Of a stretch of 64,000 nucleotides of DNA, positions 1 to 64,000 are shown one piece after another. The stretch covers positions 31,992,001-32,056,000 of the forward strand of contig OX597817.1 in assembly GCA_951406725.2 (NCBI GenBank). The letters run 5' to 3'. Source of the stretch: Octopus vulgaris (taxonomy: Eukaryota). A program made the translations under genes and the position numbers. The notes beneath the pieces were generated by a model. The model saw nothing but the letters and a program-made list of their open reading frames with translations, was not told the origin of the DNA and searched no databases. Every line of letters begins with the position of its first letter. Position 1 is the first letter of the stretch.

Positions 1-498
1 AAATCAATCTCACCGGTTATTGTTTGTCTATATTTCACTTTTTCTTTCTCTGTACCGGTTGATGTTTGTTTATACCCTAAAATAATAAGCAAAAAAACTA
101 CCGATTATTGGAGTGAAAATATTTTTTGTGACATAAACAAGCTGCAGTTGTTTTGAGAAAATGAAGAGACTAGAAAAACAGACAAATAACAAGTTTATAG
201 GTTTTAGAAATTATAACTCTTCCTAAATATAACAGTATTGGTTTCAACACACGTTTCCAGATCCAAATTTTTGCAAAACAAATTTTTAAAAAACTACAGT
301 TATCATTTTCCTTCGTTAATGTGTGACGTCAATATATGTGAAATAGAAGGTTTAGTTAACAAAACTTTACTGCCACGCGTACATATCTACACCAGGTATT
401 ACACAGAAGTCGCTTGATGAAGACCTACGCATTATATGCATATATGTACATGAACATATCTACTCACATATATCCACACACATGTATAAATACGTGTG

Positions 499-530
<32 letters not shown>

Positions 531-706
531 TATATATATATATATACAAACACACACGTATATATATGTGTGATTGTGTGTGTGTGTGTGTGTATGTGTG
601 CGTGTATATGATTCTGTGTGTGTGTGTGTGTGTATTTCATATATTTCGTGTTACGCTAAGAAGTGATGCATGGTACCAGAATTTTCGAGTTGAGTCAAAT
701 GTATAC

Positions 707-771
<65 letters not shown>

Positions 772-778
<7 letters not shown>

Positions 779-1346
779 AAATGAGATAGGGGTTGAAAAT
801 TCAACCCACCATGGGATAATATACATCCAATATACTGCTAGATAGGTACCCAACAAAAATTAATACATAGATGTTAGAAATTGTCAAGCAATCAGTTCAT
901 CTATTGTATTAAATGGGTAAGGGTAATAATATTACCGTAAATTAATACTACAAAATTAGAGAATGGAGAAACATACTTAAATCAATAAAGCATCAACTAT
1001 CTGATGATACTAATCCATACTTTAATACACCATTACATAGGAGTAAAGGCAATATATAAAATGAAATGAGATATACAGTAATAGTAAAAGTAAAAGTAAA
1101 AGTAAAAGATAAAGAGATATAAGTAAAAATACAAATACAATATGCAAATAAATTTGCATATTGTATTTGTAATTTTTACTTATATCTCTTTATCTTTTAC
1201 TTTTACTTTTACTTTACTATTACTGTATATCTCATTTCATTTTATATATTGCCTTTACTCCTATGTATATTAAAGTATGGATTGAGTATCATCGATAGTT
1301 GATGCTTTATTGATTTAAGTATGTTTCTCCATTCTCTAATTTTGTA

Positions 1347-1350
<4 letters not shown>
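772..1350. mobile_element. Fold-back element between (TA)n tracts: ~205-bp inverted arms (945-1149 / 1152-1350) plus ~170-bp extension on the left arm only
   Basis: atactacaaaattagagaatgg...tatgcaaat | aa | atttgcata...ccattctctaattttgtagtat are reverse complements with a few indels. (TA)n at ~708-771 and from 1348. Same architecture as the hammerhead-bearing fold-backs, but no hammerhead found here. Confidence 0.8.
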
Positions 1351-1399
<49 letters not shown>

Positions 1400-1670
1400 C
1401 ATATATATATATCTACATATATATATATGTGTGTGTGTGTATATATATACATGTGTGTATATATATATACATATATTAATATATGCATTATATACTTATA
1501 TATATATATATTCTATATGCATACATGCATATAGATATATATATATATACATACTTACATATATCAGTTTCTGCTACTCTCTTCCACTTTATCTCTATAC
1601 CTCCTGTCTCTGTCACGTAAGAACATGTATAGGCACATATATTTCATAATTTACAGAGGTATGTACAGAC

Positions 1671-1705
<35 letters not shown>

Positions 1706-2745
1706 CATACATACATGTATATATATTAGATATGTGTGTGTGTGTGCGGATGTGTGAACTTATAATGCGATATTAAGGAGGTTAAGAAAATGAGCAATAT
1801 TCGTTGAATAAACGTTAACTGGGCGGAGTAGTATAATATAAGCAATTTGAACGTCGTTAGTATTTGGTTAGAGTTTACTATGTTATCATTCATCTCCCTC
1901 GTGTAAAACCTTACACCCATCTACGGCTCTTCAGCTGTTTTGCTAACCCCCATCGATTGATTGTTGCGTATACACAAAGCTCCAATTTCAGTATGATTAG
2001 TTAGATTCAACACCGCATGAAGCTCATAGTTCGTTTTCTCAAACAATTTAACGAAAATAAATATATTTCCAGTAGATTGGTCTCAGTCCGATCCATATTG
2101 GATCGGATCAGTGCTGGACAATGGGAGGTCAATATTGTAAGTTCTCTTTAGAATAAAGATAAATACTGAGGTTTAAGGTTTGTGGTCTGTGACGACTGCT
2201 AGTCTAAAAACAACCAGGAATATGGATATCATTATTATAAGCTATCCTTATCACTGATTTCCTTGGCAAGTGTTCGTACAAACACTCATATATATATACA
2301 CACACACAAGCACATACATAAACAAATGTATACATACACGCATATATACATACATACAGACAGACAGACATATATGTGTATGTGTGCGTGTGTGTTTGTG
2401 TGTGTGTAAATACACAAAGAAAGAGAGAATTCTCAGTTTAAGTTCAAATTCATTTGAGTACTACAACGTGTTTTCTATACTGAGCATATCTAGCTCTCAC
2501 ATATTGTGTGTATGTGTGTGTGTTTCTGTGTCTGTGTCTATCTGTCTGTTTGTCTGTATAAATTGATGGAATAAGATACACATTCAAAGAATCGTGTGGC
2601 TATCACAGAATACTCCTCTTATTTCTTCCACAGTGAAATAATTATAAATACAAGAAGAAAGCAATGAAACAGGTGTAATCCTAAGGATGTTAAGTGGTTA
2701 AATAAATATATTCACCTCTCATTCCTCCTGACTCTTTATGGTATA

Positions 2746-2818
<73 letters not shown>

Positions 2819-3259
2819 ACACACACATACACAACACACATTCACACACACACATATATATGCGTATGTTGGTTTATGTCGAACGAACGAGAGGAATACT
2901 CAATATAGGTTGTAGGGGATATGGTGTTTTTTTTATTAAAAATGAAACTGAGTTTGCGTCATGATTTGAGTTTCAGTTTCAGTAAAAACTCTGTGTGTGC
3001 GCATGTGTGTGTGTGTGTGTGTGTGTGTGTTACAGGTTCTCAGCGAAAGAGAAAGTTAGTTCTAAATATATAGCGTAGAGTATATAACGGACCTAAAGTC
3101 GGGGAGTTCTGCTATTTTACAGCGTCGTGCATTAAGCCGTATAGAGATAAATATTTTGATCCCGTGATACTTTGTAACATTTGTTACAGAACACCATCTG
3201 CCAGCCCTGTAGTTTATCAATCACATTGATTACTGACCCCTTTCGCTGTGAAGTTTGGC

Positions 3260-3580
3260 ACTCACGTACCTAATAGCTTCGGGTACTCTGTTATATTTAT
3301 TGAGATAAGAGACACTTGGGACAAAAACCGAACAACGTTTACGTTGCTGTTAAGGTCTGATTTGAAGTGGCTCTTGAGTTAGACTATAGCATGGCGGCTG
3401 GTTTGCAGGCTGGTTGATAGCATGGGAACTGACTTGGTGGCACCAGAGCCTCAGTTGTGGAAGAGCCAAAGGACCTCGAAAGTTAAATACTGCAACCAAT
3501 GAACCCTCAATCAAGTGAAGACCGCACTGATAAATAAGTCATGCACGTGTCTGCACGTGAATATTGTTACATGACGAGGA
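3260..3580 (-). promoter_or_regulatory. Candidate Pol II promoter / non-coding first exon
   Basis: Non-repetitive island with two CACGTG E-boxes (3544-3549, 3554-3559), CCAAT (3496-3500), TATTTAA on minus (3489-3483) and overlapping donor sites ag|gtacgt / ac|gtgagt (3269-3260). Motif evidence only. Confidence 0.3.
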
Positions 3581-3604
3581 CAGCGACATCAGTGATACTT
3601 TTGA

Positions 3605-3753
3605 GTGGTGGTGGTGGTGGTGGTGGTGGTTTTGGTGGCAACGGTAATGGTTTTCTTGGTCAGGTTCAAAGTCGAGGTCGGGATGTTGATAACGGTAGGG
3701 AATAAATAAAATAAGAGATGATGATGATGATGATGATGATGTCGACGATGATA

Positions 3754-3786
<33 letters not shown>

Positions 3787-4085
3787 GTGATGGTGGTGGT
3801 GGTGGTCATCATAATCCAGGAGGAGGAGGAGGAGGAGGAGAATAGTCATGGTGGTGGTGTATGTTGATAGTGATGTGGTTGATGATGATGGTGACGATGA
3901 TGATGACGGCGATCACGAAGAAGAAGAAGAAGAAGAAGAAGAAGAAGAAGAAGAAGAAGAAGAAGAAGAAGAAGAAGAAGAAGAAGAAGAAGAAGAAGAA
4001 GAAGAAGAAGAAGAAGAAGAAGAAGAAGAAGAAGAAGAAGAAGAAGAAGAAGAAGAAGAAGAAGAAGAAGAAGAAGAAGAAGAAA
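3605..4085. repeat. Compound trinucleotide microsatellite (GGT)n/(GAT)n/(GGA)n ending in a pure (GAA)n run of ~165 bp
   Basis: Seen directly; explains the poly-E/K/L/H ORFs. Confidence 0.95.
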
Positions 4086-4524
4086 CACCACCACTACCGC
4101 AACAACAATTAAATTACAATTCCTTTAGTTCTGAATCACCGTAAGGCTCCCTCGAGTAAAAAAAACTTTAGATTATTGATTATTTTAGAGAATCTCTGAG
4201 GATTTGAAACGATATTCCAGTGCGCAGCCTACTGCTTGCTCTAAATATCCCAAACTTGTGCACCAAATGACCTGAGACAGTTTCTATTTTTTTACCCTTT
4301 ATTATTTACTTATCATTTATATAGTCATTTACTGTAGTTTGTTAGTGGCGTAAGTGAAGTGTAAATTCAGTGCAGTAGAGATAGATCTTCTTTAGATAAA
4401 CTACGTGGGTATATAGCGACTAATTTCTTTCTTGCTTCGTACAATAAGACGTAAAGATGCAGTTTCTTTTGAAATAAGTTTTAGAAACTAAGTGCTCTCG
4501 CTCACACACTCCTTCCGTCTTACA

Positions 4525-4601
<77 letters not shown>

Positions 4602-5230
4602 ATACACACGGACACACAACATACACACACGTTATATATATGTATATATATATGTATGTATGTATGTATGTATATATATATATATATATATAATAACTTA
4701 TATACTTATATTTATATTTACTTATATTTATATTATCTTTTATATATATTCTACTTATTATACAACATTACTCTTTTATGTACACTTTTTTATGTACACT
4801 GATTTGTTCTGCTTTTTATATTTAACCCTACAGTCTCTTATGTGGTGGTTTAATAAAGTATGTGATTGAGTATTATCTGGTAATTGATATTTGATTTAGA
4901 TGTATTTCTCCATTTTCTTATCTTGTATATATATATATAATAACAATTTAATAAATAAAACATATGCATACATACATACATATATGTACATATATGTACA
5001 TACCTACATCTATATGTATATATATACATGCATATATGAGTACAGGACACCACAAATAAACGTAGAACACAACGAGAAACGAAACCATAAAACTAAACAA
5101 GGAAACGAACTTTTTTTAACAACACAAGGAACATTGCCCTTCTTCAGCTGCCCCTGTTTCGACTCAATGCGTGTTTCGAAGGTAACACACGCGCGCGCAC
5201 ATATACACACACAGAGATAGAGATAGTATA

Positions 5231-5278
<48 letters not shown>

Positions 5279-5329
5279 ACAAGAACATATAGTTATTATG
5301 TGCATATTGACAAATACACCGCAGCTTAT

Positions 5330-5720
5330 GGACCAATTTATATACTGTATACATACTCCCATCCATACAATTTCCTTCACAATATGAAATCCGGCCCACT
5401 AATACCTTTTCAGTTGTTTAGGATGAGATCAGCATTCAAATACATACTTTCACATAAATTTTAACATTTAGCTAGGTGAACTCTGATCTGTCAGATGTAT
5501 AATCGTAGACTTTCCAGCCATGTCCATTTTGTCTATCTTTAGAGATATCTAGGAGAACATGATCAATGTCTTGTATTGGAAATGAATGTCTATCCCACGA
5601 CTCGAGTTTCACACTTCTGTGATCTGCAGAACCCTCGCCTAAAAATCGCAGAGGCACAAAAATTGTTTCAATTAGCCATATACTCCACAATACTATACTA
5701 CTTTCATTTATTTCATTCAT
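5330..5720 (-). pseudogene. Possible degenerate Penelope-like RT (palm/thumb) relic
   Basis: VLLDISKDRQNGHGWKVYDYTSDRSEF resembles the PLE RT pattern FLDL.I...NG....VYDKRDDF. A host terminal exon (acceptor ttttag at ~5639) cannot be excluded. Confidence 0.3.
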
Positions 5721-5834
5721 TTGACCTCCTTTAAGATTCGTGCACGCGCGCGTACATACCTGTATATGTATATATATATGTATATATATATGCGTGAATA
5801 TCTATATATATAAGACAAGGTATAAATAATGGTC

Positions 5835-5890
<56 letters not shown>

Positions 5891-5891
5891 G

Positions 5892-5978
<87 letters not shown>

Positions 5979-6073
5979 CAAGAATAACGACTGCCAACTC
6001 GTTTGGAAAATTGTGGTTAGCTTGCAACTCGTTTTAAACAGATTCCAGCAAATTTTTACAAAGATATTCACAC

Positions 6074-6133
<60 letters not shown>

Positions 6134-6280
6134 ACACATACACACACACACACACACACACAAACACGTTCAGTCATACGTACACGAACATATGACATGT
6201 GCCCCGTCTGTCAGAATTTTGAACATAAATCACGTCTAAATGTTGCTCATAAACCGTGATTCTCAAATATAATGCGATGA

Positions 6281-6314
<34 letters not shown>

Positions 6315-6720
6315 GGTGGTGGTGGTAGTGGTGAGGAGGAGATGGTGGTGGTGGAGGAGGAGGAGATGAATGGATGATGATGATGACGACGACGACGATA
6401 ACGAATTTCTCAATGATGATGATGGCGAGGATGAGATGATTGCTTTTCTGAATGAGGACAATGTTCGTGTGCTCAGCAGGCATGCCCTCGTGTTAACAGA
6501 TGATGCAGAAGTCGTTTCAATGGAATTGAAAATCTCGCAAATGACAGAAGAAAAAGAAATCAAATAAATGAGGGGAACTGTATGGATAGGAGGAGTATAC
6601 AAGAAATAGGAAATTCAGAAGACCTGGAAGGGTTTTGACAGGACATTGACAATACACATGCATAGATACACACACACATACATACATACATACAGACATA
6701 CATACATACATATATGCATA

Positions 6721-6797
<77 letters not shown>

Positions 6798-6800
<3 letters not shown>

Positions 6801-7341
6801 GTCACTTTCGAGTGCTACTGGTAACATGTAACCCAATACTACCTGTTGCATGGTCGGGTCGTCGGCGATTAAACCGGCAACCCCACCAAGATTGCTTGGT
6901 GAGGAGGGTGTCTATTGGACACCCTGCGGGATGAAAAACAAAACCCGTCAAAGGGCGGAGGAACTCTTGAGAGTCAACGGCCATCCAATAAATGTGTAAG
7001 GCTGTATCATGCGCGGACACATAGAAATAATCGAACTGAATACCCGATCGCGCGGTTAAACCATTGGGAGTGAAGGACTCCTAGCCTTTGTTAGGGCATC
7101 CTTCTAGGAGAAGGTAACTCAGGTAACTGGGATAACTCCGACATAAAACTTGCGGCTCAGTGGTTACCGATGATGTTGACTTGTTCTTCTTTTCGGATTA
7201 TGGCTGCTGTTGCTTAGTGAGTGGGATTGACTCAGTGCACAGCCTTTCCTCTCTTTAAAAAAGTCTTCTTGCACAGGCATTGCACGATAACAACATCGAT
7301 TAAGCTTCGTGCAATGGCCATACTCGATAACGAGGGGGCAG

Positions 7342-7344
<3 letters not shown>
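6798..7344 (+). mobile_element. GC-rich structured non-coding element inside (TA)n; RTE 5'UTR-like non-autonomous retroposon
   Basis: (TA)n on both sides. The motif agggcatccttctaggagaaggtaactc resembles RTE 5'UTRs (recalled, not searched). Hairpins caccaag/cttggtg, agggtgtc/gacaccct, ttgcacga/tcgtgcaa. Confidence 0.5.
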
Positions 7345-7399
<55 letters not shown>

Positions 7400-7466
7400 C
7401 GTGACGTTCTTGACCCCCAGACAGTAGATAAACTGTTTTTACTTCAAATTTTTATGAACTTTTACT

Positions 7467-7506
7467 GATATTTGATAAGATGAGATGCATCGGAACCGGT
7501 AATATT
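7467..7506 (+). ncRNA. Minimal type-I hammerhead motif, U3:A8 variant (A13G-damaged)
   Basis: GAUAU-UUGAUAA-GAUG(agaug)CAUC-GGAA-CCGG-UA|AUAUU: 5-bp stem I, 4-bp stem II, palindromic stem III. Confidence 0.6.
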
Positions 7507-8198
7507 TTCCTTATACAATTTTTTAAATGATTTTTATTGAATTCCCTCCATATTTTATTTCCACCTCCATATTTCATATATAAAAATGTTTTGTATAGAT
7601 CTGTAATCTTTTTTCATCTATACGTGTGTGTGTGTGTGTTCAGGTATAAATGTATATGAGTATGCATATATTTCTGTATGTGCATGTGCACACTATAATG
7701 AATCCATATACTCATATAAAACATCCAAAGGTGTATTTCTTTCCTTCTGAAGATATGCTCAGGTAATATGAATTTAATATTTAATTAGATTCACTGAGAA
7801 TTAATTGAAATAACTGTTAGGGATGATGACTGAATTATTGTTAATAATAAACAATTATTAACTTCCCAATCACCATCTTCTTTTTCTTCCTTTATATGTA
7901 TATAAACTATATATATAATATATACCTATTATTTTATGGAAGTTAATTCTCCCAAAATATCGTGTATTTAACCAGTATTTCTTCTTAAGGTTAACACAAC
8001 CTCTAATCGAATACACACACACACACATATATATATATTCACACAATACATTTATATATGTATTTGGAAGGCTTGTGTGTGTATGTATGTAAATGTATGT
8101 ATATATTTGACTTATATTTGTTTCATATTTCTTTATATGTATCTCTAAAGCAGTGCACCCACATTTATACATATATGCAAACATATATACATACACAT

Positions 8199-8231
<33 letters not shown>

Positions 8232-8745
8232 TATATATATATACATATACATATCGAAAAATTGATACAAAAACATATATACATATATACATACATACGT
8301 AAAAATATCAGAACCCGTATTAAGCATCAGGCATTAGATAGCCATTTAGAAAATCTACAATCGCCACAAACACAGAACATAAAGTAACTAATTAAATTCT
8401 TACAGGGATATAAATAGAAATGTGAAAGTCTAAATACAAAAATACAATAAAGTTGGGGCTTTTTTCTGTTTACTGTGTTAAATATTATCAAAGGTCTCTT
8501 CGCTCGAAATATAATCAAATCTATGAAAGAAGTAAATACTAAGCCAAAACTTTTGAAGTGTAATTACCAGATGGAACCTTAGAGTTCTAATCTAAAGAGC
8601 ATTCTCGTCTTTAAGTTATCTTTGGTTATCAGCATGAAACTTTTTTTATCCCTTGTAAGGTCGATTAGGTTAGAGCTATAATCAAAATTAACAGTAAAAT
8701 GCTTTGCGCAATGATTTGGTTATTAGGAGATAACTATGATAATGG

Positions 8746-8803
<58 letters not shown>

Positions 8804-9189
8804 AAGGAGGGGAGGAGGAGGACGACGACGACGACGATGACGACAACGGCGATGACGACGACGTGGAAGAAGGTTTTATTGTTGTGATATTGTTTTTATG
8901 CGATGTAAGCGATTATTTTTCAGAGCTCTACCAAGAAGAGAGTTACCTCCAAGGTTAACTTATGCAAAAAAAAAAATGGCTTCTTTGATTTTGCTTTTGT
9001 TTCATTTTTCCTTTGCTTTTTTTTTTTTTACACTTTTCTTTTTTCCGCACTGCAAATTCGCTTAATACATACATGCGCACGCACACATTGGTTTTAAATT
9101 TAGCAGAGACACATTTGATGCCATTTTTTTTTTCTCGTCAGACCGGTAACTGACAGAGCAAAAGAGCATCAAGTTCTTTAATTCTCAAA

Positions 9190-9510
9190 TTCAATGGACT
9201 TCTTCATCTATCTGGGGTGGATGTTATGGAAGATACTGCAAGTTATAGAAATAGATCTAATGATAACGTAACATACAGAGATATTTAGCAATAATGCCAA
9301 GTGTCCCATACTTTTGAATGGTCAACTAACAGATTGGCTGTAGCACACCTAATTTTGAGACAAGGTTGTCTCCTCATCCCCGCTATTTACATCAACTTAC
9401 TGGTATTTGTCATGAAAGAACTGAAAAATCTAGGATCTGAATCTATCTCTCACTAAATCCTTCTCCATAGACATAAGATATTCTGGTGATATAACCCTAA
9501 TAACTACGCT
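9190..9510 (+). pseudogene. Degenerate non-LTR (RTE/CR1-type) reverse transcriptase fragment
   Basis: LWKILQVIEID...NAKCPILLNGQLTDW...RQGCLL.P...DIRYSGDITLI matches the RT motifs GVRQGC.LSP and YADD, with stops and frameshifts. Confidence 0.7.
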
Positions 9511-9867
9511 CTTTGACAAACGGAAAATATATACGCTTATGTACACGTATATCTTCTAAGAGGGAACATATTTAACAAGCATGACACGCAATATGACATC
9601 AATACATGAAATAATTAAATAAGACATAATGAAATTAATACAAAAGCTCCAAAGAAGAAAATAATACTGCCACATATAATTCTATTATAATTTGCAGTCT
9701 AGAAATTAGAGGCGTCATTTGATGTGTAATATACGGCTACTGTTTCTTGTAACATTTATTTTTATCTTTATCAAAAACATGGTTTACGATTACGAAAGTA
9801 TTTTTTTTTTAACCTATGACATCTATAGCAATTGGGAATTAATGTGGGATTCCTTGAAATTTTCTTC

Positions 9868-10045
9868 CATGTTTGTGTGATTGAGAAGCTCGATTTGCAA
9901 TCGCATGGTTTCGGGTTCAGTCCCGCAGCGCAGCACTTTGGGCCAGTATCTTGTACAAATAGCCCCGGGCCGATCAATGCGTTGAGAGTGAATTTGATAG
10001 CCGGGAACTGTATGGAAACCCGACGGAGATATGCATGTGTGCATG
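9868..10045 (+). mobile_element. SINE family B, degenerate 5' part
   Basis: catggtttcgggttcagtcccgcagcgcagcactttgggcc matches the 22386 and 36610 copies. Confidence 0.75.
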
Positions 10046-10046
10046 A

Positions 10047-10088
<42 letters not shown>

Positions 10089-10170
10089 CTCAGAACCACC
10101 TTCAACTCAATCAACGCTGATAGATGTATACATATATATGCACAAATACATACACATATATATCTACATA

Positions 10171-10273
<103 letters not shown>

Positions 10274-10699
10274 GGGGGGAGCAGAGAGACAAGCAGAGGA
10301 AGAAGTAATATCGCCAGCAAGATTCGAACAGCAGGCATGTTGTAAAATGTATAGCTGTGTGCGTATGTGCGCGTGTCTGTATGTTTGTGTGTGTGTGTGT
10401 GTGAGTGTGTGTGAGTGTGTGAGTGTGTTTATGAGTGTGTGTGTTTGTGAGTGTATGCGTGTGTGTGTGTCCGTGCGTAAGTGAATGTATATGCCTCTTT
10501 AGTTGTTTCTCCGGCACTTCATACCCATTCATTTGTATACACAAAACAAAATGTATCAAATTGACACACACACTACCCAATATCTTATGTTGACATATGG
10601 GAAAGTGTATGTAGCATGTTCTATCTTCTCTTACTAATAAACGGATAAAATATCTCATTTAAGCGTAATGGATATATAATATTTCGCCATATTCTAATA

Positions 10700-11470
10700 T
10701 GTACCATGGGATAAATCACAAAAAGATAACTGTCAACTGTCAAATCCCTCATCAGCTCTAATTCGAAGGGAAACTCTGTATTACCGCGTCGAAGGGGGAG
10801 CCTTATCGTTATTATTGGTTACTCGGAAGAGGAAGGGGAACACCCATGACCGTTTTCAGAACCTCCTTATTTCGTGGGAGGAAAGGTTGAATCTATTCTC
10901 AGATCTATCATCCTCAGGATTAAATCTGCCATTCATGAGATTAAGTTCATCAGCCAAAAGATTGTGCCTGCCACCCAAGCGTCTGCGTGGTCGTCATTCA
11001 ACCACATAAAACTTAAGCTTCCTGCTCGCACACAAGTTGAAGTTATACTCCATTTGATTGTAAGGTTATCTATTTCTCTGTCTTTTAGATACCAAATGTA
11101 TTTTGGCAACGAAGTAGTGTTACCTTTGCTCCTATACCTAAACGAATGTGTGTGTTTTACGCATCGCACTTTGAATAAGATTTTTGTGAACCTTTTACGT
11201 ACAACCAATAGTTCTTATATTGGTTCTTTACACCGGCACCTTCAAAAGAAATTTATTGTTCAGGAAACAGTTATATTTTTACAAGGACATTCGGATTGCT
11301 ACGATTGTGTATTATCTCAATTGCTTATTACAGTAGGAAATTTGTGACCCTATATCACATAAACAAGTATACCTTAACCATACTATTTTTAGCTGAGTAT
11401 TTGCTGCAGTTTTAGATTACCTTGTCTGAGTAAACTAAACAACGGTTTTATCTAAATTTGTTCATATCAA
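10700..11470 (-). pseudogene. Penelope-like element 3' relic (GIY-YIG endonuclease, Neptune-like)
   Basis: KYNCFLNNKFLLK, IGCT and KHTHSFRYRSKGNTTSLPKYIWYLKDREIDNLTIKWSI resemble the PLE EN pattern H..SF......T.LS..IW.LK......I.W.I. Followed by a half hammerhead CUGAUGAGGGAU...AUCCC (10775-10708). Confidence 0.75.
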
Positions 11471-11494
11471 TATCTAGTCATATTATGAGTCTGT

Positions 11495-11728
11495 TATCTC
11501 TGCATGTGTGTATATATACGTGTGTATTTCTTTGTGTTTGTGTCTGTACCCCACTGCCACTTGACAACCTGCAACGATCCAGTAACTTAGCGGTTTGGTA
11601 GATGGGACGGATAAGATAAGTACCAGATATTAAAAAAATAGTACTGGTGTCGATTTGTTCGACTAAACCCTTCAAGGCGGTTCTCTAGCATAGCATCACT
11701 CCAATGACTGAAACAAATAAAAGATAAA
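11495..11728 (+). mobile_element. SINE family B, 3' part
   Basis: cttgacaacc...taacttagcggttt...gtcgatttgttcgactaaa...aatgactgaaacaaataaaaga. Confidence 0.75.
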
Positions 11729-12600
11729 ATATAATATATTTGTGTGTGCGTATATGCTTATGTATGTGTATGTGTGTATTTATTACATATATGTATAGAT
11801 CATCACAGTTTGCTTCAAGTTTCGAGTGTGACGCTAATCTTCAGCCATTGGAATTTGAATTTGAATGAGAGCTTGATAGGAGAAAGTGAATGTTAAATTT
11901 CGCAGGCTAACGTACAGTAATAAGCATTGACTTTGTCCTATCGACCTCTCAGATTCCAATAGGTTAAGATTAGCATCACGCTTGTAACTCGGAGTACCTA
12001 GGAATTCGAATCAAAATGTTTAGTGCGCACATACCTAATGTATGTGTTTTATTTGTTCCCTGGTTCACTGCAAATAGTGCTTGGGGGACTATTCCCTCAT
12101 TACGCTTGGTGTTAAAACACCTGAAAGTCATAGACAGGCGAGAAAACTTGCTTCCAACCTAATTCAGGAGCGATGGATACCGATAGTTCGCCACTTTTGT
12201 GTCTTATCAGCATCACGTACCTGAATCGAACAGAAGACGAATCGAATCGCCAGTTCATGAAGCGAAATAAACAGTATATAAAAGCAATGCTAGCGTTGTA
12301 TCCATAACTCCTTAATTCGACCGGAAGCGAGTTGTGTATATTTTCAGTGACTTTCAAGTATTTTAACACCCACCGTTATCAGAGAGACGTACCCCAAGTC
12401 CTATATCGCAGCTAACCGGGGAACAAGCAAAATACATAGATTGAGTAAGTACGGTCGATAATGTTTACAACACTAGCGCTGTGTGTGTGTGCAAACAAAC
12501 ATAGAAGAAGCACGCACTTATATATACGTGCATGTAGATATGCATAACATACATTCACATATAAACATTTATATTGATGTACACTTACATTTTATGTGTA

Positions 12601-12694
<94 letters not shown>

Positions 12695-13291
12695 CACGCG
12701 CACATATATGTATCAGCTGTTTCTATCACTCTCTCACTTCTGCTTTGAATAGCCTTCTCTTTCTTTTAACATTACTTTCCTATGAAACTAATAAGAGTTG
12801 GACTAATTAATTACATGCCTGTAATAAATATAGAAGTTGATAATATAGAAAAAATATATTACAGAAAAATATATCAATCTTGCTAAATAAAACCAATAAA
12901 AACTACCAAGCCATTATTATCTGAACAAGCCATCTATTTATCACCGTCTGTTCCTAATAGCTATATCAGATAACATATGTACTCGTTGTTCGAATAAACC
13001 AGGCCGTATTGCTAGTTAGTACCTTTACTTTAAACGAGAGGGTGTATCTACTATTTGAACTCTTGTTGAGTTTTGCAGAGCCAGTCTTTATTAAAGACAG
13101 TACAGAGAGGAAGGAGGAAAGGAAAAGAGGGAGAAATAAAGAAAGGGTAAAGAACGAAGAATAATTGAGGGTCTAAAATATCTCTTACGCTTTTAATCCA
13201 CTGATCTCTGATTTGTCACGAAGTATTGCCTTACAGCTTTAAGTTATGTGTGTATCTGTATGCGTGTATGAGTGTGTGGGTCGGTGGGAGA

Positions 13292-13330
<39 letters not shown>

Positions 13331-13477
13331 AATGTGTGTGTGCGCGCGAAAGTGTGTGTGTGTCCGCGTGTATGCGCGCGCATGTGTGTATATGTATGTA
13401 CGTGTGTATGCACGTATGTAAATACACATATATATGCAGATCTATCTATCTATATATATAAATATACATACATATAA

Positions 13478-13516
<39 letters not shown>

Positions 13517-13521
<5 letters not shown>

Positions 13522-13971
13522 ATAAATCTCAGAGCGAGTTATAAACAGTAGCGGTAACACATCGTGACGCATATTTGCCATTTGAATATGGCTAACCCTT
13601 AAGGGTGGATGCTACTGTAGTTTGTAGCCCCAGGAAGATATCTCCTCCAGCTGGCTATAGACACACTATCTGTGTCCTCTCAGTATTTGTGAAGGGGAGT
13701 CATCCTCCCCGTCTTCAACTCATGATACACACGGACCCGAGTTTCAAGGTGTTTACCTTTCATGGTGTTTACCTGATGAAGGGTAAACACCTTGAAACTC
13801 GGGTCCGTGTGTATCATGAGTTGAAGACGGGGAGGATGACACCCCTTCACAAATACTGAGAGGACACAGATAGTGTGTCTATAGCCAGCTCGAGGAGATA
13901 TCTTTCTGGGGCTACAAACTACAGTAGCATCCAACCTTAAGGGTTAGCCATATTCAAATGGCAAATATGCG

Positions 13972-13975
<4 letters not shown>
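13517..13975. mobile_element. Fold-back element in (TA)n: ~200-bp arms (13564-13763 / 13776-13975) turning at a hammerhead core; 47-bp tail on left arm only
   Basis: Arms are reverse complements with ~5 mismatches, hence the mirror ORFs MDATVVCSPRK on both strands. CUGAUGA-AGGG(uaaaca)CCUU-GAAA-CUCGGG-UC at 13773-13805. Confidence 0.85.
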
Positions 13976-14025
<50 letters not shown>

Positions 14026-14080
14026 CACGTACATATAGATATATGCATCTATATATATATGTATATATACGCACATCCAA

Positions 14081-14169
<89 letters not shown>

Positions 14170-14479
14170 GATATATACCTATGTATATGTGTATATATAT
14201 ATATATGTATGTGTATATGTATGTATATATATATGCATATACGCACACACACAAATATATATATATATGTATATATGTGTGTACATATAAAGGTACGTAC
14301 GTATGCACAGTCTTCCTCCCACCCTCTCATCTTTCTCTCTTCGTCTCTCTCTCTCTCTCTTCGTCTCTCTCTCTCTCTCTCCCTTTGTCACTATCTATTT
14401 TTAATTTTTTTCCTCTTTTAATTTTCTCTGTATTTCTACCACGCATTTAATAGAAATTAAAACTAGACCTTTTAATACC

Positions 14480-14712
14480 TATTTCTTTATTACCCACAAG
14501 GGGCTAAACATAGAGGGGACAAACAAGGACAGACATAGGTATTAAATCGATTACATCGACCCCAGTGCGTAACTGGTACTTAATTTATCGACCCCGAAAG
14601 GATGAAAGGTAAAGTCGACCTCGGCGGAATTTGAACTCACAACGTAACGGCAGACGAAATACCGCTAAGCATTTCGCCCGACGTGCTAACGTTTCTGCCA
14701 GCTCGCCGCCTT
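14480..14712 (-). mobile_element. SINE family A (tRNA-like head, Meta-domain-like core) with 17-bp TSD
   Basis: TSD ctagaccttttaatacc (14463-14479) / ctagactttttaatacc (14713-14729). Core gcctttcatcctttcggggtcgataaattaagtaccag. Confidence 0.9.
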
Positions 14713-14915
14713 CTAGACTTTTTAATACCGTTGGTATCAAAGCTAAGTCACTGTGTTTCGACGAACATCAGCCATGAGAACAGAATAACTAACTGAATAA
14801 CTCTTCAAAACGCCTCACTAATTTACCCCCAACATACAGAAACAAAACATTTACTCATGGAGAGAGAACCCTTCGTATAATTGCTTCTTTTAATTACCCC
14901 ATCGCCCTCCTCTTT

Positions 14916-14962
<47 letters not shown>

Positions 14963-15107
14963 CCTCATCATCATCATCATTATCACCCATCATCAATAAT
15001 TGGTTGTTTTATATTCTCTTTGATATTGTTTGATATTCAGCATGGTCTCCATCGTCATCGTCACCATCATCATCATCATCATCATCGATATCATCTTCCT
15101 AATATTA

Positions 15108-15178
<71 letters not shown>

Positions 15179-15189
15179 GTTGTGCAAAG

Positions 15190-15370
15190 TAGATTGGTAA
15201 AATCGTTAGAGCACTGAACTGTTCTTTACTTTCTGAGCCTAAATTCTGCGCCGAGATCAACTTTACCGTTCATCTTTCCAGGGTCGATAAAATATAAAAT
15301 ACCAGTAAAACTCGCGGTTTTATTCGATTCACTCTCTGAAAATTTCTGGTTACGAACCAATGTAAGAAAT
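15190..15370 (+). mobile_element. SINE family A, old copy
   Basis: Degenerate aatcgttagagc...gggtcgataaa...accag. Confidence 0.6.
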
Positions 15371-16176
15371 TAATATAATTATATTGGGGGGGGGGATAAT
15401 GATTTCTGCATCAGAACATGATACTTTATGCTTTCATTTCATTTTGTTGTGACTGTTTGGCATTTCATTTCTCAGATAAAAAAAAAAAAAAAAGCCAACA
15501 CGATATTGACGACTATTCAAGGAATTATATCTTCTCAGCTATGAAAACATTTTTGTAAAAAAACGACTTTATTTTGAAATATAGTTAAAATTATCACCAG
15601 CAGATATTGCATTACTACAGCTACTTGTCCAATATCCGATATCGATTTCAAATTGGAATATCTTCGCTTCACTCATGTCTGTAATGCCCTTCCGTAAGGT
15701 ATTTTATATCATACTTCCCTTATCAAATTTTCGCTCGTTTTTTTATGCCTGCCTAAGAAAATATTTTCGTGTGCTTAAATCTCAGCATTTGATACTCTTT
15801 TTAATGGTTAGTAACCGGATAGTACTTTTAGCCTATCTCCTCCACCTTTCATAATATGCATGCATCTCGTAGACTTGACAATTTTCACTACAAACGACTG
15901 AAATTCAATAACTTAGCAACTTCACCAAGTTAACGCAATAGATTGAAAGTCAAACAGACTCCTTTATTTATTATTTCTCCTACCAAATTAAATCATTCCT
16001 TTTCTTAAATCCTATAAGATCAATGTTTTAATTTTGTTTACAGAAAAAAAAATCTTTTAGTGTTGTAATACGCCATTCTTAATGTCGTGTGGACAATGTA
16101 TGTTTTAAATTTTCTTGCATTGCTGCATGACTGCCATCGCATTTTTTTCCGTAATATATTTCTAATGATGATATTC

Positions 16177-16598
16177 GGATCTTTTCGGTTTGAACGGCAG
16201 TTTTTAACATAATTTCTAGGTAACTAAAAAATTTTAAACTTTGTATACTGGTAGAATGTGTTTATAAAACATCTTTTCCTCTTGGCTTTATTGAGAAAAT
16301 TCTATAGTTTGTAAGATATTTGTTGTTTTTTTTCTTCAATTTCTGCAATTTCAACCAATCACTGACGTCCATTGAGGTAAAAAAAAAAAACAGTCTGTGC
16401 CGTATGAATATGTCCCTCGTTTAAGAAACAGATTGGGTTTATTTACATTTGTGGAGAAAAAAGATACCCTCCCCCCACCCCTAACCCTAACCCTAAAACA
16501 GATTGAAATGCAATAGATCGATACTAGGGTCATAATTATGGGTGATAAATTCATATGACACCGCTAGAAAAAAACTGCCGTTGAAACCGAAAAGATCC
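16177..16598. mobile_element. MITE with 30-bp TIRs, GG...CC ends, 8-bp TSD and internal (CCCTAA)3
   Basis: ggatcttttcggtttgaacggcagtttttt / aaaaaactgccgttgaaaccgaaaagatcc (29/30). TSD tgatattc / taatattc. Telomere-type repeat at 16479-16496. Confidence 0.85.
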
Positions 16599-17329
16599 TA
16601 ATATTCTTCTAAACATATATAAAAGTCCATTATAAATTATTAATAACTTTTTTTTAAAAATGACCATCCCGAAATACAACAGTAACTTTTAAATTATGAT
16701 GTCTACGTATATGTCCGTGTTTTTGTGTAGCTTCTATGCGTAAAAGCAATGTGTATTGTGAGTGTGCTGTTTGTTGGAATAAATATTAAGAGTGGAGTTA
16801 GACTCTATATAGAAAATTATCTCTGAGTTGAAATCAACTAGGGTTCAACATCAGTTCTTAACTCACATTTACATAGCTGATAAAGTAAATTAATAGTAAC
16901 GTATTAGAAGCATAACATTCAACTAAGCTCTCCACCATTACAAAATAAAAACCCAGCCATGTAATTAAAAATAAATCATTATTGTTATACTAATTATATT
17001 TTAAGGTTTCAATGACCAGATTCAGTTCCGATGCAAGCAATGTATTGCTTCTGAGTAACACACTTCCCAATGTGATTTTCTATATGGTCCCTGGTTCTGC
17101 TAAAAACAGCAACAACATCCTCCATAAGTCACAACTCTACCGCCTTTACAAACGATACAGCGAATAACGCAATCCTAAATAAATTGTATCTAAAACAAAG
17201 GCAGCGTAGTCGTTCATGAAACGTCTTTGATCTTAGATCCAGTCAAAATTAATCTGAGATTATACAACAGCAATAACAACAACAACATGTTATTTTATAA
17301 AACAGAAATAGTAAAAGTAGATTTGCCAC

Positions 17330-17565
17330 AAGGCGGCGAGCTGGCAGAAACGTTAGCACGCCGGGAGAAATGCGTAGCCGTATTTCGTCTGCCGTTACGT
17401 TCTGAGTTCAAATTCCGCCGAGGTCGACTTTGCCTTTCATCTTTTCGGGGTCGATAAATTAAGTACCAGTTACGCACTGGGGTTGATATAATCGACTTAA
17501 TCCGTTTGTCTGTCCTTGTTTGTCCTCTTTGTGTTTAGCCCCTTGTGGGTTGTAAAAAGAAAAAA
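17330..17565 (+). mobile_element. SINE family A
   Basis: Full aaggcggcgagctggcagaaacgttagc...ccccttgtggg; degenerate TSD aaaagtagatttgccac / aaaagtagatctgtcac. Confidence 0.9.
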
Positions 17566-17871
17566 AAAAGTAGATCTGTCACTTCTAGTTGCGGAGAGTT
17601 CTAATTTGAAAATAACCATAACATAATTATTGAATTATGTTTTATATTTATAACAATTTTATGTGCATCGCTGATTCGAAAAGAGTTTAAACACGATCTT
17701 ATCTTTCCAAAATATGTAGCTGATTAGCTAAATTAAAACATATGACACCTTTGAAATTCTTCATTCACATATGTTTTTTCTCTGATTTTATAAAATAGAA
17801 CACAATATAATTTCATTAAAAATAGGTTATGTCTTGTCAAACAAAGATGCGTGTGTAATACAATATGATAT

Positions 17872-18308
17872 ATTTTTCTACTCTAGGCGCAAGGCCCGAA
17901 GTTTTTTTTTGGGGGGGGGGCTAGTCGATTAGATCGACCCCAGTTCGCAATTGGTGCTTAATTTAACGATCCCGAAAAGATGAAAGGCAAAGTCGACCTC
18001 GTCGGAATTTGAACTCAGAACATAAAGACGGACGAAATATCGCTAAGCATTTCGCTCGGCGTGCTAACGTTTCTTATTTCTTTATTGCCCACAAGGAGCT
18101 AAACACAGGGGGGATAAACAAGGACAGACAAACGGATTAAGTCGATTATATCGATCCCAATTCGTAACTGGTACTTAATTTATCGACCCCGAAAGGATGA
18201 AAGGCAAAGTCGACCTCGGCGGAATTTGAACTCAGAACATAACAGTAGACGAAATACGGCTACGCATTTCGCCCGGCGTGCTAACGTTTCTGCCAGCTCG
18301 CCGCCCTT
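17872..18308 (-). mobile_element. SINE family A dimer
   Basis: Two cores joined tail-to-head at aagaaataagaaacgttagc. Confidence 0.85.
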
Positions 18309-18495
18309 AATACACTATAACACTTAATATGTGTGTGGTCCCTTCACATGGTGGAATTAGGAATTTTAATTTGAAATTAAGGAATAAAAAGCAGATGCAT
18401 AGCTGTCACATATTTAATGTTTTGTTTACCTATTACGATTTATAGTTGGTGGTAACCATTCTTTATTAGGCATCTTCAGTAGTAACTTATTAATT

Positions 18496-18883
18496 GGATG
18501 GAAGCACTCCGTCGGTTACGACGATGAGGGTTCCAGTTGATCCGAATCAACAGAGCAGCCTGCTCATGAAATTAACGTGTAAGTGGCTGAGCACTCCACA
18601 GACACGTGTACCCTTAACGTAGTTCTCGGGGATATTCAGCGTGACACAGAGAGTGACAAGGCCGGCCCTTTGAAATACAGGTACAACAGAAACAGGAAGT
18701 AAGAGTGAGAGAAAGTTGTGGTGAAAGAGTACAGCAGGGATCACCACCATCCCCTGCCGGAGCCTTGTGGAGTTTTAGGTGTTTTCGCTCAATAAACACT
18801 CACAACGCCCGGTCTGGGAATCGAAACCGCGATCCTATGACCGCGAGTCCGCTGCCCTAACCACTGGGCCATTGTGCCTCCAC
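18496..18883 (-). mobile_element. SINE family C (tRNA-derived, young) with 12-bp TSD
   Basis: TSD aacttattaatt at 18484-18495 / 18884-18895. A box tggcccagtgg, B-box-like ggtttcgattccc. Confidence 0.92.
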
Positions 18884-19199
18884 AACTTATTAATTAGACA
18901 TATCATGAAATGAGACATTTTATTAAAATTAAAGGTGAAATTAATTACAGTCTGGAGTATTTTGTTATTTTACTTCCTTGTGTGCTAGTTATAGGATCTC
19001 GAGTCTGGAATCTGGAGAAGGTACATTTGAGATATTTATATTGCTTTGATATATAAAATAATATATAAAATGCATTTATATTTTCCAGTATCCCTATACT
19101 TCATTATATTATTGTATAAACATGAATTGATTTCTTTTTTTCAAATTTTGCATGAAAAATATATTTTCATTATATTTCGTGATATATTCGTTTCTGTTT

Positions 19200-19510
19200 A
19201 TCTATTTGACTCCTCTGTTAGGCGGGTCTATCCACAGTATTTTTGGTTAGAGAAATGCGTTCAATTTCCCTTAGTTTCCAAGCGAATTCATATATAAATG
19301 TGGAACTTTTCTTATCTCTGAATGAATGTAAATGACGGTTATGTATGTTTTCCCAGTTAATTCCAGTGAATCTCGTGTAAATTCTTCTCAATACCATCAA
19401 CGTCAATGAGTATTGTGGCGAGGAGATACACGTTCTGTTAAATGGGTTGTTTAAGAGATTTCTGGTATCACAAGTTGTTTGCTGGGATAAAGATGTGCCT
19501 TAAGACATTT
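19200..19510 (-). pseudogene. Possible RTE-like LINE C-terminal relic
   Basis: TRFTGINWENIHNRHL...DRP loosely resembles the RTE RT tail (I.W...I.N..L...GRP). Confidence 0.3.
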
Positions 19511-19712
19511 TAAACAACTATACATGTATGTGTGTGTGTATGTGTCTGAGGGTGGGTGGATGCGTGTATACAAGCATCTAGATGCACACCCATCTGTGCA
19601 TTTGGGTATGTAAAAAAATCATATAAAATTAGATTGAGGTTTTGTAACGTATATACACTTACATAATATATATGTGTGTGTATGCATGTATATACATAAA
19701 TACAAATATACA

Positions 19713-19779
<67 letters not shown>

Positions 19780-19861
19780 AATTTACAAAAACTTTCAATA
19801 TATTTCATTTCAGATTTTTGCTTTGTTGTGGTTTCATATCGCTTATCAAACAGAAATAACA

Positions 19862-19941
<80 letters not shown>

Positions 19942-20376
19942 CATATGCAAATGTGTATATATATTTCTGCATGCACACGTATAAATATGTATGAGTATAT
20001 ATATGTTTATATATGTACATGTGTGTGTGTATATGAACACAATTTTCATAATACATCATAATAGAGTAAATATCAATGATATTACAAAGGAACAATTACA
20101 TGATAGTAATATAAAAAGAGTTAAAACATACAAAACAAAAACATGAGATATGTGATATGGTGAATAGGATGCGGCAGGAACCAGCTACTTAAATATCATT
20201 ATATGATCTAATAGTTTACTGATAACCGAATTTAACTGCTAAAAATATATAAAAAAATAAGTCAGTAGTTATTTTCTGTTCCCCCTCTCTCTTTCTCTTG
20301 CCTTCAATCTGTCTTGCGTATATGCATATACATTTATGCATGCGGATATATATGTAAGTATATATGTGTATATAAA

Positions 20377-20448
<72 letters not shown>

Positions 20449-20563
20449 AGTATATGTGTGTGTGTTTGTGTGTGTGTGTGTATGAGTATATATATATATA
20501 TATATATACACATACATATGCACACAAATATGCTTAACATAAAGAACATGGATGCATACTAAC

Positions 20564-20621
<58 letters not shown>

Positions 20622-20672
20622 GTATATATATATGTATATATGTATATATATATGTATATATATATGTATATA

Positions 20673-20770
<98 letters not shown>

Positions 20771-20799
20771 AGTATATATATATACAGACAAGTTAGCGA

Positions 20800-21390
20800 T
20801 ATTTAGTTCTTGACTTTCTGAGGGATTGCGAATGACATAGCCTTTCATCCTTGTGAGATCGATGCAATAAGTAGCAAGGGGAGAAAAAGAAAAAAGAAAA
20901 AGAACGGGACATTGCCGGTGGTTGATGGTACACTGCCGACATGCCCTGAAATTTTGTCGATGAGAAGTGTGTCACAGACAGAGGAAACTGTGGCCCCTCC
21001 CAGAGCGACGAGAGATGGTTTTGTTATCTTCCTTCATAAGGGAGGGGCAATACAGAACTTCTTAAGGAAGCTAGAGGGCCGGAGGGAGGGGCCCATGCCC
21101 TGGACTGAAGACCCAGATTGGCCTTCACAGGTGACTACGGAGGTCATATCGGAAGTCGATATGTTCAGGGTGTTGGACTCCTTCCCGAAGGACCAGTTTA
21201 GGTTCGCCTTCTGGTGCCCCGACCTGGAGCTGGAGCATTGCCTGCGGGAGGCATACAGCATGGTCGGGGAGGAAAGATAAAGAGGTTTTAGTGCCTAGAA
21301 TGTTTATTGTATGTTATTGTGCGTTTGAGGCTCAGCGCCTCAATTTGTAATGGACTATTAAGTCCAGTAAGAACCGAGGTAAGAGGTTTA
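20800..21390 (+). mobile_element. GC-rich island with 122-aa ORF (20912-21280); probable retroelement ORF1-like fragment
   Basis: Abrupt GC rise next to (TA)n and a non-repetitive ORF; family not confidently recognised. Confidence 0.3.
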
Positions 21391-21404
21391 ATACCTCGTT
21401 TTGT

Positions 21405-21789
21405 GTGGAGGCGCAATGGCCCAGTGGTTAGGGCAGCGGACTCGCGGTCATAGGATCGCGGTTTCGATTCCCAGACCGGGCGTTGTGAGTGTTTATTGAG
21501 CGAAAACACCTAAAGCTCCACGAGGCTCCGGCAGGGGATGGTGGTGATCCCTGCTGTACTCTTTCACAACTTTCTCTCACTCTTACTTCCTGTTTCTGTT
21601 GTACCTGTATTTCAAAGGGCCGGCCTTATCACTCTCTGTGTCACGCTGAATATCCCCGAGAACTACGTTAAGGGTACACGTGTCTGTGGAGTGCTCAGCC
21701 ACTTGCACGTTAATTTCACGAGCAGGCTGTTCCGTTGATTCGGATCAACCGGAACCCTCGTCGTCGTAACCGACGGAGTGCTTCCATCC
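21405..21789 (+). mobile_element. SINE family C with 12-bp TSD
   Basis: TSD acctcgttttgt at 21393-21404 / 21790-21801. Tail ttccatcc. Near-identical to the 18496 and 24518 copies. Confidence 0.92.
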
Positions 21790-22385
21790 ACCTCGTTTTG
21801 TTTTTTGAATAACAATGTTTTAGAGAAGCAGAAGATCGGCCGGTGTATTTTGCTCCTCTCATTAATATTATCATTTCGTTTATCATTTCATCTCATTAAT
21901 GTAACGTCCAGCCCGCAGCTAACATCTATCTAATGCTCTTGTGAAAATTCTATGAATAAAAGTAGCAAATTATATGAACAAAAGTAGCATAAAAGTAGCA
22001 TAATCAGCTGTGCCTTTCTCTACATAATCTGGGTGGGGTGGTTGTGTCTAAGGTAAAAAGAAAAAAACGAATCGTGCTCAAGATCTGGTTCCATTTCACA
22101 TTTAGCGTCATTTTTCTAAATTAACCGCGATATGGAGTTGCATCGTATCGGAGTATCTAAACATCTGAAAAAAAAAATAATAAAATACAACGTTTTACGT
22201 ATTTCATGTGAAATCCTGAATATGCGCGGCGCGCGTCTGTGTGCGCGAGAGTTATTTGTGTGTGTGAGTGTGTGTGTGTGTGTGTGTGTGTTTGTGTGTG
22301 CGTGTGTGAGTGTGTGTGTGTGTGTTTGTGTGTGTGTATTGCGTGCGCGCGCATCAGTGAGAATAACAGTAATGGTGCAATCAAT

Positions 22386-22798
22386 ACTCTTTACTCTTTA
22401 CTCTTTTACTTGTTTCAGTCATTTGACTGCGGCCATGCTGGAGCACCGCCTTTAGTCGAGCATATCGACCCCGGGACTTATTCTTTGTAAGCCCAGTACT
22501 TATTCTATCGGTCTCTTTTGCCGAACCGCTAAGTGACGGGGACGTAAACACACCAGCATCGGTTGTCAAGCAATGCTAGGGGGACAAACACAGACACACA
22601 AACACATACATATATATATATATATACATATATACGACAGGCTTCTTTCAGTTTCCGTCTACCAAATCCACTCACAAGGCATTGGTCGGCCCGGGGCTGT
22701 AGCAGAAGACACTTGCCCAAGATGCCACGCAGTGGGACTGAACCCGGAACCATGTGATTGGTTAGCAAGCCACTTACCACACAGCCACTCCTGCGCCT
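22386..22798 (-). mobile_element. SINE family B, full length (tRNA-like head, internal TA/TG tract, gagtaaa-type tail)
   Basis: aggcgcaggagtggctgtgtggtaag...gggttcagtccc...tgaaacaagtaaaagagtaaagagtaaagag. Confidence 0.9.
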
Positions 22799-22876
22799 GG
22801 TGGAAATCACGGCAAGGTTTATCCTAAATCATATACGACTGTCTAAGGAAACACGCACACACACACACCACAAACA

Positions 22877-22947
<71 letters not shown>

Positions 22948-23670
22948 AATGGTCTGCGCTCTATGTTGGAAAATATGAAGATGGCCGTGACACGAACATC
23001 TTTGACTGCCAGTTAATTGAATCAGGATTAAATAGTAGCATCAACAACAGTATCTCTCTTAATCACACAAATTAAGCTTCGTATTTACGTTAGACTTACA
23101 ATCATACTTCTATTAAGCAATGTAATATAGGTTTACAGGGTAAATTATATGTGTGTTTATTTAAATAATCAAGCTTTATATATATATATATATATCTTAG
23201 AGAAAGCTAAATTTTACGTCGTTACTTTTGCTTATTTTTGTTTTTTTGTAGGATTTGTGTTTCTATTTTAACTCGCGCAAACATTCCAGGCTATGTTTAT
23301 TTTTTATGTAGTAAAAATTAGATGTATCACGTGACTGATAATGTTTATATATCACACACTTTTTTCTCGTGTGAGATATAATCTCAAACATTCTAATATA
23401 TTATTTAAGTAAATATGATACGTAAATATTACGGTAAATGAAGCGCTATGTTTACTATGGAAGTAAACAATTCCCATTAAAGTTTTTGTTTCTACAAATA
23501 ATTTTGACTCTCTTTCACTCATTATTGCTGTACTCTCTCGGTATTTCCTTTTATAAATACAAACCTCTCAGTTCAAATAATACCGAAGCCACCTTTGATT
23601 TTCGATGCTTTTAGCGTTGTGTGTGTGTGTGTACTGGTAAAGGACTGGTGTAGTTAAAGTTGAGTATACC

Positions 23671-24088
23671 TATTTCTTTACTACCCACAAGGGGCTAAAC
23701 ACAGAGAGGACAAACAAAGACAGACAAACGGATTAAGTCGATTACATCGAACCCAGTGCGTAACTGGTACTTATTTAATCGACCCCGAAAGGATAAAAAG
23801 CAAAGTCGACCTCGGCGGAATTTGAGCTCAGAACGTAACGGCAGACGAAATACCTATTTCTTTACTACCCACATGGGGCTAAACATAGAGAGGACAAACA
23901 AAGACAGACAAACAGATTAAGTCGATTATATCGACCTCAGTGCGTAACTGGTACTTACTTAATCGACCCCCGAAAGGATGAAAGGCAAAGTCAACCTCGG
24001 CGGAATTTGAACTCAGAATGTAAGGGCAGACGAAATACGGCTACGCATTTCGCCCGGCGTGCTAACGTTTCTGCCAGCTCGCCGCCTT
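23671..24088 (-). mobile_element. SINE family A dimer bounded by one 15-bp TSD
   Basis: TSD aaagttgagtatacc (23656-23670) / aaagttgagtgtacc (24089-24103). Confidence 0.9.
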
Positions 24089-24517
24089 AAAGTTGAGTGT
24101 ACCACCTTCTTTTAAAGTTCCTCTCCTGCCTAACCATAAAACACCAAAATGGAAGTATACTGGCCGGATTGGTTAAATACCAGACAAAATATGATGCGGT
24201 GTTCAGTTTCGCCCATTCATATTCTGATTTCACATACTTCTAAGGTTAAATCATGCCGTATTAATAAAGTTAAAAATTGAAGTTTAAATTTATCTAGATC
24301 CTGTAGTTTCATTAGGCTGGTACTTATCCTGGTTTAGGTGGCTAAGGGCATACAACACCACTACCAACTAAGACGAATGCCAGTCCGTTGCAGAATTAAC
24401 TCCCCTTTGTTGCTTACACTGAGTGAAATTAGAGCAACGGAAACGAAATGCTTTCCTCAAAGTTTATGATCGCTTGTACAATGCCATAACCCACAAGACT
24501 GCGCTTTCCACTGAAGT

Positions 24518-24902
24518 GGAAGCACTCCGTCGGTTACGACGATGAGGGTTCCGGTTGATCCGAATCAACGGAACAGCCTGCTCGTGAAATTAACGTGTAA
24601 GTGGCTGAGCACTCCATAGACACGTGTACCCTTAACGTACTTTTCGGGGATATTCAGCGTGACACAGAGAGTGACAAGGCCGGCCCTTTGAAGTACAGGT
24701 ACAACAGAAACAGGAAGTAAGAGTGAGAGAAAGTTGTGGTGAAAGAGTAAAGCAGGGATCACCACCATCCCCTGCCGGAGCCTCGTGGAGCTTTTAGGTG
24801 TTTTCGCTCAATAAACACTCACAACGCCCGGTCTGGGAATCGAAACCGCGATCCTATGACCGCGAGTCCGCTGCCCTAACCACTGGGCCATTGCGCCTCC
24901 AC
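24518..24902 (-). mobile_element. SINE family C with 10-bp TSD
   Basis: TSD ccactgaagt at 24508-24517 / 24903-24912. Confidence 0.92.
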
Positions 24903-25003
24903 CCACTGAAGTAAGGTACTAGAGTCGATATAATTCTATTACGCCCCTTCTTCAAATGTGAGGCCTTGTACCTATATTAGAAGTCACTATTAAGAGCGCG
25001 ATC

Positions 25004-25392
25004 AAGGCGGTGAGCTGGTAGAATCGTTAGCACGCCGGGCGACATGCGTAGCCGTATTTCGTCTGCCGTTATGTTCTGAGTTCAAATTCCGCCGAGATCG
25101 ACTTTGCCTTTCATCCGTTCGGGGTCGATAAATTAAGTATCAGTAACGCACTGTAGTCGATATAATCGACTTAATCCGTTTGTCTGTCCTTGTTTGTCCT
25201 CTCTGTGTTTAGCCCCTTGTGGGTAGTAAAGAAATGGGTAATTCACTCGTCTTTACGTTTTGAGTTCAAATTCCGCTGAAGTCGACTTTGCCTTCCATCT
25301 TTCATAAAATAAGTACCAGTTGGGCACTAGGGTCGATGTACAAGATTTACCCCTGAAATTGCTGGCCTCGTGCTAAAATTTCAAATCAATAT
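25004..25392 (+). mobile_element. SINE family A dimer
   Basis: Head + core + tail, then a second core with the alternative tail. Confidence 0.85.
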
Positions 25393-26301
25393 TAACTACG
25401 TGAGCATGAATTTGCGTCGTAATTCATCATAGCTAGGTGAGGAGAAGAGGTTCTAACGTTTAGAACAAGCTCGATTCTTTAGTATTCACTTTTTATTTCA
25501 TACAAACATTCCACTTTGTAAATATTATTGAACTGAATCTTTTTCGACACAAACCATCGCAAGTTTCTCCTGAATCTAGTACTTACTTTGATATCTTGTG
25601 TAGCTTATCTTAACACAACTTTCAATCCCGTTTAGCATCTGGGATATCATTTGTACACATTTGTTTTGTGTTTGTTAGAGAGTTACGATTAAAGTATCAT
25701 CTTATCGGGTCACTTACTCTGGCCTCCGGTCTCTCTAATCACAAGTTGATACCCAATGTAAGCTCGATAAAAATAATGATTGATTACTCATATGTCGAGG
25801 GAGGGAGGCATATCGCAAAATGATATAAACAAAAAATCTAGCTGTCTCGGTATGTAAATAGAATCATGATAGACGTCTTTACTTTTATAGCCCATATGGT
25901 TTTCATTTCTAAGCAAGACTTTCTGATAAAACCGAAGCTTATGTTAGTATACATAGCTTTTAATGAGCGATAGACACACTTTTACCTGCATAGGACGTCA
26001 ACATATCTTCGAAATTATTGCGTGGAGACATCTTCTTTCAAATTTCGAATTCCTCGTGGTGAAATACGAAACTGTAAATAGAAATATCCAATCAGCTTGG
26101 GACTTGTTGCTCGAATGGTCTTCTCTTCTGTTTCAATCATTTATTTATTTTATTTGTGCACGAGGGGCCGACTTAGCTGAATTTCCGTGAGGCCCTAGGT
26201 GACAACCTACAGTCAAAAATGTTAAATAATATGTACCCTATTAACGGCATTGTGAACTGTTCATGACGAAGACATTTTTGTTTCAGTATCACACTTGAGT
26301 T

Positions 26302-26702
26302 AAGGCAGCGAGCTGGCAGAATCGTTAGCATGCCGGACGAAATGTTCAGCGGTATTTCGTCTGTCGCTACGTTCTGAGTTCAAATTTCGCCGAGGTCGAC
26401 TTTGCCTTTCATCCTTTCGGGGTCGATTAAATAAGTACCAGTTGCGTAGTGGGTTCGATATAATCGACTTAATCCGTTTGTCTGTCCTTGTTTGTCCTCT
26501 CTGTGTTTTGCCCCTTGTGGGTAGTAAAGAAATAGGTATTTCGTCTGCCGCTACGTTCTGAGTTCAAATTCCGCCGAGGTCGACTTTGCCTTTCATCCTT
26601 TCGGGGTCGATAAATTAAGTACCAGTTGCGTAGTGGGGTAGATCTAATCGACCGGCCCTCTCCCCCAAAATTTCGGGCCTTGTGCCTAGAGTAAAAAAGA
26701 AT
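26302..26702 (+). mobile_element. SINE family A dimer
   Basis: Junction gaaataggtatttcg at 26529-26543. Confidence 0.9.
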
Positions 26703-26867
26703 GTCTGTGGGTAAGTGTTTATGTATGGCTATGTGCATCTAAGCATGTATATGTATACATGAATATATAATTCTGTGAGATATATGTTTATATGAGTTTG
26801 CATAGGTGTATATGTATGCGTCTGCACAGACGCATGCAAAACTAATACCCACATACACACTCAGTGT

Positions 26868-27082
26868 TCTTTTCTACTCTAGGCACAAAGCCCGAAATTT
26901 TTTGGGAGGGGGGAAAGTCGATTAGATCAACCCCAGTACGCAACTGGTACTTAATTTATCGACCCCGGAAAAATGAAAGACAAAGTCGACCTCGGTGGAA
27001 TTTGAACTCAGAACGTAAAGCCAGACGAAATACCGCTAAGCATTTCGCCCCGCGTGCTAACGTTTCTGCCAGCTTACTGCCC
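26868..27082 (-). mobile_element. SINE family A, alternative-tail subfamily
   Basis: ttctttctactctaggcacaaagcccgaaat...gctaacgtttctgccagc. Confidence 0.88.
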
Positions 27083-28027
27083 TCATACACACTCAGTGTT
27101 ATTAAAAGTATTACTTTGGAACATCGCTCAAACAGCAACTCAATTCAATTTTATGATTTCGCTTGTGTAGAGTTTAAGATTATATTAAAATGTAGAGTAC
27201 TCGAGACGTCTCAGGTACTCTAGTAATTTAATTATTGAAATAAGTACCTGAAAATAGTTCCTAATGAGAACATAAGAATGTCAATAGAAATAACAGAATA
27301 ACAGGAAAATACGTAAATTATATTTATCACTCCCTAAATATCATACAGGTTTGATTTCTTTTAATATATGCAATATATTGAAGCCGATTATTCACTCATT
27401 ATTCTACATTATTGCTTTCCATAATAAATGCTCTACTTAAATTCACAAATGTCGTATATGTAGTTGTACTCAAAGTTACCGAAATATATGCATATTTATA
27501 GATGGATACATGATCTTACAAGCAGGTTTACATGCATTTCCTAAAGGTTTTCAAGGGACAGCAGTTTTAGTTTATATAGAAGCTGCATATTTACAACATA
27601 ATTGACTCATTCCGGGCAAAAGCGACATATGTACATAATAAGCGAGTAAATAAAGACGCTGTTGGATAATTTAGAAAAACTTGAAATTATTACTCACATT
27701 ATGAAACAAAGAAGACAGAAGAATAACCTTTCGAATACAAACAATAAACAGAACTACTCTAGTTCTTGCCGAGTAATTTATAAAGTCAATCTTATAAAGT
27801 GGAACGAATTCAACAGCTTCAAACGCTGAAGTGGTACTCACAATATGCATGTGTGTGTGTATGTGTGTGTATGTGTGTGTGTCTGTGTGTGTAAGAGTGT
27901 GCTTCTACGTATATGCATATGTACATATATTCTCATACAAAGACACGTAGCGTGTTTTATATATATATATATATATATACATTAATATATACATTATATA
28001 TATATACATTATATATATACATGCACT

Positions 28028-29237
28028 GAGGGTGCGTAAGATATTTGAGGACTGATTTATGTTTATAAAAAAATAGATATATAAGAACACATAATAACTA
28101 TATTTATTTTAAACCTTTTACTAAAATGTTATTCAATAAAGCCACCTTCAGCTTCAACAACTTTCATATGAAATCTAAATCATCTACATGCTCGAATTAA
28201 GGGATCCTGGTTCATTTTGGACATTACCCTGACTATGGCGAGCTTTCATAGATATTTTGGTGTTATGGGCGCGTTCATTGGCCTCTCTCTCAACAACGCT
28301 CCGCATGAGGGATCGAAATGTGGGGAATTAGGAGGCCAAATGTTAGGGGTTATGTGATCATGAAAATTTTCAGCCATCCATTCCTGTGTTACTAGAGCCA
28401 TGTACGATAGTGCATAGTCTTACTGAAATACAAATGGTCTTCCATTACATACACTGTCTATCCAGGGCTTAACAATTATTTCCAGGACCTCAATGTAGGC
28501 GGCATAGTTAACTTTAAGGCATTGTGGAAAGAAGTAAGGCGGTATCACATGTCCTTCATTGATGACAACCCCTAAAACCATGAAAGTTGCAGGAAATTTT
28601 GTATGCATAACACTTCGAACTTCAGAATGGTCTACACATAGCCATCTGTCATTTCTTCTGTTAACTTTTTGATCCTGGTCGAAGTTTTTCTCGCTTGAGA
28701 AAAACCAAATCAAATCTTCTTCTGGATTTTTCAGTCTGTTTAAGGGCTTTTTAGATTTGATGAAGTGATTTTTTTTTTTTTGCCTTTTCTGACAAATGGT
28801 CTTCATATGAGACTTATATCTGATGACTTCGCGGACAACATCTCTGACCGTTCCTTCTGACACATGGAGATCTTTTGCAATTGACATAATGGACTTTCTG
28901 GGATTGTAATCAATGGTCTGTTGAACTTTCTGGATGAATTCAGGTGTTCTGATGATTTCAGAGCGTTTAGAATAGTTTTTATCCCTTGATACTGGTGATA
29001 CGTTTCTAGCTCCTTACAAACTTTGCAGACGAAAGTTCTGGCAACTTCGAAAACTTGAGATATTTCTAAATCGCTTTACTCAGCCTTTATAACCACAATA
29101 ACAGCATACCTCTTCATTTCTTGAGTAAGCTGAGGGTCTGCCATTATTATTTTCTGAAACAAAGATTATACAGAGTTAGCAAAAAAATGCAGCAATGACC
29201 CCAAAAATGTATGTCCTCAAATATCTTATACACCTTG
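28028..29237 (-). mobile_element. Tc1/mariner superfamily DNA transposon (maT/DD37D-like), defective
   Basis: Transposase FFSSEKNFDQDQKVNRRNDRW...MVLGVV..EGHVIPPYFF...FVFQ*D...WPPNSP. TIRs gagggtgcgtaagatatttgaggac (28028-28052) / gtcctcaaatatcttatacaccttg (29213-29237), then TA. Confidence 0.88.
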
Positions 29238-30264
29238 TATATATATATACTGATTACAAAGAGAACCAAATATGAAATCAAAAGCGTGAACATGAAGCAG
29301 CCATTGTTGCATGTGTCGTTTACAAAGGCTTTTAAACAGAACATAAGGATAAGCGTTTTCTTCAAACTTTCTTTTCATATTTCCAAAAATATTCAGACTG
29401 GCTATTATAAGTGGCTTTCACTTATACTGTAGTAAAGAATAGTCTGCATTTCTATTGAGTCCTGTGATTTATCGCTTCTGATGAATCAACAAAGATTTAT
29501 GCACATGTACACACACACACACACACACTCACGCATATAAATCGTTTAAGAATCCGTGTATACACATACACACCCACACACGTACACACACGCACACACA
29601 TACACTCACATAGATCTATTGTTTTCTGAAAAGTTATAAACAATAGAATCTAAATGTTAGACTGAAAAGCCCCTTTAGATAGAAAAAGTGGAAGACTTCT
29701 GGAAGCCTTCCACTTTTTCTAGCCAAAAGTTTTTTGAGCTTTTTTTTTCTCTCTTTCCAACCCAAAATGTACAAGTTATTATTTATAGCTCTATGTGTGT
29801 TCTTGAAGATATACCATTCCAAAACAAAAACAAAAAAAAGACAAAAAATAGAATTATTTCACATTCTTTCGAAAGTGTATAACATTCTTATATATATGAA
29901 TAAATGTATGCATATATCTATAAACAAATTCATACGAAAATACATACAGACAATCCTACCATTTCTCTTTTACTGTCGTAAATCTATTTTCTCCATTTTT
30001 TTCATTTCATCTTTGTTTCCATCAGTTCCTTTAGAAACATATTTTTTTCTTATTTCTATTTAAGTATCATTAATTCATGTGAAACACTTTATTTATTTAT
30101 TTATTTGTTTATTTATTTATTCGTATTTCATATTCTTGTGGAATGCTGTCGTAGATTTTATTGTTGTTGTTGTATTTGTTGTTGTTAACGCATCAATCTT
30201 CAGTTCGTGTGACTAAAAGGAAAACACCATACATTAACATGTATCTATATATTTTATACATTAC

Positions 30265-30344
<80 letters not shown>

Positions 30345-30596
30345 CATGTATGTGTATGTGTATGTGTGCATACACACATATATGTATGCCTGATGGTAGA
30401 AGAATTTAAATAGATAAGTAGATAGATATATAGATAGATAGATAGAGAGATATATAGATAGATAGATAGACAGACTGATAGATATACACACACACAGACA
30501 CATACTTACACACATACATATACAAACACACATAAATATATACAAATATATGTATATATATATACATGTATATATATATATGTATATATATATATG

Positions 30597-30646
<50 letters not shown>

Positions 30647-30870
30647 TATATATACATATACATATGTGTGTATATATATAAATACATATATATACATATA
30701 TATATTTATCTTCACATATATATATGAGTATTTCTGCTAAGCATGTGTGTGTGCGTGCGCAAGTTTCTGTGCGTGCTTAGTAGTGTACTTATATATATAT
30801 ATATATATATATATATGCATGTATTATTTATGTGGTTGTATGTATGTTTGTCTGTAATAATATTTCATAT

Positions 30871-30929
<59 letters not shown>

Positions 30930-32390
30930 ACACATAGAGATATAAGTAGGTTGCTAATGTGCTCATACATGGAAGTAATAAGCCGGTTATAAGCAATCTC
31001 ATTGTTGTCCGAGAAAGGCGTCTCCAAAATGAGAATATAATCTGGTGATTCTGAACATTTTTATTATGCAAGATATATTTCCACGTCTATCTAAAACTAA
31101 TTCCCATTGGTTTTGAACTGGAGTATGGTTTACAGAGACATATGAAAATAGTGAGTAGCAGTGGAGGCGGACGGGGGAGGGTAGAAATGTTAGAAAATAG
31201 ATTAAATTGAAGAAATTTAATGTCTCGGAATGGCTACATGGTGTGATCTGCACAGGAAGAGTGTTTTCTGATATTTTTATTTTTCCATTTCTTTTCGAAT
31301 TTTTTTTTTTTTTTTTGCCTTTAAATGAAGAAAATTGATACAATAAGTAAATGTAATTTACTTGAAATAAATGTCCGAGATAAAAAAAAAAAATTAACAG
31401 AAAATTCAAGCACACACACACACACTTGGTCACAGACACACTTATGCATATATATTTCTATGTTTATATGCAAATTTGTGCATACACAAATAATGTACAT
31501 ACGTTTTATGTAAATGTGTGTTTTTTGTTATATGTTACAAAAATGCTTTAGTGATATATATATATATATATATGGCAAAATTTATTGCATTCTTGGGGAG
31601 GGGGGAACACTACATCTTACATTACTGGTATTGCGATCTCCTACCTCAAAGTTGTGTTTACATACATTTAAGCATAAACACACGCACACATTAAAATGCA
31701 CACACATATGTAAGAAATATCATAGTCAATCTGCATATGCATGTGTTTGTGTATGAATATGTGTTCGTGGGTGAGTGCGTGCCTCTGTGTGTGTGTGCGT
31801 GTGTATGTGTGTGTGTGTGTGTGCGTGTATGTTGGTACGTGTGTATACATACTTACATACACACACACACACATACTCACACACACATATATATATAGAG
31901 AGAGAGATAGAGAGAGTGTGTGTGAGAGATAGAGAGTGAGAGAGAGAGAGAGGAGGGGAGAGAGAGAAAGAAAGAGTTTATTTCGTTAGAATATTTCGCT
32001 ATTCGAGTTTCACTCCACAGCAGTCTCCAGGCGAGAACGGCGTCAAATTCACATAACGAGCCGAATAAACTGTATACTTAACGAGATATATTGAATACTC
32101 TCATCCTTATTCGCTTGCCACACGTCAACAGTTGAATACATATGTGCGTATCCTTGTGTGATCTTATACGTGTATTGTCTTTAACTCTTTTTCTGATATT
32201 CTGAAAGGTTTTTAATCGATTATAATGACTCACAACACTGGTTTCAGCTTTTTACTTGTTTGAAAATTCTATATTTTTACACCTGGTTAAATTAGGAATG
32301 TGAGCTTAAGGTTGATCATATTTTTAATGGTGTTTCTTTTGTGAAAACACATACACATACGCGGGCACAGACAAAGTTTTTCACGCACTG

Positions 32391-32425
<35 letters not shown>

Positions 32426-32523
32426 ATATACGTGTATGCATGCATGTATGCATATATGAGTATGTATGTATGTATATATATGTATGTAGCTCGCTCAATA
32501 GATAGATAAACAGACAGACAGAC

Positions 32524-32597
<74 letters not shown>

Positions 32598-32789
32598 AAA
32601 TAAGGTGAGGAAGCGAGAGGCTGTGTCAAATAGATAAGGTACTTCTAGAGTAAATATATTCATGATAACTCTTTGACTGATGCCGTAACTAAATAAAAAA
32701 TAAATATTAAAAATAAAACTGTTATCAATAAAATAATAGATTAGTGGGGGTGGGTGCGCAAGAATACATGCTATTATAATACATAGTAT

Positions 32790-33405
32790 AAGGTGGCGAG
32801 CTGGCAGAATCGTTAGCAGGCCGGACGAAATGTTTAGCGGTATCTCGTCTGCCGCTACGTTCTGAGTTCAAATTCCGCCGAGGTCGACTTTGCCTTTCAT
32901 CCTTTCGGGGTCGATTAAATAAGTACCAGTTACGCACTGGGTCGATATAATCGACTTAATCCGTTTGTCTCTCCTTGTTTGTCCTCTCTGTGTTTAGCCC
33001 CTTGTGGGTAGTAAAGAAATAGGTATTTTGTCTACTGCTAAGTCCAAATTCCGCCGCGGTCGACTTTGCCTTTCATCCTTTCGGGGTCTATATATTAAGT
33101 ACCTGTTACGCACTGGGTCGATGTACTCGACTAGTTACCTCACCCAAAATTTCAGACATTGTGCCAATAGTAGAAAGGATTATAATGTATATTATAAGAG
33201 CTAACAGAATCGTTACCACGCCGGCCGAAATGCTTAGCGATATTTCGTCTGCGGCTACGTTCTGAGCTCAAAATCCGACGAGGTCGATTTTGCCTTTCAT
33301 CCTTTCGAGGTCGATAATTTAAGTACCAATTGAGTACTGGGGTCGATGTAATAGACTTAACCTCCCACCTCCCATTTCAGGCTTGGTGCCTATTTTAGAA
33401 AGGAT
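32790..33405 (+). mobile_element. SINE family A cluster (dimer plus adjacent copy)
   Basis: Three tandem cores; junction gaaataggtattttg at ~33016. Confidence 0.88.
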
Positions 33406-33959
33406 TATAATATATGTTATATATAATATATATATTTCCATGGAGATTGAGTTGATAGAGTTTGCAGAAACGTGAGAGGATTAAACATGACGTTTTGTGA
33501 TATTTGTCTACAACTATTAGCATTCTCATTTCATATCCCACTGAGATCTACTTTCACTTCTCCTGGGCCGTTCATAAAAATAAATAGCAATTGAATTACT
33601 GAGTATCGATTTATCTTCTTTTTCTTCTGGTAGAAATCTATAGAAATAATCACTCGTGGATGGAGATTCCTTGATCAGTTAGTGGTTAAACAATTTATTC
33701 TACTCACTTCTCATTGCTACGGTGATTAATAATAAATAGTTTGAGAGAAAAATTAAGCATGAGACTAATTCGGAAATTGGAGGAAACGCTAAATATAATA
33801 TTCTAAATATTGGCTGTCGAACGCCTACAAGACGAAACTGTAACTGCTTCAGGCTTGGCTGAAGCTACCTCACGTATTTACGTCATTAATGTTCTTAAGT
33901 AACGGCATATGTGCCAAAATATCCCAACTCTTCTAAGTCTGAAATACAATAGTAAGAAC

Positions 33960-34165
33960 AGGGGCGGTAAATTGGCAGAATCGTAAGACCACTGGACTAA
34001 ATTCTTTGCGGTGTTTATTATATGCGTAGTTCCAATTCTACTAACGACTTCTTTGCTTTTCATCCTTTCAGGAACGTCAAATTAAGGTACCAGCCAAGTC
34101 TTTAGGTTGATATAATCGATAAATCCCTTCTCTTCATTATTACTGCCTTTATGCCCAAAATAAAC
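33960..34165 (+). mobile_element. SINE family A, old copy
   Basis: ggcggtaaattggcagaatcgtaag...tttgcttttcatcctttc. Confidence 0.65.
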
Positions 34166-34330
34166 CTAAATTGAACATTTACGGAAAATATCCCAAATAA
34201 TGTATTTACCCGTTAGTTTTGCAATTTGTCACACAATTGCAGTGAATATATAATCGATCGAATCGATACTTGCTTTCATCCACCCGAAAAGGATGAAAAC
34301 CAAAGATGAAGGTATTTGAGGGAAATTTGC

Positions 34331-34733
34331 TATTTCTTTATTGCCCACAAGGGGCTAAACACAGAGGGGTCAAACGGATTAAGTCGATTACATCGACCCC
34401 AGTGCGTAAATGGTACTTAATTTATCGACCCCGAAAGGATGAAAGGCAAAGTCGGCCTCGGCGGAATTTGAACTCACAACGTAGCGGCAGACGAAATACC
34501 TATTTCTTTACTACCCACAAGGGGCTAAACACAGAGAGGACAAACAAGGACAGACAAACGGATTAATTTGATTATATCGACCCCAGTGCGTAACTGATAC
34601 TTATTTAGTCGACCCCGAAAGGATGAAAGGCAAAGTCGACCTCGGCAGAATTTGAACTCAGAACGTAGCGGCAGACGAAATACGGCTACGCATTTCGCCT
34701 GACGTGCTAACGATTCTCCCAGCTCGCCGCCTT
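34331..34733 (-). mobile_element. SINE family A dimer with TSD overlapping its tail
   Basis: tatttgagggaaatttgctatttct (34313-34337) / tatttgagggagattttctatttct (34735-34759). Confidence 0.88.
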
Positions 34734-36394
34734 ATATTTGAGGGAGATTTTCTATTTCTAGCAGGTTGTGCAGCGGTGAAGAAGGCTCCTTGTGTAGTAA
34801 TGGGTTGTCAGATAAATTCATTCGTTTTTTTTTCTACATGGCACGCCATCATCATCATATACCTGAATACAGGTAAAATTCAAATTTCAAAAGCGACAAT
34901 CAAAAGCTGTAGAAGAATAGAGCTACAAAAGCCATAAGGCAGTACAATAAAAAATATATTTCGTGTTCATTCAAATAACATTGGAAAGTATTAAAAATAA
35001 ACGGTGTATGGAGGAGGGGCGAACGAATTTATCTCACAACCTAGTAGTGGGAGTAACAGCAGTAACAGTAACAGCGGGAACGGCTGCTGACGATTTATGG
35101 CATTCTGAGAAGCATTCTTTGCCATCCAGCCGATCGTAGGTATGTATGATGAAGTCTGTAAGAACGTCTGGAATTCTTTGTCCACTTAATAAAGCGAAGA
35201 AGCACGTGTACGACGGCAACAACAGCAACAACAACAACAACAACAACATCAAAAACAACTACACGTAATATTCAGTATTATCGTTATTGTTATTGTTGTA
35301 TCATTTGTTTGTTTATTTCGTTATTGCTAATTATCTTATTAACCTATATCACCGATCTAATTACCAGTTAGATTGTCAGCCCCTCCACTTCTCAAGTGTG
35401 TCTAGTGACCCAAATCAACACTAGTTAACATCAACAGGTGCAATCTTCATGGAACATAAATCTTGATATCGTATTTTTTTTTATATATATTTCCTCAGAC
35501 TTTTTTCCAGTTTTTCTTTTCTATTTTGTGTGTGCGTTTTTTCCTTTCACTATTTTTCCTTCTCTCATTTCAAATCAGTTTTATTCTCTCATAATTTATT
35601 CATTTTATTCGTGTTTTGTATACTTTTATCTAGTTGTTTTCTTCACTAGCTCCTTTGCTTTATTTTCTTATATTTTGCTTTGTGATTTCTTTTTTAATTT
35701 TTTTGTTGTTGTTGCTCTATAGTATTTTTTATATTCTATATTGTTATCTGCCGCCACATTTGCCGTTATCATCGCCACCATTCGTGTTATCATCGTCAAC
35801 ATTGTTCTATCACAGTTGTTATTGTTGTTATCATCGTCGCCATTGTTGTTGCTATATTCTTAGTCCTAAATCAGATCTGATTGAGGAAACCCTGTATTCA
35901 AAATCTTTCCAGATTATTCGTTTTCTTCTTGAGATATAGGACATCAGGAAATTCCTTCTCTTTTTTAAGCAGTCGCAAGTAATTCGAAGGAGATTTCGCT
36001 GCTATTTTTAAGTGACCAGGTAAAGGCTCTGTCGCCCCTTCTTGCTTTCTACTTGCAACAGATTATTTGTTAATTATATTTTTCCGCTTAATTACCATCT
36101 TTGTTTGTTTTTGTTATTTTCTTTCCTAAATTATTTCTACTTAACTTTTCACTCATTTCCGGGTTTTTTTTTCGCGGTATTTTGCTTTTTCCATTTGTCT
36201 TCTATATATCCTTCAATCTTACTTTAAAAGTTGTTTGTTTTTTTGCTCACAGTCTATCTCTTTCTCTATGTCTTTTTCACATCACGTCTTTCATCTTTCT
36301 TTCTCACCATCAATCGACATTGACTTTCTATTTAGGCTCATAAAAGGCAACGCATAAAGAACTGGTATAGGTGAATGAGTTTCAATCGAGTATA

Positions 36395-36500
36395 TTACTA
36401 ACGCCATTTTGTCGATATCAGAGGAAGTTTCGACGTACAACGTAAAAGGACGAAATTCAACACCGAAAATTATTGCGGTTACGATTAGTCTGACATCCAC
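36395..36500. promoter_or_regulatory. CpG-rich island with YY1-like and ETS-like motifs (candidate promoter)
   Basis: CGCCATTTTG (36402-36411), GGAAGT (36423-36428), many CpGs. Minus strand reads aaaATGGC|gttagt, a possible donor. Confidence 0.3.
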
Positions 36501-36509
36501 TACCGTTAT

Positions 36510-36558
<49 letters not shown>

Positions 36559-36609
36559 GCATATGCACACACACACATATTTGTGAAATTCTTTTTATAT
36601 ATTTATTAT

Positions 36610-36810
36610 ACTCTTTTACTTGTTTCTGTCATTTGACTGTGGCCATGCTGGAGCACCGCCTTTAGTCGAGCAAATCGATCCCAGGACTTATTCTTTGTAA
36701 GCCTAGTACTTATTCTATCGGTCTCTTTTTCCGAACCGCTAAGTTACGGGGGCGTAAACACACCAGCATCGGTTGTCAAGCGATGTTGGGACGCAAACAC
36801 AGACACACAA

Positions 36811-36860
<50 letters not shown>

Positions 36861-37037
36861 GCATATATACATATATACGATGGGCTTCTTTCAGTTTCCG
36901 TCTACCAAATCCACTCACAAGGCTTTGGTCGGCCCGAGGCAAGAGTACAAGACGCCCAAGGTGCCACGCAGTGGGACTGAATCCGAAACCATGTGGTTCG
37001 TAAGCAAGTTACTTACCACACAACCACTCCTACGCCT
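36610..37037 (-). mobile_element. SINE family B, full length
   Basis: Same structure as 22386-22798. Confidence 0.9.
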
Positions 37038-37573
37038 ATTATCCGTACGTGTAATAAAAGAATGTGATTTGCAGAGATTACGGCCATCTATCAATGGATC
37101 ATCAGCCGCATTGATTTCAAAATATGTTGCAGTATTCATGCCTTTTGCAAAAGTATAAGCCGCATGAGCGACAACTAATTCCCTCCCAACCGATGTCGGA
37201 TCACCTCTATGCTAAAGTTGACATGAATTAATCCAGAAATTTAAAGAAAAGCAAATCCAGCCCCAAGCACCACCACCATCACAAAAAAAACATAATAAAT
37301 GCAATAGAGCAGGAGAATGAATAAAAATAAAGAAAGAAATAAAGAAATTCAGGTCGCAATATTGGCCATTAATATTTAAAGAATTTTGCCCTGACACCAC
37401 AACCAGTCGTGTAATGTCATAATAACCTCTTAATAAATTATTAATCCGTTACAGTGTATTTATTTCAAATACTTTTTTCCTTAGTGAGTTAGAGGAGCTG
37501 AATTTAATAGCTTAATTAAGTACAGATGGTTGGTTTCATAAAACAGGACATTGAATGTGTGCATGTGTTTCAG

Positions 37574-37925
37574 TATGGATGGATGGATGGATGGATGGAT
37601 GGATGGATGGATGGATGGATGGATGGATGGACGGACGGAGGGACGGACGGACGGATAGACGGACGGACGGACGGACGGACGGATGAATGGATGGGTGGAT
37701 GGATGGATGGATGGTGGCTGGCTGGATAGATGGATGGATGGACGGACGGACGGACGGACGGATGGATGGGTGGATGGATGGATGAACGGACGGATGGACG
37801 GATGGAAGGATGGATGGATGGATGGATGGATGGATGGATGGATGGACGGACGGACGGATGGACGGATGGATGGGTGGATGGATGGATGGATGGATGGTGG
37901 CTGGATGCATGTATAGATGGATGGA
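37574..37925. repeat. Compound (GGAT)n/(GGAC)n tetranucleotide array
   Basis: Seen directly; the variant ggatggtggctgg occurs twice, implying block duplication. Confidence 0.95.
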
Positions 37926-38854
37926 GGTACCTATGTATATGATGTAGCACCGCATCTGGTCGACTCGATAAACGCCGAGTGATTTAGTAAAATAGAATCC
38001 ATGAAGCTTGCGTCCACGGCTATCAAGGACGCTTAAATTTCGGCGGCTCAGTTCAGTCCATGTGCCTGCAGATGGGTATCATGAGAGATGCAACTCAGCT
38101 CTGGAATCAGTAAGTGAACTGTATACCGTATACATGCCATTTCTTTCTTTGGTATAAATTTGCTGAGTTACGTTATTGTAGTTAATACGGAATCCTATTG
38201 ACGAAGCTCAGCATTTTGGGAGAATTTTAGGAATGTCTTACAAATCTTGTCTATGGATAGATGGATGAATGGATGGAAGTACCCGTGCGCACATACGCAA
38301 ATTTAGGTTTACAAGCAAAAGATTGAGTAGTCAGTACATGAAATAGGGTTTGTTTTTATGTTCAAAGTGAATGATTGTCTTCTCCGATTGTCTAAGTTTC
38401 TTACGCTTTTGATGTGGTTGACTAAACAAACGCTAACTAGCAAGAATCTCAACTGAACATGCAGTTGGACGTGCGTTTGCGCGTGCTTGTGCTTGCACGT
38501 TTGTGTTTATGCTTTTGTTTGTTTGTGTGTGTGATTGGAGGGAGAGGAGCAAAAGGATTTTAAAGAGCCATACAGTACAGATTTAAATTACTCCCGCACT
38601 CCCTGCAAGAACCATCTTTGAGATTTGTTTAGTTACGTTGCTTGATAAAAGTGGGAGATAAATTTCATCGCCTTTAGAGAAATGAAAAGTAAAATCTTCT
38701 TCAGAGGGATTTGGCATCAAAATAGTGAAGTAGCGAACTTTACATATCTATACTGGCCTACACATGCTTCACCATCTTTTCATTTTTCTTTAGTAACACT
38801 GTGTCATTAAACATAGGAATGTAAGTTTTGATACCGTTATGTAAGTTGCTTTTA

Positions 38855-39420
38855 TTGGTTTGTCCGGAAAGTTCGTGCCGATTTTTAAAGGAAAGAAAAA
38901 GGTCAATAAATATTTGCCATTACATTTTTAATCAACCAAATATGAACCATTTTGTTGTACAATGCGTCTCCATCTTGTCTTTAACTTGAAAATACCCTCT
39001 TCCCAGAACTGAGGTGGTTTCATGGCAAAAAATTCATCAAGGTATCTTTTTACGTCATCCAAGGAATTGGAATTTTTACCATTAAGACTATTCTGCAGAG
39101 ACCTGAATAAGTGGAAATCCGAAGGAGCAATATCTGGTGAATATGGAGGGTGGGGTAACACATCCCAGCCGAGCTGCAGCAATTTTTGTCTGGTTCCCAA
39201 AGCATCAAGTGCCGAAAATGAACTTTCTTATCTTCCATTTTAAAGGCTTACAGAATTAACACACGTTATAGGAACATAAACCTTCTTCCACTAAAAGATA
39301 GCTTAAGATGTGCTCTAAATGGAGGTGTAGTCAAATCCTATTTTATGGACTCAACCATGTTCTAAAATAAATCGAAAGGTAAGCTACTATAAATCGGCAC
39401 GAACTTTCCGGACAACCCAA
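38855..39420 (-). mobile_element. Internally deleted mariner (DD34D, mellifera-like), 566 bp, TA TSD
   Basis: 30-bp TIRs ttggtttgtccggaaagttcgtgccgattt / aaatcggcacgaactttccggacaacccaa (29/30) flanked by TA. N-terminus MEDKKVHFRHLMLW fused to LGWDVLPHPPYSPDIAPSDFHLF. Confidence 0.95.
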
Positions 39421-39921
39421 TATTACACGCTAATAATCAAGTCCGTTTCCAGACAAGTTTTACTCCTTTAAATAATAATTAGCCAGCGTTACATCAAGAG
39501 TTCGGCAAAATTTAACACACATTACAGTTGTTTTCATTGTAGTCGTTCTTTAACAAATGGCGATGTTACGTACAAGTGATTCAGAAACAACCCGAACTTT
39601 TACGTTTTCTAACACAGTTGTTATGTGTAAAAGAAATAAAGAGAGAAAGCTAGGAAGAGCGAGGAAAACTGAACGAGAGGAAGGAAGATAGTTTGGAAAA
39701 GCAAAAAAGGAAAAAAAAGAAAAACAGGAGAAAAGCTGATACAATTCGTAGTTAATTTGTTTTAGCTTATCCAGTAACAGTCTTACTTCGTTGCGTCTAA
39801 ATCAAAAAAATGTTTTCCTTTTTTTAAAAGCCTTCACGTTTAAGCTGCGTAGTTTATTACTTTACACCAACAGCGTCAATAGCAGCAAGAATAACAATTA
39901 AGATATGTAATAATAATAATA

Positions 39922-40115
39922 ATTCTTTCTGCTTTAAACACAAAGCCTGCGGTTTTTTGTGGTGGGGAGATGGACCAGTCGATTGCATCGACCCCACTGC
40001 TCAACTGGTGCTTCTTTTATCGCCCCTGAAATGATGAAAGCGAAAGTCGCCCCCGGCTGAATTTATACTAAGAATGTAAAGCCAGAAGAAATGCTGCTGA
40101 GCGTGTTAACGATTC
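39922..40115 (-). mobile_element. SINE family A, old copy
   Basis: agtcgattgcatcgacccc...gatgaaagcgaaagtcg. Confidence 0.7.
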
Positions 40116-40129
40116 CGGCTATAAATAAT

Positions 40130-40876
40130 TCTGGAAGCGACCTTGGAGAGATTTAAATGCTGTGTTTTGGTGGCTCGTCTTTGTCCAACTATTGTGCTGA
40201 ACGTTTACAGTTGTTGTATTGCATCAATTTCTTATCACATGTTACAATTCGATTCAAAAATTATTCATTTTTCTGGCGAGAAAGTGTCATAATGAAGGCT
40301 TTCAAACATTGATGTTTCTGATTTTTATTGAGTTCATGTGGAACCCACTTATCCAATGTTTTCACTTTACCGATTTGAACTTGGTGAATGAATGTTGTTT
40401 GCTTTCTAACACCAAACGACATCAATAATTCACAGGCACTTTGAGATGGATTTGACTCGATGGTGGCTTTCAGTTCGTTATTATCCAACTTTGTTTCTGG
40501 TCGACCACGTTGCTCATTTGTGAGGTCAACGTTACCAGAACGAAATTTTGCAAACCAATTTGATACTGCCTGATGTGTAATAACATTAGAATGAAATACT
40601 CCATTGATATTCCGAGCTGTCTCTGATGTTGTATTTCCAATAAAGAACTCATGTTTCAAAACTATACGAATTTCCGACTTATCCATCTCTAAATAAAAAT
40701 AACAAAAAACGATTTATAAATACTTTATAAAGCGCAAAATGAGCTAGAATAAAGAAACAGATGTGTCAGTTTTCTAACAAAAAATAAAGATTGTCAAAAT
40801 ATAATAAGGGCGCAAAATGAGCAGCTGTCAAAGTTTACCATATACCTTACTACAAATTTCATACTTGATCACTCTA
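40130..40876 (-). mobile_element. Mariner transposase 5' relic (cecropia/Hsmar1-like)
   Basis: MDKSEIRIVLKHEF...ETARNIN...WFAKFRSGNVDLTNEQRGRPETKLDN...GKVKTLDKWVPHEL (WVPHEL motif). Confidence 0.9.
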
Positions 40877-40929
40877 TTTTTATGTATCTCGCAAGCATTT
40901 CATTAACTCCATGTTCTTCTTAAGAACCA

Positions 40930-41750
40930 TGTTGCTGAATCTATATCCACCATCACTTATTTGCATGGGATCTCGAAATGTTTCGTATTCTGCATTTATA
41001 CTTCATGCTCCTACGCCAGTTAATCGCAATATACTTTCAAATATATCATCAAAACTTTTTTATTGCAATAACCATAACTAATACGAAGTATTGTTGACGT
41101 CAGTCAATGCATGATTCTGCAATGCGTGGAATTTGGGATATTAATATTCAAGTTAGAAGAATCTGGCTTAAAACAGATTATATTATATTAGACTGGGACA
41201 AGCAGGGCCTCCGAAAGAAAATTTGAAAAGTTTACTTAGAATGCTTTTTGGATGCTGACGACGGGGTCTATGAGATTTTGTTTCTTTTTGTTTTCCTTTA
41301 AAGAGAGCCCTTCAGATATTCACGGGCCACTTTTCGGCTCTTCAGATCCCGGATCAATATACCATCTGACATGCACGATCCGATATACACCACTTGTAAG
41401 CTCTGGTGCCAATTTTATTCATATTCTTTCGTATGCCTTTGTTGCTGCACTTGTAATTTGAGTGGCTATTATTTCTTACTTTATTGGTGCTGATCGATTT
41501 ATAAGATGTATAAAAGAAAGGCTCATATTTAAGATTACACCAAAGCCATTGTCAATAATCCAGTTTGAATTTCTGTTCCTACTGTGCCGAAGGTTTTTCG
41601 CACTTATGCAATAAGAACAGTAACGACAACGACGACGGTGATGAGAATCAAAATGGTTCTGATACAAAATTTTCTCGACACTCAAGCTTTTTGAAACCGA
41701 TTCTGTAAAATATTGTTACAATAGATATATCATCGATAAGAACATTTGAA
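40930..41750 (-). pseudogene. Degenerate Penelope-like (Poseidon-type) RT thumb + GIY-YIG relic
   Basis: IDNGF, KLAPELTSGVYRI...YI and DGGYRFS resemble L..NGY, GVY.I.C....YIG and NRD.G..LS. Confidence 0.5.
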
Positions 41751-41850
41751 GTGGTTTCAGAATATGCGTTGCTTAGATATGCAAAATTCTTAAACACAAG
41801 CAACTACTTGTGTCTCTCACTTTGTACGCTCTCCTCTCACTCTTTTTCTC

Positions 41851-41954
<104 letters not shown>

Positions 41955-42030
41955 CACACACTCGAACATGCATACAAACATACGTACACACATTCATATA
42001 CATACACACTCATATACATATATATATATA

Positions 42031-42629
42031 TTTAAGTTCAAGGAGGGTGAGAAAACAGATTATTTCATTATCCTCATAATCCGGCCAATACATATTTAAA
42101 TAGGGAATACAATCAAATATATAGACATATATTTTTATTATATAATCCCAATGTTGGGCGATCACAATATATATACAGAAATTTACACCAGATGAAATGG
42201 GGAAATTTACATCAGATAAATGTAGAAAAAAACTCTTTAAAAAACTTGAATTTTTAAAATACCTAAACTCTAAAAATTCTATCTCCGATGAAGGACATAT
42301 GACCACCAAAGTCGAATGGAAAAGTTTTTGCTTTGCATATTCCCTGAAACGATCGTAAGATACTTCACTTCATTATATCTTTATTTCATTCGTGAACTGC
42401 TTTATTTTTTATTTCATTCGAGGACAGTTTTACGCTATTTAATTTTACTTCATTCGAGCCCTATTGTAAATTTTTTAAACATCTCACCTACTCGTGATTT
42501 TGATTTAATTTATTTTATTTGATCTAAATTTCTGTATATATATTGTGATCACCCAAACTTGAGATTATATAATAAAAAATATATATGTATACATTTGATT
42601 GTATTCCCAATTTGAATATGTATTGGCCG
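42031..42629 (+). mobile_element. PLE 3' end with hammerhead (42280-42362) and inverted 5' copy of its tail (42082-42185 / 42525-42629)
   Basis: UAUCU-CCGAUGA-AGGACAUAUG...CAUAUUCCCU-GAAA-CGAUCG-UA|AGAUA. ~104-bp diverged inverted arms; the left arm has an extra ~50-bp tail abutting (TA)n. Confidence 0.8.
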
Positions 42630-42727
42630 TACTGGAAACCTTAATATTTGCTCAATATATTGAGCCCATCCGTGTTATTTCGGGAAAAGAATTACACTCT
42701 TTTATCATTTAATATACGTATAACTAT

Positions 42728-42945
42728 AAGGCGGCGAGCTGGCAAAAACGTTAGCACGCCGGGCGAAATGCTTAGCAGTATTTCGTCTGTTTTACGTTCA
42801 GAGTTCAAATTCCGCCACGGTTGACTTTGCCTTTCATCCTTTCGGGGTGTCGATATATTAGTACCAGTTGCGTACTCGGGTCGATCTAATCGACTGCCCC
42901 CCCCCCCACTCCCCAAAAATTTCGGGCCTTTTGCCTAGAGTAGAA

Positions 42946-42948
<3 letters not shown>
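42728..42948 (+). mobile_element. SINE family A, alternative tail
   Basis: aaggcggcgagctggc...tttcgggccttttgcctagagtagaaaa. Confidence 0.88.
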
Positions 42949-43014
<66 letters not shown>

Positions 43015-43413
43015 ACTCAGAAACACACTGTAACACACAGATTGACACATTCACGCACACACATACACAAGTAAACACAGATGCAAACTCGCACAGAAGC
43101 AGGCACATATTCTAGCATACGACTGAATAGCTGAAATAAATAAATATTATATCATATAAGAGTTTTCAAAACTGTACAATTTATTTAAAAACAAAAAAGA
43201 GAGATTACGATATATGATAGTTATTTATTATTTTGACTCTAAACACTCAACCTAGTTCCTCTTTCTGTGAACTCCAGAGAATATAAATGCCGAGACAAAA
43301 GAATTTAAGAGAATAATTGAATAGTTATTGTAAAAAAAAAGCAGATACAAAGTGGGAGCAGGAAACAGACGAGAATTCTCTTTTACTGAGGTTTATTTAA
43401 TTCAGCATATAAA

Positions 43414-43449
<36 letters not shown>

Positions 43450-43519
43450 TGTATGTATGTATGTATGTATGTATGTATGTATGTATGTATGTATGTATGT
43501 ATGTATGTATGTAGGTATG

Positions 43520-43602
<83 letters not shown>

Positions 43603-44171
43603 ATTATGTATGAATGAATGTATATGTATGTATTTATAAATATATACGCACACACATTAATATATATATATATATAGCCATATATACACACATACATTTA
43701 TATATATACACAGATATATATATATTTATATAAACATACATACATATGCACATATGTGTGTGTGTATATGTGTCTGCGTATCCGTTTTAAACAAGTTTTT
43801 TTATTTTATAAGGACTATTTTGTAGCCATAAATTAATACTACTAGTTTAGCTGATGTCGCTACTTGTCGGAAAATAAAATGATGGATTCCCAGGCAGCGT
43901 TTATATTTTAACGATGTTTACACCACCAGATTGAATGGTACAGCCCAAGTGTCGAAACCATAATGATTTCTGTTTGGCAGCTGATGATGGGAATAAACCA
44001 ATATTATGCTTGATTGCGAATTTCTTATACCTCAGTTTAGTTCTTCTGAGTTGTCCTTTATTCTTGTCAAGTGGAAAGTATTTCTGGATTCATAATTTGT
44101 AGGAGCTTTTCATCATAGATAATCTTATTAGGCTTAGCTACGGCTTAGATATCGGTTTCTAGATTTGTGAG

Positions 44172-44231
<60 letters not shown>

Positions 44232-44310
44232 AATAAGGTTTAAAGTGAAAAAAGCACAGAAATCATGTTTGTGTAGACAGAGATTATTTATATCCCTTAC
44301 AATATGTACA

Positions 44311-44344
44311 GAGTCGACCGGTTTCGCTTCGCTAATCATGACTC
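44311..44344 (-). ncRNA. 34-nt minimal type-I hammerhead, A3:U8 variant
   Basis: GAGUC-AUGAUUA-GC(GAA)GC-GAAA-CCGG-UC|GACUC with perfect 5-bp stem I. Preceded by a 21-bp-arm hairpin (44367-44387 / 44417-44437) and followed by a tail ending in (TA)n at ~44228. Confidence 0.75.
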
Positions 44345-44717
44345 AATGTTACGAAATCATTATGAGTTTTTGATTTAATCTTGCGTATAAAAGCAAAAAT
44401 TTTCTGTGCCTGCTTCTACGCAAGATTAAATCAAAAATCTATTATGAACCCGGATTCATGTTGTCAGAAGCAAACTACTAACCATATGTATGGTGTCTGT
44501 GCGAGTGCATGTGTGTGCGCGTGTGTCTGTGTCTGTTTCTCTGTCTGTCTAAATGTATGTATGTATGTGTATGTGTGTCTGTCTGTATACACGTAGAAAG
44601 TATCAGTAATATTCTGTACACAAAGAACAGTTGAAAGTATCCATGTTTTATATATACGTATATAAGTCTGATTTACACACACGCACGCACGCACACGTGT
44701 ATACACACACATACACA

Positions 44718-44802
<85 letters not shown>

Positions 44803-44807
<5 letters not shown>

Positions 44808-45000
44808 CCACACGTGAATCAGCGGCGATTTTCTTCCTCCGTCTTCCCTTCTATTATAATTTCCTCTATTGCCGAGGAAGTACGTCTGCTCGAAACGTTA
44901 AACCATCTTTCTTTCGTTTCCCTAGGGTCTACTAATACATTACATGTACCACGTCCTCGCATTGTTGTGCTTTTTGCGTTTGTTATTTTTGGGGATTTAT
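44803..45000 (+). mobile_element. TA-flanked short element with degenerate hammerhead-like core
   Basis: ccgaggaag-tacgtctgctc-gaaacgttaaa (44872-44902); related to 63230-63382. Confidence 0.45.
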
Positions 45001-45472
45001 ATATACACATATATATATATATAAGAATAAATGTTTTTATATATAAAGAACGTGAAATACAGGAAGGGACGAACACGGAACACAGACAAATCATTCGAAG
45101 CCTTCAATCTTCAGTCAGACACCGAATCATCATAGCAAATTTCGGCTGTTCAATTCTGATATATATATATATATATATATGGGGAAAGAAAGAAGGTTAA
45201 TAGAAAAGAAAGGAACGGACGGATAGGCAGGCAGGGAGGCAAAGGTATCCAGTGGCAGAGCCATTAGGGCGTTGGGTAGAAGGATTTGCTGTAATCATTC
45301 CGGATCTCTGTACCACCACTGATTTCGACATTGACTTTCATACGTAGTCCATAAATAGTTAAGTAGTGATGTCGATGCTAACGACTAAAGCCCTTCCTCT
45401 CAAAATTGCTGACCTTGTTGCCTATATTAGGGACCATTACAAATGCAAGATATGTAAGTATGTATCAGTATG

Positions 45473-45503
<31 letters not shown>

Positions 45504-45546
45504 GTAAATCCCCAAAAGAACAAACACGAAACACACAACAGGAATG

Positions 45547-45594
<48 letters not shown>

Positions 45595-45658
45595 GTATGT
45601 ATGTATATATGTGTGTATGTATATATATTTATACAGAGAGAGAGATAGAGAGAGGGAA

Positions 45659-45737
<79 letters not shown>

Positions 45738-46469
45738 TACACATATATGAATTTTTATATATATAGACATTTATGTATATTGCATATACATACATATTAA
45801 TATGTATACGTACATAGGTTTGCGTGTTTGTGTGTGTGTGTGTTGTGCATGAAGTTTTTTTTTTTTAAACAAATATTGTTTCTAGCTAAACAATTCAAAG
45901 TAAGGTAAACACTTCCAGTCTGATATGCTGTCAGCATTTTCATGGGGATTGTAGCTGATATGTGAGCGGAGGAAACAGCTGTGTATAATGTTTTTCTTCA
46001 TTGGTTGTTTGGAGTCCTGAGAGATAAGATGGCAAATAGCCATAGAAAAGGCAGATCTCACTAAGGAGCAAGGGATAGAGAAAACACTATTCTTTCAGTC
46101 AAAATTTCAGCACCCTTAGAAATAATTGACAGTTGATGATGTTGATGATGTTGATGATGTTAAACGTTTATTTTTATTTTATTTTATTTTATTTTATTTT
46201 ATTTTTATTTTATTTATTATTTCACTTTTAAATTTGGCAAATCGCCAGGCAATAGGAGAAATGAGGTTGAATAATTTTGAAAGGTGCAAAATTATTTAAC
46301 ATTGCACTTTAAGAGAAGACTTTGATGCGGATTGCAGAAACCGTGTAATGTAGATGTAGATGTGGTGTGGTATTTAGAAGTTTCTCTTGTAGTTTCGAGT
46401 TCAAATCCGGCCAATATCGACTTTAACTTCTATACATATGAGGTCGATAAAATAAGTACCTGGCATCTC

Positions 46470-46590
46470 AATAATAATAATAATAATAATAATAACAATA
46501 ACAATAACAATAATAATAATAATAACAGTAATAATAATAATAATAATAATAGTAATAATAATAATAATAGTAATAATAATAATAATAACA

Positions 46591-46629
<39 letters not shown>

Positions 46630-46671
46630 GTAATAATAATACTAATAACAGTAATAATAATAATAATAACA

Positions 46672-46758
<87 letters not shown>

Positions 46759-46769
46759 ATAATAATAAC

Positions 46770-46806
<37 letters not shown>

Positions 46807-46851
46807 GTAATAATAATAATAATAATAACAAGAACAATAATAATAATAATA
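46470..46851. repeat. (AAT)n array with AAC/AGT interruptions, ~380 bp
   Basis: Seen directly. Confidence 0.97.
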
Positions 46852-47460
46852 AATACTCTGATGTAATATCAAGCAGTTGCTCTCAAGGTTTCTGATCTTA
46901 ACTGATAATAAGTGTTACCATGAACATATTTTGTCTTGGCTACAACAGAATTCGTGGAGATGGACAAGAAACAATAAACCATATGTCTCTGGCTAATAAG
47001 GAATATATTCACAAACACGACAGAGTTGGGATCTCTATCCACTGGAAGCTATGCCACCTCTATGGAATAACAACAGAAAAAAGATGGTATAGATACATGC
47101 CAGAAAAGGTCACAGAAAATGAGAAGGCAACCATACTATGGAATATGCCAATATACACAGAGAAGTTAATATCAATCGGCCGGATACAGTTGTTAGAGAT
47201 CATCAAGAATGTCGACGAATCAATATCAACAGATCAATCAGGCGCATTAGGTATGACAAAAAAATATTCAGACAAATGCATAACAAAAACACTAGGTATA
47301 TATAACATACAGAAAATAGCACTACCAGGCATCGCACACATCGTACGTAAAACACTTTCAATACTGTAACAATAAGAACATCGCAACAAACCATAGCACA
47401 TCCCCAGGGCACACAGAGCTGCGCTTGGTAGTGCAGTGAAAGCACGCGATAAGACTATTG
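46852..47460 (+). mobile_element. R4/Dong-like RLE non-LTR retrotransposon, 3' fragment inserted in (AAT)n
   Basis: RIRGDGQETINH..LANKEYIHKHDRVG..IHWKLC...WY...PEKVTENEKATILW...GALG...IQKIAL.GIAHIVRKTL (CCHC + RLE region, internally deleted). (AAT)n on both sides. Confidence 0.88.
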
Positions 47461-47477
47461 AATAATAATAATGATAA

Positions 47478-47692
47478 CCTTTTCTACTAAAGGCACAAGG
47501 CCCGAAATTTTAGGGGAGAGAACTAGTCGATTACATCGACCCCAGTGTTTCACTAGTACTTAATTTATCGACCCCGAAAAGATGAAAGGTAAAGTCGACC
47601 TCGGTGGAATTTGAAATCAGAACGTAAAGACGGACGAAATACCGCTAAACATTTTGCCCGGAGTACTAGCAATTCTGTCAGCTCACTGCCTT
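47478..47692 (-). mobile_element. SINE family A
   Basis: cctttctactaaaggcacaaggcccgaaat...gctcactgcctt. Confidence 0.85.
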
Positions 47693-48537
47693 TGCCATCT
47701 ATGTATAATAATCAATGTAAATGCATGTCTTTCACTGTTTTCCTATATATCGGAGACGATAAATCTCGTCTAAATATGTAGATGATTGTGACTACATGCT
47801 ATTTAGAAGGCACAAAGAGGCCGAAATGCACTTGGGTTCTCGCTAGTCGGAACACGACTTAGTAGGGTGCTACTGGGAAGGTGGATTTTCAAAGATTTTC
47901 CCTAGACTTGAAATTCTTAGTCTATTTATACGTTTTATAAAATGGTTTAGTTCCGACAACAGTGGATAGGATGTCTATTGTCAATACTCGCCAAAAGTAT
48001 AAGATTTTATACGACTCGTGTATATAAAGTGATTAATCTATTTAACTCGACTCGATATGAAATGTGGTTGGTAAGTCAGCGCTTCGTTTATAACTTACAC
48101 TCACATTAGACATCTGTTTATTTATTTGTATTCCAACAGGCTGACATCTAACAAGCTAAATTTGTTTTCCGTATAGAAAATGTATAACTAAAACATAATT
48201 ATCGCCATTATCTCTTTTCATTAAGTATATTTCGTTGCTTTTGAATAGAGTAGCTTTTAAAGAGACCAATGAAATCAAATAATATCTTGAATTGAAGGTT
48301 TATTTTTCATGATGTTTCTTAAAACATTGTATAATGTAAACAAACGATTCACTTTTAAAGCTCTTTTTAAAGTCTCTACTGTGTAGTTGTGTGTTGAGTT
48401 TTGTATTGCAGATACTGAGTTGGAACAAGGTACTTAATTGTCATTGTACTCGGCATCCTACATTACTCCAAATCATTTTTGTACGACCAAGACGAATATT
48501 TAATAGCCTTAACAATAAAGAATCTTCAAAAATGTTC

Positions 48538-48583
<46 letters not shown>

Positions 48584-48892
48584 CTAGTGTCCATCATAAT
48601 TAATTGAAGTATCGTACATTGATAAATAAAGAAATAAACATAATATGGTAATAACAAAATGATAAAGTTTCCCGGGGGGTTATTTATGGCGCGGTCAATA
48701 AAGAGAGGCAAAACTGGTAACTCTTTTACGAGGCTTGTGAGACTCGTGAAAGGAAAGAGACGAGTTATCCTCAGTTCAGACGCTTAAGTCTAGGTTTAGA
48801 TAATAGTGTTGTTCTTCGGGTTACGTATATAACAAAGACATTGATAACGATTCAATAAATTTCTACCCCATGAGTTATCTAGCTTATCTACC

Positions 48893-49126
48893 TATTTCTT
48901 TACAACCCACAAGGGGCTAAACTCAGAGGGGGCAAACAAGGACAGACAAACGGATTAAGTCGATATATATCGACTCCAATGCGTAACTGGTACTTATTTA
49001 ATCGACCCTGAAAGGATGAAAGGCAAAGTCGACCTCAGCGGAATTTGAACTCAGAACGTAGCGGCAGACGAAATACCGCTAAGCATTTCGCCCGGCGTGC
49101 TAACGTTTCTGCCAGCTCGCCGCCTT
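48893..49126 (-). mobile_element. SINE family A with perfect 16-bp TSD
   Basis: atctagcttatctacc at 48877-48892 / 49127-49142. Confidence 0.92.
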
Positions 49127-49514
49127 ATCTAGCTTATCTACCGATGGACAAATACTATTGATCTTCAGCAAACAGTTTGTGAGACATTTTAGTGCATTGA
49201 AAATAGCTAACTTTAAGCTAATGCTTAGATTCAGTAATCATTACTTTCACCATCATTTAATGTCCATTATTCCATGCTTGAACGAATCGCACGGAGGATT
49301 TACTGGTGAAGGATTTCCTATGGTCGGATGCCCTTCTTGTCTTCAAGCAAGGTAATATTTCCCCATGACCAGACATGTTTCGCAGAATGAACGACGCTGC
49401 TTACATAACGGTGACAATCATTTACAACCCGGCACTTCAAGACAAGGAGACACAAACACACACATATTCACGCACACGCGCACACACACACACATAAATA
49501 CATACATGTATACA

Positions 49515-50079
49515 CACGCGTGGTTGTGTGGTATCAATTTTGCTTCCCAACCACATGGTTCCAGCTTCAGTCCAACTGCGTGGCACCTTGAGCAAGTGTC
49601 GTCCACTGTAACAGCGGGGCCGACGAAAGCCATATGAGTGGATGTGGTACGAGGAAAGTGAAACAAGCCCATCGTATATATATGTGTGTGTGCGTGTGTG
49701 TGAGTGTGTGTGTGTGTGTGTGTGTGTCTTTGTGCATGTGTTTGTTCCTCCTCGATCATTCGACAATCGGTGTTGGTGCGTTTACGTTCTCGTAACTGAG
49801 CGGTTCGACAAGAGCAACCGATAAAGTGCCAAGCACTAAAAGAAAAGCATTGGAGTCGATTTATTCGACTAAAAACTCTTCAAGTCAAGACTGCAGTCAA
49901 ATGACTGAAACAAATAAAAGATATATATATGTCTAGACATATACGACGGGCTTCTTTCAGTTTCCTTCCACCAAATCCACTCATATGACGTTGGTTGACA
50001 TATTTGCCCAAGATTTCTCGCAGTGGAACTGAAACCCGGAACACATGGTAAGTACACTTACCACACCCAAGCCCGCGCC
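49515..50079. mobile_element. Two SINE family B copies in opposite orientation (49515-49921 +, 49935-50079 -)
   Basis: Homology to the 22386 copy on both strands. Confidence 0.8.
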
Positions 50080-50556
50080 TAATAATTCTTAGAAATAAAA
50101 CAAAACATTTTACATTTTCAAAATCTAATTTAGAATTATAATTTTCTGTTTTGTTTTTTTTTCGTGCATCTATTCTTTACATGTCCAAACTATTTATATT
50201 GAAATAGCATATATCAGATTAGGAAAATGTTCGTTTACAGCTGCCGTATGCAAACACTTAAAATTACATAAATATAAAATGAAATGCAACTATGACATGC
50301 AACCATTCTTAAAAACAACATATACGTATCTTCCTTATTCATATATATATATATAATCTCTCTCACGCATACACATATATATTATGTGTATAATACGCAT
50401 ATGTGTACATAAACACACACACATATATATACATACATACTTGCATATTTGAATTACATGTATTTAGGTACATATAAGAATAAATACGTATGTATGTATA
50501 TTGTATATGTATATATATATATATATGTATATATATGTATATATATATATATATAT

Positions 50557-50799
50557 TCTACATTGAGAGAAGAACGAGATGGACGCTTCTTTTTTATGCT
50601 GTTGCCGCATTATGTCGTACGCGAATGAGAGGATTTGCATCCCCAACCAAGATTTTTTGATGTAATACATGTCCTTGTGAAAGTTGTTGTGCGCGGCTGA
50701 AGAAGGCCACAGACATACATTATGCATTGTTATAAATCCGTCTAATAAAGGCCCGAAACATATGTACCGCTGAATCCTTGGCATCATGTTTTTATTTTG

Positions 50800-50808
<9 letters not shown>
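50557..50808 (+). mobile_element. ~250-bp hammerhead-bearing element inside (TA)n
   Basis: GCGG-CUGAAGA-A-GGCC...GGCC-C-GAAA-CAUAUG-UA|CCGC (50693-50770); homologous to 62870-63113. Confidence 0.85.
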
Positions 50809-50842
<34 letters not shown>

Positions 50843-50885
50843 TAAAGCAACCAACGTTTTTCGAATTTGCCAAAGCAAAAATATG

Positions 50886-51358
50886 TATTTCTTTTTTGCC
50901 CACAAAGGGATAAACAAGGACAGACAAGGGGATTAAGTCGATTATATCGACCCTAGTGCATAACTGGTACTTATTTAATCGACCTCGAAAGGATGAAAGG
51001 CAAAGTCGACCTCGGCGGAATTTGAACTCAGAAAGTAACGGCAGACGAAATACCACTAAGCGTTTCGCCTCAATATGTTGGACTAACTTCACTTCGCGAT
51101 AAACCAATCGACGGTGTAACTGATAGTCGTAATATACAAGTTAAGACAGTGAGCTGGCAGAATCGTTAGCCCGCCAGACAAAAGGCTTAGCGGCATTTCG
51201 TCCGTCCTTGCATTGTGAGTTCAATTTCCACCGGGGTCGACTTTGCCTCTCATATATTTCAGGGTCGATAAAATAAGTCCCAGTTGAACACTGGAGTTGA
51301 TTTAATCGACTTAAACCCACCCCCGAAATTGCTGGCATTCAGCTGAAATTTGAAACCA
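50886..51358. mobile_element. Two SINE family A copies head-to-head (50886-51085 -, 51143-51358 +)
   Basis: Core motif on both strands. Confidence 0.8.
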
Positions 51359-51374
51359 AATATTGTTTAATGAA

Positions 51375-51745
51375 TATAGTTCTATATTTAAGAAATTAGG
51401 AATTATGTACATTATTTACATAATTTACAATTAGCAGATATGCAAACAGGCATATCCGTTAATTGTAAATAATGTAATCCCACTACGCCATTTGCCCATG
51501 GCCATATGGCGTAGTGGCTAAGAGCGCAGGCTACTAACCCCAAGATTCCGAGTTCGATTCCAGGCAGCGTCCTGAATAATAATAATAATAATAATAACAA
51601 CAACAACATCGAAACTACCTTAGGAATGAGAACCCAGGTTCGAAATTTCCCCAAGACACCTGAAGAAGGCTGAAGGGTATATCAGCCGAAACGTTGTGTT
51701 AACAACAAACAAGATGAGGACAAATATCCGTCAATTGTAAATAAT
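51375..51745 (+). mobile_element. tRNA-headed, hammerhead-tailed SINE with 5' inversions and 14-bp TSD
   Basis: TSD tattgtttaatgaa (51361-51374 / 51746-51759). A box 51507-51517, B box 51552-51561, (AAT)n spacer. Hammerhead GACAC-CUGAAGA-A-GGCUGA(agggtata)UCAGCC-GAAA-CG-UU|GUGUU at 51655-51700. Confidence 0.85.
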
Positions 51746-52335
51746 TATTGTTTAATGAAGTTTTTGAATAAGTGGGGTGAAGAGCATGTGTTTTGGTGAA
51801 CGTGTGTGAAAGAAAGATACGCATATATACACATATATATACATTTGCATAAATGTGTGCGTGAGTCTATGTTTTTGTGTGTGTGTATATGTTTATTAGA
51901 GCAAGTGTAATTATTCAGTCATTGTAATACATTATTCGACGTATGGAATTCATTTAGTGTCAAAGCACTCAACTCCAAATGTGTTTCACTTATTGACACG
52001 AAGTCTTCCCACGTGACAGTAAACAATGAACTAACTGTTTATCCTTTTAGCAAAATATTTTCTCGAACCTATTAAGATATGACAGAAGTGAATTGACTGA
52101 GAAATTAAGAACAATTTTCATAAACCGTAAATATCAGTCGGTGTTTGGTGTGTGTATGTGTGTATGTGGTGTGTGTGTTTGCGTATGTATATATAACTAT
52201 TATGCATACAAATATATACATATATGTGTGTTCGTGTGTATGTGTATGTCTAACGCAAGTCAATTCATGTTCGAATACGACTACTTGGGAAGTTGTAAAC
52301 GCTTTGAATGTGACATTGCAAGTCCGCAAAGTGTT

Positions 52336-53300
52336 TGTAGGCAACCGTAGTTGAATCCATGGTCAACTACGTTGGTCATCTGGAGTAACCTCCCCTGGTC
52401 ACATCGTTTACAACGAGGTGGCGCTCGTGAGATAGGGGATAAAAAGACGGGCAGAGCCAAGAACGGCTCTTTCTTACTGACCAAGCGACCTGCTACTAAC
52501 TGCATTGTCTTCCTGCTACTGGACTACCCAGCGTCGATTTGAATTGAGTGGAATCCACTATACCAGTCATGGAAGGCGGCAAGACGAAAGCCTTTTCTTA
52601 TTCAACTTCATTCTGTTCTCTTAAATGTTAATATACAAGCTGTGTACGAAGGCTCTCCTCCCGGATTGGAATAAATGTACCATGTACATGAAGGCCTCAA
52701 AAACTCATACGAATTGTTGTTGTTTTTCACTGGATTAATTCCTTCAGCTATTCGAAGGGTGACCGGACATTATATTTAAATTAGTAGGCTAAAAACCCGC
52801 TAAATGTTAGACAATGCCAGCCGCGTGGTTGCTGGCCAGTTCCAAAATTAGATGAGCTTTGTTTAGACCACGTGTCATTTTTTTAGTTTCTTCTTGATTA
52901 ACAATGAGCTGTGTTATTACAGAAATGAGCTTCTCGGATACCCGAATGCTGACCTGATGAATTTCTTCATTGTCGTTGTTTAGAAAAGAATTGATCACTA
53001 TCCCAAGCCACATTGGTGTAGCTTTGAAATTACATACCTCTAGATTGTCAAGCCTATGTGTTGCACTAATTTCCCATCGTGCGTGGAACTGATTATAGTA
53101 GATAAAGTGTGCACTGAACCACATGGACTTTTCAGATAGAACAGCTTTTTCTGGTTGATCCAGTATCGGCTTGGACAATCAGAATCTGGATGATCCTCAG
53201 GTTTTGCATCAGAACATTTTCCTAAACAGACTTTGTAACATGAATTAGGTATCCGTAAGTCCCAGGTAGCCTTGCAGCACATTCGTAATCCGTAACAAAT
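52336..53300 (+). mobile_element. Gypsy-type LTR retrotransposon relic: putative LTR (~52336-52780) plus decayed gag
   Basis: TG start, gataaaaag TATA-like box, AATAAA. Then MPAAWLLASSKIR, SLFRKELITIPSHIGVAL and a decayed LC...PC knuckle resembling Gypsy gag (P..WF...E..F; LF...LP..I). Confidence 0.55.
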
Positions 53301-53389
53301 ATTCCTATGTCTATATCTATCTGTCTATCTATCTACCTGTTTGTCTAATTATCTATCAATCTATCTATCCATCTCTCTCCCTCTCTATC

Positions 53390-53735
53390 TAACCACATGG
53401 TTCTGGGTTCAGTCCCACTGCGTAGCACCATGGGTAAGTGTCTTCTACTATAGCCTCGGGCCGACCAAAGCCTTGTGAGTGGATTTGGTAGACGGAAACT
53501 GAAAGAAGCCCGTCGTATATATGTATGTATATATATGTGCGTGTGTGTGTGTTTCCTCCCTCCCACATCGCTTGACAACCGATGCTGGTGTATTTATGTC
53601 CTCGTTACTTAGCGGTTCGGCTAAAGAACCGATAGAATAAGTACTAGGCTTACAAAGAATAAGTCCTGGGGTCGATTTGCTCGACTAAAGCTGGTGCTCC
53701 AGCATGGCCACAGTCAAATGACTGAAACACGCAAA
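53390..53735 (+). mobile_element. SINE family B, 5'-truncated
   Basis: aaccacatggttctgggttcagtccc...aatgactgaaac. Confidence 0.88.
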
Positions 53736-54492
53736 GGAGAGGCAAATTAAATATTTAAAAGCTACGATCAAACAAACCAACAGGATTTGCTAGAAATAAC
53801 AGTCAAAACATTGCTTAAAACGGACATTTATTAGTTTAAAATTTCAAGAACGTATGTTTGCAATACACTCTAGGATTTAATAAAATAAATTAGTTGGCCC
53901 CGTGCTGTCACATGCACACACATACACACATATACTCACACAGAGTTGAAACGCTGTTTGATTTTTCTTTTCAGCGTTGAATGTCCACCATTCCACTTCC
54001 ATTGCACACACACACACACACAAGCATTCACATGCCACCCTTTCATATACACATACATATACTTACACACAGTTGAAACGCTCCCACAACAGTTTGCCTT
54101 CACCCCTTCCTTCCTTACTCATCTATCACCCCTCCCTTTCTCATTCATATGTTTTGACGGAGAAAAGCACAAAGTATTATTATAGTAGAGTATCTTTCTC
54201 GTATCTCCTTCTCCTGCTTGTGCGCATGTGCAATACCTTCGGTCACTATGTTTTCACAACGGTTTTCGCCTCGGTGATGTGTACAATACTCGCTTCTGAT
54301 TGGCCAAAATACCCAATTTTGCAAAATTTAAAGACTAATAACTCTTTAATTATGAATTTATAGGAAAAATTAATTTCATTTTCACAATTATTATACAGAA
54401 TTTAATCCATGTAGCAAATTTGAAAGCAATTGGAACAAAGATCCCAAAAGCTTATATGTGCCGGTGTTTTAGTGTGCTTGTATGTGTGTGTT

Positions 54493-54553
<61 letters not shown>

Positions 54554-54604
54554 ACGTGAGCGCGCGCACACACGCACGCATACACACACTCACATACATA
54601 TATA

Positions 54605-54779
54605 CCGCAGGCTATACTCTTCTGGCAAACGGTATCTTGATTGGATGAAGTTTACATTGACGTAAGGAGGAACATGTCAACAGTCTGATCGAATCGTCCG
54701 TGTGTTGACATATCCCTCTTTACGACAACGTAAACTACCTTTAATCACGATACTCTTGGCGTGAATAGTTATCCTGCAG
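54605..54779. mobile_element. Imperfect palindromic MITE (~78-bp arms, ~20-nt loop) flanked by TATA
   Basis: ccgcagg...gtatcttgatt...agtttacattgacgtaaggaggaacatgtcaaca versus tgttgacatatccctctttacgacaacgtaaact...aatcacgatac...cctgcag. Confidence 0.75.
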
Positions 54780-55098
54780 TATACACCTCGCTTGGATTTT
54801 TACCACTTCCGAGGTTCCGCTCGCTATGAAACATATGTAGCCCGGATCATATCTACTTTATTCCTTAAATCTTGTATTTTATTTTATTCGCATTCATGGA
54901 AACCCTGGCTGCCTGCTGTAATATAAAAAAAAAAATTTTTTTGAGCTTACGATAAAAAGCCTACAACTTTCCATCTCAATAAACCAACCACTATTGTTCC
55001 TGAAAGTTGTTTTTTATATATTTTCTACGGCTTGCTTGAAACTCACCTTCTTCCTACTTCCTACATCTCGATCCTTGAATCTTGCATAATTATATATG

Positions 55099-55173
<75 letters not shown>

Positions 55174-56169
55174 GTATGTATGTATGTATGTATATGCATA
55201 CACACATACACACATATTTATGCATATATAGACTCATATACATACGCATATATATGTATGTGTACAAATATATATATATATATATATATATGTCTATACA
55301 TATACTTTAATTAGATTGAGTGAATGCATATTTATATGAAATGCAATTTTAATCTTCGCTTAACTCCATATTGAGCCTACCCAAGAAAATTAATTTTTTT
55401 AGACTTTCTCACCCTTCATTTCATTAACTCTCAACCCGGATTTCTTATTTCTTGATGTAGATTTTTACCTATTAATTTTGAAATCTATTCTTAACCTCGG
55501 TCTTAATCCCTAGTTAACATGTTTTGTTTATTTAGCCCCCCCATTCTATTAAACCTGTGTTTCTACATCCTATGCTTTAAACCAAAAACATAAACCGCTT
55601 TTTCCTAATAATTAAACGACAGTTAATCCTCTTGAATTCCACCTCTAGTTTGCGTATTCAATATTTTCATCAAACAGTAAACTTTATTAATTAAAAAACA
55701 TTTTCAATTTGCGACCGAAATAAGTAAATTAATAGGTATTATATTTTTTATTTTCAAAACATGGATTAAATATTGCTTAAAACTCACCTTCTTTCTTCTC
55801 GATCCTTGAACCTTGCAATATATATATATATAAAATTCTGTAGGCTAGCTTCCCCGATTTCAGCACGACGTGTATTTATAGTGAGTGTATAATGATATGT
55901 GGAAATTGACGATTTAAAGTCTGTTATCAGCATATTGGCATGGAAATAATTTTTCTTTTGCCCATGTTTATAAGTTGTTTATAATTTTAACCTTTAAAGG
56001 TATTTTAATATGCTGCCACTTTTTGATGAAATTTTTTATGAAAAAATTTCATCCTATATTAGTAGTATATATATATATATATATATGTGTGTATATATAT
56101 ATACCTTAATCAGATTGTGTGTATACATATTTATATGAGATGCATTTTTAACCTTCGCTTAACTCCGCT

Positions 56170-56760
56170 ATACATACAGATATACATATATATAACAAAT
56201 GAAAGACAGAATATGAAATATGCGAGAATTTATAACAAATCACGATAATTGTTTCGACACATCTAGCATCGATTCCTCCTGGGTGGGACACTCAACAACT
56301 GATTCAGGAGCATCCAGTGGTGCAGATGTATCTCGTCGGGTGATAAATAAATACAACTCGTTAAAATTACTGTCCCGCAATGTAACTTTCCGTTCTGTAG
56401 AGAGAAAAGTAGCCAGACGGAGGAAATATCTTCATATATATAAAAGATCTAAAAGAAAATCACAGATAACAAAAAGAGAAACGAACACGCAATCCAGCGA
56501 GAAAAGTATTTAAAATAACCGGTAACACGTATGGATCTATAAACGCCCTCGGGCAAGTTGCATGGCGCGAGTACACTCGCTCATACAAACATCCGTAAAA
56601 ATGTGAGCATACGCAGACGTGAGGTTTTATGCACACATGATCACCAAGCGAGTTATTTATCAACTTGGTGTTTATAAGAATTGGGTGGGAGGTTAACAGT
56701 AAACTCAGGTCATCCATATCTTAAAGTAAATTAAGTTAACGGTTACTCAAAATTCATTCT
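56170..56760 (-). mobile_element. PLE-like 3' relic with hammerhead (56239-56344)
   Basis: AUCAC-CCGACGA-GAUACAUCU...AGAUGUGUC-GAAA-CAAUUA-UC|GUGAU (stem III G>A damaged). Upstream KIFP loosely resembles a PLE EN C-terminus. Confidence 0.65.
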
Positions 56761-56984
56761 CGCTGCATTGTGCGAAAGTACATTTATATGCGTGTAGGAG
56801 AGTCGTTCAGAAATTCTATTAATTATCTTCTCGTTAGTCCACAGAATAGACAAGGATTCCTTGGAGCAGAGACAGCATCTCCTTGAAATTATATTGTATG
56901 GTTTCGCATGCATTACTATGGATCAATTAATGCGGTACTTCGTTTTATCCTCCTTCACACACACACACATATATATATATATGT

Positions 56985-57163
<179 letters not shown>

Positions 57164-57896
57164 TACTTTTGATATCGTTTTGACTTCAGTTTTCGGTCAA
57201 CCTGATAACTTGCAAGCCTAAATTTTGTCATGCTTTTTGTTCATATTGATCTTCATTATGCCTAATGATCCAGTCATATCTGGTCATTGCTTTAATTTTA
57301 ATAATATACATCTTGTTTCGTCCCATTTCAACATCATTTGTCTGTGACAAGTTTTCAAACGTCTTTCCACTTTTGGCCAGAAAGAATCGATAAGACTATG
57401 AGCGAGCAAAGATTTTCGTTGAAGTTCTTGATAATTATATCGGGATGGTTTTCTTTGATCTCCTTACCTGTCCAGAGAGGCCGATCCCAGATGTTTGCGG
57501 CCAGATCGTTGTCAAGTATCGGTGTTGTACACGTTTACTCTGAAGTGTCTACCGTTTGTCTAGTGAAAAACGTTAATGATTCCATTGTATCTATAAATAT
57601 ATTCAAGCTTTTCAAGAAGTAAGAAACAAGAACTGATTTGATCAGTTATCTCCTTGTACTCAATGTACAGACTGCACTTTGTTTTAGCCACTTGTTTCAT
57701 TAAGTTTCATTATGACTGTCATAATAAGAAACACCAGAATGGCAGAAATTAATGTCACTTATCTGTCTTTGAACTGATATGCTATGGACGGCGACTTTGA
57801 CGTTCACTCCAATAGGATCAGTAAAATATGTACCAGTGATATAATGAGACCGTTTTAATGCAATAAAAGTAATTTGCTCTCGCGCGAATGTGAAAT

Positions 57897-58020
<124 letters not shown>

Positions 58021-58312
58021 TTATTTCAATAATCTTATTCTTATTGCGTGCTTTTCCTGCAAAACTGAACACTGTTCTCTGTGTGTTGAGTTTAAAATAC
58101 TTTGTGGACAGCTTAAGAAAAATTAGACGTAAATGAATAATGAAATTTTTAAAGAATCAAGAGCTGATGGACAAAACTACTACGATTTCGGAAACTAAAA
58201 TTGGACAAATTCATCTCCGCCGAAAAAAAAAAAAAAAAGATAGTAATTTGAAAACGAGTAAAGGACATCATGAGACAAATGAATTAATGATTTGTTATAT
58301 TAACTAGCTGCA

Positions 58313-58495
58313 AGACGGCGAGCTGGTAGACGGGGGAAAATGCTTAGCGGTATTTCGCCCGTCTTTACGTTCTGAGTTCAAATTCTTTCATCCTTTCAGG
58401 GTCGATAAAATAAGTACCAGTTGAATACTAGAGTCGCTGTAATCGACTTAAATCCACCCACGAAACTCTTGGTCCTGTGCCAAAATTTGAAACTT
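58313..58495 (+). mobile_element. SINE family A, deleted copy
   Basis: gacggcgagctggtaga...gggtcgataaaataagtaccag. Confidence 0.8.
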
Positions 58496-58749
58496 ATATA
58501 TTAGCTGGTTGTAACGTTTCTTGGTTTTATTTAGCGACAGATCAGCCGTATTCAAGTAAAAAATTATGATCACAAAACATTCTAATTGTTACTACCACAC
58601 GTTTATGTAACACCTATTTTATGCAATATATCTTTCCTGTTTTAAAGATTTGGTGTGGTTTGATGGAGGAGATTTGACAGCTATTCCTGGCTAGATAAAA
58701 AAAAACTATGTAAAGACTCCCTCGTTGGTTCGCTGCAGATGTGGCAATA

Positions 58750-60890
58750 TCTGGTGTTGAATTTAAAACAAGCAAAAAGAACAACGGCCGTGTTTTTAGA
58801 GACCGTGGAAGAACGACGAAAAGTCGTCAAAAAAGATATGAGTTAGCTTTTCCAATTCCATAAAATAATATGAAAATTCAAGCTGATAAAATATTTTAAA
58901 GAAACTGAAAATAACGACAAAACCTTATATGGACTGTAATAAAATGTATTTTTAAAAAAACAATCAAAGCAGGACTAGAGAAAATAAACATCAACAATAG
59001 AAAAGGCAATATAAACATAACAATATTTATGAATAAGGAAAAAATATACTATCAAAAACTAAACTGCGCCGAAGAACAACAAGGAATTGACGTTGCCAGA
59101 TGTGGATGAATCAAAATACTGGTCAGTCATTTTAGAGTAACAAGCTGGAACATAAAAGGAATGCAGAATGGATGAAGTATTAACTGATAGCTTTCTAAAA
59201 ACAAAGCAACACCGAGTATTTTTAACGAAAGAAAATAAAATGAGAAGACTAAGAATACACCATATTGGAAAGTTTCAATTCCAGATGGAGGTTTCTAACT
59301 TTAAAAAGTTATGAGTGTGCACTAGTACTTGGTAAGGTATCTTGTTTATGCATTATAGTGTATTGTATCATTGTGGTAAAAAGAAATAACTGTCCTTATA
59401 AACCAAATTCATAGAAAAGGGTCCAAACTAAGAAATCTCATGTTTAGCATATTGGTGTAGAAACTGCTGTCAGGGTTCGTAGTTGAAGGGTTTTATTCAT
59501 TCATAGAAATAAAATACCAATCTCATATGGAATCGAAAACATATTAAAAGCAACAGATAATCTATTGTATATTGACAGAATGATACTTCAGATGAAAGAA
59601 AAATATAAAGGAAAACAATATAGGAATAATAGAGTGATTGAGTGAAAGCACGTAGATCACTCCCGCATTCTTCGATCCTAAAGTGTTTTAAAGTATTTGG
59701 CATCTATGGTGTAATACAAAATTCATTCAGGCGCGCATGAGGCCTTCACGAGATCAAAGCAATTGCATGTCCGATCGATATATTACCAAGGAGAAATCAA
59801 ATGTATCATCTACTTAAAAGGAATAGAGGAATCAACCATCTAATGTTCACAAGTGCCTGATATATTTAAATGTGAGAAGTAAATGGATATTTTCATGCAA
59901 CAAAAATAATGAGATGCAGTTTGATCCTGAGAGTGTGTTATCGTTATAGGAAAGAGATTGAAATAGGATGAAAGCTGAGGAAATCAACTTTCCAGATAAC
60001 AAAGCAATGATACCACTGAAGAAAGATGAGGGACATCAATATCTGAATTCGTTGCTGGTTGGTGATATGAAACAGAAAATGAAAAGTAAAAGCTAGAAGA
60101 TAAACGATGAAATCAGAAAGATTTCAACTACATATCTAAATGCGGGAAACATCATTTCAAAGAAACTAAGCAACATTATTAAAATATTCCTTTACCTATC
60201 TTTAATTTGTAAAAAATAAATTTAATATGAATAAATGCAGACAAATGTTAGCAACACAGTATGGGTTGCATTGAAATTTCAGTGTTATTAGACTGGAAGA
60301 CAAAATAATAAACTCTGATAAACCTACAACTGCATAGAAGCTATGTGAAACATACGAGTTTGGGTATTTTTGTCTTGTTTAACCACATGTCAGCCCTGAT
60401 GTGGGAATCCTATGATCCAAAGTTTTCCAGTTGCCTATTTCTCCCTGACATAGTATTTCTAAAACTACATTTTTACAACTTACTCTTGTTTTTCAGTACT
60501 CTAGAGTGCGATTTCAATGAGATTTGACAGCTCTATCTAGCAATTCGAGCGTGCAGTAGAGGCGTTGCTTCGCTTGCTCGTGGTAAAATGCAGTCAAGGG
60601 ATTTACATTGATCGTATATATTGGATGTGGATCACTAAGGAACTTGAAGCTTTTGGGGTTTTGTGGAAGTTAAGATACAAAAAAGGCGTTCAATGTGTGA
60701 GAATAAAGGAGTATGCAAAATGTTTTCGATCACGAGATTAGCTGTCATCAATAAATCAGAAGTGAATTACATTTCTTGTTAGGGGGAAAATAGCAAAGAA
60801 TATGAGTAGCTCTTACAAGTTACCGATCAGAGTGTATAGTTAAGATATGATAGATTAGTACGAGGATATGGTATGAGTTCGTGGGACAGT
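58750..60890 (+). pseudogene. Highly decayed R4/Dong-like RLE LINE, interrupted at ~60345-60580 by another repeat
   Basis: Remnants FMNKEKIYYQKLN, PDVDESKYW, EHKRNAEWM, INHLMF, MQF..E, EGHQYL, LNAGNII, AVINKSE occur in the expected order. Confidence 0.7.
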
Positions 60891-61300
60891 GATCAGATGT
60901 TCCGATAGCAGCATGGATTATCTTTCCAGTATGAAGGTTGGATTACAGACGGGAAGCAAGTGGCTTTCGAGAGTCGGTATCTACACATTCTGTGTATATT
61001 GGTATTAGTGGTGGAGAAGGTGGCGGAGAGGGGGATGAGGAGGGTGAGGAGGAAGAGATAGAGGAGGTAGGAAAAAGTTGTCACATGGCCGGCGGGATTT
61101 GAAAACCACATCTGCTCTAAACCGTATAGTTATGCTCTATGTAAGTGTGTATATGTGTATGTATGCGTATATGTATAAAATAACATTATGTTTTTATATT
61201 TAAATAGAATATTGAATGTGACTGTGTGTGTATGTCAAAACAATTTATTTAAACAAATAATTTGTTTGATCAAACACCTACTCACAACAGGAGCCTACAT

Positions 61301-61391
<91 letters not shown>

Positions 61392-62464
61392 ATCGCATAT
61401 ATACATATATATATAAACATGCAATGCACAATACTGATGCTACAAGGTGGTCTAAATATCTCATACAGTTTTCTATACAGACAAATCTCTTCAAAGCTTT
61501 CTGATAATTTTATTATTATAAGCATATGTTCCCTATAAACAGAGAAAGAAAGGATCAACAATATATTTGCAGAGTATTTTTAGATACATTTAGTTAATAA
61601 TGTAATATACTTTTATTCAATTTGTCCAAGACTTCCATTCTCAAAGGATAGTTTGAATGAAGTCAAAACTGATTCCGACAGTGAAAGAAATATATGTGTC
61701 TGAAATTATATCTTTAATCAGTAAGGAACGTAGATGTCGTTGTCGTCTTTTGACGCAGGAAGACATTAGAAAAAAGATGGCGTATATCACACACTTAACT
61801 GAATTCAAGAAAGGTCGTCTACTTATCCTGGAGATGAATGAAATCACATGGTAACGGTGATTATGTTTTAAAAAGAGAGAAATAAATAAATAAAAACAAT
61901 TAAGAAAAAGAATGAAATGGTCTTGGCATTTCGAAAGATTTTTGAGCATGATTGAAGCTTTCATCAACGAGCAAAGGAAAATCAACACCTAATCGTAGTA
62001 TTTTAACACTTAATTATTTTCTTACACACTTGACTTGTTCCTATAGGTTGTGTTAGTCTCCCTTTTCTTGTCCGTAAACTTAATCCCGGCGATTAGGTTT
62101 TGAGCTGTTGTTACTGTTTGAAAAACATGAAGGCTACGTTTAATGTCAATTAGTGTCAACAATAACGTATACGAGACAACACAATCCAACGCATAAGCGT
62201 CAATCTGATTCCTAAACATGTTAAGTCTAGCGAACAGCCTAAAACACAACACAATCCGTGTTGGGAATGAAATTGGTGGGGAGGTAGATCCGCTCTGGAG
62301 CGTGTGTGCGTGTGTGATTACATGCATTGATACAAGCTCGCAAATATTAACAGACATACAAAATATACACACACACACATATAATACATATATATATGTG
62401 TATACAAATGTATAAGTATATGTATATATATATATATATGTATACATACAAACATATATATATG

Positions 62465-62508
<44 letters not shown>

Positions 62509-62513
62509 CATAC

Positions 62514-62543
<30 letters not shown>

Positions 62544-62545
<2 letters not shown>

Positions 62546-63113
62546 GATGCCAAGGATTTAGCGGTACATATGTTTCGGGCCTTTATTAGACGGTTTTATA
62601 ACAATGCATAATGTGTGTCTAAAGCCTTCTTCAGCCGCGTACAATTACTACTTCAAGGACATGTATTACATTATGAGTTTTACGTTGGGGATGCAAATCC
62701 TCATAGTCGCGTACGACAGAGTGGGGCACCAACACAAAATTTTGTAATTTTGTAATTTTTACTACCTTTTGCACCCACCACCCTCCCTCTTTGTGATCAC
62801 TAACTCACTAAAGGTTCAACCCCCCAACCCCTTCCCTCTCTATCTCAACATCCAAACTTCCTCATTTTACATCGAGTGAAAGACGGGATGGACGCTTCGA
62901 TTTTGTGTTGGTGCCCCACTCTGTCGTACGCGACTATGAGGATTTGCATCCCCAACGTAAAACTCATAATGTAATACATGTCTTTGAAGTAGTAATTGTA
63001 CGCGGCTGAAGAAGGCTATAGACACACATTATGCATTGTTATAAAACCGTCTAATAAAGGCCCGAAACATATGTACCGCTAAATCCTTGGCATCATGTTT
63101 TTATTTTGATTAA
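62544..63113. mobile_element. Fold-back hammerhead element: 197-bp arms (62544-62740 / 62900-63096), 159-bp spacer, one hammerhead per arm
   Basis: Arms differ at ~2 positions. Hammerheads at 63002-63079 (+) and 62561-62638 (-). The left arm abuts (TA)n; only the right arm has the tail gtttttattttgattaat. Confidence 0.9.
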
Positions 63114-63229
63114 TATACTCTATCACCTACACCACTAAATGGTATATACAGGTGCTTACAATTATCAAGTATTCACCCTGAATTTATATATATATACATG
63201 CTTGATCGCTAGATCCACAAGTTTTTTTT

Positions 63230-63382
63230 TTTCTCTACTTTACTTTCTCTTATTCTTTTCTGTTGAAGGACGTAGGCTCGAAACATAAAAGAATTTCTCA
63301 CTTTCCCGAGCTTCAAACTAATACACCTGCTTGTTCATACACCTGTCTTCAGCTTTTGTTTTTCTGTAAATTTCAACTACTT
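63230..63382 (+). mobile_element. Short element with degenerate hammerhead-like core ending at (TA)n
   Basis: ttcttt-t-ctgttga-aggac(gtag)gctc-gaaacata-aaagaa at 63253-63293. Confidence 0.45.
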
Positions 63383-63411
63383 ATATTATATATACATATA
63401 AACATACATGT

Positions 63412-63478
<67 letters not shown>

Positions 63479-63547
63479 TATATATGTATATATATACATA
63501 TATAAATATATATATGAATAAATATATGTTTATATAATATACGCATA

Positions 63548-63578
<31 letters not shown>

Positions 63579-63661
63579 GCATATATATGTATATATATAC
63601 ATATATAAATATATATATATGAATAAATATATGTTTATATAATATACACATATATATGTAT

Positions 63662-63695
<34 letters not shown>

Positions 63696-63698
63696 ATC

Positions 63699-63756
<58 letters not shown>

Positions 63757-63864
63757 TTATATATGCATATATATTATATACATATATGTATATATATATA
63801 TATATATACATGCATATATATATGTACATTATATATGCATATATATTATATACATATATGTATG

Positions 63865-63933
<69 letters not shown>

Positions 63934-64000
63934 CAAACACACTGACGAAAATACACACACATAAAGGGATTGAAAACGAAAACATATCAGTGTGTTTTGA

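Follow-up and report, generated by a model that had tools for sequence, protein, structure and literature searches.

A minimal hammerhead-like motif with an A3:U8 pair at the decayed 3' end of a Neptune-type Penelope-like element in Octopus vulgaris

The window analysed here, a stretch of 64,000 nucleotides of Octopus vulgaris DNA, contains on its minus strand a 34-nt hammerhead-like motif, in which the core pair 3:8 is A:U. We consider it reasonably probable that the feature is the decayed 3' end of a Neptune-type Penelope-like element (PLE), and that in the once-active element the A3:U8 motif cut RNA weakly after GUC as a dimer. Judged from sequence comparison, such cutting by A3:U8 in the once-active element is likely; the lone copy of the window, which is solitary and has no coding part, is probably inert and most likely a fossil without a role of its own. 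The features of the locus are (in window positions):

44311 to 44344, minus strand: hammerhead-like motif, minimal type I, 34 nt, A3:U8 (based on sequence, family state and covariation across families)
44229 to 44387, minus strand: 5'-truncated 3' end (pLTR region) of a decayed Neptune-type PLE of family A (87% identity to the 3' end of a longer copy, L008)
44175 to 44228, no strand assigned: (TA)27 microsatellite at the 3' end of the element, likely the insertion target (repeat detection)
44385 to 44447, plus strand: short inverted fragment of the same element, head to head with the main copy (alignment to the L008 family sequence)
44367 to 44437, no strand assigned: inverted repeat with perfect 21-bp arms at 44367-44387 and 44417-44437, made of two opposed copies

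The motif can be read as in the initial annotation, that is, on the minus strand from 44344 to 44311, with a perfect stem I and canonical letters at the other core positions. Stem I consists of GAGUC (44344-44340) and GACUC (44315-44311), which form five of five Watson-Crick pairs in a reading of the sequence. The layout is that of a type I hammerhead, with a three-way junction, a stem I closing the motif and A15.1-U16.1. All letters of the type I core, U4, G5, A6, A9, G12, A13, A14, A15.1, U16.1 and H17, are present, position 17 being C (44316). The consensus letters C3 and G8 of CUGANGA are replaced by A3 (44339) and U8 (44334; minus strand, motif numbering), which again constitute a Watson-Crick pair. 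Stem II, closed by G10.1-C11.1, has just 2 bp and a GAA loop (44332-44326), the palindrome ACCGGU (44322-44317, minus strand) would form stem III, and the predicted cut is located between 44316 and 44315. A palindromic stem III is characteristic of the metazoan minimal hammerheads (min-HHRs); a long helix II and an unpaired base at A9/G10.1, which are usual but not universal among these, are absent, as the 2-bp stem II follows directly after A9. No loop I/II contact is evident in the motif. Folding energy alone does not single it out: the z-value of the motif 35-mer is 0.62, and 144 of 200 shuffled sequences fold equally well. A comparison with Rfam gave nothing at the gathering threshold across the whole window and no hammerhead family at E up to 10 over positions 44200-44500. 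This is in agreement with the expectation of the initial annotation that searches of the CUGANGA type overlook the motif; hammerhead surveys and the Rfam models rest on CUGANGA. The sequence supports the proposal that this is a very small natural hammerhead-like motif of type I in which the exchange to A3:U8 preserves the pair.

That this motif is part of a Penelope-like retroelement had been missed. When the 2.8-Gb assembly was searched, the motif stretch turned out to be an interspersed repeat: the best 40 of 85 candidates gave 60 matches, mostly 76-89% identical. Copies of this family A have a common 3' end and differing 5' truncation points, often running into simple repeats; the window itself is AT-rich and contains many microsatellites. 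The window copy spans 44387-44229 only and has no coding sequence left. It differs from the column majority of family A by 6.3%, the median of the copies being 8.4%. Longer copies (L008, L025, L032) carry upstream of the family A 3' end remnants of a frameshifted RT thumb, a CxxxxCxxC linker and a GIY-YIG domain, which end about 220-240 nt before the motif. The motif thus lies in the pLTR region at the 3' end of a PLE, where min-HHRs are located. The CX2-5CxxC linker was used to define the Neptune clade (PMC8557442), and the corresponding layout of RT, linker and C-terminal GIY-YIG is found in the remnants of the three longer copies and in whole frames of sister families; note that the Neptune assignment rests on this domain layout, the trees described below being composed of genome copies and unnamed or generically named homologues. 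A sister-family protein matches Pfam GIY-YIG above the cut-off, and a family B frame finds RVT_1/GIY-YIG proteins with E down to 1e-263. Short family A pieces, seven taken from L008 and one from L025, yielded in Pfam no more than a sub-threshold GIY-YIG match (E 0.057) and an unrelated weak match. Among the best 40 of 1,829 candidates, no intact family A frame was found. The longest frame read that is linked to A3:U8 comprises 635 residues and belongs to family B; the frame of L067, initially assigned to an A3:U8 copy, belongs to family Y, which has U3:A8.

A non-LTR retrozyme consists of head-to-tail tandem units; the locus is a single copy that no tandem repeat covers. The window has 58 frames of at least 110 aa, in which we recognised no host gene; two minus-strand frames, 28420-29013 and 40261-40713, resemble what we take to be remnants of Tc1/mariner transposases. 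Just past the (TA)n tract, positions 43927-44000 contain the end of a very high-copy repeat; in each of the four sequencing runs considered, its summed contig depth exceeds that of the hammerhead about tenfold.

The hairpin next to the motif had been described as perfect. This is correct for the 21-bp arms; the 29-nt spacer which they surround is only partly paired. The folding z-value is -8.2. Both arms are family A sequence in opposite orientations: positions 44376-44447 match the L008 family sequence on the plus strand with 78% identity (E 5e-13), and the sequence indicates an overlap of 3 nt (44385-44387) between this fragment and the main copy. Because the arms are two opposed pieces of one element, the hairpin is to be regarded as a by-product of insertion and not as a partner of the ribozyme; moreover, the inverted piece ends before the hammerhead and therefore cannot supply the second strand of a dimer. 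An inverted, 5'-truncated copy adjoining the element is a described trait of PLEs (PMC8557442), and the fragment would have arisen during the insertion of the element. After overlapping locus records had been merged by hand, an inverted partner was seen at about 10 of roughly 40 places examined; the overlaps measure 24 to 160 nt or more, and the spacings differ. Alternatively, hammerhead and long hairpin might form one locus-specific functional unit, such as a small retrozyme, a miniature inverted-repeat element or a microRNA-like precursor. The strength of the hairpin, its distance of only 22 nt from the motif, and 11 matches of generic microRNA models (Rfam, E up to 10, 44200-44500) would fit this view. 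All of these matches are far below their cut-offs, however, both arms are family sequence, the inverted partners elsewhere vary in length, overlap and spacing, and there is no tandem array at the locus, unlike the canonical 360-bp retrozyme arrays found elsewhere in the genome. The unified reading is therefore largely refuted, and we attach hardly any probability to it.

A chance match in a single copy, which would have undermined the identification of the motif, is ruled out by its occurrence in an interspersed repeat: among 44 distinct family A copies spanning the motif, A3 is present in 42 (the other two having gaps) and U8 in all 44. Contigs from four public runs, labelled as four organisms, span the motif at 85% likeness, and for positions 3 and 8 they list no other letter at the 10% level. 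The individual copies decay neutrally, the motif being preserved no better than the sequence around it (mean majority frequency 0.901 inside and 0.925 outside the motif). All core letters are kept in 21 of the 44 copies, core plus stems in 10. The median copy identity near the motif is 84% in family A, 89% in B, 93% in E, 96% in Z and 99% in Y.

In order to assess the frequency of the various 3:8 pairs, genome-wide matches were counted with patterns restricted to ACCGGU as stem III and to a spacer of 5-20 nt; the reversed pattern served as a control. The A3:U8 pattern proposed in the initial annotation gave 1,763 matches (control 330), U3:A8 gave 11,566 (72), C3:G8 180 (33), and G3:C8 174 (55). 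Contrary to what had been assumed, the A3:U8 exchange is not rare in this genome. It predominates in families A, B, D and E, and each of these possesses its own stem I; the 3' ends of families A and B align over the motif only. An alignment was made of 13 representatives, chosen by hand from the pattern hits by the word ACCGGU; as the rows are related, these stand for few independent events and not for 13. ACCGGU, by which they had been selected, is invariant in 13/13. Stem I is paired in 92% of the cells and shows two-sided changes at five of five pairs, and altogether 94.6% of the cells are paired compared with 21-39% in slid controls. Position 3 pairs with position 8 in all 13 (seven AU, three GC, three UA, no mismatch). 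A pattern spanning the closely related groups E and K gave 212 matches (control 0); the first 100 listed, classified by eye, comprise 53 A:U, 42 G:C, 3 G:U and 2 A:C, i. e. 95 Watson-Crick pairs. With a stricter pattern requiring purine:purine at 3:8, 78 matches were obtained, mostly scattered single-letter variants of known families and with no large family of their own among them. Because related elements of this genome have U-A or G-C at the same place, the 3:8 pairing is likely to have been kept by selection.

Several further observations were made among the pattern matches. Many of the C3:G8 matches are 360-bp tandem, retrozyme-like arrays (L098-L104, L119, L366); one array unit adjoins, on the opposite strand, a 434-residue frame of a distant PLE, as would fit a derivation of retrozymes from PLEs. 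Hammerhead-like motifs of the canonical CUGANGA type, having other palindromic stems III, recur in the flanks of unrelated loci (L048, L156, L163, L355, L359, L360), which suggests further abundant families. Loci L367-L381 and L412-L441 have G3:C8 family-wide, with a stem I of up to 7-9 bp, well-kept copies and Neptune coding remnants, and are close relatives of the A3:U8 family E. At L069:1370-1530 (the same place as L346), two motifs are arranged head to head with an identical stem II; one follows a short internal duplication and has U3:A8, the other lacks the duplication, has A3:U8 and possibly represents an independent origin of A3:U8. A scan of metagenomes with the A3:U8 pattern yielded at least 120 stretches, 80 of which were examined; four of the 80 had a stem I, of only 3-4 bp, in DNA of 44-51% GC, and these matches were treated as chance.

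The history of the exchanges was traced with protein trees of the thumb-to-endonuclease region, for which the rows were projected on one intact protein, with X at breaks; L366 (no usable row) was left out of one tree and L434 (fewer than 70 residues) out of the other. The families form one clade (support 100) versus 16 of 17 outside homologues, and the outside homologue P0001 falls beside family Y. Families with A3:U8 are dispersed within the clade: A groups with G and Y, both U3:A8 (support 99), B and D group with H and Z, which have U3:A8 plus an extra A (support 99), and E groups with J and K, which have G3:C8 (support 100). Counted by hand, four double changes at 3:8 are needed on the best tree, and three if J and K join. 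A root with A3:U8 would be one step cheaper than one with U3:A8, which is a weak indication only. A DNA tree of the E/K copies was set aside, being poorly resolved and containing many non-homologous flanks. The youngest families with intact frames, Y and Z, have frames of 750-870 residues and U3:A8. The young family Y (L125-L166) contains many intact frames, position 17 being C or A depending on the subfamily; some subfamilies lack one base in the 3' strand of stem I, so that an unpaired U precedes position 3. A very young Neptune family (L347-L351) with near-identical 753-residue frames likewise has U3:A8, and its GAAA strand contains an additional A ahead of the palindrome; in L348 the motif follows about 640 nt after the frame end at 5282, in L350, a partial tandem, the motif stands upstream of the frame, and L364 and L365 represent an older relative of this family, again with U3:A8 and the extra A.

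According to the mechanism we propose for the once-active element, two copies of the motif, either in tandem pLTRs of a long transcript or in trans, would pair via ACCGGU; A3:U8 would substitute for C3:G8 in positioning the 2'-OH of residue 8, and the protein of the element would probably assist cutting, as is the case for a lizard PLE (PMC11167929). In agreement with the earlier suggestion that a palindromic stem III acts in a dimer, this stem is computed to be stable only as a dimer: the monomer with stem III closed has +1.9 kcal/mol versus -4.2 kcal/mol for an inactive fold, while the strand-swapped dimer reaches -16.5 kcal/mol, only 0.5 kcal/mol above the best dimer fold (-17.0 kcal/mol). 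Residue 8 is thought to act via its 2'-OH (PMC6155905), and there is therefore room for other base pairs. The initial annotation had drawn on the preserved Watson-Crick pair in proposing a natural hammerhead variant. The pairing as such is confirmed; activity does not follow from pairing alone, since in the pairwise mutagenesis of a type III hammerhead, as described in PMC9901934, only C3G/G8C rescued cutting and the other double mutants in that region remained low. Also speaking against activity are the stem II of only 2 bp without an evident loop I/II contact, the presence of U3:A8 in the two youngest families with intact frames, and the state of family A, whose motif is no better preserved than its flanks and keeps core plus stems in a minority of copies. 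Even when their core is canonical, metazoan minimal hammerheads are described as weak cutters that act solely as multimers (PMC4209133). With respect to transcripts, no RNA run is listed as containing the window stretch. For the 3' end of family B, three runs guessed to be RNA were inspected: contigs of two of them cross the predicted cut site. Contigs that stop there or a single base further on are seen in two of the RNA runs but equally in the one DNA run inspected, and so are no sign of cleavage or of expression.

It is conceivable, though in our opinion unlikely, that the fold was kept as a structural element, for instance for binding of RT or endonuclease, for RNA dimerisation or for the start of reverse transcription, that cutting was negligible, and that any Watson-Crick pair at 3:8 suffices. 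Four different 3:8 pairs exist in the genome, and two of them performed poorly in the mutagenesis cited above; furthermore, the hammerhead of the lizard PLE cut only with the protein of the element, was dispensable for insertion in vitro, and had no RNA-seq reads ending at its site (PMC11167929). Against this interpretation speak the invariance of G5, A6, A9, G12, A13, A14, A15.1 and U16.1 and the lack of G at position 17 in the 13 representatives, where it has to be considered that the search patterns fix most of these letters. In addition, the 3:8 pair belongs to the active conformation (PMC3884650), and natural U3:A8 hammerheads are known (PMC3088659). Still less credible to us is a scenario in which A3:U8 is a crippled state, made accidentally by AT-biased mutation, which hitch-hiked in a few PLE lineages after the ribozyme had ceased to matter. 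The genome is indeed AT-rich, copy identity marks the A3:U8 families (84-93%) as older than those U3:A8 families that have intact frames (96-99%), and some PLE clades thrive without canonical hammerheads (PMC8557442). Yet A3:U8 has survived in families whose proteins are now about 55-60% identical and whose stems I have been rewritten by compensatory changes, G3:C8 opposes the AT bias, and mismatched 3:8 states are rare. We therefore retain weak cutting by A3:U8 as a dimer in the once-active element as the preferred reading. A bolder version of it, to which we give somewhat less than even credence, would have the 3:8 pair freely interchangeable in the Neptune lineage, with A3:U8 being ancestral and working and flipping repeatedly to U3:A8 and G3:C8, and with all of these motifs cutting as dimers or assisted by protein.

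If this interchangeability were true, standard searches would miss thousands of non-CUGANGA ribozymes per genome, and a natural series would be at hand for a catalytic-core pair crossing two-step valleys. In the literature searched, U3:A8 was the sole natural covariant found for 3:8, and the laboratory data described there suggest that A:U works poorly at this place. As A3:U8 was kept over deep protein divergence and occurs together with U3:A8 and G3:C8, the families provide matched natural scaffolds, which could be used to decide whether PLE hammerheads are kept for cutting or for shape. The literature searched contained no natural A3:U8 hammerhead, although Lünse 2017 and Przybilski and Hammann 2007 may already cover it; entries found for C3A, G8U and AUGAUUA/AUGAAUA were unrelated by title.

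Among known systems, the min-HHRs of metazoan PLEs (Cervera and De la Peña 2014, PMC4209133) resemble the window motif in being of type I, with a short stem I, G10.1-C11.1, a palindromic stem III and a location at the PLE 3' end; they, too, are described as mostly solitary truncated copies, with opposite-strand pairs and a predicted action as dimers. The window motif differs from them in A3:U8, in its 2-bp stem II in place of a long helix II, and in lacking the extra nucleotide at A9/G10.1. The authors describe a U3-A8 covariant in Schistosoma; the text of their Fig. S3 lists 56 motifs, of which not one starts with AUGA. Hammerheads with a natural U3-A8 pair (Perreault et al. 2011, PMC3088659) show a similar covariation at 3:8 and a stem II of down to 2 bp; in the available text of that study the change is from C3-G8 to U3-A8 only, whereas A3:U8 and G3:C8 are family-wide in the Octopus vulgaris lineage. 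The variants of Lünse, Weinberg and Breaker (2017), as presented in PMC6765202, are likewise small and PLE-associated and have a short palindromic stem III and dimer cleavage. The Anolis Poseidon element PAc (PMC11167929) also has a hammerhead in its pLTR, and a C3G/G8C swap partly restores its cutting; in contrast to the window motif, PAc has a canonical core and belongs to another clade, and the need for protein has been demonstrated. With the Neptune PLEs (Craig et al. 2021, PMC8557442), the elements described here share RT, the CX2-5CxxC linker, the C-terminal GIY-YIG and a hammerhead near the 3' end, as well as 5' truncation, an adjacent inverted copy and microsatellite targets. Those Neptune elements encode RT plus GIY-YIG, unlike the window copy, which has no coding sequence, and the available text describes them with canonical hammerheads, whereas the families in our trees have A3:U8, U3:A8 or G3:C8. 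PLE hammerheads, their action as dimers and inverted partners are thus already known; what appears to be new, as far as the protein tree indicates, is that A3:U8, U3:A8 and G3:C8 are linked within a single Neptune lineage.
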